Shown: positions 1 through 28,351 of the stretch, one piece after another | Numbering within the stretch: position 1 is the stretch's first letter | Layout: every line of letters begins with the position of its first letter | DNA from: a virus | Taxonomy: Duplodnaviria > Caudoviricetes | Virus record (IMG/VR): IMGVR_UViG_3300027785_000108 | Span: 1-28,351 of that record | Reading direction: 5' to 3' (one strand) | DNA length: 28,351 bases | Made by a program: the position numbers and the translations under genes | Notes under the pieces: model-generated | Database searches by the model: none | What the model saw: the letters and a program-made list of their open reading frames with translations, nothing else | Told to the model about the DNA's origin: nothing

Positions 1-1932
1 TATATATGATTTTTGTTTAGGTAACATACTTTTCATATATTCATTCTCATCTTCTGAATTTTGAATTGTTGTTATCTCGTTAAATATTCTTTTAAGTTCT
101 TCCTTTGCATCTGAATTAAAGCGAGCAATAATAGGTATAATTTCTCCATCGTTATCAGTTTTTAGTACTTTCTTAAATGATTGGAATAAAGTAATAATAT
201 AATTTTTATACCATTCTAATATTTCTTCATCCATTTCTTCATCGTTCCATTCTTCAATCTTTACATTTGGAAACGATGTTAAAACCCTATCTATAAAACC
301 GTTATCTTTATTTTCAATAGTAAAAACCTGACTTAATACACTTGGTTGAATACCTCCTAATATTGGAATAATTGGACTTGAAACAAAGTTAGATTCGCTA
401 GTCTTTCTGTTTAATGCAATTGCTTTATTTGACCAACTAGATAACCAAAATTCAAGATCTGAACCAGCTCTGTATTTATTCATGTCTTTAAACCATCCAG
501 CTAACTCATCTTTCATTACTGCTATACCATTCTTATTTTCTGAATGAAGTTGTACTAATGCTTCCAAAGTAATATCCGAAACAATAAACTGGCTTTTAAT
601 CGGTTGCTCAATATGTTCTGTTTCTGCTTTCTCTTTTTTAGTCAAAGCATTATATTCGTTAAATCTTTGACAATTTTTAGCATATTTTTTAATCTCTAAA
701 TTATTTAAAAAATTTAAAGGATAAGTAATAATGTCTAAATTGTGAGATTTACCAACTCCAGCCTTTCCAACAATAGCTAACCAAATATTAACACTTTCAA
801 TCCATCCTTTTTTAACCTCACACTTTACCGTATTACCAATTATAATTGACATTAACCAAAGCATAGAACAACCCATATAATCTATTGAACTACTTAATGT
901 ACGATTACATTCTAACATATAATTCTGAATAGAAGTAGGGAATATTTCAATAGGAAAAACTAAATCTTCTTGTTTAATTTCAATCTGTCTTTCAAGTTGT
1001 TCAACTTTCTTAACTATTCTACTTCCAAAACCTTTTGAGTAAATATCCTTTGATGCTTCTTTAAAATCTCCATTAAAATATTTATAAGTAAATACTTGGA
1101 ATGGACTTAATAAAGTTTCATTTGGGTAAATTGTACCAGTTGAAAAAAGAAACATAAAACCAGTATCATTAAAGATATATCCTGAATGTTCCGAAGTTGC
1201 TCCATCTCTTTTAATTACATTCTTATTTTTTAATCTTCTAACAATAGTAAATTCAGATTCTATTAATTCCCATACTGATGTTTTTTCGTTAAAATCATCC
1301 CAAGGTTTAATTTCATTTTCATTATACTCAGTAACTTTCTTTACTACTTCATTAACTGGATTCTCTGTAATAATATCTTTTTTGCTATCAAAGTATTTTG
1401 AAACACCAAATAAAACATCTCTATCTTGAATAGATATAGTTTGAATTTCCGAATAATTTAGTTTACTTACTTTACGTTCATAAATAAAAACATAACCGCC
1501 TATCCCTCTAGTTTCAATAATAGCCTCTTTACAGTCGCTTAAAGTTGCTATCTTTTGATTACCGCCAACTTGATCACATCTATAAAGAATATGGTAACCG
1601 TTTGAAACAGTTTTATAGATTACAAATTTATCCTCAAAATCTGCTATGTTATCTTGTAAAAAAGATAAATATTCATTCCAAAACTCTGTTTGTTTTTGAA
1701 GTGTTGGAAGTACTTTTAAATCAATATCAAATACTTCTAACCCATTGTAACCAGTGCAAAAACCTTGACCTTTAGTAGATTCTAATTCATATGCTTCTTC
1801 AAAAGCATCTTTTGTAAATGGTACTTCTTGTCTAATCTTCCAAGGGATATTTGGAATTTTCTTTTCTCCAATTGTGATTACTGAATAACCATCGTCTAAA
1901 AACTTTTTTAACTTACCTAATTCTAATTTCAT
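1..1932 (-). CDS. Bifunctional primase-polymerase (Prim-Pol) N-terminus fused to DUF3987-like P-loop domain; 3' truncated by window edge
   Basis: Not in ORF track; manual translation from ATG 1932 (MKLELGKLKKFLDDGYSVITIGEKKIP). Prim-Pol motifs VFDIDLK, KTVSNGYH, ETRGIGGYV; later IWLAIVGKAGVGKS (Walker A) and DELAGWFKDMNKYRAGSDLEFWLSSW as in DUF3987 proteins. Confidence 0.88.
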   Translation of the reverse strand, partial: MKLELGKLKKFLDDGYSVITIGEKKIPNIPWKIRQEVPFTKDAFEEAYELESTKGQGFCTGYNGLEVFDIDLKVLPTLQKQTEFWNEYLSFLQDNIADFEDKFVIYKTVSNGYHILYRCDQVGGNQKIATLSDCKEAIIETRGIGGYVFIYERKVSKLNYSEIQTISIQDRDVLFGVSKYFDSKKDIITENPVNEVVKKVTEYNENEIKPWDDFNEKTSVWELIESEFTIVRRLKNKNVIKRDGATSEHSGYIFNDTGFMFLFSTGTIYPNETLLSPFQVFTYKYFNGDFKEASKDIYSKGFGSRIVKKVEQLERQIEIKQEDLVFPIEIFPTSIQNYMLECNRTLSSSIDYMGCSMLWLMSIIIGNTVKCEVKKGWIESVNIWLAIVGKAGVGKSHNLDIITYPLNFLNNLEIKKYAKNCQRFNEYNALTKKEKAETEHIEQPIKSQFIVSDITLEALVQLHSENKNGIAVMKDELAGWFKDMNKYRAGSDLEFWLSSWSNKAIALNRKTSESNFVSSPIIPILGGIQPSVLSQVFTIENKDNGFIDRVLTSFPNVKIEEWNDEEMDEEILEWYKNYIITLFQSFKKVLKTDNDGEIIPIIARFNSDAKEELKRIFNEITTIQNSEDENEYMKSMLPKQKSYI

Positions 1933-1937
1933 AAATG

Positions 1938-2273
1938 TTACTTTTTAACTTTATCTTTTATACAATTTTCTCTATTAGTAATTAATTGTATATTTTCAAT
2001 ACGATTATCTAATGGATTATTATTAATATGGTCTACTATTAATTCATAACCATTTGGTTTATGATTAAGAAAAGCCATTGCAACTAATTGGTGAACTCTT
2101 TTAGTAATAGATTTTTTTTTGTAATGAAAATTAACAATAAAATAACCAGTAGTATCCTTGCACTGTTTTAAAATTCGTTCTTTTTCACATTTTAAACTTT
2201 TTACTCTTCCAATATTACTCACTTCATACTCTCCCTCGTAATAAGGAACTGCTTTCCATTCTTCTTTTTTCAT
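1938..2273 (-). CDS. NUMOD4-HNH endonuclease
   Basis: EEWKAVPYYEGEYEVSNIGRVKS (NUMOD4) and VHQLVA..VDHINNNPLDNRIENIQLITNREN (HNH). Start moved to ATG 2273 because the upstream part of the track ORF is a structured leader. Confidence 0.9.
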   Translation of the reverse strand: MKKEEWKAVPYYEGEYEVSNIGRVKSLKCEKERILKQCKDTTGYFIVNFHYKKKSITKRVHQLVAMAFLNHKPNGYELIVDHINNNPLDNRIENIQLITNRENCIKDKVKK

Positions 2274-2283
2274 ATTTATTAAT

Positions 2284-2380
2284 AAAAAAAAACCCCACAA
2301 ATCATTAAGGTTCTCACGTCTTAAATCATTGTAGGGTTTTAAATACCTTTCGTTACTATAATGTGAGAACGTAACCGTAT
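2284..2380 (-). ncRNA. Structured leader/attenuator with two hairpins and complementary loops
   Basis: Stems GUUAC/GUAAC and AAAACCCUACAA/UUGUGGGGUUUU plus U tract; loops GUUCUCAC and GUGAGAAC are exact complements. Confidence 0.7.
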
Positions 2381-2381
2381 A

Positions 2382-2389
2382 CAAATATA
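2382..2389 (-). promoter_or_regulatory. Bacteroidota -7 promoter element TATATTTG
   Basis: Matches TAnnTTTG directly upstream of the leader. Confidence 0.7.
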
Positions 2390-2438
2390 ATCATTATTAT
2401 TTAATAAATAACTTTTTTATATAAATAAATAATTTTAG

Positions 2439-2633
2439 TGTAAAGAATTGTAAAGCAGATGTAAAGCTGTTTTTTACACATTTTAACTGATTATCAATGT
2501 TTTAACTCAAAAACTTTACACTTTACACTTTTTGAAAATATTTTTTTTATTTTATTATTTTTTTAAATTATTAACTGTAAAGTAAAGCAGTTAAGTAATT
2601 GATTATCAATTAAAATTACTTTACAACTTTACA
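2439..2633. repeat. Candidate replication origin: two inverted iteron clusters around an A/T tract
   Basis: TGTAAAG at 2439, 2449, 2460, 2576; CTTTACA at 2514, 2521, 2619, 2627; TGATTATCA at 2488 and 2600; nearly pure A/T spacer ~2530-2574. Confidence 0.65.
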
Positions 2634-2817
2634 CTATAATTTTATTCTTCGTTCTTTTCACTAACTTTTTTTTATTCTCCCTACCACTTCTAATTTTCTG
2701 CTGAGTTTTTATACTTTGCTTGTCGTATTTCAGCATCGTTTTACGTTGGGTGATCATATTGGATTCATGGATGGAATACGAGCAACTGGAGAGCAATAAA
2801 ATTAAAAGGTATTTCAT
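2629..2817 (-). CDS. Small basic putative lipoprotein
   Basis: MKYLLILLLSS-C lipobox-like signal; K/R-rich C-terminus. Confidence 0.6.
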   Translation of the reverse strand: MKYLLILLLSSCSYSIHESNMITQRKTMLKYDKQSIKTQQKIRSGRENKKKLVKRTKNKIIV

Positions 2818-2829
2818 AGGTGTAAAGAT

Positions 2830-2863
2830 AAAAAAAACCTCGCTAAATTAATAACGAGGTTTT
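2830..2863 (-). terminator. Intrinsic terminator
   Basis: AAAACCTCG..CGAGGTTTT stem, long T run on the minus strand. Confidence 0.75.
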
Positions 2864-2926
2864 AAGATTACACTTTTAAATTTTTGTTTAAGTATTTAAA
2901 TTTTCTCAGGATTCAAAATACTTTCA

Positions 2927-2934
2927 CAAATATA
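2927..2934 (-). promoter_or_regulatory. -7 promoter element TATATTTG
   Basis: Consensus match in intergenic DNA. Confidence 0.55.
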
Positions 2935-2948
2935 GTATTTTTTTTAAT

Positions 2949-3176
2949 CTATTCACTATCATCGCAAATATATTTAGATTTAAAATTACTCAAAGCATAT
3001 CCGAATAACTCTCGTCTGTTGTGCTTCATAAGTACTTTACTCCGTAAATGTTCACCGTAGGCTATTTGTTTAATGCTTTTAATCGTTTTAAAGAAGTTAT
3101 ATAATTTTCTGTGCTGATTGTTACCTGGTGAACTTAGGTAACATTTGAAGCGAATTTCTCTTGATAAATCTTCCAT
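2949..3176 (-). CDS. Hypothetical protein
   Basis: 75-aa ORF closely packed with upstream gene, AATTATG start context. Confidence 0.6.
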   Translation of the reverse strand: MEDLSREIRFKCYLSSPGNNQHRKLYNFFKTIKSIKQIAYGEHLRSKVLMKHNRRELFGYALSNFKSKYICDDSE

Positions 3177-3178
3177 AA

Positions 3179-3493
3179 TTACTTAACTTTAAATGTTTGT
3201 TCAACAATACTTCTAAACTCTTTTAAATTGTCGGTGTGTTCCTGTGCAAGTTGATCTTTATCTTCGTTGCTATTCTTGTAATAAAGACTATTTGCGTTTT
3301 TCTCTAAAACTTTTATTACATCGTTGGTGAAGAACTCAGGCATCACACTATTTAATTCCTCGAAGTACTCAATGAATAAAGGAGTCCAAGTTACTATTAT
3401 ACCAATTAGCTTATCGTAGTGTTTCTTATCCTCTAAGTACATTTGCTCTCTGTATTCTCGAGCTAACTTTCTTTTGTATTTTATCTGTGTCAT
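3179..3493 (-). CDS. Hypothetical protein
   Basis: 104-aa ORF, ATGA overlap with upstream gene. Confidence 0.7.
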   Translation of the reverse strand: MTQIKYKRKLAREYREQMYLEDKKHYDKLIGIIVTWTPLFIEYFEELNSVMPEFFTNDVIKVLEKNANSLYYKNSNEDKDQLAQEHTDNLKEFRSIVEQTFKVK

Positions 3494-3918
3494 AACTTTA
3501 CTCGTTTTAAATCAGATTTTAAATTAGAAGTACATTCACGAAAGTACTTATCGGACTTTAATTTCTGATATTGTCCTAAATAGTAAATAATAGTATCATG
3601 TTTTAAGTCAAAGAAGCTTCCAATAAATTGTAGTGTCATCGTTGTATGTTGTTTTAAGTAGTTAACAAGGACTATTCGATTATAAACTAACATTTGCTTA
3701 CGGCTTCTATTTTTAAGGCCGTACAATTCAATTAAATCTAGTAACTTAATCGGTGTTTGTTCCGTTGGCTCAACTTCTTCTGTCGGTGTGTATTCCAGAA
3801 CCTCGTTTACAAAATTGTCTAGTCCATCTAAATCAAACTGTATCTTTGTGTTAAACCTAATCGACTGTAGTATATTTAGTTCTAATCCTAAGTCTTTCAG
3901 CATTTTTAAGTTTTTCAT
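3490..3918 (-). CDS. Protein with DnaA domain IV-like helix-turn-helix
   Basis: RSRKQMLVYNRIVLVNYLKQHTTMTLQFIGSFFDLKHDTIIY resembles the Bac_DnaA_C pattern; no AAA+ domain. Confidence 0.7.
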   Translation of the reverse strand: MKNLKMLKDLGLELNILQSIRFNTKIQFDLDGLDNFVNEVLEYTPTEEVEPTEQTPIKLLDLIELYGLKNRSRKQMLVYNRIVLVNYLKQHTTMTLQFIGSFFDLKHDTIIYYLGQYQKLKSDKYFRECTSNLKSDLKRVKL

Positions 3919-4151
3919 ATTGTTGTCGGTTTTTCTGCTAATGCTATTGCTATTGTTTCACTCTCGAATCTCATATTTTTATATAATTCGCTCCATTGTA
4001 CCTGATAACCTTTGTCGAATAGTAGTTTCTCCATTTCAGGTGTGTACCATCCTAATAAACTAACTTTGTATTGAGTAATGTCAACACTAAAAAAGTTCTC
4101 TAAGTTCAATTCGTAGTGAAGTTTTGTTACTAAGTCTAATTTGCTTTTCAT
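3915..4151 (-). CDS. Hypothetical protein
   Basis: Start moved to ATG 4151 (MKSKLDL), just after the stop of the 4156-4311 ORF. Confidence 0.65.
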   Translation of the reverse strand: MKSKLDLVTKLHYELNLENFFSVDITQYKVSLLGWYTPEMEKLLFDKGYQVQWSELYKNMRFESETIAIALAEKPTTI

Positions 4152-4155
4152 AATC

Positions 4156-4311
4156 TTATTTGTTTTTTGGTTTATACTCATTGCGATCCCATCCTTTTTT
4201 AACTTTTCCTAATTCTACGGCATACATTCCGAAGAACCACATCGACCATTGATTGAAATTCTCGGGTCTGTCTTTTGGGAATACTGTTTTACTGATTTTA
4301 ATTGTTTTCAT
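4156..4311 (-). CDS. Small hypothetical protein (51 aa)
   Basis: Manual: MKTIKISKTVFPKDRPENFNQWSMWFFGMYAVELGKVKKGWDRNEYKPKNK; AAAAATTATG context; fills the gap. Confidence 0.7.
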   Translation of the reverse strand: MKTIKISKTVFPKDRPENFNQWSMWFFGMYAVELGKVKKGWDRNEYKPKNK

Positions 4312-4351
4312 AATTTTTACTTTTAGTTGTTTATATTTTTAAGATACTTGC

Positions 4352-4540
4352 TTATTTAAAAACAAGTATCTCTTTAACACTGATTAGTGCATTTATTCCA
4401 CCTATTGGAGCATAAGGTTTATCTTCATTCGGTAAATAACCAAATTTATCACCTAATGTAGCAACGTATAAATTACGTTTACCACCTAAACCGAAACCTA
4501 TTGTTTCTCTACCTACTTTTAAAAATTTAATTGCTTTCAT
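4352..4540 (-). CDS. Hypothetical early protein
   Basis: First ORF after the promoter at 4573; CTAAAAATTATG context. Confidence 0.7.
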   Translation of the reverse strand: MKAIKFLKVGRETIGFGLGGKRNLYVATLGDKFGYLPNEDKPYAPIGGINALISVKEILVFK

Positions 4541-4572
4541 AATTTTTAGTATTAATTGCGTTTTGTATATGA

Positions 4573-4580
4573 CAAATATA
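4573..4580 (-). promoter_or_regulatory. -7 promoter element TATATTTG
   Basis: Consensus match downstream of a terminator and upstream of a gene run. Confidence 0.7.
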
Positions 4581-4639
4581 AGTACTCTTTATTGAACTAC
4601 CAAACAATATTCACATTATTTTTAAAATAATTAACAAGC

Positions 4640-4673
4640 AAAAAAATAACTGCCTAGTATTTAGACAGTTATT
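4640..4673 (-). terminator. Intrinsic terminator
   Basis: AATAACTGTCTAA-ATA-CTAGGCAGTTATT followed by T run on the minus strand. Confidence 0.65.
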
Positions 4674-4738
4674 GATAAATTATTTTTTTTGTTGTATATG
4701 CGAGATATAGCGACAATAAGCAAGTTATATGAAATAGC

Positions 4739-5422
4739 CTAACAATTCTCGCTTCGTGCTTCAGATGCCAACGTGGGCAATACTTCACTCCATTGTTCCG
4801 CAATAGCATTCGCAATCCCTTGAAATGTTTTACTTCTTAGTGTTCGTAAATGTTCTGGTGATTTTGATTGTTGTAAACATTCATAAATCCAAGTTGCTTG
4901 TCGTTTCTCCTTACCTGTTTTTTTATCAATCCACGTTTTAAACTCCCCCTTTTCAACTACGTTTGTATGTTTTAACTTTGGTAAGTTTTTCAACCATAAA
5001 CAAGTGCTTTTGCTTGCTTTTTCTCCAAAATGATACGGGTGTACAATTTGGTCAGGTTTTCTAATTTGACTGCTAATCACACTCACTGGATTTTCAATAG
5101 CTATTCTTTCAATAGGTGCATTCATAAGTTTTCGTACAAAATCAAGTGCATCTTCTTGATTATTCTTTCTCGTTTCATTTATGCTTCCATCCTTATTGTA
5201 CATTGCCCATGCACCTGCAACCGATAAATATGTACAAGGTGGGTGAGCGATCATTAAATCCCAACCTTTATTAATCACTTCAAATACATCTTGTTGTAAA
5301 TGCCATTCGGGGTATCCTCCACTGCAAGGAAGTAAATCACAACTAAATGCTTCATGTCCTAATTTTCTAAATGCTTTTGTTATTGCTTGGCTTTCTTCAC
5401 AAGCTACTAATATTCTTGCCAT
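4739..5422 (-). CDS. Short DNA cytosine-C5 methyltransferase-like protein
   Basis: Catalytic-type AHPPCTYL and IENPVS motifs; N-terminal LVACEES, SCDL; C-terminal RSKTFQGIANAIAEQW. Confidence 0.8.
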   Translation of the reverse strand: MARILVACEESQAITKAFRKLGHEAFSCDLLPCSGGYPEWHLQQDVFEVINKGWDLMIAHPPCTYLSVAGAWAMYNKDGSINETRKNNQEDALDFVRKLMNAPIERIAIENPVSVISSQIRKPDQIVHPYHFGEKASKSTCLWLKNLPKLKHTNVVEKGEFKTWIDKKTGKEKRQATWIYECLQQSKSPEHLRTLRSKTFQGIANAIAEQWSEVLPTLASEARSENC

Positions 5423-5459
5423 AATTTACTATGTTTTAAATTTATTTTAGTGGCTACTT

Positions 5460-5536
5460 CATATAACAAGTGTTACAAGATAGTAGCAAGTACTGTGTTT
5501 AATATGCTACCATCGTGTAGCACCATCCGTTATATG
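5460..5536 (+). other. attC-like imperfect palindrome
   Basis: CATATAAC-AA-GTGTTACA-A-GAT-A-GTAGCA-(16 nt)-TGCTAC-C-ATC-G-TGTAGCAC-CATCC-GTTATATG. Confidence 0.7.
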
Positions 5537-5692
5537 CTATTTTTGAAATGACTTAACTACTTCCTTAAATTCACAAATTCGCTCAATTGGAATCAATGCC
5601 TTTACAATCTTTGCGTTGTTTATCTTCGGGCGACCTGCTGAACGGTAGGTAGTTTGTTTCACTTCCTTTATTACTTCTATATTCTGTTTCAT
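5537..5692 (-). CDS. Small putative DNA-binding protein with AGRPK motif (51 aa)
   Basis: Manual: MKQNIEVIKEVKQTTYRSAGRPKINNAKIVKALIPIERICEFKEVVKSFQK; stop codon abuts the cassette junction. Confidence 0.65.
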   Translation of the reverse strand: MKQNIEVIKEVKQTTYRSAGRPKINNAKIVKALIPIERICEFKEVVKSFQK

Positions 5693-5789
5693 TTAATTCT
5701 AGTATTTGTAACTGTTCTTTTTCTTTGTGTGTTCTAAGGCATAGTATTAACACTATGCCTATTGAAGCTCCTATTAATATCTTATACAT
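5583..5789 (-). CDS. Small membrane-anchored hypothetical protein
   Basis: Hydrophobic N-terminus ILIGASIGIVLILCL; 3' half overlaps the 5537-5692 ORF. Confidence 0.45.
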   Translation of the reverse strand: MYKILIGASIGIVLILCLRTHKEKEQLQILELNETEYRSNKGSETNYLPFSRSPEDKQRKDCKGIDSN

Positions 5790-6222
5790 TCTTAATTGAT
5801 ATTGAATTTTTGCTAAACGTTATAATTGGACGTTTAAGTATCTCTCCAGTTGATTCATCTAAACTAGCCAACGATGATAAAGCCACTTGTTTATATTTAT
5901 CTTCAATCTCTTTTAAATTAGCCTTAGCGATTTGATACTCCTCAATATTAGAATAGTCAATCATTCGTCTACCCTCTACTTTAGTAACTTTAAAGTTTCC
6001 AAAGTTAAATGTCTTTTCTGTACGTTTTTCTGCTTCCTCAATTGCTAAAGATTGCACTTCTATTTTAACTTTCTGTGCAAGGTCTTCAATCTCTTTCGCT
6101 TTACCGTACAACTCTAACGGGTTTAACTCACCATTCCTAACCGCTTCAATTAGTATTCCGAAGTAATCTTGCAATGTTGTTGGTGTAACTTCTATTACGC
6201 TTTGTCTTTGTAAATTTTCCAT
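5782..6222 (-). CDS. Hypothetical protein next to ERF gene
   Basis: 146-aa ORF in operon context. Confidence 0.8.
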   Translation of the reverse strand: MENLQRQSVIEVTPTTLQDYFGILIEAVRNGELNPLELYGKAKEIEDLAQKVKIEVQSLAIEEAEKRTEKTFNFGNFKVTKVEGRRMIDYSNIEEYQIAKANLKEIEDKYKQVALSSLASLDESTGEILKRPIITFSKNSISIKNV

Positions 6223-6227
6223 AATTT

Positions 6228-6740
6228 CTATTTGTTTGTTATTTCGTTAATTTCTAAAACTTGCTTAGGTGTTAATGTATAGGCTTTAATTAATTTGTCA
6301 AATACATCTAACTCTAATCCTTCATACCTAGCCACCGCTTTGTCAAATAAAAGGTCTGAGCAAATTGGTAACTGTTTAGGTTGTGGTTGACTTGCTAACT
6401 GCCCATCGTCGTCCATCGCTTGCATAGATAATAAACTTTGTAAAGTATATCTACGATAGTAAGTAATTGCACTACCCATTGCCTGAGGTGTTCCAGTTGT
6501 TGGTAAATCAATAAATGATTCAATTGATTGTTCTGATTCAGCATCTACTATTCTAGTGTAAACTTTCCCATTTTCAATAGGTTGTAATAATATTAAACCC
6601 TTAGATAATAGTATTGGCTCAACTGTTTCAATTAATGCGTTTATATCCGCATAAGTGTTTTTAAAATGTGGGTTAGTTTTTGTTTTTAAAACTTTTCCCA
6701 TTTCTAATTTTGCCTCTAATAATTTTGCGTAGATTTTCAT
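6228..6740 (-). CDS. erf: ERF-family ssDNA annealing protein
   Basis: NPHFKNTYADI, QAMGSAITYYRRYTL and DDDG signatures. Confidence 0.92.
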   Translation of the reverse strand: MKIYAKLLEAKLEMGKVLKTKTNPHFKNTYADINALIETVEPILLSKGLILLQPIENGKVYTRIVDAESEQSIESFIDLPTTGTPQAMGSAITYYRRYTLQSLLSMQAMDDDGQLASQPQPKQLPICSDLLFDKAVARYEGLELDVFDKLIKAYTLTPKQVLEINEITNK

Positions 6741-6952
6741 AATTCTGATTCTATTTGTAAATTAATTCTCTCCTTAATGTCAATGATTTGATCTTCGTTA
6801 AGTAGGTCTGAAACCTCTATATCCCTAACGTAAATAAACAAGTCATACATTTGACCGCCTGATTCTGGCTCGTGTTCTGTTTCCTCTGAAATTGGGTAAA
6901 TTTCAAACTCACATCTTAATTGTACATCTCTGTACTCGATTGTTGCTTCCAT
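6737..6952 (-). CDS. Acidic hypothetical early protein
   Basis: 71 aa, D/E rich, first gene after the promoter at 6981. Confidence 0.75.
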   Translation of the reverse strand: MEATIEYRDVQLRCEFEIYPISEETEHEPESGGQMYDLFIYVRDIEVSDLLNEDQIIDIKERINLQIESEL

Positions 6953-6980
6953 AATTTTTAGTTTTTAGTTATTACTTCGA

Positions 6981-6988
6981 CAAATATA
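6981..6988 (-). promoter_or_regulatory. -7 promoter element TATATTTG
   Basis: Consensus match heading the ERF operon. Confidence 0.75.
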
Positions 6989-7033
6989 CGAAACTTATTT
7001 TAATAAACAATGCCTTTTATTATTTATTTTAAC

Positions 7034-7064
7034 AAAAAAAAAGCGAATGAACTGAATCACTCGC
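7034..7064 (-). terminator. Terminator ending the late/lysis operon
   Basis: GCGAGTGA-TTCAGT-TCATTCGC followed by nine T on the minus strand. Confidence 0.85.
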
Positions 7065-7108
7065 CTTAATTAACCAAAACCTAAAATTATGAAATACGAA
7101 GATACTAA

Positions 7109-7546
7109 TTATTTCTTTACAAAAAGTACTGCTTCTGCTTTTCTTCTTCTAACTAAACCTGGTAACTCTTTACCACCGCCTTTTGTATAATGAGAAATCC
7201 ACCAATTAACTATGTTCATTTCGCTATGTTTCTCATTAATCATTTTAAATAATGTCTTAGAACTCCCACAATTCCAACAAAATGAAACTAAAGCATCAAA
7301 CTGATTCTGCGTTAACGGTACTTTAATCGCATCTAAGACAGTCTTTTCGTATTTAGGTAGTAAGTCTAAGAATAATTTATTTGCTTCTTCTTGCGTTATC
7401 TTATCGCCTAACTTTACTTTGTTACCGTTGGGGTAATAGGTATTTCCGAAGCCAATCGTATTAACTCCAGCACTACATTTGTATGCAGTTAATTTGCACC
7501 CCTCGAATGCCTTAATTAAATCTGCTCCCGTTTGACTTGTTTTCAT
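7109..7546 (-). CDS. GH24 phage lysozyme (endolysin)
   Basis: FEGCKLTAYKCSAGVNTIGFG, LTQNQFDALVSFCWNCG, LPGLVRRRKAE. Confidence 0.95.
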   Translation of the reverse strand: MKTSQTGADLIKAFEGCKLTAYKCSAGVNTIGFGNTYYPNGNKVKLGDKITQEEANKLFLDLLPKYEKTVLDAIKVPLTQNQFDALVSFCWNCGSSKTLFKMINEKHSEMNIVNWWISHYTKGGGKELPGLVRRRKAEAVLFVKK

Positions 7547-7604
7547 TTTGTTCTATTATTAAAATCACTACTATTGCTAATAATATAGCACTTGCTGAGA
7601 TCAC
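7512..7604 (-). CDS. Possible 30-aa single-TM peptide
   Basis: GTGA overlap with upstream stop; MISASAILLAIVVILIIEQNENKSNGSRFN. Confidence 0.35.
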   Translation of the reverse strand: MISASAILLAIVVILIIEQNENKSNGSRFN

Positions 7605-7807
7605 TTGTTGTAAGTTGTTGCATGGTTAATTACATCACGTGTTAAAATACCTAGTGTTACATCTACAATAGTCTTAACTAGTGGCTTAGTGTCTAACACC
7701 CCACTTGCGGTTATAACTCCCAACATAGATACTAAGATAGTTTTAAACTGTCCTTTGAATCTGTTGTCTGTTGTGCTTTCTGCTTTAATCTTATCTAAAA
7801 TTCTCAT
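7601..7807 (-). CDS. Putative holin
   Basis: 68 aa, hydrophobic segments, directly upstream of the endolysin. Confidence 0.55.
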   Translation of the reverse strand: MRILDKIKAESTTDNRFKGQFKTILVSMLGVITASGVLDTKPLVKTIVDVTLGILTRDVINHATTYNK

Positions 7808-7808
7808 A

Positions 7809-8474
7809 TCAATTATAATTTATATTAGTGAATCTTCCGTTTATATTTTCAAATGTTGTTTGCAAATCTTTTGGCAGTAAGTCTATTCCGAAAGCAAAAC
7901 AATCATAAGAAGCAAGTATTTTTTTAAAGTTTGTATTATAGTATTCACACGAAAATATTGCTTCTATCCTATGTTGGAATGAGATTACTACATCGTTTCT
8001 AAATCGTTCAAATAATTCAACTACATAATCTACATCTTTCAATTCAATTCCTCTATCTAGCCAATGTGCTTTGATTTGTTTAATATAATTATTATGCATT
8101 TTCCACATCTCAGAAAGTATAATAATTTTTAACTCCTGAGATGATAATTTATGCAAATCTTTATCTAGCAATTCCACAAACGAATCTGTACAAACATTAC
8201 ACTTAAATTTAACAAAGTCAGATGACATTCTAGATTTTGTTTCATCGTACTTTCCGTAAGAATAAAATTTAAAAAACATTGCTTCTTGTTTTACTCGTTC
8301 TAAAGTACTGAATAAATCATGACTTTTCAGTGACTTTATATCTTCCTCAACAACTTCTTTACGGTTGATTAACTTAGATATATCTTTGTGAAAATAGTAC
8401 GTTAATATACCTAAAACTATCACTATAAATAGTAAGTAAGGCGGTAAATTAATATGAGTTAAGAAATCGAACAT
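7809..8474 (-). CDS. Membrane-anchored protein in lysis region
   Basis: N-terminal TM LLFIVIVLGILTYYF followed by a helical soluble domain. Confidence 0.7.
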   Translation of the reverse strand: MFDFLTHINLPPYLLFIVIVLGILTYYFHKDISKLINRKEVVEEDIKSLKSHDLFSTLERVKQEAMFFKFYSYGKYDETKSRMSSDFVKFKCNVCTDSFVELLDKDLHKLSSQELKIIILSEMWKMHNNYIKQIKAHWLDRGIELKDVDYVVELFERFRNDVVISFQHRIEAIFSCEYYNTNFKKILASYDCFAFGIDLLPKDLQTTFENINGRFTNINYN

Positions 8475-8476
8475 TT

Positions 8477-8821
8477 TTACAAAATTATTTCAATATCACT
8501 TTCTAATATTCCAAATAGTTGGGCCATTTGTACACGAAAACCTAAATAATAAAGATATTCAGTTGCTTGTGTATAATTCAAATTACTTGGAACTTCATTT
8601 TTAACAGTTTCATATAAAGTGTTAATTTCATTTTCAGTTACATTATATACATTGTTAACTAATGATTGACTATTTTCACTTGTGTACTCAAAAATGTAAC
8701 TTGAATCAAATCCAAATCTTAATTGTTGTTGACAACCTTGTAATTTTCCTGTTACTAAACCTGTCTCTTGACCAGTTATTCCGTTATTGTAAGTTACAGG
8801 CACTAATGTTTTAATTTTCAT
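8477..8821 (-). CDS. Hypothetical protein, possibly fibre-associated
   Basis: Directly downstream of the fibre gene; role inferred from position only. Confidence 0.65.
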   Translation of the reverse strand: MKIKTLVPVTYNNGITGQETGLVTGKLQGCQQQLRFGFDSSYIFEYTSENSQSLVNNVYNVTENEINTLYETVKNEVPSNLNYTQATEYLYYLGFRVQMAQLFGILESDIEIIL

Positions 8822-8840
8822 ATTGTTTTATATTTATTAA

Positions 8841-11270
8841 TTATGCGTATAATGTTTCAGTTGAATCTATCCTACAAGCCCATTGAATATTAGTTGCTGC
8901 TATTCCAGTTACTGTAACTGTCATACAACCTAAAGAAGTATTCGCTGTGATAGTCGGTGTTCCCCAAGCTGAAGTGTTTGTAACTACATTTACATTTGAA
9001 ATAGTAACTGTCATTGTTGATGCTGTAGTACCTCGAACTAAAACCGCATCAAAATCCCAAACCCCAACATTTGTTGAACCTGATTGTTTTCCTTGAATAC
9101 TTCCTTTAACTCTCATTAAAGAATTATTTGGTAAAGTAAATTGAGTTGATGCTAAAATACCACCAGCATTTTGTGTATTTGCTAGTAAAACAGTTGGTGT
9201 TGTACCTGTTGTTCTACCATCTAATTGAGCTATTGACGCTTGAGTACACCCTACACTATAAGCCCCGCCACCAATTACAAATTTATTCCTAACCCCATTG
9301 GTAGAAGCTGAATCACCGATTGCAAAACCATTAATAGAGTCCGATGTTGAATTACTACCACCAGCAAATGAATTAGTCCCTGATGCAGTTGTAGCTATAC
9401 CTATTGACATAGCACCATTTCCAGATGCATTTGTACCATTACATAATGCTACAGAATTAGCACCATTAGCATAGTTGTATAATCCAGCTCCAGCTAAAGC
9501 ATTTGCTCCATTTGCTTGACTATACCAACCATTTAAAACAATACCTCTTGCTCCTGTTACAGAATTATTATTTCCGTTTAAAATTGTTCCATATGTTCCT
9601 GTACAAGAATTATAATCTCCATTTCCAATAAATGAAAAAGTACCTGTACTACTACTATTCCTAGTTCCTCCTAAAATAATATCATAATCTCCAGCCGCAA
9701 TATATGCTCCCGAAGCACCAGCATATCTTGATAAATCCAAAGCATATTGACCTCTTTTATTACCTCCAGTTCCAGTATTGTCAGGAACTCTAGCTAAAAT
9801 TGCTCCTGTCCCCTTTGGTCTAACAGCAAAATCACCATTTGTTGTGCCTGTAACCGCTGTCAAGCTATCTACAGGAACCGTTGCATTTGGTGCTGTTGTG
9901 CTTTGTGCTTCGGTGAAGTACGTTAAACCACCAGCTGAAATTGCCCCCCACGTTCCATCGTCTTTTAAATAGTTTCCTACATTTGTACCCTTTGGAACGA
10001 ATCCATGTTTAGCAGTTGTGAAATTGTTTGTAGTTATATCAGTTGTCGTAATTGTAGCATCTGATATAATTTGATCTCCCGTATTTGTTCCGCTTGAAGT
10101 TCCTGAGAATGTTCCACTTTGAGTTGCTAAAGTACCAACTGGACCAGTTAACCCTTTAACATAACTTAATTCTGTTAATGATGGATAAGTTGCAGTTGAT
10201 AATGATACTAGATTTTTAGAAGCATCAAAACCTGATAAAGTATTTGCAGTTGCATAAGTATAAACAGAACCTAAAGATATATTTAATTTTGCAGTTCCAT
10301 CAATCCAAAATGCAGTTGATAAACCACTTGAACCAGTTTGAACAGTTTGAAAATATAAACTTGCTCCAAGTGTTCCAGCATTATTTTCCGTTGCTTGTGC
10401 AAATATTTGAACTGAATCATTTGCCGAGCCACCATTCCAAGCCATCACACCTAAAGTATCACCACTTAAAGCATTTGTTTGACTTGTAATAGTACCTCTT
10501 TTTCTAGTCATCCTTGTTAATGGATAAACTGTCGTACTTACTGCAGTTTGAGATATTTGAGCAAAAGTATCAGAAACTATACTAACACCATAAGATAAGA
10601 TTTCAGTAAATTTTGAAAGTAAAGTATTATTTTCTCTAATTTTTAAATTTCCATTTCTAGATATTGTAGAAGTCTTATTACTTCCAGCATCTACAAAAAC
10701 ACCATCTATATTAAACTCAGTTGAGTTAGGTATTGCTTTACTCTTATATATAGTTCCGTTATATATCCAAGTTGAACCGTCAACAGTAGAATAATATAAT
10801 ATATTTGTTGTTGCTGGTGTATTTGGTGTAAAAGCAACACTAGCAGTAGTAGGAGTTAATTTGTCAAATGCAACCTCACTTGCTGGAGTAGATGGAACTA
10901 CTAAAGTTTTAATTTTTTCACCTGAAATCTTTTTACTTACATATGCAGTATATGTATGTACACCGCTTTGAGTTCCGCTTGTATTTATTGCAGTACCGCC
11001 AAATGTAGCCGATAATTTAAAACTATTTGCTCCAAAACCTGAAGAAATAATAAAATAATTAGTACTTGCAACTAATCCAGTAGGTAAAGCTCCTGTTGTT
11101 GTGAATGATATTTTATTACCAACCTCTAAACCATGTGAATTTTTAGTAACTACGCATGGTGAAGCAATTGATAAAGTTGCCGTACTTGTTTCGATTTCAT
11201 TTACCCAAAAATAATCTAAATCATTGATTTCTGTATCTGTAAATGTCGTTATGTCTTGTAATCTACTCAT
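8841..11270 (-). CDS. Tail fibre / receptor-binding protein
   Basis: 809 aa, G/T/S/N rich; 14-residue YadA-head-like repeats (ANGANSVALCNGTN, ASGNGAMSIGIATT, ASGTNSFAGGSNST); end of tail module. Confidence 0.8.
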   Translation of the reverse strand: MSRLQDITTFTDTEINDLDYFWVNEIETSTATLSIASPCVVTKNSHGLEVGNKISFTTTGALPTGLVASTNYFIISSGFGANSFKLSATFGGTAINTSGTQSGVHTYTAYVSKKISGEKIKTLVVPSTPASEVAFDKLTPTTASVAFTPNTPATTNILYYSTVDGSTWIYNGTIYKSKAIPNSTEFNIDGVFVDAGSNKTSTISRNGNLKIRENNTLLSKFTEILSYGVSIVSDTFAQISQTAVSTTVYPLTRMTRKRGTITSQTNALSGDTLGVMAWNGGSANDSVQIFAQATENNAGTLGASLYFQTVQTGSSGLSTAFWIDGTAKLNISLGSVYTYATANTLSGFDASKNLVSLSTATYPSLTELSYVKGLTGPVGTLATQSGTFSGTSSGTNTGDQIISDATITTTDITTNNFTTAKHGFVPKGTNVGNYLKDDGTWGAISAGGLTYFTEAQSTTAPNATVPVDSLTAVTGTTNGDFAVRPKGTGAILARVPDNTGTGGNKRGQYALDLSRYAGASGAYIAAGDYDIILGGTRNSSSTGTFSFIGNGDYNSCTGTYGTILNGNNNSVTGARGIVLNGWYSQANGANALAGAGLYNYANGANSVALCNGTNASGNGAMSIGIATTASGTNSFAGGSNSTSDSINGFAIGDSASTNGVRNKFVIGGGAYSVGCTQASIAQLDGRTTGTTPTVLLANTQNAGGILASTQFTLPNNSLMRVKGSIQGKQSGSTNVGVWDFDAVLVRGTTASTMTVTISNVNVVTNTSAWGTPTITANTSLGCMTVTVTGIAATNIQWACRIDSTETLYA

Positions 11271-11274
11271 ATAA

Positions 11275-11282
11275 CAAAATTA
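11275..11282 (-). promoter_or_regulatory. -7 element TAATTTTG, 4 nt before fibre ATG
   Basis: Consensus match in a short intergenic gap. Confidence 0.55.
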
Positions 11283-11298
11283 GTTAAAAATTTAACAA

Positions 11299-12162
11299 TT
11301 AATAGTAAGAACGTGAATTTTTTATTTTATCATTGAATACACATTTCAATGATGGTTTATCCGTTGTATCTATGTACTCAATTTCTGCACTTTCAGAAAC
11401 AATACATGGATAATCTAAATAGTATTTAACGGGGTTTTTAAAGTTATAATCTGAAACATAAACTTCATTCTCAGACAATAAATGTAAATCAACTAAAGTT
11501 TCAATATAGTTAATAGGTATGTTTTTAGTTTCTAAATAGTATTTATTTAAATTTTCTCTCATTACCTTGTTCATTTTTCTATCTGAATAGATAATGTTAT
11601 CTACAAATGTATTAGGTTGTCTATCTCCAAAATAACCAGCAAAACGAATAGTGTCAATAACCTTTGAATTAGTAAAATCTATATTTTCAATTGATTGATT
11701 AGAATTAAATATACTTTTCAATCTAACTGTATTTTTCACCTTTAAAATATCGTATTCTTGAAGCGAATATTCACCCCATAAAATAGTATCTACTATTCCA
11801 GCAATTGTATAATCAATTTTTAATTCATAGCATCCTATACCGTTAATTTCTAGTTGTTGAGTCCAATTAACTTGACAGTATTTAGAATAACTATCATTAA
11901 CAAATGAAATAGGAGCTGGATTGTCAACTAAAATTCCTTCCTTGTATAATCTGAAAATTATAGTATCACCTGAATATGCTTTTATCCATGCTCCTGTAAT
12001 ATCTTGCTCCCAACTTTCACCGTTTATTTTTCCATAAACATTAAATGCTACACAATTACAACTATCATCAAATTCACTAGGCAATGTTAATGTACTTTTC
12101 TTTTTTGATAGTATTACTTTATTAAATACTTCAAAACCTCTATTTTCTAAATCTATTCCCAT
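11299..12162 (-). CDS. Putative tail/baseplate protein
   Basis: Position in tail module; no recognised motif. Confidence 0.65.
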   Translation of the reverse strand: MGIDLENRGFEVFNKVILSKKKSTLTLPSEFDDSCNCVAFNVYGKINGESWEQDITGAWIKAYSGDTIIFRLYKEGILVDNPAPISFVNDSYSKYCQVNWTQQLEINGIGCYELKIDYTIAGIVDTILWGEYSLQEYDILKVKNTVRLKSIFNSNQSIENIDFTNSKVIDTIRFAGYFGDRQPNTFVDNIIYSDRKMNKVMRENLNKYYLETKNIPINYIETLVDLHLLSENEVYVSDYNFKNPVKYYLDYPCIVSESAEIEYIDTTDKPSLKCVFNDKIKNSRSYY

Positions 12163-14354
12163 TCTAAGTATGTATTATTTTCAAATTGTATAATTTCACC
12201 ACTTTCAAATTCAACTGATTCAAAAGCATCGGATATAAATATTTTAGATGTTATTTTTGCATTTTTACTAAGTTTAGTTGTGTCTAGTAAACAACTAAAT
12301 GTTGTTATGTTGCTAACTGTTGAACTTGTTAATGTAGTTCCTGAGATTGGGTAAATTGGACTATTTGCGTTATTATCAAAATCAATTATAGTAGATAATA
12401 AATAACGTGGTGAACTTTCAGTTTCTTCGATAGTTATCTCTCCCCAATAATCAAAACTTGTTAATGTACTATGATTGTGAACGGCCTTTATAGTCATTAT
12501 TTCACCATCTAATAAAGCCGTTACTAAAGTGTTATCAGAACGATATAATTCAAATGTAGTACTTATTAATGATTCTGTATTATAGTCGCTAATTGGTAAT
12601 GATTTTCTATAAGTATAGTCAGTATCACTATTGCTTTGTGTAATTTTTGCTTTAATCGACCAATTACCAGTAATAAAATTTAACCAATTATTATTTTGAT
12701 TAGGATAAAAATCATTAGGAGCATTGATTTGTTCTTCCCAATATCTCCAATTATTTATGAATGGATAGTAAACAGTCCATAAATCATTAGTTAAATCACT
12801 TGTTAAGTGTGCTTTTTTCTTTGCTGAGGTAGTTGGTAAGTCATTACCTACACTTTGATATTCATTTAAGATGTATTGTCCTGAACTATTTATTGGTGAA
12901 TTTGATAAATCAAAGAATATTTTATCTAATTCAAACTCTTCAAATGTTACACTATTATAAGCAATTATTGAAAGTTTTAAACTATTCCATATATCATCAG
13001 GAACAAAATCAAAAGTAGATGTAAAGGCTAAATTATCCTCAATATTTGATTTGCTTAGAACAATACTAGATGGATTCTCAATATTATCATCATGCCTAAT
13101 AAAATATGTTAAATCATTATCTACTGTTAATGCTAGTTCATTTTCAACAAATTTTGTTAATTGATTTTTAAATACTAAATGATTAATATTTCCACATCTA
13201 ACCCAAATATAAAACAAACGATCATCTGAATCTTTGCTTTCAATAAATGAAGTGAAAGTAGGTGTAAAAGTTAAATTAATTGTTCGTACCGTTCCAACTG
13301 TTGTTATACTTGTTATTGCAATTGTATAACCTGAATTGAAATCTGCATAAGTTCCAACTGCAATTGGTACATAGGCATTTAATAAATATGATACTTTTTG
13401 TTGGTTATCTACCTTATTCTTATAATACGTTTCATCAGTTGAAATATAACAAGCACCTAAATATAAATTGCTATTACTTGAATCAATTACTATTGTTTTG
13501 TTTGAAGCAGTAGCATAATCTAAACTAGTTATACCAGTTGTTAATGTACTATTTACAACCTCAGTATTAAAAGGCTCATCAAACCATCCAGTATTTGCAT
13601 TCTCGCTAAATTCTAAAGTTTGCAAGTTTGAAATGTCTCCAGCAACTGAATAGAACGAATATTTATAACATAACTTTAAGCAAGTGCCTAAACTAAACCA
13701 ATCTTCTTTATAGATACCACTTTGAATAAACGTTGAAACTATTGTATAAACTCGTGAACTATGAGCATCTGCATTTCTAGTAAGTACTGAACTAATTAAA
13801 TATTGCCCTGATTGCTTACCAATTAATAAACCCGTTTTAGTTCCTGAAACAGATAAAGCATTTAAGTCTTTAAATTTAACCGTTGTCAACTCGCCATCAA
13901 TTAACGAGTTATAAGATGGGTTATTAGATTGGTCTATATGATTAAGATTAAAATCTAATTCATCGTAGTTTCTAGTACTTGATAATTGTAGAATGTAATC
14001 ATTTTTATCAAAATAAGCACCAACAGTTGCAGTAAATCTAATAAATGTAGCATCAACTGAATCAACTGTATATGTTCTAGTAGCATGTAAAGTCCAATTA
14101 TCTTTTTCGTATATTTTTAAACTAACTGAATCACCTATTCTAAAACCCTCTTTTAACCAACTTTTTTTACCTAATAATTGTAATTGGTCGTTTATCCAAT
14201 CAATTTGAAAACTATTAGTTGCATCTTCTTGAATTAATATATTTGCTTCAATAATAGATGTTAAAATTATCTTATCTCCAGCATTTGCCTTATATGATGT
14301 TGTAACATTTCCGAATATGTCGGTGTATGTATTACTTATTTGTTTCAGTCCCAT
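12153..14354 (-). CDS. Putative tail-tip structural protein
   Basis: 733 aa, beta-rich composition, tail module position. Confidence 0.65.
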   Translation of the reverse strand: MGLKQISNTYTDIFGNVTTSYKANAGDKIILTSIIEANILIQEDATNSFQIDWINDQLQLLGKKSWLKEGFRIGDSVSLKIYEKDNWTLHATRTYTVDSVDATFIRFTATVGAYFDKNDYILQLSSTRNYDELDFNLNHIDQSNNPSYNSLIDGELTTVKFKDLNALSVSGTKTGLLIGKQSGQYLISSVLTRNADAHSSRVYTIVSTFIQSGIYKEDWFSLGTCLKLCYKYSFYSVAGDISNLQTLEFSENANTGWFDEPFNTEVVNSTLTTGITSLDYATASNKTIVIDSSNSNLYLGACYISTDETYYKNKVDNQQKVSYLLNAYVPIAVGTYADFNSGYTIAITSITTVGTVRTINLTFTPTFTSFIESKDSDDRLFYIWVRCGNINHLVFKNQLTKFVENELALTVDNDLTYFIRHDDNIENPSSIVLSKSNIEDNLAFTSTFDFVPDDIWNSLKLSIIAYNSVTFEEFELDKIFFDLSNSPINSSGQYILNEYQSVGNDLPTTSAKKKAHLTSDLTNDLWTVYYPFINNWRYWEEQINAPNDFYPNQNNNWLNFITGNWSIKAKITQSNSDTDYTYRKSLPISDYNTESLISTTFELYRSDNTLVTALLDGEIMTIKAVHNHSTLTSFDYWGEITIEETESSPRYLLSTIIDFDNNANSPIYPISGTTLTSSTVSNITTFSCLLDTTKLSKNAKITSKIFISDAFESVEFESGEIIQFENNTYLEWE

Positions 14355-14562
14355 ATTTAGCTTTTATATTTTCAATTTCTTTTTCATCAATATTCCCATT
14401 TTCAATCATTAACTGCATTGCTTTAATGTCCGAATAAATTGGCAATAATTCACTTACATTTAATTTACTCAAAGCAATAGATAATTTATCAAAAGATTGT
14501 TTTTGTTTTTCCTTCAATAAATCAATTCGTTCTTGAAGTCCTTTAATATCTAAATTATCCAT
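14332..14562 (-). CDS. Small helical hypothetical protein
   Basis: Overlaps both neighbours in the operon. Confidence 0.65.
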   Translation of the reverse strand: MDNLDIKGLQERIDLLKEKQKQSFDKLSIALSKLNVSELLPIYSDIKAMQLMIENGNIDEKEIENIKAKYGTETNK

Positions 14563-16306
14563 TTATTATAGTTGTTGTTAAGAATTTACTTGAATAATCA
14601 AAAGGCTCTTTATAACTAATAGTTGCATAACTTTCCATGTCTTTATATTCGAGTTGTAAAAGTTCGCAAATTTTACCGTTTATATTAGCCCAATTATTAT
14701 TTAACAAATTTACAAAATTTTCATCATTCATTAAGATTTTAACAGATTCTTTTATCTTATATCCATTTAATTGTATTTGGGATAAATAATGATGATTATA
14801 CCAAAGTGCTGAAGCTCCAATTTTAGCGATGTAGTTTTCTAATTGTTTACCGCTTGAAGTGTATAGTAATTTAGTATTTACGAAATATTGTTGACTAACT
14901 ATTAATACTCCTATTCTGTCGGTTATATTTGACTCAAAAGAAGTAGAACAAATACTGTCGATTACTATAAATAAATCTTTCGCTCTTTGTTCAATCCAAT
15001 TTAAAGTTTCTTTTCGTCTTCCTAAACTAAACGGAACACTAATATCTCTTAATCCTTTTATATTGTCGTTATATGAATTTTGAATACTATCAGTAGATGC
15101 TTCAAAATCTGTTACCTCAAAATTATCTAGTGTGTGATAATCTGAATAGTCAGGTTGATAATGAATATAACACCTTTTCCAGCTTTCATGAGTATTTAAA
15201 GTATATTTATCTTGTCTAGTATCTTGCAATACTAAAGATGTATTAATTTGATTAGTTGCTATATCTTTCCAATAGTTAACACTTTCAATCTCAACAAGCC
15301 CATTACTAACTCTACATTTCGCATTAAAAGTCGTTTCAATTGCTTGAATTAACTGCCAAACTGAACTTACTGAGTCGCTTCCTGTTGGATGTCCTTTTGT
15401 ATATGCAAAATCTAACTCATTCGCTATAAAGTCAATAGTATATTTCTTTAAATTTTTACCTTTATATTTTGATTTAATTAAAGGAACTGGAAGAACTGTT
15501 AAACCATCTAATGAATCTAATAAAGTAGATTTAAAAGTATATCCAAACGAAATACAAGACTTTTCAATTAATTCTTTTACTTTACAAGCCTTGAAATTCC
15601 TAATTCTAGGAAATATTAATTCGCTTAATTGGTCTGCTAATTTCTTAATTGCAATAATCAATAAAGCAACATACGCAATTTGTAAAGCTAATTTAACCGC
15701 ATCTTTTACAAGGTCTACAACTTTAACAATAACAACCGCACCAACACCAACACCAACATCAGGTACTAAATCAGCTACTAATTCAGCTGAAAGTTCCGCT
15801 AACTTTAAAATAGCAGTTTCTAAAGTCTGAACCATTACAAAAATTGAAAGTGAAAGTGTTAAGCCCATTTCAATTTGATTTTGTGGAACAATTATATAAG
15901 GCACATCAATATAGGTAAATGTAGCTTTTTTCGTAAATGATAAATAATCAAAACTACTTCCTTGTGCTTGTTCATAGAAATTATCTTGATTCTTTAATCG
16001 TTTAATCTTTACCTCAACTTCATAATCTTTATAGATTGGTTGTTCTGTTAAGTCAACGTAATAATCTATCTTAGTACCGTTTGACATTTGAACTTGATAA
16101 GGTATTCCAGCAAATGAACCCATAGAAGCTAACCAATTTTCAACCTCTCGTTTACCCTCATTTGGTAGAATAATAGTATCTACGTTTAATGATAAATCTT
16201 TATGGTCCTTATCACTCATAGAAGTTGAATCTGTCCAATTAGAAACGAATCCAATACTTTCAATGTTTCGGGGTGTTATTTCAACCCCATTTATAAAGTG
16301 TCTCAT
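14555..16306 (-). CDS. Putative tail-tip protein with internal hydrophobic helices
   Basis: Follows the tape measure gene; long apolar stretch around aa 147-220. Confidence 0.65.
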   Translation of the reverse strand: MRHFINGVEITPRNIESIGFVSNWTDSTSMSDKDHKDLSLNVDTIILPNEGKREVENWLASMGSFAGIPYQVQMSNGTKIDYYVDLTEQPIYKDYEVEVKIKRLKNQDNFYEQAQGSSFDYLSFTKKATFTYIDVPYIIVPQNQIEMGLTLSLSIFVMVQTLETAILKLAELSAELVADLVPDVGVGVGAVVIVKVVDLVKDAVKLALQIAYVALLIIAIKKLADQLSELIFPRIRNFKACKVKELIEKSCISFGYTFKSTLLDSLDGLTVLPVPLIKSKYKGKNLKKYTIDFIANELDFAYTKGHPTGSDSVSSVWQLIQAIETTFNAKCRVSNGLVEIESVNYWKDIATNQINTSLVLQDTRQDKYTLNTHESWKRCYIHYQPDYSDYHTLDNFEVTDFEASTDSIQNSYNDNIKGLRDISVPFSLGRRKETLNWIEQRAKDLFIVIDSICSTSFESNITDRIGVLIVSQQYFVNTKLLYTSSGKQLENYIAKIGASALWYNHHYLSQIQLNGYKIKESVKILMNDENFVNLLNNNWANINGKICELLQLEYKDMESYATISYKEPFDYSSKFLTTTIING

Positions 16307-18960
16307 TTAACTATGTATCTATTTGAATAAATTGAATTTTTAGTCGTTTTAGTTTCAACTATTGACATTGCACCTTGAATAATCTCACCAGCTTCAATTT
16401 TAAAGTCAGGTTTGTTTTTAATAATATTTTTTAAGTCTTGAATCTCACTAATTAAAGCCATATTTTGCCAGTTACCAACGCTTGAAGTTGCACCCTCTTT
16501 TAGTTTAACTAATTCACCTGAATTTAATTTATTCATTGTTAAGGCTAAATCTTCATTTGAAACATTACCAATCAATTGATTTTGTTCTTTTGTTAAAACT
16601 CTTTCGTTAGGATGTAATATTGCATGAAAACCGCCACGACCATCAATTCCATTTCCATTTGTTCCTGTGTTTTCCGTTCCAACTTCAAATGAGGGTAAAG
16701 TTTTAAGCAACTGAGTAAGTAAAGTAATATCTGTAAATGTTTTCATTACTGGGTTTTTTACATTTGGATCACCAGCATTTTTTGCGTATGCACTAACCCC
16801 ACCCTCAATTAGTTTCCACATAGCTTGTTTTTTCAATTCAGCTTGTTTTTTCTTATTTGCTTCAACTATTTGTTGGTTTTCAAGTGCTAAACTTTCTTTA
16901 GCTTGTATGTTACCGTTTTTTGCTAAATCAGAATAAAGTGAGTATGCTTTTTCGTGTTGTTGTTGCTCTTTGTCTATTTGTGCAATTTTTCTATTTGATT
17001 GTTCAATGAAATAGTCAGCACCAAACTTAACAACATCATTAATAGTTTTTGTTATTGATACTTCATTCTTTTTTCGTGAAGTACGTTTTAATATTGCTAT
17101 TTCTTCCTCTAACTTTATAACTTCACTTTTATATTCTTCACCTCTTGATTTAAAAAATGACAATTCATCTTCTTTTTGTTTAATTTCATTTTCTATTCTT
17201 ATTTTATCAAGTTCTTCATTTGTTATATTCTCGTTGTTTGTAGCTTCTGTATTTATTTTTTTATAGTGTAAATCTAATTCTTGTATTATTTCATCATTCC
17301 ACTTTTTTTGTTTGTTTTTTTCATCTTCTAAAGCCTTTTCTTTTGCTTTTTGTTGTTTGATTATTTCGTTAATTTCTTTCTCATAAAATGATTTAGCTTT
17401 AACTTCTAAATCTTTATAGTAATCTTCATAAATTTTCTTTAAATCAAAAGATAATGTTAATTCAATTTCTTTTTTTAACCTTGATTTTTGTTTTTCATCA
17501 GCATCTAACAGTTTTAAATCTTCAATTCGTCTATTTGCTTCAATTCGTGTATTTGTTAAATCTAATTGCAATTTATCTGATATACGTTTAATTCTTTCAT
17601 CTTCAATCTTTCTTTCTAAGTCTAATTGTTTTTTTAAACTATCCTCTAATTCTTTTTCTCTTGCCCTCAATCCTTCACGTTCAATTATGCTTAATGCTAA
17701 ATTTCTAGTGTTGTATTCCATTAATAGTTTAGCAGTTTCTAATTCAGAATCTCTAATTTCTTTATTTATTTCTTCTTTTTTCTCGTTGTCTTTTTCAGCT
17801 CTAAATTTTCGTCTTAAATTTGCAGTTTTATCTTCAGATAAGAATAGTTCTTTTTGAATATTATCGTAATACTCGATAGTAGTTTTTAATCTAAATTTGT
17901 ATATTTTTTCTTCTTTATTAGCATCATCTAATTGCAATTCATAATTCTTTAATTGCATATCTCTAACCTTTTGATAATAACTAGTTATCATGCCTTGAAT
18001 TTGAATAGATTCTTCTAGTTTTTTATTTCTTTGGTCTAAAGATTCTATACTGTCTTTTATAGCACTTTCTTCATCTCCTAAAGTAGAAATAAACTCAACT
18101 ATCTTTGCACCGTAAATAGTTAATAAAGTAACTCCAACACTTAAAGCAGTACCTACTGAAAATATAGCACCACCAATTTGACTAAATACACTTTTAACTG
18201 GTTGCCCTTGAGATACTAAATCCTTATTAGCTTGTTTAATTTTATTTATTTCATCAAAGAAAATAGGTAAGTTGTTAGAAATAGCCATAAAACCAGTACC
18301 TACTGAATTTGCAAAGGCTGGCATCTCTCTTGTTAATTGGTTAACTGAATTTCCTAACCCATTGTAAGCCATTGCATAATTACCAACATTTCGTTGATGG
18401 TTACCCATTGAAGCATCTACCTTTTTTAAAGCTGAATCATAAGAAGTCATACGAACCTCAATATTTTGCATACGTCTTACTTCATCATCTGTCAACTTAC
18501 CGTTTAATTCCTTCTTAATTGCTAAGTCTCTATATTCGCTTCTTAGTTTACCCAACCAACCATTAACACGAGAATAGGCACTTTGTAACATTTGCTCACT
18601 TCTAGTAAGTTTATTTGTTATTGCTTCGCTTCTTGCCTTTTGTTGGTTTAAATCGTTTTCTGCTTTCGCTTGTTTAACTTTTGCCTGTTCTAAAGCAGTA
18701 GCAACCTCAATTTCACCTTTTTCAAGTAGTACCTTTTGCTTAATTGCGTTATTTGCTTCTAGTATTGCAATTTTTGCTTGATTAATGTCGGTTACACTAT
18801 TAAATTTAACGTTGTTTAAACCGTCCTTAGATAATCTAGCAGTTTGCCTTAATTCATCGTTAAAAGCCTTTATTTTAACTTGTGCTTGTTCAAATTCAAT
18901 TATAACACTCTTTAGAATGTCATTTTCGATTATGTCGGACTTTTTTATTGATTCAGCCAT
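16303..18960 (-). CDS. Tape measure protein
   Basis: 885 aa, coiled-coil rich, HQRNVGNY motif, hydrophobic segments, C-terminal AILHPNERVL. Confidence 0.85.
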   Translation of the reverse strand: MAESIKKSDIIENDILKSVIIEFEQAQVKIKAFNDELRQTARLSKDGLNNVKFNSVTDINQAKIAILEANNAIKQKVLLEKGEIEVATALEQAKVKQAKAENDLNQQKARSEAITNKLTRSEQMLQSAYSRVNGWLGKLRSEYRDLAIKKELNGKLTDDEVRRMQNIEVRMTSYDSALKKVDASMGNHQRNVGNYAMAYNGLGNSVNQLTREMPAFANSVGTGFMAISNNLPIFFDEINKIKQANKDLVSQGQPVKSVFSQIGGAIFSVGTALSVGVTLLTIYGAKIVEFISTLGDEESAIKDSIESLDQRNKKLEESIQIQGMITSYYQKVRDMQLKNYELQLDDANKEEKIYKFRLKTTIEYYDNIQKELFLSEDKTANLRRKFRAEKDNEKKEEINKEIRDSELETAKLLMEYNTRNLALSIIEREGLRAREKELEDSLKKQLDLERKIEDERIKRISDKLQLDLTNTRIEANRRIEDLKLLDADEKQKSRLKKEIELTLSFDLKKIYEDYYKDLEVKAKSFYEKEINEIIKQQKAKEKALEDEKNKQKKWNDEIIQELDLHYKKINTEATNNENITNEELDKIRIENEIKQKEDELSFFKSRGEEYKSEVIKLEEEIAILKRTSRKKNEVSITKTINDVVKFGADYFIEQSNRKIAQIDKEQQQHEKAYSLYSDLAKNGNIQAKESLALENQQIVEANKKKQAELKKQAMWKLIEGGVSAYAKNAGDPNVKNPVMKTFTDITLLTQLLKTLPSFEVGTENTGTNGNGIDGRGGFHAILHPNERVLTKEQNQLIGNVSNEDLALTMNKLNSGELVKLKEGATSSVGNWQNMALISEIQDLKNIIKNKPDFKIEAGEIIQGAMSIVETKTTKNSIYSNRYIVK

Positions 18961-19451
18961 TATTTTTGTTTTTGTAAAGTGTCTATTAACTCAAAATATT
19001 GAGAAACTGTTGTATTGTATAAAGTAAGTGTATAGCCTTGCATCTTAGATAAATGATTAAGCATCTTTTGAATGGTAATTTCTTCACCGCTTTTATTTGT
19101 TAATGAGTTTATTTTCATTTCTAAAGCAGTAATTTTATTTAACTCAAATCTTTTACCACTTATAACATAGTCTAGTTGTGCCTTTGCTTTGCTAACTGAT
19201 AACATTAAAAACTTTTGATAATCTTCAGGAAGTCCGAAACGTTCTAAATATTGATTTTGCAGTACTTCCCATTGTTTTACATCTTCTTGTTCCGTTCCAT
19301 CTGTTAAAGTTCTTCGAGTGTACTTAATTTCATCGTTATTACACTTTACCCACGCATTTAAAAACATTTCATCAATCGATTCGTAATACCTTTCTAATGT
19401 AGTCAATGTAGGCTTTATTAATAATCGTTTTAAGCTTCTCAATATGTTCAT
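18960..19451 (-). CDS. Hypothetical protein before tape measure (chaperone-like position); start uncertain
   Basis: Stop overlaps tape measure ATG; alternative starts TTG 19406 or ATG 19367. Confidence 0.65.
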   Translation of the reverse strand: MNILRSLKRLLIKPTLTTLERYYESIDEMFLNAWVKCNNDEIKYTRRTLTDGTEQEDVKQWEVLQNQYLERFGLPEDYQKFLMLSVSKAKAQLDYVISGKRFELNKITALEMKINSLTNKSGEEITIQKMLNHLSKMQGYTLTLYNTTVSQYFELIDTLQKQK

Positions 19452-19818
19452 CGTTTAATGTTGTTAAAAATTGTGAGTATTTTGTATAAAGGTTTTCATT
19501 TCCTTTTTTCCCATCACCAGTAATCTCGATTAAATATTCAGAGATATAAACTTGCATAGAATTATAGAAATATCCAGTATCTTCAAAAGTATAATTATCT
19601 CCTTGTTGTTTTCTCCCTTTACTTATTAATTCAGTAGCATAAGAATAAGTACCCTGTAAAACATCTTTACCGTCTTTTCCTTGTTGTAATTGGTCTTGCA
19701 CCCACTCAATCAATTGCTTTTTTGTCATTTCATTAAACGAACTATTCCACGCATCTAACTCTTTTAAAAGTTTACCACGTTGTAATAATTCATCTAATTT
19801 TGTTTTACCAATAGCCAC
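19372..19818 (-). CDS. Putative tail completion / virion morphogenesis protein
   Basis: TFEDTGYFYNSM resembles the DTG.l..S motif of this class; GTG start. Confidence 0.6.
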   Translation of the reverse strand: MAIGKTKLDELLQRGKLLKELDAWNSSFNEMTKKQLIEWVQDQLQQGKDGKDVLQGTYSYATELISKGRKQQGDNYTFEDTGYFYNSMQVYISEYLIEITGDGKKGNENLYTKYSQFLTTLNDEHIEKLKTIINKAYIDYIRKVLRID

Positions 19819-19822
19819 AATA

Positions 19823-19899
19823 CAAATTTAAACAAATTTACGTTAATACGTTAATATTTTAACACGTTGATTTTTGAATGATTATAATTTATATTTTTG
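19823..19899. promoter_or_regulatory. Divergent promoter region
   Basis: TAAATTTG twice on minus (19823, 19833); TATTTTTG on plus (19892); TACGTTAATA twice between them. Confidence 0.6.
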
Positions 19900-19903
19900 A
19901 AGT

Positions 19904-20020
19904 ATGGAAATACTATTTGATGAAAACAATGAGATAACGATAATCTCAAATGATCCTTTAATAAAAGAGGATATTTTAAAAATTATTAAAGCATTATTAA
20001 CTATTAAAACAATTGATTAA
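19904..20020 (+). CDS. 38-aa hypothetical protein
   Basis: Manual: MEILFDENNEITIISNDPLIKEDILKIIKALLTIKTID; 4 nt after -7 element. Confidence 0.55.
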   Translation: MEILFDENNEITIISNDPLIKEDILKIIKALLTIKTID

Positions 20021-20021
20021 A

Positions 20022-20135
20022 ATGAAACTATTTTTTAAAACACTATTTTGTAAACATTTATTTATAGATAGCAGTAATATAGGTTATCAAATATGCTGTA
20101 AATGTTTAACACAAAAAAAAGCTACTATTAACTAG
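20022..20135 (+). CDS. 37-aa putative Zn-binding miniprotein
   Basis: Manual: MKLFFKTLFCKHLFIDSSNIGYQICCKCLTQKKATIN; CxH..CxxC pattern. Confidence 0.6.
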   Translation: MKLFFKTLFCKHLFIDSSNIGYQICCKCLTQKKATIN

Positions 20136-20146
20136 TAGCTTTTTTC
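20113..20146. terminator. Bidirectional terminator
   Basis: A run-GCTACTA-TTAAC-TAGTAGC-T run between converging genes. Confidence 0.85.
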
Positions 20147-20280
20147 GTTTTCTTAATCTTTCCGTTTGCCTTTTCCCATTCCGATTTTAAATAGTTTTCG
20201 TCAACGTGTGAGAATAACTGTTTAAAATTAACCCAGTCCATAGCTAAATGAACTGGGTTAAAATCAATTTTATATCTCAT
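20128..20280 (-). CDS. 50-aa hypothetical protein after major tail gene
   Basis: Manual: MRYKIDFNPVHLAMDWVNFKQLFSHVDENYLKSEWEKANGKIKKTKKATS; TAATG coupling. Confidence 0.6.
   Translation of the reverse strand: MRYKIDFNPVHLAMDWVNFKQLFSHVDENYLKSEWEKANGKIKKTKKATS
20228..20261 (-). terminator. Hairpin just after the major tail gene
   Basis: TTAACCCAGTTCAT-TTAGCT-ATGGACTGGGTTAA then TTTT. Confidence 0.6.
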
Positions 20281-21176
20281 TAGATAGTTACTTGAAGACT
20301 TCCTTCAAATCCTGAAGCTGGTAACACATTAAATGTTACTTTGTCTGCTACAGTTTGAGATGTGTAAGTAATTGTATACTGTCCATCAATTGTAGTAGAT
20401 TCTGCAACCGTTACTGTAACCGCTAAAGCATCTGTATCATTATAAGCATAGAAATCAGCAGTAACTAATCCAACAATTGGAGCTGGGTTTGTAGCTAAAC
20501 CGCTTCCGAAATCTGAACTAATATTTAATACAGTAGATGTTGCACCACTTGAAACCTCTACTAAATTAGCATCAATTAAACCGCTCGTTTCATTTGGGTT
20601 AACATTTAAGTCAGTAGTAGACAAAATCCAAAACTTAGCGATTTTCAATAAGATATCAAAATCAAATTGAATCATTCCCTCGTTTACTTCGTCATCTGTT
20701 GCATCTTTGAATATTGCATCAAATCCGCCAATCTCAACTGGGTAAAGTAAAGTACCATCTTTTAAACCTCTTAATTGTCCATCAATATCGAATAAATAAA
20801 CTCCAAATTTCTCACACGAAACACCTTGTAATTTACCAATTAATACAGATGATGCTTCAGGCATAGTAGCTTTGAAAGAACGAACACCATCAGCTAATTT
20901 ACGTTTAGTACCATCTTTATAAGTTTTAAACTTAGTATCAGCAACTGGAAGCTCAACATCTTTTAAGTCCTGAATAGGATAAAAACGTTTAGATTTATCA
21001 GCATTGTTTAATTTAGCAGACAAACTAATAGTTGTTGACATATCAATACTGTTTCTCGTTCCATCGTTCGCAAATAAAGGAACTAAAAACATACCAGTAG
21101 TTTTTTTAAAGGCTGGAAGACAAGTCGCTAAACCTGTATTATTCATTCCAACACCACATAAACAAGAATCACTCAT
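20280..21176 (-). CDS. Putative major tail tube protein
   Basis: 298 aa; position, downstream hairpin and a T/V-rich Ig-like C-terminus. Confidence 0.7.
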   Translation of the reverse strand: MSDSCLCGVGMNNTGLATCLPAFKKTTGMFLVPLFANDGTRNSIDMSTTISLSAKLNNADKSKRFYPIQDLKDVELPVADTKFKTYKDGTKRKLADGVRSFKATMPEASSVLIGKLQGVSCEKFGVYLFDIDGQLRGLKDGTLLYPVEIGGFDAIFKDATDDEVNEGMIQFDFDILLKIAKFWILSTTDLNVNPNETSGLIDANLVEVSSGATSTVLNISSDFGSGLATNPAPIVGLVTADFYAYNDTDALAVTVTVAESTTIDGQYTITYTSQTVADKVTFNVLPASGFEGSLQVTI

Positions 21177-21195
21177 TTTTTTATAATTTTAAAAT

Positions 21196-21894
21196 TTAAC
21201 ATTTACATTCTTTTCTTTTGTAGATAGGCAAACTTATATCTAGTTGAACCCCTGATAAATCAGCATCTAGTATATTGTTTAAATATCCATTCTCATTTTC
21301 AATACCGAAACGAGTAAACGGTTTTGAACTCCAACTTTCAATATAATCAAAAATTAGATTCTTTTTGATAGCTTCATTAAACCCATCTTTTAACCCCAAC
21401 ATCGGAATAACTACATTTTTACGATAATCTTTGATAAGATATTGCTTAGGGTTATTATCATCTAAAAATAAAACTCTTATTTTTGATTTTCTTTCAATAG
21501 ATGACTTAATACCAAACTCTTGCTCCTCAATAGATTCTAGTAACCAAATCAATGGTAACTTATTTCGCATATCATTTGTCAAATTTAACCATTCACTATT
21601 AACCGCTAATTTAGTACCTGACATAAATGTAGGCTCTTTGATAGTTAATATTTGACGTTTAGTAATGTTTGATGAGCCAGTTGGTTTTGTTGCAGTAATA
21701 ATTCCATTAGAATTAATAGCAGTAATTAACCAATTGTGAGTACCATTGTTAAGGTATTGATTAACTCGAACCCATTTATTATCACATAATTCAATAGTAA
21801 AAATAGAACCAACATTTGAAACAGAAACAACTTTAACAGTTAAATCAATTTTATCAATTATTTCGTCTTTTACTATGTCGAAAATGTCTTTCAT
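21196..21894 (-). CDS. Putative head-tail joining / tail terminator protein
   Basis: Position between connector and tail tube genes. Confidence 0.55.
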   Translation of the reverse strand: MKDIFDIVKDEIIDKIDLTVKVVSVSNVGSIFTIELCDNKWVRVNQYLNNGTHNWLITAINSNGIITATKPTGSSNITKRQILTIKEPTFMSGTKLAVNSEWLNLTNDMRNKLPLIWLLESIEEQEFGIKSSIERKSKIRVLFLDDNNPKQYLIKDYRKNVVIPMLGLKDGFNEAIKKNLIFDYIESWSSKPFTRFGIENENGYLNNILDADLSGVQLDISLPIYKRKECKC

Positions 21895-22391
21895 AAAAAG
21901 TATTCGTATTTTAAATCTTTCCCGTTAAATGTAGGGTAACTACTTGAATTTTGTTGTATGTAACTTTGAATAGTTTTATAAGAATTTACATTGTCGTTAA
22001 ATCTGCTTATTGATATACTATTTAAGTTTATACCCTCTGAGTTTTCACTTTTGGGAGCAGTAACTCCAACAGATGTTTGTTGTTGTTGTGTATCTAAAGT
22101 ATAATGGTAATAGATAAACCCTAACAACATTTCTTTAATTCCGTTAGATTCAACTTCACCATTTACAAAAGTGTCAACGTATAAAGGGTTAAATATAGTT
22201 TGATAAATAGCACTCGTTGGAACTCCATTTACTAAATTAGCAATAAACAAATCATATAAAGCTTTACCTAACATTTTAATCAGGTATTCCTTTTCATACT
22301 TTGCGATATAACTATCAATCAAAGAAGTATTAAACTGAGTTAACGTTAACTCATATTTATTTACAAAATCACTATTTAAAACTATACTCAT
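21891..22391 (-). CDS. Putative head-tail connector/adaptor
   Basis: Position after capsid; size and helical pattern (LIKMLGKALYDLF). Confidence 0.6.
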   Translation of the reverse strand: MSIVLNSDFVNKYELTLTQFNTSLIDSYIAKYEKEYLIKMLGKALYDLFIANLVNGVPTSAIYQTIFNPLYVDTFVNGEVESNGIKEMLLGFIYYHYTLDTQQQQTSVGVTAPKSENSEGINLNSISISRFNDNVNSYKTIQSYIQQNSSSYPTFNGKDLKYEYFL

Positions 22392-22552
22392 TATTTAATA
22401 TATCCTAAACGTTTAAACAACTTAGCCAAATCAAAATGTAAATTAACCTTTAATTTTATTGGTAAGTGTTTAGATTTACCAGTACATTCAAATTCTAACT
22501 CTCCGTCAAAATGTTCTAATTCTACAACTTCGCTAATAACTTTCTTTGCCAT
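22391..22552 (-). CDS. 53-aa hypothetical protein after capsid
   Basis: Manual: MAKKVISEVVELEHFDGELEFECTGKSKHLPIKLKVNLHFDLAKLFKRLGYIK; stop coupled to next ATG. Confidence 0.65.
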   Translation of the reverse strand: MAKKVISEVVELEHFDGELEFECTGKSKHLPIKLKVNLHFDLAKLFKRLGYIK

Positions 22553-22566
22553 CTTAAATAAAATTA

Positions 22567-22590
22567 AGGGAGTTATATTTCAAACTCCCT
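22567..22590 (-). terminator. Hairpin after capsid gene
   Basis: AGGGAGTT..AACTCCCT stem then T-rich tail. Confidence 0.7.
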
Positions 22591-22599
22591 ATATTAATA

Positions 22600-23874
22600 T
22601 TATGCAGTTTCTAAAGCCGCTTTATCAGTTGAGAATGTACCTTTAACGAATGCAGTTCTATCGTTGTTTTTAACAACCATTGCACCTCTATACTCAGCTA
22701 TGATAGTTCTAAGGTTTTTAGTGAAATCATTTCCATCTAACCCCATTTCAATAGACAATGTACCTAAATCATAAAGAGTTGCTAAATTAAAAGCACCAAC
22801 TAAATAAGTTCCAGCAGTAACTAAAGTAGTTTTAACGATTGGAACACCATCTAAAGATAATTGACCAGCAATCATTTGTAATCTTTCAACATAACGTTTG
22901 TCTGTTGCAGAAACTTTAATTACTAATAATTTAGCAACATCAGTAGGGTGCATCAAAATAGCAGTTGGTTCAGGTTGTTCAGCAATTGCAATTTGATTGA
23001 TAGCTACAACTAAAACATCCGCTTCGTTTGCGTTATCAATTGCTAAAGCAAAATCACCAGCTGCAAATGCAGTTCCAGTTGTTCTAACTCCATTCATTGC
23101 TGGAGCAGTTCCATTTCCTGAATAAGCAGTTAACTCAACATCTTTGTTTAATTCTCTTAATAATTCGTTTTGAATTTCAGATTCAATAAAATCAATATCT
23201 TCCAACATTTCAGTAGATACTTTGATAAATGCAGAACGTTTTACAACAACTTGTGAAGCAACAACTAAGTCAAAATCAATTTGGTTTTTAGTTGCACCCT
23301 CAGCAGTTCCACCAGCAGTACCTTCTTTACCTGATTGGTAAACCCATGAGATAAGATTAGATGTTGCTTTACCTCTTGACACTAAATCCATTAAACGAAT
23401 ACGTCTTGAAGCAATAGCATTTAATCCTTGAATACGTTGTTCTACTGGAACATTTCCGCCTGATACGTTAGCACTTTCTAACATTGTACCAACCGCCTTA
23501 ACAGTCATTTTAACCCATTGAGCATCTCTGTTGTCTTTCAACGTTTTGATTGCATCAGAGTTAGATTTTAAAGCTTCTTTAATAGAAGATTCTTTTACTG
23601 TTGAATTACCTTCTTTATTAGCTTTAATAGAAAGACCGATTTCTTTCAATGCTTCGTTAAGGTTTTTCATTTGCTCCATTTGAGCATCTCTCAATTCAGA
23701 AACCGCTTTTTCAATATCTTCTTTCGTTGCTTTTGCATCTACTAAAGATTTTAATTCAGTTGCCTGAACTTCGTTAAATTCGTTATACAATCCTGCTAAC
23801 TCTTCAGCAGTTTTTGTTGCGAATACTTCAGTTGTAATTCCTTTTGTTTGTAGGAATGTTTCAAATTTGTTCAT
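22600..23874 (-). CDS. HK97-fold major capsid protein
   Basis: N-terminal coiled-coil delta-like domain, AEGATKNQ, KVSTEMLED, SGNGT, MHPTD, DFTKNLRTIIAEYR. Confidence 0.93.
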   Translation of the reverse strand: MNKFETFLQTKGITTEVFATKTAEELAGLYNEFNEVQATELKSLVDAKATKEDIEKAVSELRDAQMEQMKNLNEALKEIGLSIKANKEGNSTVKESSIKEALKSNSDAIKTLKDNRDAQWVKMTVKAVGTMLESANVSGGNVPVEQRIQGLNAIASRRIRLMDLVSRGKATSNLISWVYQSGKEGTAGGTAEGATKNQIDFDLVVASQVVVKRSAFIKVSTEMLEDIDFIESEIQNELLRELNKDVELTAYSGNGTAPAMNGVRTTGTAFAAGDFALAIDNANEADVLVVAINQIAIAEQPEPTAILMHPTDVAKLLVIKVSATDKRYVERLQMIAGQLSLDGVPIVKTTLVTAGTYLVGAFNLATLYDLGTLSIEMGLDGNDFTKNLRTIIAEYRGAMVVKNNDRTAFVKGTFSTDKAALETA

Positions 23875-23877
23875 TTG

Positions 23878-24645
23878 TTACTTTTTTAATAAGTTAATAA
23901 AAAATTGTTTTTGTTCGTTTTGAGTGTCTTTCAACGGCTCGATTTTTGAAGTGTCTTCAACGGCTTCAATATTTTTAACAGTTGGTGTAAGTGAATTTGA
24001 TCCTTGCCATAATACACAACTATATTCTTTTAATTTTGCTTCTTTAACTACCCAAAAATAACCCATATTATCAGCTAATTCTTGATTACCTAACATTGGG
24101 TAAATTTCATTCCATAGTTTATATGCTTCAACTTCCTGAGGTTGTTTAACCGCAATTTGTAGATTAACATATTGCATACCAACAGAATGTTGATTTACTT
24201 CATTGTTTTTATAAGCATCGTAAACTTGACAATTATAATCTTCAATCAATTCAGTTTCACCAATAACACAAATAGTTTTTCCTTCCTTTTCAACTCCTAA
24301 GTCAGACCAGTTAACATTTACTTCTTTAACAGATTTTACTTTACCGACCTTAGAATTAAATGAATGTTCATGATTATCAAAGTGAAATATTTTGTTTGTA
24401 CTTTCTTTGATTGATTTTGTAAAACAACCTTTAACGTGAACATCTCCATGAGAATCTAACCAATAATAAGTATTTGCTATTACTTTAACCGTATTATTTT
24501 GTTCTTCGTCTTCTAATATTATTTTCGTTACATTTTCATCACCATCTTTAATGATATGATTACAAACGTTGTCAGAGTGTTTATATGCACTCTTTTTGAT
24601 ATTAATAGCTTCTTGCTTATCTTTTAATATTTCTTCTAAAGTCAT
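23878..24645 (-). CDS. HK97-type prohead protease
   Basis: DSHGDVHVKGCFTKSI, HFDNH, QHSVG, KLKEYSCV..GSN. Confidence 0.85.
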   Translation of the reverse strand: MTLEEILKDKQEAINIKKSAYKHSDNVCNHIIKDGDENVTKIILEDEEQNNTVKVIANTYYWLDSHGDVHVKGCFTKSIKESTNKIFHFDNHEHSFNSKVGKVKSVKEVNVNWSDLGVEKEGKTICVIGETELIEDYNCQVYDAYKNNEVNQHSVGMQYVNLQIAVKQPQEVEAYKLWNEIYPMLGNQELADNMGYFWVVKEAKLKEYSCVLWQGSNSLTPTVKNIEAVEDTSKIEPLKDTQNEQKQFFINLLKK

Positions 24646-24731
24646 TTTTTAACTATTTCAGTTGAATTAATTTGTTTAAGCTTGTCTTTTTTCAGCTTTT
24701 TAATATCTATTATCTTAACTTCTTTTTCCAT
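24642..24731 (-). CDS. 29-aa basic peptide
   Basis: Manual: MEKEVKIIDIKKLKKDKLKQINSTEIVKK; ATGA coupling to protease. Confidence 0.5.
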   Translation of the reverse strand: MEKEVKIIDIKKLKKDKLKQINSTEIVKK

Positions 24732-24749
24732 AGAGTGTTAATCTTTTAA

Positions 24750-24787
24750 CAAAAATAATCATTTTTATATAATAATATGTAAATTTG
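24750..24787. promoter_or_regulatory. Back-to-back promoters for head operon (-) and portal (+)
   Basis: TATTTTTG on minus 24750-24757; TAAATTTG on plus 24780-24787. Confidence 0.65.
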
Positions 24788-24805
24788 TTAAAAAAATATA
24801 TTTAT

Positions 24806-26014
24806 ATGAATTTTCTTCAAATTTTAGGACAAGGTATTTATAACATCGGAACGAATAGATTTACTAAAACAACTCCTTTACAATATTTTAATCAAAACTA
24901 TTCAACTACCAAAGAGGAGTATGTAAGTATTAATGATAATGAATTCGAGTTATATCGTACAACACCGCAACTTTCGATAGTTATAAATAAAGATGCTCAA
25001 ATGTTGTCAAATGGTCGATTTGTAGTTAAAAATCTTAAGGGTGAAGTACAAGAAAATCATGAAGCTTTAAAATTATTAGCTAATCCTAATCCAGTACAAA
25101 ATCAAAATAGCTGGTTAATGGATTACCAAATACAAAAAAATATCTATGGTAATCAATTTATCTATATTAATAGAGCTTATAATAGTGCTTTTCCTTCCGC
25201 TTTAGTAAATCTTAATAGTGCTTATGTTAAGGTTGTTAAGACTGGTAAATATGTAAAACAAAACAATATTGAGGATATTATAAAACGATATGAAGTAAAA
25301 GAATCGGACGGATCAATTACAACTTATGAAGTAAATGATATTATATTTTCTCAAATAGTTAACCCTAATAACCCTTTAATGGGTTTAAGTCCTTTGCATT
25401 CGTTAACTATGCCTATATCTAATATTCGTGGTGCATACGGATTTAGAAATAAAATAATAGTTAAGTCAGGTGCTTTAGGTATTCTTTCAAGTGCTTCAAA
25501 GGATGCAAGTGGCGGTATTCCATTAAACAATACAGAAAGACAAAGAATAGAACAACAACATTCAAACGATTACGGCATTCATGATGGACAAAGTTCATTA
25601 ATCATGACTGGTTCGCCTTTATCTTGGCAGTCAATGTCTTTTCCAACTAAAGACTTAATGTTGTTTGAAGAAGTAGAAGCGGATTTTAAAAGTATCATTG
25701 ATGCTTACGGACATAATGCTGACATTTACTCAAATCTTAATAATGCGAAGTTTTCAAATATGAATGAAGCTTTAAGACAAACTTATCAAAATAGAATTAT
25801 TCCTGAATCTGAGCAACTTTGCTTTAATTTATCGAATAGATTAGGTTTAACTGCTAAAGGTTTGATATTAGAACTTGACTATTCACATATCGAAGTTATG
25901 AAAGATAACGATAAACAATTAGCTACAAACTTTAAAATGAAAGCAGATGCAATTTCAACGTTATTAAGAAGCGGTTATACTAGAAGTGAGATTGATAAGC
26001 TTGTAACTCTTTAA
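24806..26014 (+). CDS. Portal protein (HK97-like)
   Basis: LLANPNPVQ, YGNQFIY, GLSPLHSL, KFSNMNEA..YQNRIIPE; start moved to ATG 24806. Confidence 0.92.
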   Translation: MNFLQILGQGIYNIGTNRFTKTTPLQYFNQNYSTTKEEYVSINDNEFELYRTTPQLSIVINKDAQMLSNGRFVVKNLKGEVQENHEALKLLANPNPVQNQNSWLMDYQIQKNIYGNQFIYINRAYNSAFPSALVNLNSAYVKVVKTGKYVKQNNIEDIIKRYEVKESDGSITTYEVNDIIFSQIVNPNNPLMGLSPLHSLTMPISNIRGAYGFRNKIIVKSGALGILSSASKDASGGIPLNNTERQRIEQQHSNDYGIHDGQSSLIMTGSPLSWQSMSFPTKDLMLFEEVEADFKSIIDAYGHNADIYSNLNNAKFSNMNEALRQTYQNRIIPESEQLCFNLSNRLGLTAKGLILELDYSHIEVMKDNDKQLATNFKMKADAISTLLRSGYTRSEIDKLVTL

Positions 26015-27249
26015 AAACTTTCTAAATAGAATGACCTTGACATTGTAGAAATACCATGAACTGAATCGGGTGCATCATCATTTTTACTACTACCATCCAT
26101 TAAATAGGTTGTAAAGTGTCTGAAAAACTTATGATAATCGCTATTAACTGGCGAATTATTTAAAAATATTACATTATCTTTTATCCAACCGCTTAACTGA
26201 AATATACGAGCCTGTTTATTTTGTGAACTGTGAACGTTTAAAAGTTGTGTGCTATTTACATAAGGTTCTAATAATGTTGAATACGTTGCGCCTACTCCAT
26301 TTGATTCAATACGACAAAACTCAGGATTGTATTTATTTAATATTTGAGCGGTTAATTGTGTGTTTGCTTGAAGACCTAAATCTGTATAAACTACGTCAAC
26401 AATATAAAGTTTTTTATCTATTATACCGCCAATAATACAACAATGATAATCACCATTCTTTGAGGTTGAAACATCAATATAAGCTAAATAATGTTCTACT
26501 TTAGATAGATCAATTGAATCGGTTAATTGTAATGTTTCTTTAGCAAATAAAACACCCTCATAACTATCTAACCAACCACCTAAAATTTCATTTTGGTATT
26601 TTATTGGGTTATTGTTTTTTATCTTATTTACTTCTTCTAAAAATGAATCTGATAAATTATCAATGTTATCTAAGTAACTTGTATGAATATAACAAGTATC
26701 TCCTTTAATTCCATTGAATCCCTCTTGTACTTCATTATCTTCAAAGAATCGTCTATAAATCCAGTGTTCTTTTAACGTTGGGTTAAGAATAAGAATAACG
26801 ATATTTTGCTTTTCTGTATGCCTAATTGATAGGTTTATTTTATCAAATACTTTCTCATCGTGTAACTCTTCAGCTTCATCTAATATCCAACAATTTACAC
26901 CGCTTAACGATTTCAGATTAGCCGTCTGTTGGCCACTAGATGTTTTAATACCACGAAATAATATTTCACCACCAGCAGAACTAACTATTTCAGATTTTGT
27001 AACTTTAAATTTATCCTCAATCTCTAATACTTCCATTTTTTCCACAAACTCAGGAATAATAGAAATATGAGCTGAAGTCATTGTATAACGAGTGAATAGA
27101 ATCTTTGAAGTAGATGCTAATATATTAAGATTAGCCCATACAGTAGCAGTATATGATTTTGACGAACCACGACCGCCAGTAATTATATAGTAACGTACTT
27201 CTTTAGGTAGTTCAAATAAATGTTGATACTTATCATTTATCTTTACCAT
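26011..27249 (-). CDS. terL: Terminase large subunit
   Basis: ITGGRGSSKS Walker A, WILDEAEE Walker B, LILNP, nuclease DDAPD. Confidence 0.95.
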   Translation of the reverse strand: MVKINDKYQHLFELPKEVRYYIITGGRGSSKSYTATVWANLNILASTSKILFTRYTMTSAHISIIPEFVEKMEVLEIEDKFKVTKSEIVSSAGGEILFRGIKTSSGQQTANLKSLSGVNCWILDEAEELHDEKVFDKINLSIRHTEKQNIVILILNPTLKEHWIYRRFFEDNEVQEGFNGIKGDTCYIHTSYLDNIDNLSDSFLEEVNKIKNNNPIKYQNEILGGWLDSYEGVLFAKETLQLTDSIDLSKVEHYLAYIDVSTSKNGDYHCCIIGGIIDKKLYIVDVVYTDLGLQANTQLTAQILNKYNPEFCRIESNGVGATYSTLLEPYVNSTQLLNVHSSQNKQARIFQLSGWIKDNVIFLNNSPVNSDYHKFFRHFTTYLMDGSSKNDDAPDSVHGISTMSRSFYLESF

Positions 27250-27583
27250 CTTTAGTTTTTACAAATTCAATAGGTTTGAAATCCTTATTGGTAACTGTTG
27301 CGTTTACTTCTGTTTGTTGTTGAGGCATTCCGTATGTTGAATCCATAAGTAATTTATAAGCATTTGAATCACCATCTTTAGCCTTTTCAATTTGCTTTAA
27401 AGTTATAATATCTTCCTGACTTAAATTCTCTATTTGATTAGTAATAGGGTTTGTTTCGTTAGTATTTAATTCTAGCCATTTTTTAGCAATAGTTGAACGA
27501 TTTTTACTTCCTTTTGGTCTACCTTCTGGATTACCGCTAACACCTTTTTCCCATCTAGGCTCTATTTGTCCTTTTCCACTCAT
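27233..27583 (-). CDS. terS: Terminase small subunit (DUF5681-like N-terminus)
   Basis: WEKGVSGNPEGRPKGS motif; directly upstream of terL. Confidence 0.8.
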   Translation of the reverse strand: MSGKGQIEPRWEKGVSGNPEGRPKGSKNRSTIAKKWLELNTNETNPITNQIENLSQEDIITLKQIEKAKDGDSNAYKLLMDSTYGMPQQQTEVNATVTNKDFKPIEFVKTKDGKDK

Positions 27584-27604
27584 TTACGTTGTATTTACGT
27601 TGTA
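27582..27604. repeat. Tandem 11-mer ATTTACGTTGT x2
   Basis: Read directly; fills the gap before terS. Confidence 0.8.
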
Positions 27605-27606
27605 AA

Positions 27607-27810
27607 TTACAAATTCAATATTATTTTCTTATTCTTCATTGCTTCAATAACCGTTTTAAAGTCGTATCTAATAAAAGCCAGTTCAACATAGTTAGGAAAC
27701 GTTACTACCCTATGCCCTACTTTAATTGTAGGCAAAGGTGAAACTAATTTACCATCAACAAAAACTGCATTTGGTATGTGCTTTTTAACTTTACTTTCTA
27801 ATTGTAACAT
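27607..27810 (-). CDS. Hypothetical protein
   Basis: 67-aa ORF in operon direction. Confidence 0.6.
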   Translation of the reverse strand: MLQLESKVKKHIPNAVFVDGKLVSPLPTIKVGHRVVTFPNYVELAFIRYDFKTVIEAMKNKKIILNL

Positions 27811-27896
27811 ATTATTTCATAAATATAATCATATTTTTTGCATCTAATATCATAGTAGACTATTAATTCTATCCATTGAAATACTTCAACTGTCAT
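27798..27896 (-). CDS. Possible 32-aa peptide
   Basis: Manual: MTVEVFQWIELIVYYDIRCKKYDYIYEIICYN; ATGA coupling, fills the gap. Confidence 0.35.
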   Translation of the reverse strand: MTVEVFQWIELIVYYDIRCKKYDYIYEIICYN

Positions 27897-28075
27897 TTAT
27901 TAGTTTTGAAGTTACTATAATTGTTCACTATGTAGATAACAAATTCTCTCATGAACACACTATCCTTTTCGCTTCTATACCATTCTTTTGCAACTTTATG
28001 AAGGTCTGATAATGTTCCATGCTTAGTTACTATGTTCTTTCTATTGGGTAGGTCTAGTATCGGTTGTATTAACAT
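27893..28075 (-). CDS. Hypothetical protein
   Basis: 60-aa ORF in operon direction. Confidence 0.55.
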   Translation of the reverse strand: MLIQPILDLPNRKNIVTKHGTLSDLHKVAKEWYRSEKDSVFMREFVIYIVNNYSNFKTNK

Positions 28076-28250
28076 ACTTTATTTTTGAGATATTAAATGA
28101 ACTTGTGGACCAGTAGTCAATTGCACCTACTTTGTTGAACTGATCACCAACTAATACAAACCCTTTGATTATATGATTATCTTCGTATGTAACTTGTATA
28201 GTCAACTCAGTAGTTTTTGATGTTGCTATTATATTTTGTTTACTTTCCAT
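28041..28250 (-). CDS. Hypothetical protein
   Basis: 69-aa ORF overlapping both neighbours. Confidence 0.55.
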   Translation of the reverse strand: MESKQNIIATSKTTELTIQVTYEDNHIIKGFVLVGDQFNKVGAIDYWSTSSFNISKIKYVNTTDTRPTQ

Positions 28251-28351
28251 GCGTTCAAACTATTAAAATACTTTTCCTCACCTTGTGGATTCACCCAACA
28301 TTTCCCAGCTAAATTGACCTCAACTTCTAACAAGTCACCGATATTAATATC
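28229..28351 (-). CDS. DUF3127-like (OB-fold, SSB-like) protein, C-terminal fragment
   Basis: Manual: DINIGDLLEVEVNLAGKCWVNPQGEEKYFNSLNAWKVNKI matches the remembered DUF3127 pattern. Confidence 0.75.
   Translation of the reverse strand, partial: DINIGDLLEVEVNLAGKCWVNPQGEEKYFNSLNAWKVNKI

Follow-up and report, generated by a model that had tools for sequence, protein, structure and literature searches.

In the cobalamin riboswitch, the loop of an upstream hairpin kisses the apical loop of a regulatory hairpin (L5-L13), and this contact decides expression. In the satellite phage P4, the leader of the primase-helicase operon contains the short complementary elements seqA, seqB and seqC, whose pairing controls premature termination; control by this CI RNA constitutes the immunity of a temperate element, acts via a processed RNA and has one pairing partner near the start site. 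Antisense kissing controls plasmid replication in the RNA I/RNA II system of ColE1 and in the attenuation systems of pT181 and pIP501. Phage lambda carries the PR' - 6S RNA - tR' unit, which is released by Q, and homing endonuclease genes of the T4 family are preceded by regulatory hairpins that keep their expression low. To our knowledge, gene timing in Bacteroidetes phages is almost unknown; their hosts do not use Shine-Dalgarno-led initiation and have a promoter type of their own, for which the motif TAnnTTTG is established. Lambdoid early operons are described as being preceded by terminators, in the accessible part of a paper that also covers the put element of HK022 (PMC9378689). There, put is a cis-acting phage RNA of about 70 nt, with two stem-loops just after an early promoter and two copies per genome, which acts on termination; its two stems, arranged in a V, bind RNA polymerase, and the word "kissing" does not occur in that part of the text (PMC9378689).

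The locus described here comes from a 28,351-bp stretch of DNA (the window), which is a whole IMG/VR virus record with a completeness estimate of 84%. The window is AT-rich (GC 24-38%) and carries nearly all of its genes on the minus strand; a scan of it for tRNA and tmRNA genes found none. Its HNH gene is similar to genes of Polaribacter and Flavobacterium phages, and for its primase there is a contig of 100% identity in the bin of a Flavobacteriales MAG. As in lambda PR'/tR', to the extent that the available part of the source describes that unit, a promoter, a short leader and a candidate intrinsic terminator lie directly before genes, and read-through is needed. Unlike in lambda, no Q-, N- or nut-like component is identified in the leader, the kissing loops have no lambda counterpart, and the host and promoter are of the Bacteroidetes kind. 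The locus shares with HK022 put the arrangement of two stem-loops just downstream of a promoter, a resemblance in layout only, because put, as far as the accessible text goes, has no reported loop-loop complementarity and no terminator inside; no put model matched in Rfam searches of the window. A conserved RNA device in this position, between promoter and replication genes, would give a first way into the regulation of Bacteroidetes phages. The design is simple: two hairpins whose specificity would lie in 7-8 complementary loop letters that can be exchanged freely. If termination is gated, the leaders would provide a natural set of mutually orthogonal RNA parts.

Anatomy of the leader

The leader spans positions 2389-2284 on the minus strand, to which all features below belong. 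It opens with TATATTTG (2382..2389), read from the sequence, which we take to be a Bacteroidetes-type -7 promoter motif, TAnnTTTG, and from which transcription is predicted to start a few nucleotides downstream. Hairpin 1 (2352..2375, from sequence and folding) begins 6 nt after this motif and has a 5-bp stem, GUUAC (2375-2371) with GUAAC (2356-2352), that closes a loop of 14 nt (2370-2357). The first 8 of these loop nucleotides, flush with the 5' arm, are the loop-1 kissing motif GUUCUCAC (2363..2370). The stem itself covaries, being GUUCU/AGAAC in the related locus L004. An A-rich single-stranded spacer of 11 nt, GAAAGGUAUUU (2341..2351), separates the two hairpins. Judged by eye, an AAAG/AAGA-type motif after hairpin 1 is repeated in many relatives.

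Hairpin 2 (2289..2340) is terminator-like and composite, with a 12-bp basal stem, a 4x4 internal loop, a 5-bp apical stem and a 10-nt loop. The basal stem pairs AAAACCCUACAA (2340-2329) with UUGUGGGGUUUU (2300-2289), one U.G pair included; the internal loop is UGAU/UGAU (2328-2325 and 2304-2301), and the apical stem UUAAG/CUUAA (2324-2320 and 2309-2305) closes the loop ACGUGAGAAC (2319-2310). The loop-2 kissing motif GUGAGAAC (2310..2317) directly adjoins the 3' arm of the apical stem and was located by sequence, by 8-mer count and by alignment A8 (see below); it is the exact reverse complement of GUUCUCAC over 8 nt (2317-2310 against 2370-2363). The centroid structure of hairpin 2 has an energy of -17.8 kcal/mol, and its stems covary in A8. 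A run of nine U follows (2284..2292), the first four of which are able to pair with AAAA at the foot of the hairpin; the GC-rich end GGGG lies directly before this run, so that the layout of a terminator between a promoter motif and a gene is present. The ATG of the HNH gene (2273-2271) lies 10 nt beyond the nine U. A simple terminator scan of the window, whose rule admits loops of 3-8 nt only, did not report hairpin 2.

The original prediction, made from this stretch of DNA alone, had described two hairpins, a U tract about 10 nt before the ATG and an exact 8-nt complement between the loops, and all of this can be read directly on the minus strand. Its stem GUUAC/GUAAC and its motif at 2363-2370 stand, but the motif is only part of a 14-nt loop and not, as proposed, the whole of it. 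The placement of the element between a promoter motif and replication genes is likewise borne out. It had further proposed tandem G.A pairs in the UGAU/UGAU loop, which are possible in the window, L004 and L038 only and are no feature of the family.

The same promoter motif occurs elsewhere in the window. The TATATTTG copies at 6988 and 4580 are followed by unstructured leaders of about 30 nt, and a fourth copy (2934) is followed by a hairpin and a classic terminator (2863-2834) that have no loop complement. Thus, only certain transcription units have structured leaders, and not every mRNA.

Within the window sequence alone, the loop match exceeds chance only marginally. The loop 8-mer is present in exactly two copies in the 28,351 bp, one per loop, where 0.60 are expected, and at least two copies arise in 9 of 100 shuffles. 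A longest-complement test on the window leader gave p ~0.07, and the nested fold of the leader was matched by 13 of 200 shuffles (z = -1.75). The loop complement is significant because of the comparative data from relatives, and not because of these single-sequence statistics.

Related leaders keep the loops complementary while the loop sequences change

A primase search of IMG/VR returned 355 relatives, from which 80 loci were kept, labelled here with L-numbers. In the five closest loci with upstream sequence (L002-L006; primase 93-99% identical), the HNH gene is absent and the leader abuts the primase ATG. The loop pairs differ from locus to locus and the complementarity is kept: loops 1 and 2 carry CAUCCUAC and GUAGGAUG in L004, GCCUGAGAA and UUCUCAGGC in L006, AGUGCAG and CUGCACU in L002/L003, and GGGCAU and AUGCCC in L005.

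TAnnTTTG is found 70-200 nt before the ATG in 43 of 76 primase upstream regions (75 loci and the window), which contain 37 distinct leaders. In an alignment-free test on these leaders, each region enclosed by hairpin 1 was compared with the tip of its own hairpin 2 and with foreign ones. A Watson-Crick complement of at least 6 nt joins the own loops in 27 of the 37 leaders (at least 7 nt in 21), whereas foreign loops reach 6 nt or more in just 65 of 1332 cross-pairings, with a mean of 3.4 nt, and many of those 65 are between near-identical leaders. The 10 leaders that missed their own pair include some that appear by eye to be parse failures (L006, L062, L037, L054 and L042) and others that are leaders of another kind (L014, L015, L019, L047, L059 and L079).

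We also scanned 81 sources (658 kb, both strands) with a descriptor that calls for a 7-mer complement in two hairpin loops, the second hairpin having at least 9 pairs and an energy of at most -9 kcal/mol. This gave 306 matches. Where TAnnTTTG lies no more than 30 nt upstream, 55 of 56 matches are on the gene strand and one is on the other; matches without the motif divide 133 to 117 between the strands and represent noise. Promoter-linked matches at L043 (minus strand), L052:1616 and L046:3171 were excluded as implausible by eye.

The 54 parsed elements hold 43 distinct loop motifs, complementary within each element. Of these motifs, 25 have a Watson-Crick core of 7 nt and 18 one of 8 nt, which is seldom extended. 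In 52 of the 54 elements (outliers at -1 and 14 nt), TTTG is followed after 1-14 nt by hairpin 1, which would therefore be at the very 5' end of the transcript; the promoter motif was itself a criterion of the scans that gave these elements. Throughout the group, hairpin 2 is long and composite, with a basal stem, an internal loop and a short apical stem, and in most elements the start codon follows 5-31 nt beyond it. The statistics within the window alone are weak enough to suit a chance complement beside an ordinary terminator, an explanation to which we now assign a negligible probability since complementarity is kept across 43 motifs with compensatory changes; the comparative data rule it out, barring alignment artefacts.

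Two geometries recur. In the window type (window, L004a, L038 and L027b), loop 1 has a pyrimidine-rich strand flush with the 5' arm and then 6-7 free nucleotides, and loop 2 has 2 free nucleotides followed by a purine-rich strand. In the swapped type (nine leaders, e.g. L026b, L031 and mumin_b), loop 1 has 2 free nucleotides and then the purine-rich strand, and loop 2 has the pyrimidine-rich strand and then 4-5 free nucleotides. The two are mirror images, so the same kissing module occurs with its hairpins exchanged. In a further sub-group, typified by L066, both loops are exactly the 7-nt motif. Such fully paired loops of 7-8 nt recall antisense kissing in plasmids, as do loop identity as the carrier of specificity, a replication gene as the target and the presence of a terminator. 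However, the plasmid loops lie on two RNAs from opposite strands and are automatically complementary, whereas both loops of a phage leader lie on one strand, so each loop change needs a second, compensating mutation.

The carriers are dozens of uncultured phages and, among cultured ones, Polaribacter phage P12002L and 46 records of Flavobacterium phages. An exact-sequence search of IMG/VR with hairpin 2 found no matches. The element is not specific to primase: the genes right behind it encode primase-helicases, SSB (DUF3127), HNH endonucleases, DUF3223 proteins and unknowns.

Covariation of the loop-loop helix

In alignment A8, which contains the leaders of the window, L004, L038 and L027b, the loop-loop helix is 100% paired and 5 of its 8 pairs have changed on both sides. 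Columns 13-20 pair with columns 66-73, and none of 500 shuffles reaches the whole-structure covariation score. When the partner is shifted by 1-3 columns, pairing in A8 falls from 90% to 34-50%. Alignment A6, which contains 8 leaders of a second sub-group, agrees: pairing in its loop-loop helix is 100%, both partners have changed in 5 of the 8 pairs, and none of 500 shuffles reaches the score. The MAFFT alignments of diverse leaders, A1 and A5, are out of structural register and were left out of the pair counts. Compensatory loop changes also distinguish the leaders of three cultured Flavobacterium phages, which are near-identical elsewhere (87% mean column identity): GUGGAACG/CGUUCCAC in mumin9-1, GUGAGACG/CGUCUCAC in hattifnatt9-1 and GUGAGAAG/CUUCUCAC in morran9-1.

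The homologous leaders thus speak for the proposal in the original prediction that the loops kiss: their covariation in A8 and in A6 indicates that the loop-loop pairing is under selection.

We searched 746 kb with a covariance model, R2, built from A6 with the pseudoknot left out. Of its 37 matches at E <= 1, 30 coincide with descriptor elements, among them L006, L007, L003 and L019; the model also picks up the leader of P12002L, a cultured Polaribacter phage (E = 5e-4; positions 34477-34380), as well as the two leaders of Flavobacterium phage mumin9-1 (11666-11763 and 12701-12812). The window's own leader is missed by R2 at E <= 1. A second model, R1, built from the window and L038, matches only the window, L038, L004 and L027b and is too sequence-specific. 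The window is thus joined to the wider group by architecture and by R1, and not by one common model, because R2 misses it. Applied to bacterial sequences, R2 matched one of three MAGs, on a contig with a phage primase, and had no match at E <= 0.01 in 151 genomes from the family of a Flavobacterium MAG, in a search that scored 25 candidates per genome and held no positive control.

Rfam 15 had no match at the gathering threshold in the whole window, in line with the original prediction, which could assign no named family. At E <= 10, the leader strand of positions 2100-2700 gave only Phe_leader (20 against a threshold of 55 bits) and rnk_pseudo (15.8 against 55), and both sub-threshold alignments cover the terminator stem alone. 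Searches of the full text in PMC and bioRxiv found no description of the element. The words promoter, terminator and intergenic are absent from the available part of the publication that describes the cultured Flavobacterium phages (PMC7077304). On the comparative evidence, these leaders are a widespread, uncatalogued group in phages of Flavobacteriia, built from a 5' hairpin whose loop complements the apical loop of a second, terminator-like hairpin. We class the element as a kind of cis-regulatory leader outside every catalogued family.

Of the described systems, the cobalamin riboswitch comes close in that an upstream loop kisses the apical loop of a regulatory hairpin. Unlike the riboswitch, the phage leader has two hairpins only, with neither an aptamer nor a multi-helix junction, and no Rfam match. 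Its loop-loop duplexes, of 7-8 Watson-Crick pairs and -6.7 to -12.7 kcal/mol (mean -9.7), would be strong enough to form without a ligand. A riboswitch would be expected to show a conserved aptamer; in A5, A6 and A8, unpaired positions are almost never invariant, except in the promoter motif and the U tract.

The element appears to act as RNA rather than as DNA

The same 8-mer occurs on both strands of the leader, each time in a hairpin loop, and the next ancestral gene downstream encodes a primase-helicase. Moreover, a cluster of TGTAAAG/CUUUACA iterons around the palindrome TTGATAATCA (2439..2633, no strand) lies upstream of the leader promoter motif, 50-250 nt away. The window holds 21 copies of this iteron where 7.6 are expected, a number reached in none of 100 shuffles, and 9 of the 21 fall within the cluster; relatives have the same layout with different iterons. 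These features would suit a DNA-level signal beside an origin, either single-stranded DNA hairpins that load primase on both strands, as ssiA and ssiB of RSF1010 do, or an inverted repeat bound by a protein.

We regard such a signal as very unlikely. Of 54 elements, 45 form the more stable fold on the sense strand, with a mean difference of -5.0 kcal/mol (Wilcoxon p = 1.4e-8). U.G pairs, which would read A.C on the opposite strand, are present in the basal stems in the window, in L004 and L006, and in the A6 group. All but one of the 56 promoter-linked elements are on the gene strand, and copies exist far from any iterons, before SSB, HNH and unknown genes. In addition, the several motifs per genome would require several binding proteins. 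Together, the sense-strand folding, the U.G pairs, the linkage to promoter and gene strand, and the copies away from iterons argue for RNA from the gene strand rather than DNA. The iteron cluster itself is likely to be context outside the RNA, namely an origin or an operator.

A candidate kissing-loop attenuator of replication genes

We lean towards the view that the leader is a cis-acting transcription attenuator, controlled by kissing loops, in front of replication genes. Transcription would begin just before hairpin 1, from TAnnTTTG. The two loops would then kiss within one molecule, so that hairpin 1, the 8-bp loop-loop helix and hairpin 2 are stacked almost continuously. At hairpin 2 and its U tract, about 10 nt short of the first gene, some of the polymerases would stop, in a proportion set by the kiss. 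As a weak geometric guess, the 11-nt spacer may barely span the stack, such that the kiss strains or frays the foot of the terminator stem and favours read-through; equally possible, the internal loop of hairpin 2 could act as a hinge.

Several observations lead to this reading. There is no room for a promoter between the U tract and the ATG, so every HNH/primase transcript reads through hairpin 2, and any stop there must therefore be partial or conditional. It is this forced passage, together with the hallmarks of a terminator and the selected contact of its tip with the 5' hairpin, that suggests a gate. The leaders at 6988 and 4580 of the same phage are short and unstructured, which argues for a gate rather than a general feature of its mRNAs. 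Across the group, the 8-nt window after hairpin 2 contains at least 6 T in 41 of 48 distinct elements, as against 23% of random same-strand windows, and at least 7 T in 22 of 48, as against 4.9%. For the length of the spacer, we compared spacer nucleotides x 6 A with (hairpin 1 stem + kiss + hairpin 2 arm) x 2.8 A; by this crude estimate on a noisy parse, the median ratio is 1.04 and the spacer is long enough in 15 of 26 parsed elements. In the window leader, an 11-nt spacer faces about 34 bp-equivalents.

Other observations weigh against attenuation. The nested fold of the window leader alone is not unusual, as noted above, and the U tract is weak in the closest relatives of the window (UUUUGUCAUUU in L004, UUUCGUCGUUU in L006 and CUUUCAC in L002), given which the conserved role may be something other than termination. 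In 7 of 41 elements the loop-1 motif recurs once more at the start codon, pointing to control of translation in at least some of the group.

The leader could instead be a 5'-UTR module for translation or mRNA stability, with no part in termination. For example, the 5'-end hairpin and the compact kissed fold might protect the mRNA. Loop 2 might alternatively pair with the start region, such that the kiss keeps an AU-rich start without a Shine-Dalgarno sequence open and the start closes when the kiss fails. Or a replication protein might bind the leader autogenously, much as gp32 of T4 binds autogenously at its leader pseudoknot. The third motif copies at or on the start codon come from about four independent lineages (L002/3, L007, L004b and L026b/L030/L050), and they would fit such control, as would the placement of hairpin 1 within 1-14 nt of TTTG in 52 of 54 elements and the weak U tracts of the closest relatives. 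Initiation in Flavobacterium is tuned by mRNA structure without Shine-Dalgarno sequences, according to the accessible part of PMC6847099, which also speaks for this possibility. In 34 of 41 elements, however, there is no third copy, and the window leader has none near either the HNH or the primase ATG. Control of translation or stability also has no need for strong T-tract enrichment after a GC-rich stem, and other promoters of the same phage do without structure. Taken jointly, these versions seem to us rather improbable.

The anatomy of a promoter, a 5' hairpin and a 3' end like that of an intrinsic terminator is also that of a small RNA gene. A released RNA of about 95-105 nt might pair its loops between molecules, hand in hand as the pRNA of phi29 does, or with the nascent leaders of co-infecting relatives, and the loop sequence would then be a phage-specific address. 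This would agree with loop motifs that differ between close relatives within nearly invariant flanks and that are mutually non-complementary within a genome, and with the 11 of 26 parsed elements in which a straight cis stack is barely spanned. We consider it improbable, more so than a role in translation or stability. A start codon about 5-31 nt further on, with no room for a promoter of its own, is the arrangement of a leader; proximity favours pairing in cis; and the loops differ between the elements of one phage, so there is no common trans regulator. Ten loci carry two elements, whose loops share no more than 3 nt of complement. Thus, the kissing-loop attenuator would work in cis rather than through a shared trans RNA, and a shared trans-acting master RNA is ruled out, because elements of one genome have unrelated loops.

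The diversity of the loops raises one further idea, which we hold to be doubtful: the kiss may be a programmable address, in which each private loop pair locks or unlocks its own terminator and has diversified against cross-talk within the genome and with co-infecting relatives. If true, the leaders would be a family of orthogonal RNA gates free of protein and ligand, and could also serve intermolecular interference of phage against phage, or dosage sensing.

Like P4 CI RNA, the leaders place short complements ahead of a primase-helicase gene, and the L002-type order of motif, complement and motif adds to the likeness. Unlike in P4, the loops differ between elements of one genome and the cultured carriers are described as virulent in the available part of their description (PMC7077304). 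A P4-like lysogenic immunity was considered and is unlikely for the latter reason.

A later HNH insertion between leader and primase

Directly behind the leader, the window carries a gene for an HNH homing endonuclease of 111 aa (1938..2273, minus strand) with NUMOD4 and HNH_3 domains (Pfam 1.6e-16 and 8.3e-11; PHROG HNH). The primase gene (1932-1, minus strand), which encodes a primase-polymerase with a DUF3987 helicase and is truncated by the contig end (1..1932), begins five nucleotides after the HNH stop codon and is the ancestral first gene behind the leader. The HNH reading frame sits exactly between ...UUAAUAA and CAUUUAUG. At the corresponding junction, L004 reads ...UUUAAUAA|CAUUUAUGAAAUUAGAA, where the window has ...AUUAAUAA-AU[AUG...HNH...UAA]-CAUUUAUGAAAUUAGAA. 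These junctions show that the HNH gene entered later, precisely at the boundary of leader and primase start.

The leader is thus older than the nuclease, because the HNH-free relatives keep it before the primase. In the original prediction, the leader gated an HNH/primase operon; the link to primase holds, but HNH is secondary, since five close relatives have the leader directly at the primase ATG, and further copies of the element precede SSB, HNH and unknown genes. As in the T4 family, a selfish nuclease gene lies right behind a structured leader, by which its expression would be kept low; unlike there, the leader in the window predates the nuclease.

Two RNA data runs (small shares of 0.06 and 0.05) gave contigs of relatives only. 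Such metatranscriptome contigs show the presence of related sequence, and not transcript starts, ends or levels. Some cover 2285-2389 and 2809-2936, and one extends beyond 2389. One marine contig joins 1932 to 2285 and skips the HNH gene, so HNH-free relatives exist in that metatranscriptome sample.

The arrangement of leader and HNH gene occurs twice more, as leader, HNH and SSB in mumin9-1 and as leader and HNH in L004 (8068-8697). HNH genes have repeatedly landed exactly behind these leaders, a pattern suggesting that the putative gate is exploited by selfish nucleases.

Kissing-loop leaders in cultured phages

The kissing-loop leader, in which the promoter motif TAnnTTTG is followed by hairpin 1 and a terminator-like hairpin 2 with complementary loops, is also present in cultured phages. 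A copy lies at 34380-34477 on the minus strand of Polaribacter phage P12002L, Flavobacterium phage mumin9-1 carries two (11666-11763 and 12701-12812), and the leader was found in 46 Flavobacterium phage records. In cultured phages it either carries no annotation or is overlapped by small gene calls labelled 'hypothetical protein', for example morran9-1 gp42. Directly 3' of such leaders, NUMOD4/HNH homing-endonuclease genes occur at three separate places: in the window (1938-2273), in the IMG/VR primase-relative locus L004 (8185-8697), and in mumin9-1 (11765-12244). All three precede the presumed original first gene of their leader.

Additional partners for the leader loops

The hairpin-1 loop motif, 7-8 nt complementary to the apical loop of the terminator hairpin, recurs as a third copy of at least 6 nt at or on the start codon in 7 of 41 leaders, compared with about 1-2 cases expected by chance. 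These copies lie in the start regions of L002/L003, L007, L004 (8170-8190) and L026/L030/L050, all primase-relative loci; the terminator loop would thus have two alternative partners. In a further such locus, L027 (2058-2072 and 6569-6590), loop 1 of the second leader has the motif GCTTCGAC, which also complements GTCGAAGC in hairpin 1 of the phage's primase leader; this possibly reflects cross-talk between the two leaders, or else coincidence.

By eye, the first ~15 nt past hairpin 1 in many elements contain a recurrent single-stranded purine-rich motif, UAAAGA or GAAGA, often followed by AUAUUA. This motif might be a protein-binding site.

A second leader and an iteron cluster in the window

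The window holds a second promoter-proximal leader (2826-2934, minus strand). In order, it consists of TATATTTG (2934-2927), an 8-bp hairpin and, at 2863-2834, a classic terminator with U8; between its loops no complementary stretch reaches 7 nt. Beginning 16 nt downstream of the terminator is a 62-aa ORF (2817-2629), whose N-terminus resembles a lipoprotein signal (LLSSC).

Upstream of the kissing-loop leader (2389-2284, minus strand), the palindrome TTGATAATCA is surrounded by a dense cluster of the 7-mer TGTAAAG/CTTTACA, copies of which run in either direction. The cluster (2439-2633, plus 2821-2827) contains 9 of the 21 copies in the window; none of 100 shuffles reaches 21. Close relatives keep this layout with different repeats, GGTTGTCA in L004/L005 and GTTTACA in L006. 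The window cluster is probably an origin of replication or an operator array, with iterons specific to the phage. A candidate binder of these iterons is the product of a 142-aa ORF (3490-3918, minus strand), whose match to PF08299, the C-terminal helix-turn-helix of DnaA, is weak and falls below the cut-off (E = 1.3e-4); mumin9-1 gp28 is similarly annotated.

Follow-up and report, generated by a model that had tools for sequence, protein, structure and literature searches.

In the virus record analyzed here (28,351 bases, hereafter the window), a gene for a predicted DNA methyltransferase follows the stop codon of a small early ORF and precedes an intrinsic-terminator-like hairpin, and it is framed by an attC-like hairpin site, a pair of inverted end repeats and a conserved tail (Table 1). 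The window constitutes a whole IMG/VR virus entry, for which CheckV estimates a completeness of 84%, and end repeats are absent. Nearly all coding is on the minus strand, referred to below as the gene strand, and the gene content includes primase/helicase, HNH endonuclease, Erf annealing protein, endolysin, structural genes, portal and large terminase. The nearest DNA matches, all of them weak, are phages of Flavobacterium and Cellulophaga, and the runs containing the stretch are freshwater metagenomes. A preceding sequence-only reading of this DNA had interpreted the methylase gene as an integron-cassette-like unit with no integrase in view; indeed, the window, at its estimated completeness of 84%, contains no match to the tyrosine recombinase family PF00589, and neither do five related records, four of which are 94-100% complete.

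Table 1. Coordinates of the features discussed in the text (window numbering; sequences are given on the gene strand)
Feature	Position	Strand	Remark
Small upstream ORF, 51 aa	5537..5692	-	stop TAG (5539-5537) abuts first core box
Backbone-side core box, CATATAAC	5529..5536	-	
attC-like hairpin site	5464..5532	-	TAAC, G + 4-nt bulge, imperfect stem, 16-nt loop, GTTA
Cassette-start inverted repeat (extended R-box), GTTATATGAAGTAGCC	5452..5467	-	
Methylase gene leader	5423..5451	-	homologous to DNA upstream of the non-cassette methylase in L012
Cargo ORF, 227 aa, predicted DNA methyltransferase	4739..5422	-	phrog_757
Cassette-end inverted repeat, GGCTATTTCATATAAC	4724..4739	-	overlaps stop codon
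Array-closing conserved 32-nt tail, TTGCTTATTGTCGCTAT...CATATACAAC	4692..4723	-	
Intrinsic-terminator-like hairpin + T-run	4645..4673	-	closes operon just past slot
Whole insert relative to six empty-slot relatives	4692..5539		boundaries ambiguous by 6 nt
Erf	6228-6740		window phage

On the gene strand, the stop codon of the 51-aa ORF is followed by the core box, the hairpin, the cassette-start repeat, the leader and the methylase gene, after which come the cassette-end repeat, the 32-nt tail, an A-run and the terminator-like hairpin with its T-run, the last of these being conserved across all relatives. The 51-aa ORF ends in QK and a stop codon in the window versus QKK and a stop codon in relatives with an empty slot, and the sequence TTTTTG, present at both junctions of the insert, is the source of the 6-nt ambiguity in its boundaries. 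The 227-aa product of the cargo ORF matches phrog_757, annotated as "DNA methyltransferase" (E 2.2e-62), and displays PPC and ENP motifs by eye; since sequence searches returned no Pfam, NCBIfam or PDB match for this protein, the methylase function rests on the phrog_757 annotation and on these motifs.

The repeats described in the sequence-only reading are present as claimed. The 8-mer GTTATATG is found on the plus strand at 4724-4731 and 5529-5536, with starts 805 bp apart, and its reverse complement lies at 5460-5467. In the whole window the 8-mer occurs five times against 1.6 expected occurrences, a number also reached by 2 of 100 shuffles, so that the count by itself is weak. The segment 5452-5467 (GGCTACTTCATATAAC) is complementary to 4724-4739 at 15 of 16 positions, with one G-T wobble on the gene strand, whereas only 8 nt are paired across its own hairpin, as had been stated; beyond the 4-nt core, this start box matches the far end at 11 of 12 positions versus 5 of 12 across the hairpin. 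Several other 16-nt inverted pairs with 88% complementarity exist in the region. The asymmetric imperfect palindrome reported at 5460-5536 folds as drawn, with an 8-bp outer stem, an asymmetric internal loop (2 nt versus 5 nt) and an imperfect inner stem. As DNA, its folding energy is -13.0 kcal/mol on the plus strand (z -3.2; 1 of 200 shuffles as good) and -14.4 kcal/mol on the minus strand (z -3.7; 0 of 200), and as RNA, the minus strand reaches a z of -4.7. A search of positions 4300-6000 against Rfam yielded nothing near the gathering score.

The site of the insert is variable among related phages. Using the neighboring 146-aa gene, 51 viral loci were recruited, 14 of which retained both flanking anchors by BLAST; the slot is empty (14 nt) in six of these and holds other DNA of 327-2252 nt in the remaining eight, and occupied slots consist of one to four units each. 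Slot content therefore differs among close relatives, which upholds the view of the methylase gene as a discrete cassette. The occupied slots follow a common grammar, which on the gene strand reads xxxxTAAC / G-hairpin / GTTAyyyy - small ORF - y'y'y'y'TAAC / G-hairpin / GTTAzzzz, with rows that end in the tail. Each unit possesses its own inverted ends of 14-29 nt, beginning with GTTA and finishing with TAAC (examples are L023, L009, L024 and the Polaribacter phage P12002L), and L009 and L023 have 3-4 sites each. L009 and L033/L035 likewise have the 32-nt tail behind their last cassettes, which are unrelated, and L034 and L023 have part of it. The cargo in relatives comprises two different N6_N4 methylases (PF01555; L005, L023), a YopX protein and small ORFs with no assigned function; it had been suggested that phages sample methylases by this route, and other DNA methylases do fill the same slot.

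The positions at which homology to the window stops and restarts in occupied relatives lie at the cores: it ends at 5527-5528, no more than 2 nt from the G at 5529, in L005, L006, L010, L023 and L033-L035, and it restarts at 4727-4728 in L009, L033 and L035. On the other hand, the six empty loci (L001-L004, L007 and L013), in which the upstream ORF runs into the terminator region, join window position 5540 to 4691 at the shared TTTTTG of the T-run and are missing both the core box and the 32-nt tail. They are therefore not the empty site that had been predicted, which was not seen in the relatives, and their junctions suggest that the platform was lost as a whole by illegitimate or slippage deletion. 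The expectation that synteny breaks would coincide with GTT cores was thus borne out by the occupied relatives and contradicted by the six empty ones.

The hairpin belongs to a wider family. In an alignment of 19 hairpins, TAAC and GTTA are invariant and compensatory changes affect 8 of the 9 predicted stem pairs. A covariance model built from hairpins (R1) retrieved further sites in relatives beyond those used in building it; it has one match in the window (48.2 bits, E 3.6e-10), and 123 of 124 R1 matches terminate exactly in TAAC...GTTA. This covarying family spans many phages of Flavobacteriia as well as Flavobacteriales chromosomes. A 14-base pattern scan of viral contigs gave 121 matches, mostly due to chance, of which 15 were real hairpins. 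The polarity of the hairpin is consistent in gene-oriented phage loci, where the TAAC-G-bulge is on the gene strand in 16 versus 3 and 14 versus 0 cases. With R1 matches taken as boundaries, we compared the 12 positions past the 4-nt core: a cassette's own ends match at 6.79 of 12 positions on average (n=61 cassettes at other loci), a value that drops to 4.13 for flanks on either side of one hairpin (n=106) and to 4.10 for randomly drawn pairs, and the difference between own-end and across-hairpin pairs is significant (Mann-Whitney p=3e-8). At the level of the family, the repeat pattern exceeds chance, and the claim that the ends pair with each other and not with their neighbors, as they do in integron cassettes, holds both in the window and in the family. 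The hairpins themselves fall into few homogeneous families that are reused by unrelated flanks, 456 pairs sharing the hairpin and neither flank. Informative pairs for a hairpin accompanying one or the other of its neighboring genes split 6 versus 2, the homogeneity of the hairpin families limiting this comparison.

Homologues of the methylase provide a further view of the ends. In L012, a methylase gene with 75% identity occupies the same place, has no hairpin or inverted ends and is fused to other downstream genes. The 80 closest loci with methylase homologues were scanned for end pairs, which were found in four of them (clear in L186, L187 and L247, doubtful in L241); the scan detected no end complementarity in the other 76, although L188, one of their number, has a pair with a decayed core by eye. 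L012 and these 76 loci indicate that the methylase gene is mostly not a cassette, and the proposal that its homologues would retain complementary ends applies to three clear loci and fails for the great majority. L187 carries the same methylase cassette (87% amino acid identity) with the ends GTTACAGGTAGTAGGG and CCCTATTACCTGTAAC, behind an upstream hairpin homologous to that of the window. A comparison of these ends with those of the window by eye revealed five double compensatory changes in 12 positions, none disruptive, and the same gene-strand G-T wobble, which argues that the pairing of cassette ends is under selection. In L186, the hairpin upstream of the same cassette is a different one and the end box has a swap of 2 nt, and in L005 and L023 a common hairpin is combined with different cargo, so that the linkage of hairpin to cargo is not strict.

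The same hairpins form arrays in bacteria. The gapped hairpin pattern matched four genome contigs, all of them from Bacteroidota assemblies, and R1 matches were obtained in 23 of 151 sampled Flavobacteriales genomes. The arrays include six sites in 7.5 kb (L277), five sites (L290) and four or five sites (L174). In arrays of the L277/L290 type, a hairpin follows every ORF and the ORFs are on the strand opposite TAAC-G, which corresponds to the canonical layout of integrons. Own-end pairing in bacterial arrays amounts to 6-11 of 12 positions versus 0-7 of 12 across hairpins. The cargo includes a GNAT acetyltransferase, a Gp49/HTH toxin-antitoxin-like pair and an AbiEii-like ATPase, the GNAT and Gp49/HTH genes being typical of chromosomal cassettes. 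The genes of phages are on the TAAC-G strand whereas those of bacterial arrays are on the other one, so that phage ORFs are inverted relative to the bacterial layout and the cassette genes are read by the phage operon. The sequence-only reading had described the ORF as inverted relative to its site and had attributed this to reading with the operon; the opposite polarity of bacterial arrays with the same hairpin family agrees with the former and supports the latter.

A search for an IntI-like integrase, proposed together with the cassette interpretation, gave no match above the TIGR02249 cut-off in the 151 Flavobacteriales genomes or in the four hairpin-bearing Bacteroidota assemblies. Instead, 6 of the 23 hairpin-bearing genomes encode a homologue from one tyrosine recombinase family on a hairpin-bearing contig, no more than 8 kb from the hairpin, five of the six having a single common geometry; no such recombinase was found near the hairpin in the other 17, many of the assemblies being fragmented. 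In L290, the recombinase gene, located at 7218-8096, is directly followed by five co-oriented cassettes; the phage type of the enzyme is exemplified by L312. The array-linked enzyme has 292 aa, and the PDB entry closest to it is XerC-like; its score of 222.4 bits with NF040815 lies above the cut-off (220), whereas the 223.1 bits obtained with TIGR02249 stay below the cut-off of that family (265). Its alignment with the integron integrase 2A3V is in two pieces, with 16 residues opposite 58 of IntI (about 42 fewer), and the enzyme consequently has no IntI insertion. The best partial matches to an integron integrase in hairpin-bearing assemblies, L177 (372 aa) and L281 (524 aa), were rejected as IntI, as they are Xer-like proteins with N-terminal extensions; they are located on short stretches (a 2,890-nt contig and 2,470 nt, respectively) that are free of hairpins according to reading for L177 and to the model search for L281.

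Relatives of the recombinase occur in 197 viral contig stretches. Among the best 80 of these 197 loci, 41 have R1 hairpins, or 39 of the 56 in which more than 1.5 kb is available upstream, and all 104 hairpins detected in the best 80 are upstream of the recombinase and on its strand, with none downstream, the search having covered 271 kb upstream and 367 kb downstream. This fixed placement, together with the bacterial geometry, puts the enzyme at the tail end of the array in phages and bacteria alike. In the window, the corresponding place contains just the tail and the terminator, and the Xer-like recombinase is absent. The tail is possibly an attI-like partner site; since the tail motif of the window was not found beside the recombinase genes of other phages, this role is a guess.

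The system shares with classical integrons promoterless single-gene cassettes, folded imperfect hairpin sites with AAC/GTT cores, the completion of a site by the 5' end of its own cassette, homogeneous site families within arrays and a recombinase at one array end. The attC consensus is RYYYAAC for the inverse core and GTTRRRY for the core, with hairpins of about 57-141 nt; the 7-mers ATATAAC and GTTATAT of the window each deviate from it at one position, and the hairpin of 69-77 nt, the 5-nt versus 2-nt spacer and the covarying stem conform to an attC-like plan, as does the restoration of the R-box by the cassette's own 5' end. The differences are that (i) IntI has an insertion and the array-linked enzyme has none, (ii) the end complementarity is 14-29 nt long, in contrast to the 7-nt R-box, (iii) the asymmetry consists of a 4-5 nt bulge by the core, in contrast to the extrahelical L-box bases of classical attC sites, of which the stem has none, its other irregularities being 1x1 mismatches, and (iv) phage genes and recombinase are on the strand that reads TAAC-G-bulge 5' to 3', inverted with respect to bacterial arrays. 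Other mobile units share individual traits. In the PeSL cassettes of T4-type phages, small accessory genes flanked by stem-loops are shuffled between phages in hyperplastic regions by homologous recombination at shared promoter sequences, and we know of no cassette-specific end pairing or linked tyrosine recombinase in these. IS200/IS605-type transposons and their miniature derivatives carry a subterminal hairpin at either end, and their families include an HUH (Y1) transposase; the hairpin units described here were considered as such elements and rejected, for each has one hairpin and inverted ends, and their family is linked to a tyrosine recombinase.

Integrase-less clusters of attC sites (CALINs) that include methylases are already known from virulent phages, among them the Polaribacter phage P12002L (Qi et al. 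2023, PMC9892861). P12002L has two methylase cassettes and two predicted attC sites of divergent direction that were assayed with IntI1: P12002L_attC1 was called an attC by HattCI and gave no recombinants, and attC2 recombined with attI1 (PMC9892861). In our analysis, P12002L_attC1 is a hairpin of the window's family (TAAC G ... GTTA), located at L172 30008-30056, and attC2 is the array tail; the phage has more units than these authors enumerate, plus a second copy of the tail. Its CALIN resembles the window in belonging to a virulent phage of a Flavobacteriaceae host, in having no integrase and in its DNA-methylase cargo, whereas the cassette-specific ends of 14-29 nt, the Xer-like recombinase, the bacterial counterparts, the additional sites and the second tail copy are not described in the passages covered. 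A CALIN is defined in that article as two or more attC sites without an integrase (PMC9892861); the window, with one R1 site and a tail that is not hairpin-like by R1, differs in this respect, and its single site does not make a cluster. As for the enzyme, simple tyrosine recombinases are reported to include an "integron-like" subgroup across which the IntI insertion is not conserved (Smyshlyaev et al. 2021, PMC8138268), so that insertion-less relatives of IntI are already on record as sequences; arrays, sites and a link to phages are not described in the passages covered. Full-text searches of the literature outside subscription journals brought up no account of Bacteroidota, or of phages infecting them, in which hairpin arrays are combined with a Xer-like recombinase, and none of the inverted layout.

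Given the observed anatomy, the slot polymorphism, the own-end pairing with its covariation, the site family, its bacterial counterpart and the association with a recombinase, the most fitting description of the locus is that of an orphan single cassette plus platform tail, belonging to an integron-like system that is not a classical integron. On balance, we favor the reading that positions 4725-5529 represent a cassette with a predicted methyltransferase gene in a slot for zero to four cassettes, which was probably moved at the TAAC/GTTA hairpin by a Xer-like recombinase encoded elsewhere. The process could comprise several steps: (i) the gene strand would fold as single-stranded DNA; (ii) cleavage by the Xer-like enzyme would fall at the base of the hairpin, TAA^C or G^TTA; (iii) in the excised circle of 805 nt, the two ends of the cassette would join up again into a long stem; (iv) the enzyme would be supplied in trans by the host chromosome or a co-infecting phage; and (v) the cargo methylase may shield phage DNA from host restriction. 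As the window phage and five of its relatives have no tyrosine recombinase, movement would require an enzyme in trans, the action of which is something that we purely infer. A cassette moved by a recombinase is favored by the own-end pairing, the covariation, the fixed polarity, the slot polymorphism, the covarying hairpin family, its bacterial counterpart, the geometry and Xer-like nature of the enzyme and the published data on P12002L (PMC9892861), and it is disfavored by the T-run junctions of the empty relatives, by L012, by the 76 of 80 homologue loci, by the swap in L186, by the hairpin shared between L005 and L023, by the reported failure of attC1 with IntI1, by the 17 of 23 genomes and by the single site of the window. 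Overall, the interpretation put forward in the sequence-only reading is partly supported.

Other lines of reasoning could account for the locus. The main one, which we regard as unlikely, dispenses with a dedicated recombinase and holds that co-infecting phages exchange units by homologous or microhomology recombination (e.g., by Erf) at the hairpin arms, similar to what has been proposed for the promoter-stem-loop cassettes of T4-type phages. The presence of Erf and absence of a tyrosine recombinase in this phage are consistent with such exchange, as are the 456 pairs with a common hairpin and neither flank, the T-run breaks in the empties, the swap inside the end box of L186 and the loose linkage between hairpin and cargo; it leaves unexplained, however, why cassette-specific inverted ends are kept by compensatory changes, why the polarity of the sites is fixed and why arrays are strictly placed beside one recombinase family. 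A classical integron cassette with an attC that serves a host IntI, the source of movement proposed at the outset, accords with the attC plan (inverse-core and core boxes, unpaired spacer, imperfect stem, variable loop and R-box restoration), with the HattCI call of the P12002L hairpin and with the recombination of that phage's tail by IntI1 (PMC9892861). This appears quite improbable to us, considering that the TIGR02249 cut-off was reached neither in the 151 Flavobacteriales genomes nor in the four hairpin-bearing assemblies, that the recombinase located at the arrays has no IntI insertion, that the hairpin-type site P12002L_attC1 produced no IntI1 recombinants in the same source, that end complementarity of 14-29 nt exceeds a 7-nt R-box and that a bulge by the core takes the place of extrahelical L-box bases.

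It could also be argued that hairpin and paired ends have their role at the RNA level, flanking the message of each gene to govern its processing or stability, and have just the appearance of recombination sites. In phages it is the sense strand, the one found in transcripts, that folds, the z of -4.7 shows a strong RNA fold and the wobble in the end pairing would be a G-U on the message; nevertheless, the same polar hairpins are antisense to the ORFs in bacterial arrays, which indicates that polarity follows the recombinase end of the array and not transcription, and the presence/absence differences from phage to phage fall at the sites, so that we give this explanation slightly less credence still than host IntI. 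Chance matches in AT-rich DNA, for which one could cite the several 16-nt inverted pairs at 88% in the region and the mild enrichment of the 8-mer, are contradicted by the family-level statistics, the covariation and the R1 match, and their probability is close to negligible.

Returning to a cassette moved by a Xer-like recombinase, a broader proposal, to which we assign an even chance, is that a second, IntI-independent type of integron exists in flavobacteria and their phages. In this proposal, an insertion-less Xer-like enzyme captures single-gene cassettes and shuffles them at folded TAAC/GTTA hairpins, and the orphan arrays of enzyme-less virulent phages are serviced in trans, trading anti-restriction methylases and other early genes among phages and host chromosomes. 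If so, phage hyperplastic regions in a major group of aquatic bacteria would be built by dedicated cassette exchange and not by random illegitimate recombination, with DNA methylases among the goods traded. It would also mean that recombination of folded single-stranded sites is possible without the insertion held to define integron integrases, which bears on the origin of integrons from Xer-like enzymes.

The sites are easily modeled, which makes it possible to map arrays and orphan cassettes in metagenomes. Metagenome contigs reveal occupied and several unoccupied variants of the present locus in one sample, among the latter a short contig that joins a variant of the tail directly to GTTATATG; such contigs are by their nature uninformative about excision, circles or rates. 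In the public run X2, the occupied form is represented by a 948-nt contig that spans 4656-5603 with zero differences; other contigs of this run skip 4673-5536, or 4706-5529 with 17 other letters in between, and possibly derive from other strains. Run X3, possibly from another strain as well, has a skip of 4685-5540.

The slot that carries the methylase cassette in the window is polymorphic within a single freshwater metagenome sample: the contigs of run X2, which may come from other strains, include both the exact occupied form (window 4656-5603) and contigs that skip the cassette through several different joints. In Polaribacter phage P12002L, at least five junctions of the attC-like hairpin type are distributed over two arrays, and thus outnumber the two sites assayed in published work; the cassettes of this phage, among them methylase and Mom-like cassettes, have end repeats of up to 29 nt, and one tail sequence (the tail being the conserved stretch that closes an array) is present twice.

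The long form of the hairpin is conserved in eight viral loci as nearly identical copies with differing flanks, two of which lie in one locus (L096) at a spacing of 347 nt. Alignment of 19 hairpins (A1) revealed that the loop sequences are non-random: ACAGTAC/GTAC-like motifs are common to many of the long forms, and CGTTTTAATGGCG is common to the short forms. Some hairpins have large loops that contain the start of an ORF (L034, 844-968; L023, about 6550-6690), the frame of which continues across the 3' arm of the hairpin and its GTTA core. In the bacterial array L279, three genes lie between the Xer-like recombinase and the first hairpin: one for a reverse transcriptase (RVT_1), one for a D12 adenine methylase and one of 368 aa with unknown function. 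Together they may form a defence-like module that makes up a large first cassette.

Features of the window and of compared loci
Feature	Location	Strand	Detail
Homing-endonuclease ORF	window 1938-2384	-	free-standing; NUMOD4 + HNH_3
AT-rich intergenic stretch	window 2400-2640		large imperfect inverted repeat, nested repeats
Portal gene	window 24785-26014	+	phrog_2662, E 1e-25
Two arrays	P12002L (L172) 29150-32290 and 37190-38960
Long hairpin form	L058, L070, L096 (two copies), L117, L141, L142, L171		~130 nt
RT/methylase gene group	L279 235-3303 (G065:C2)		from Xer-like recombinase to first hairpin

The window phage also possesses a mobile element of a second kind, a homing endonuclease encoded directly after the primase/helicase gene. 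Downstream of both genes lies an AT-rich stretch, possibly an origin or a regulatory region, the inverted repeat of which has 61-nt arms (2480-2540 versus 2556-2616) with 72% complementarity. Elsewhere in the window, the portal gene is flanked by protease and terminase genes on the opposite (-) strand, and the GC skew flips at this gene (25001-26000); together, the strand switch and the flip suggest either a local inversion or a quirk of the assembly.
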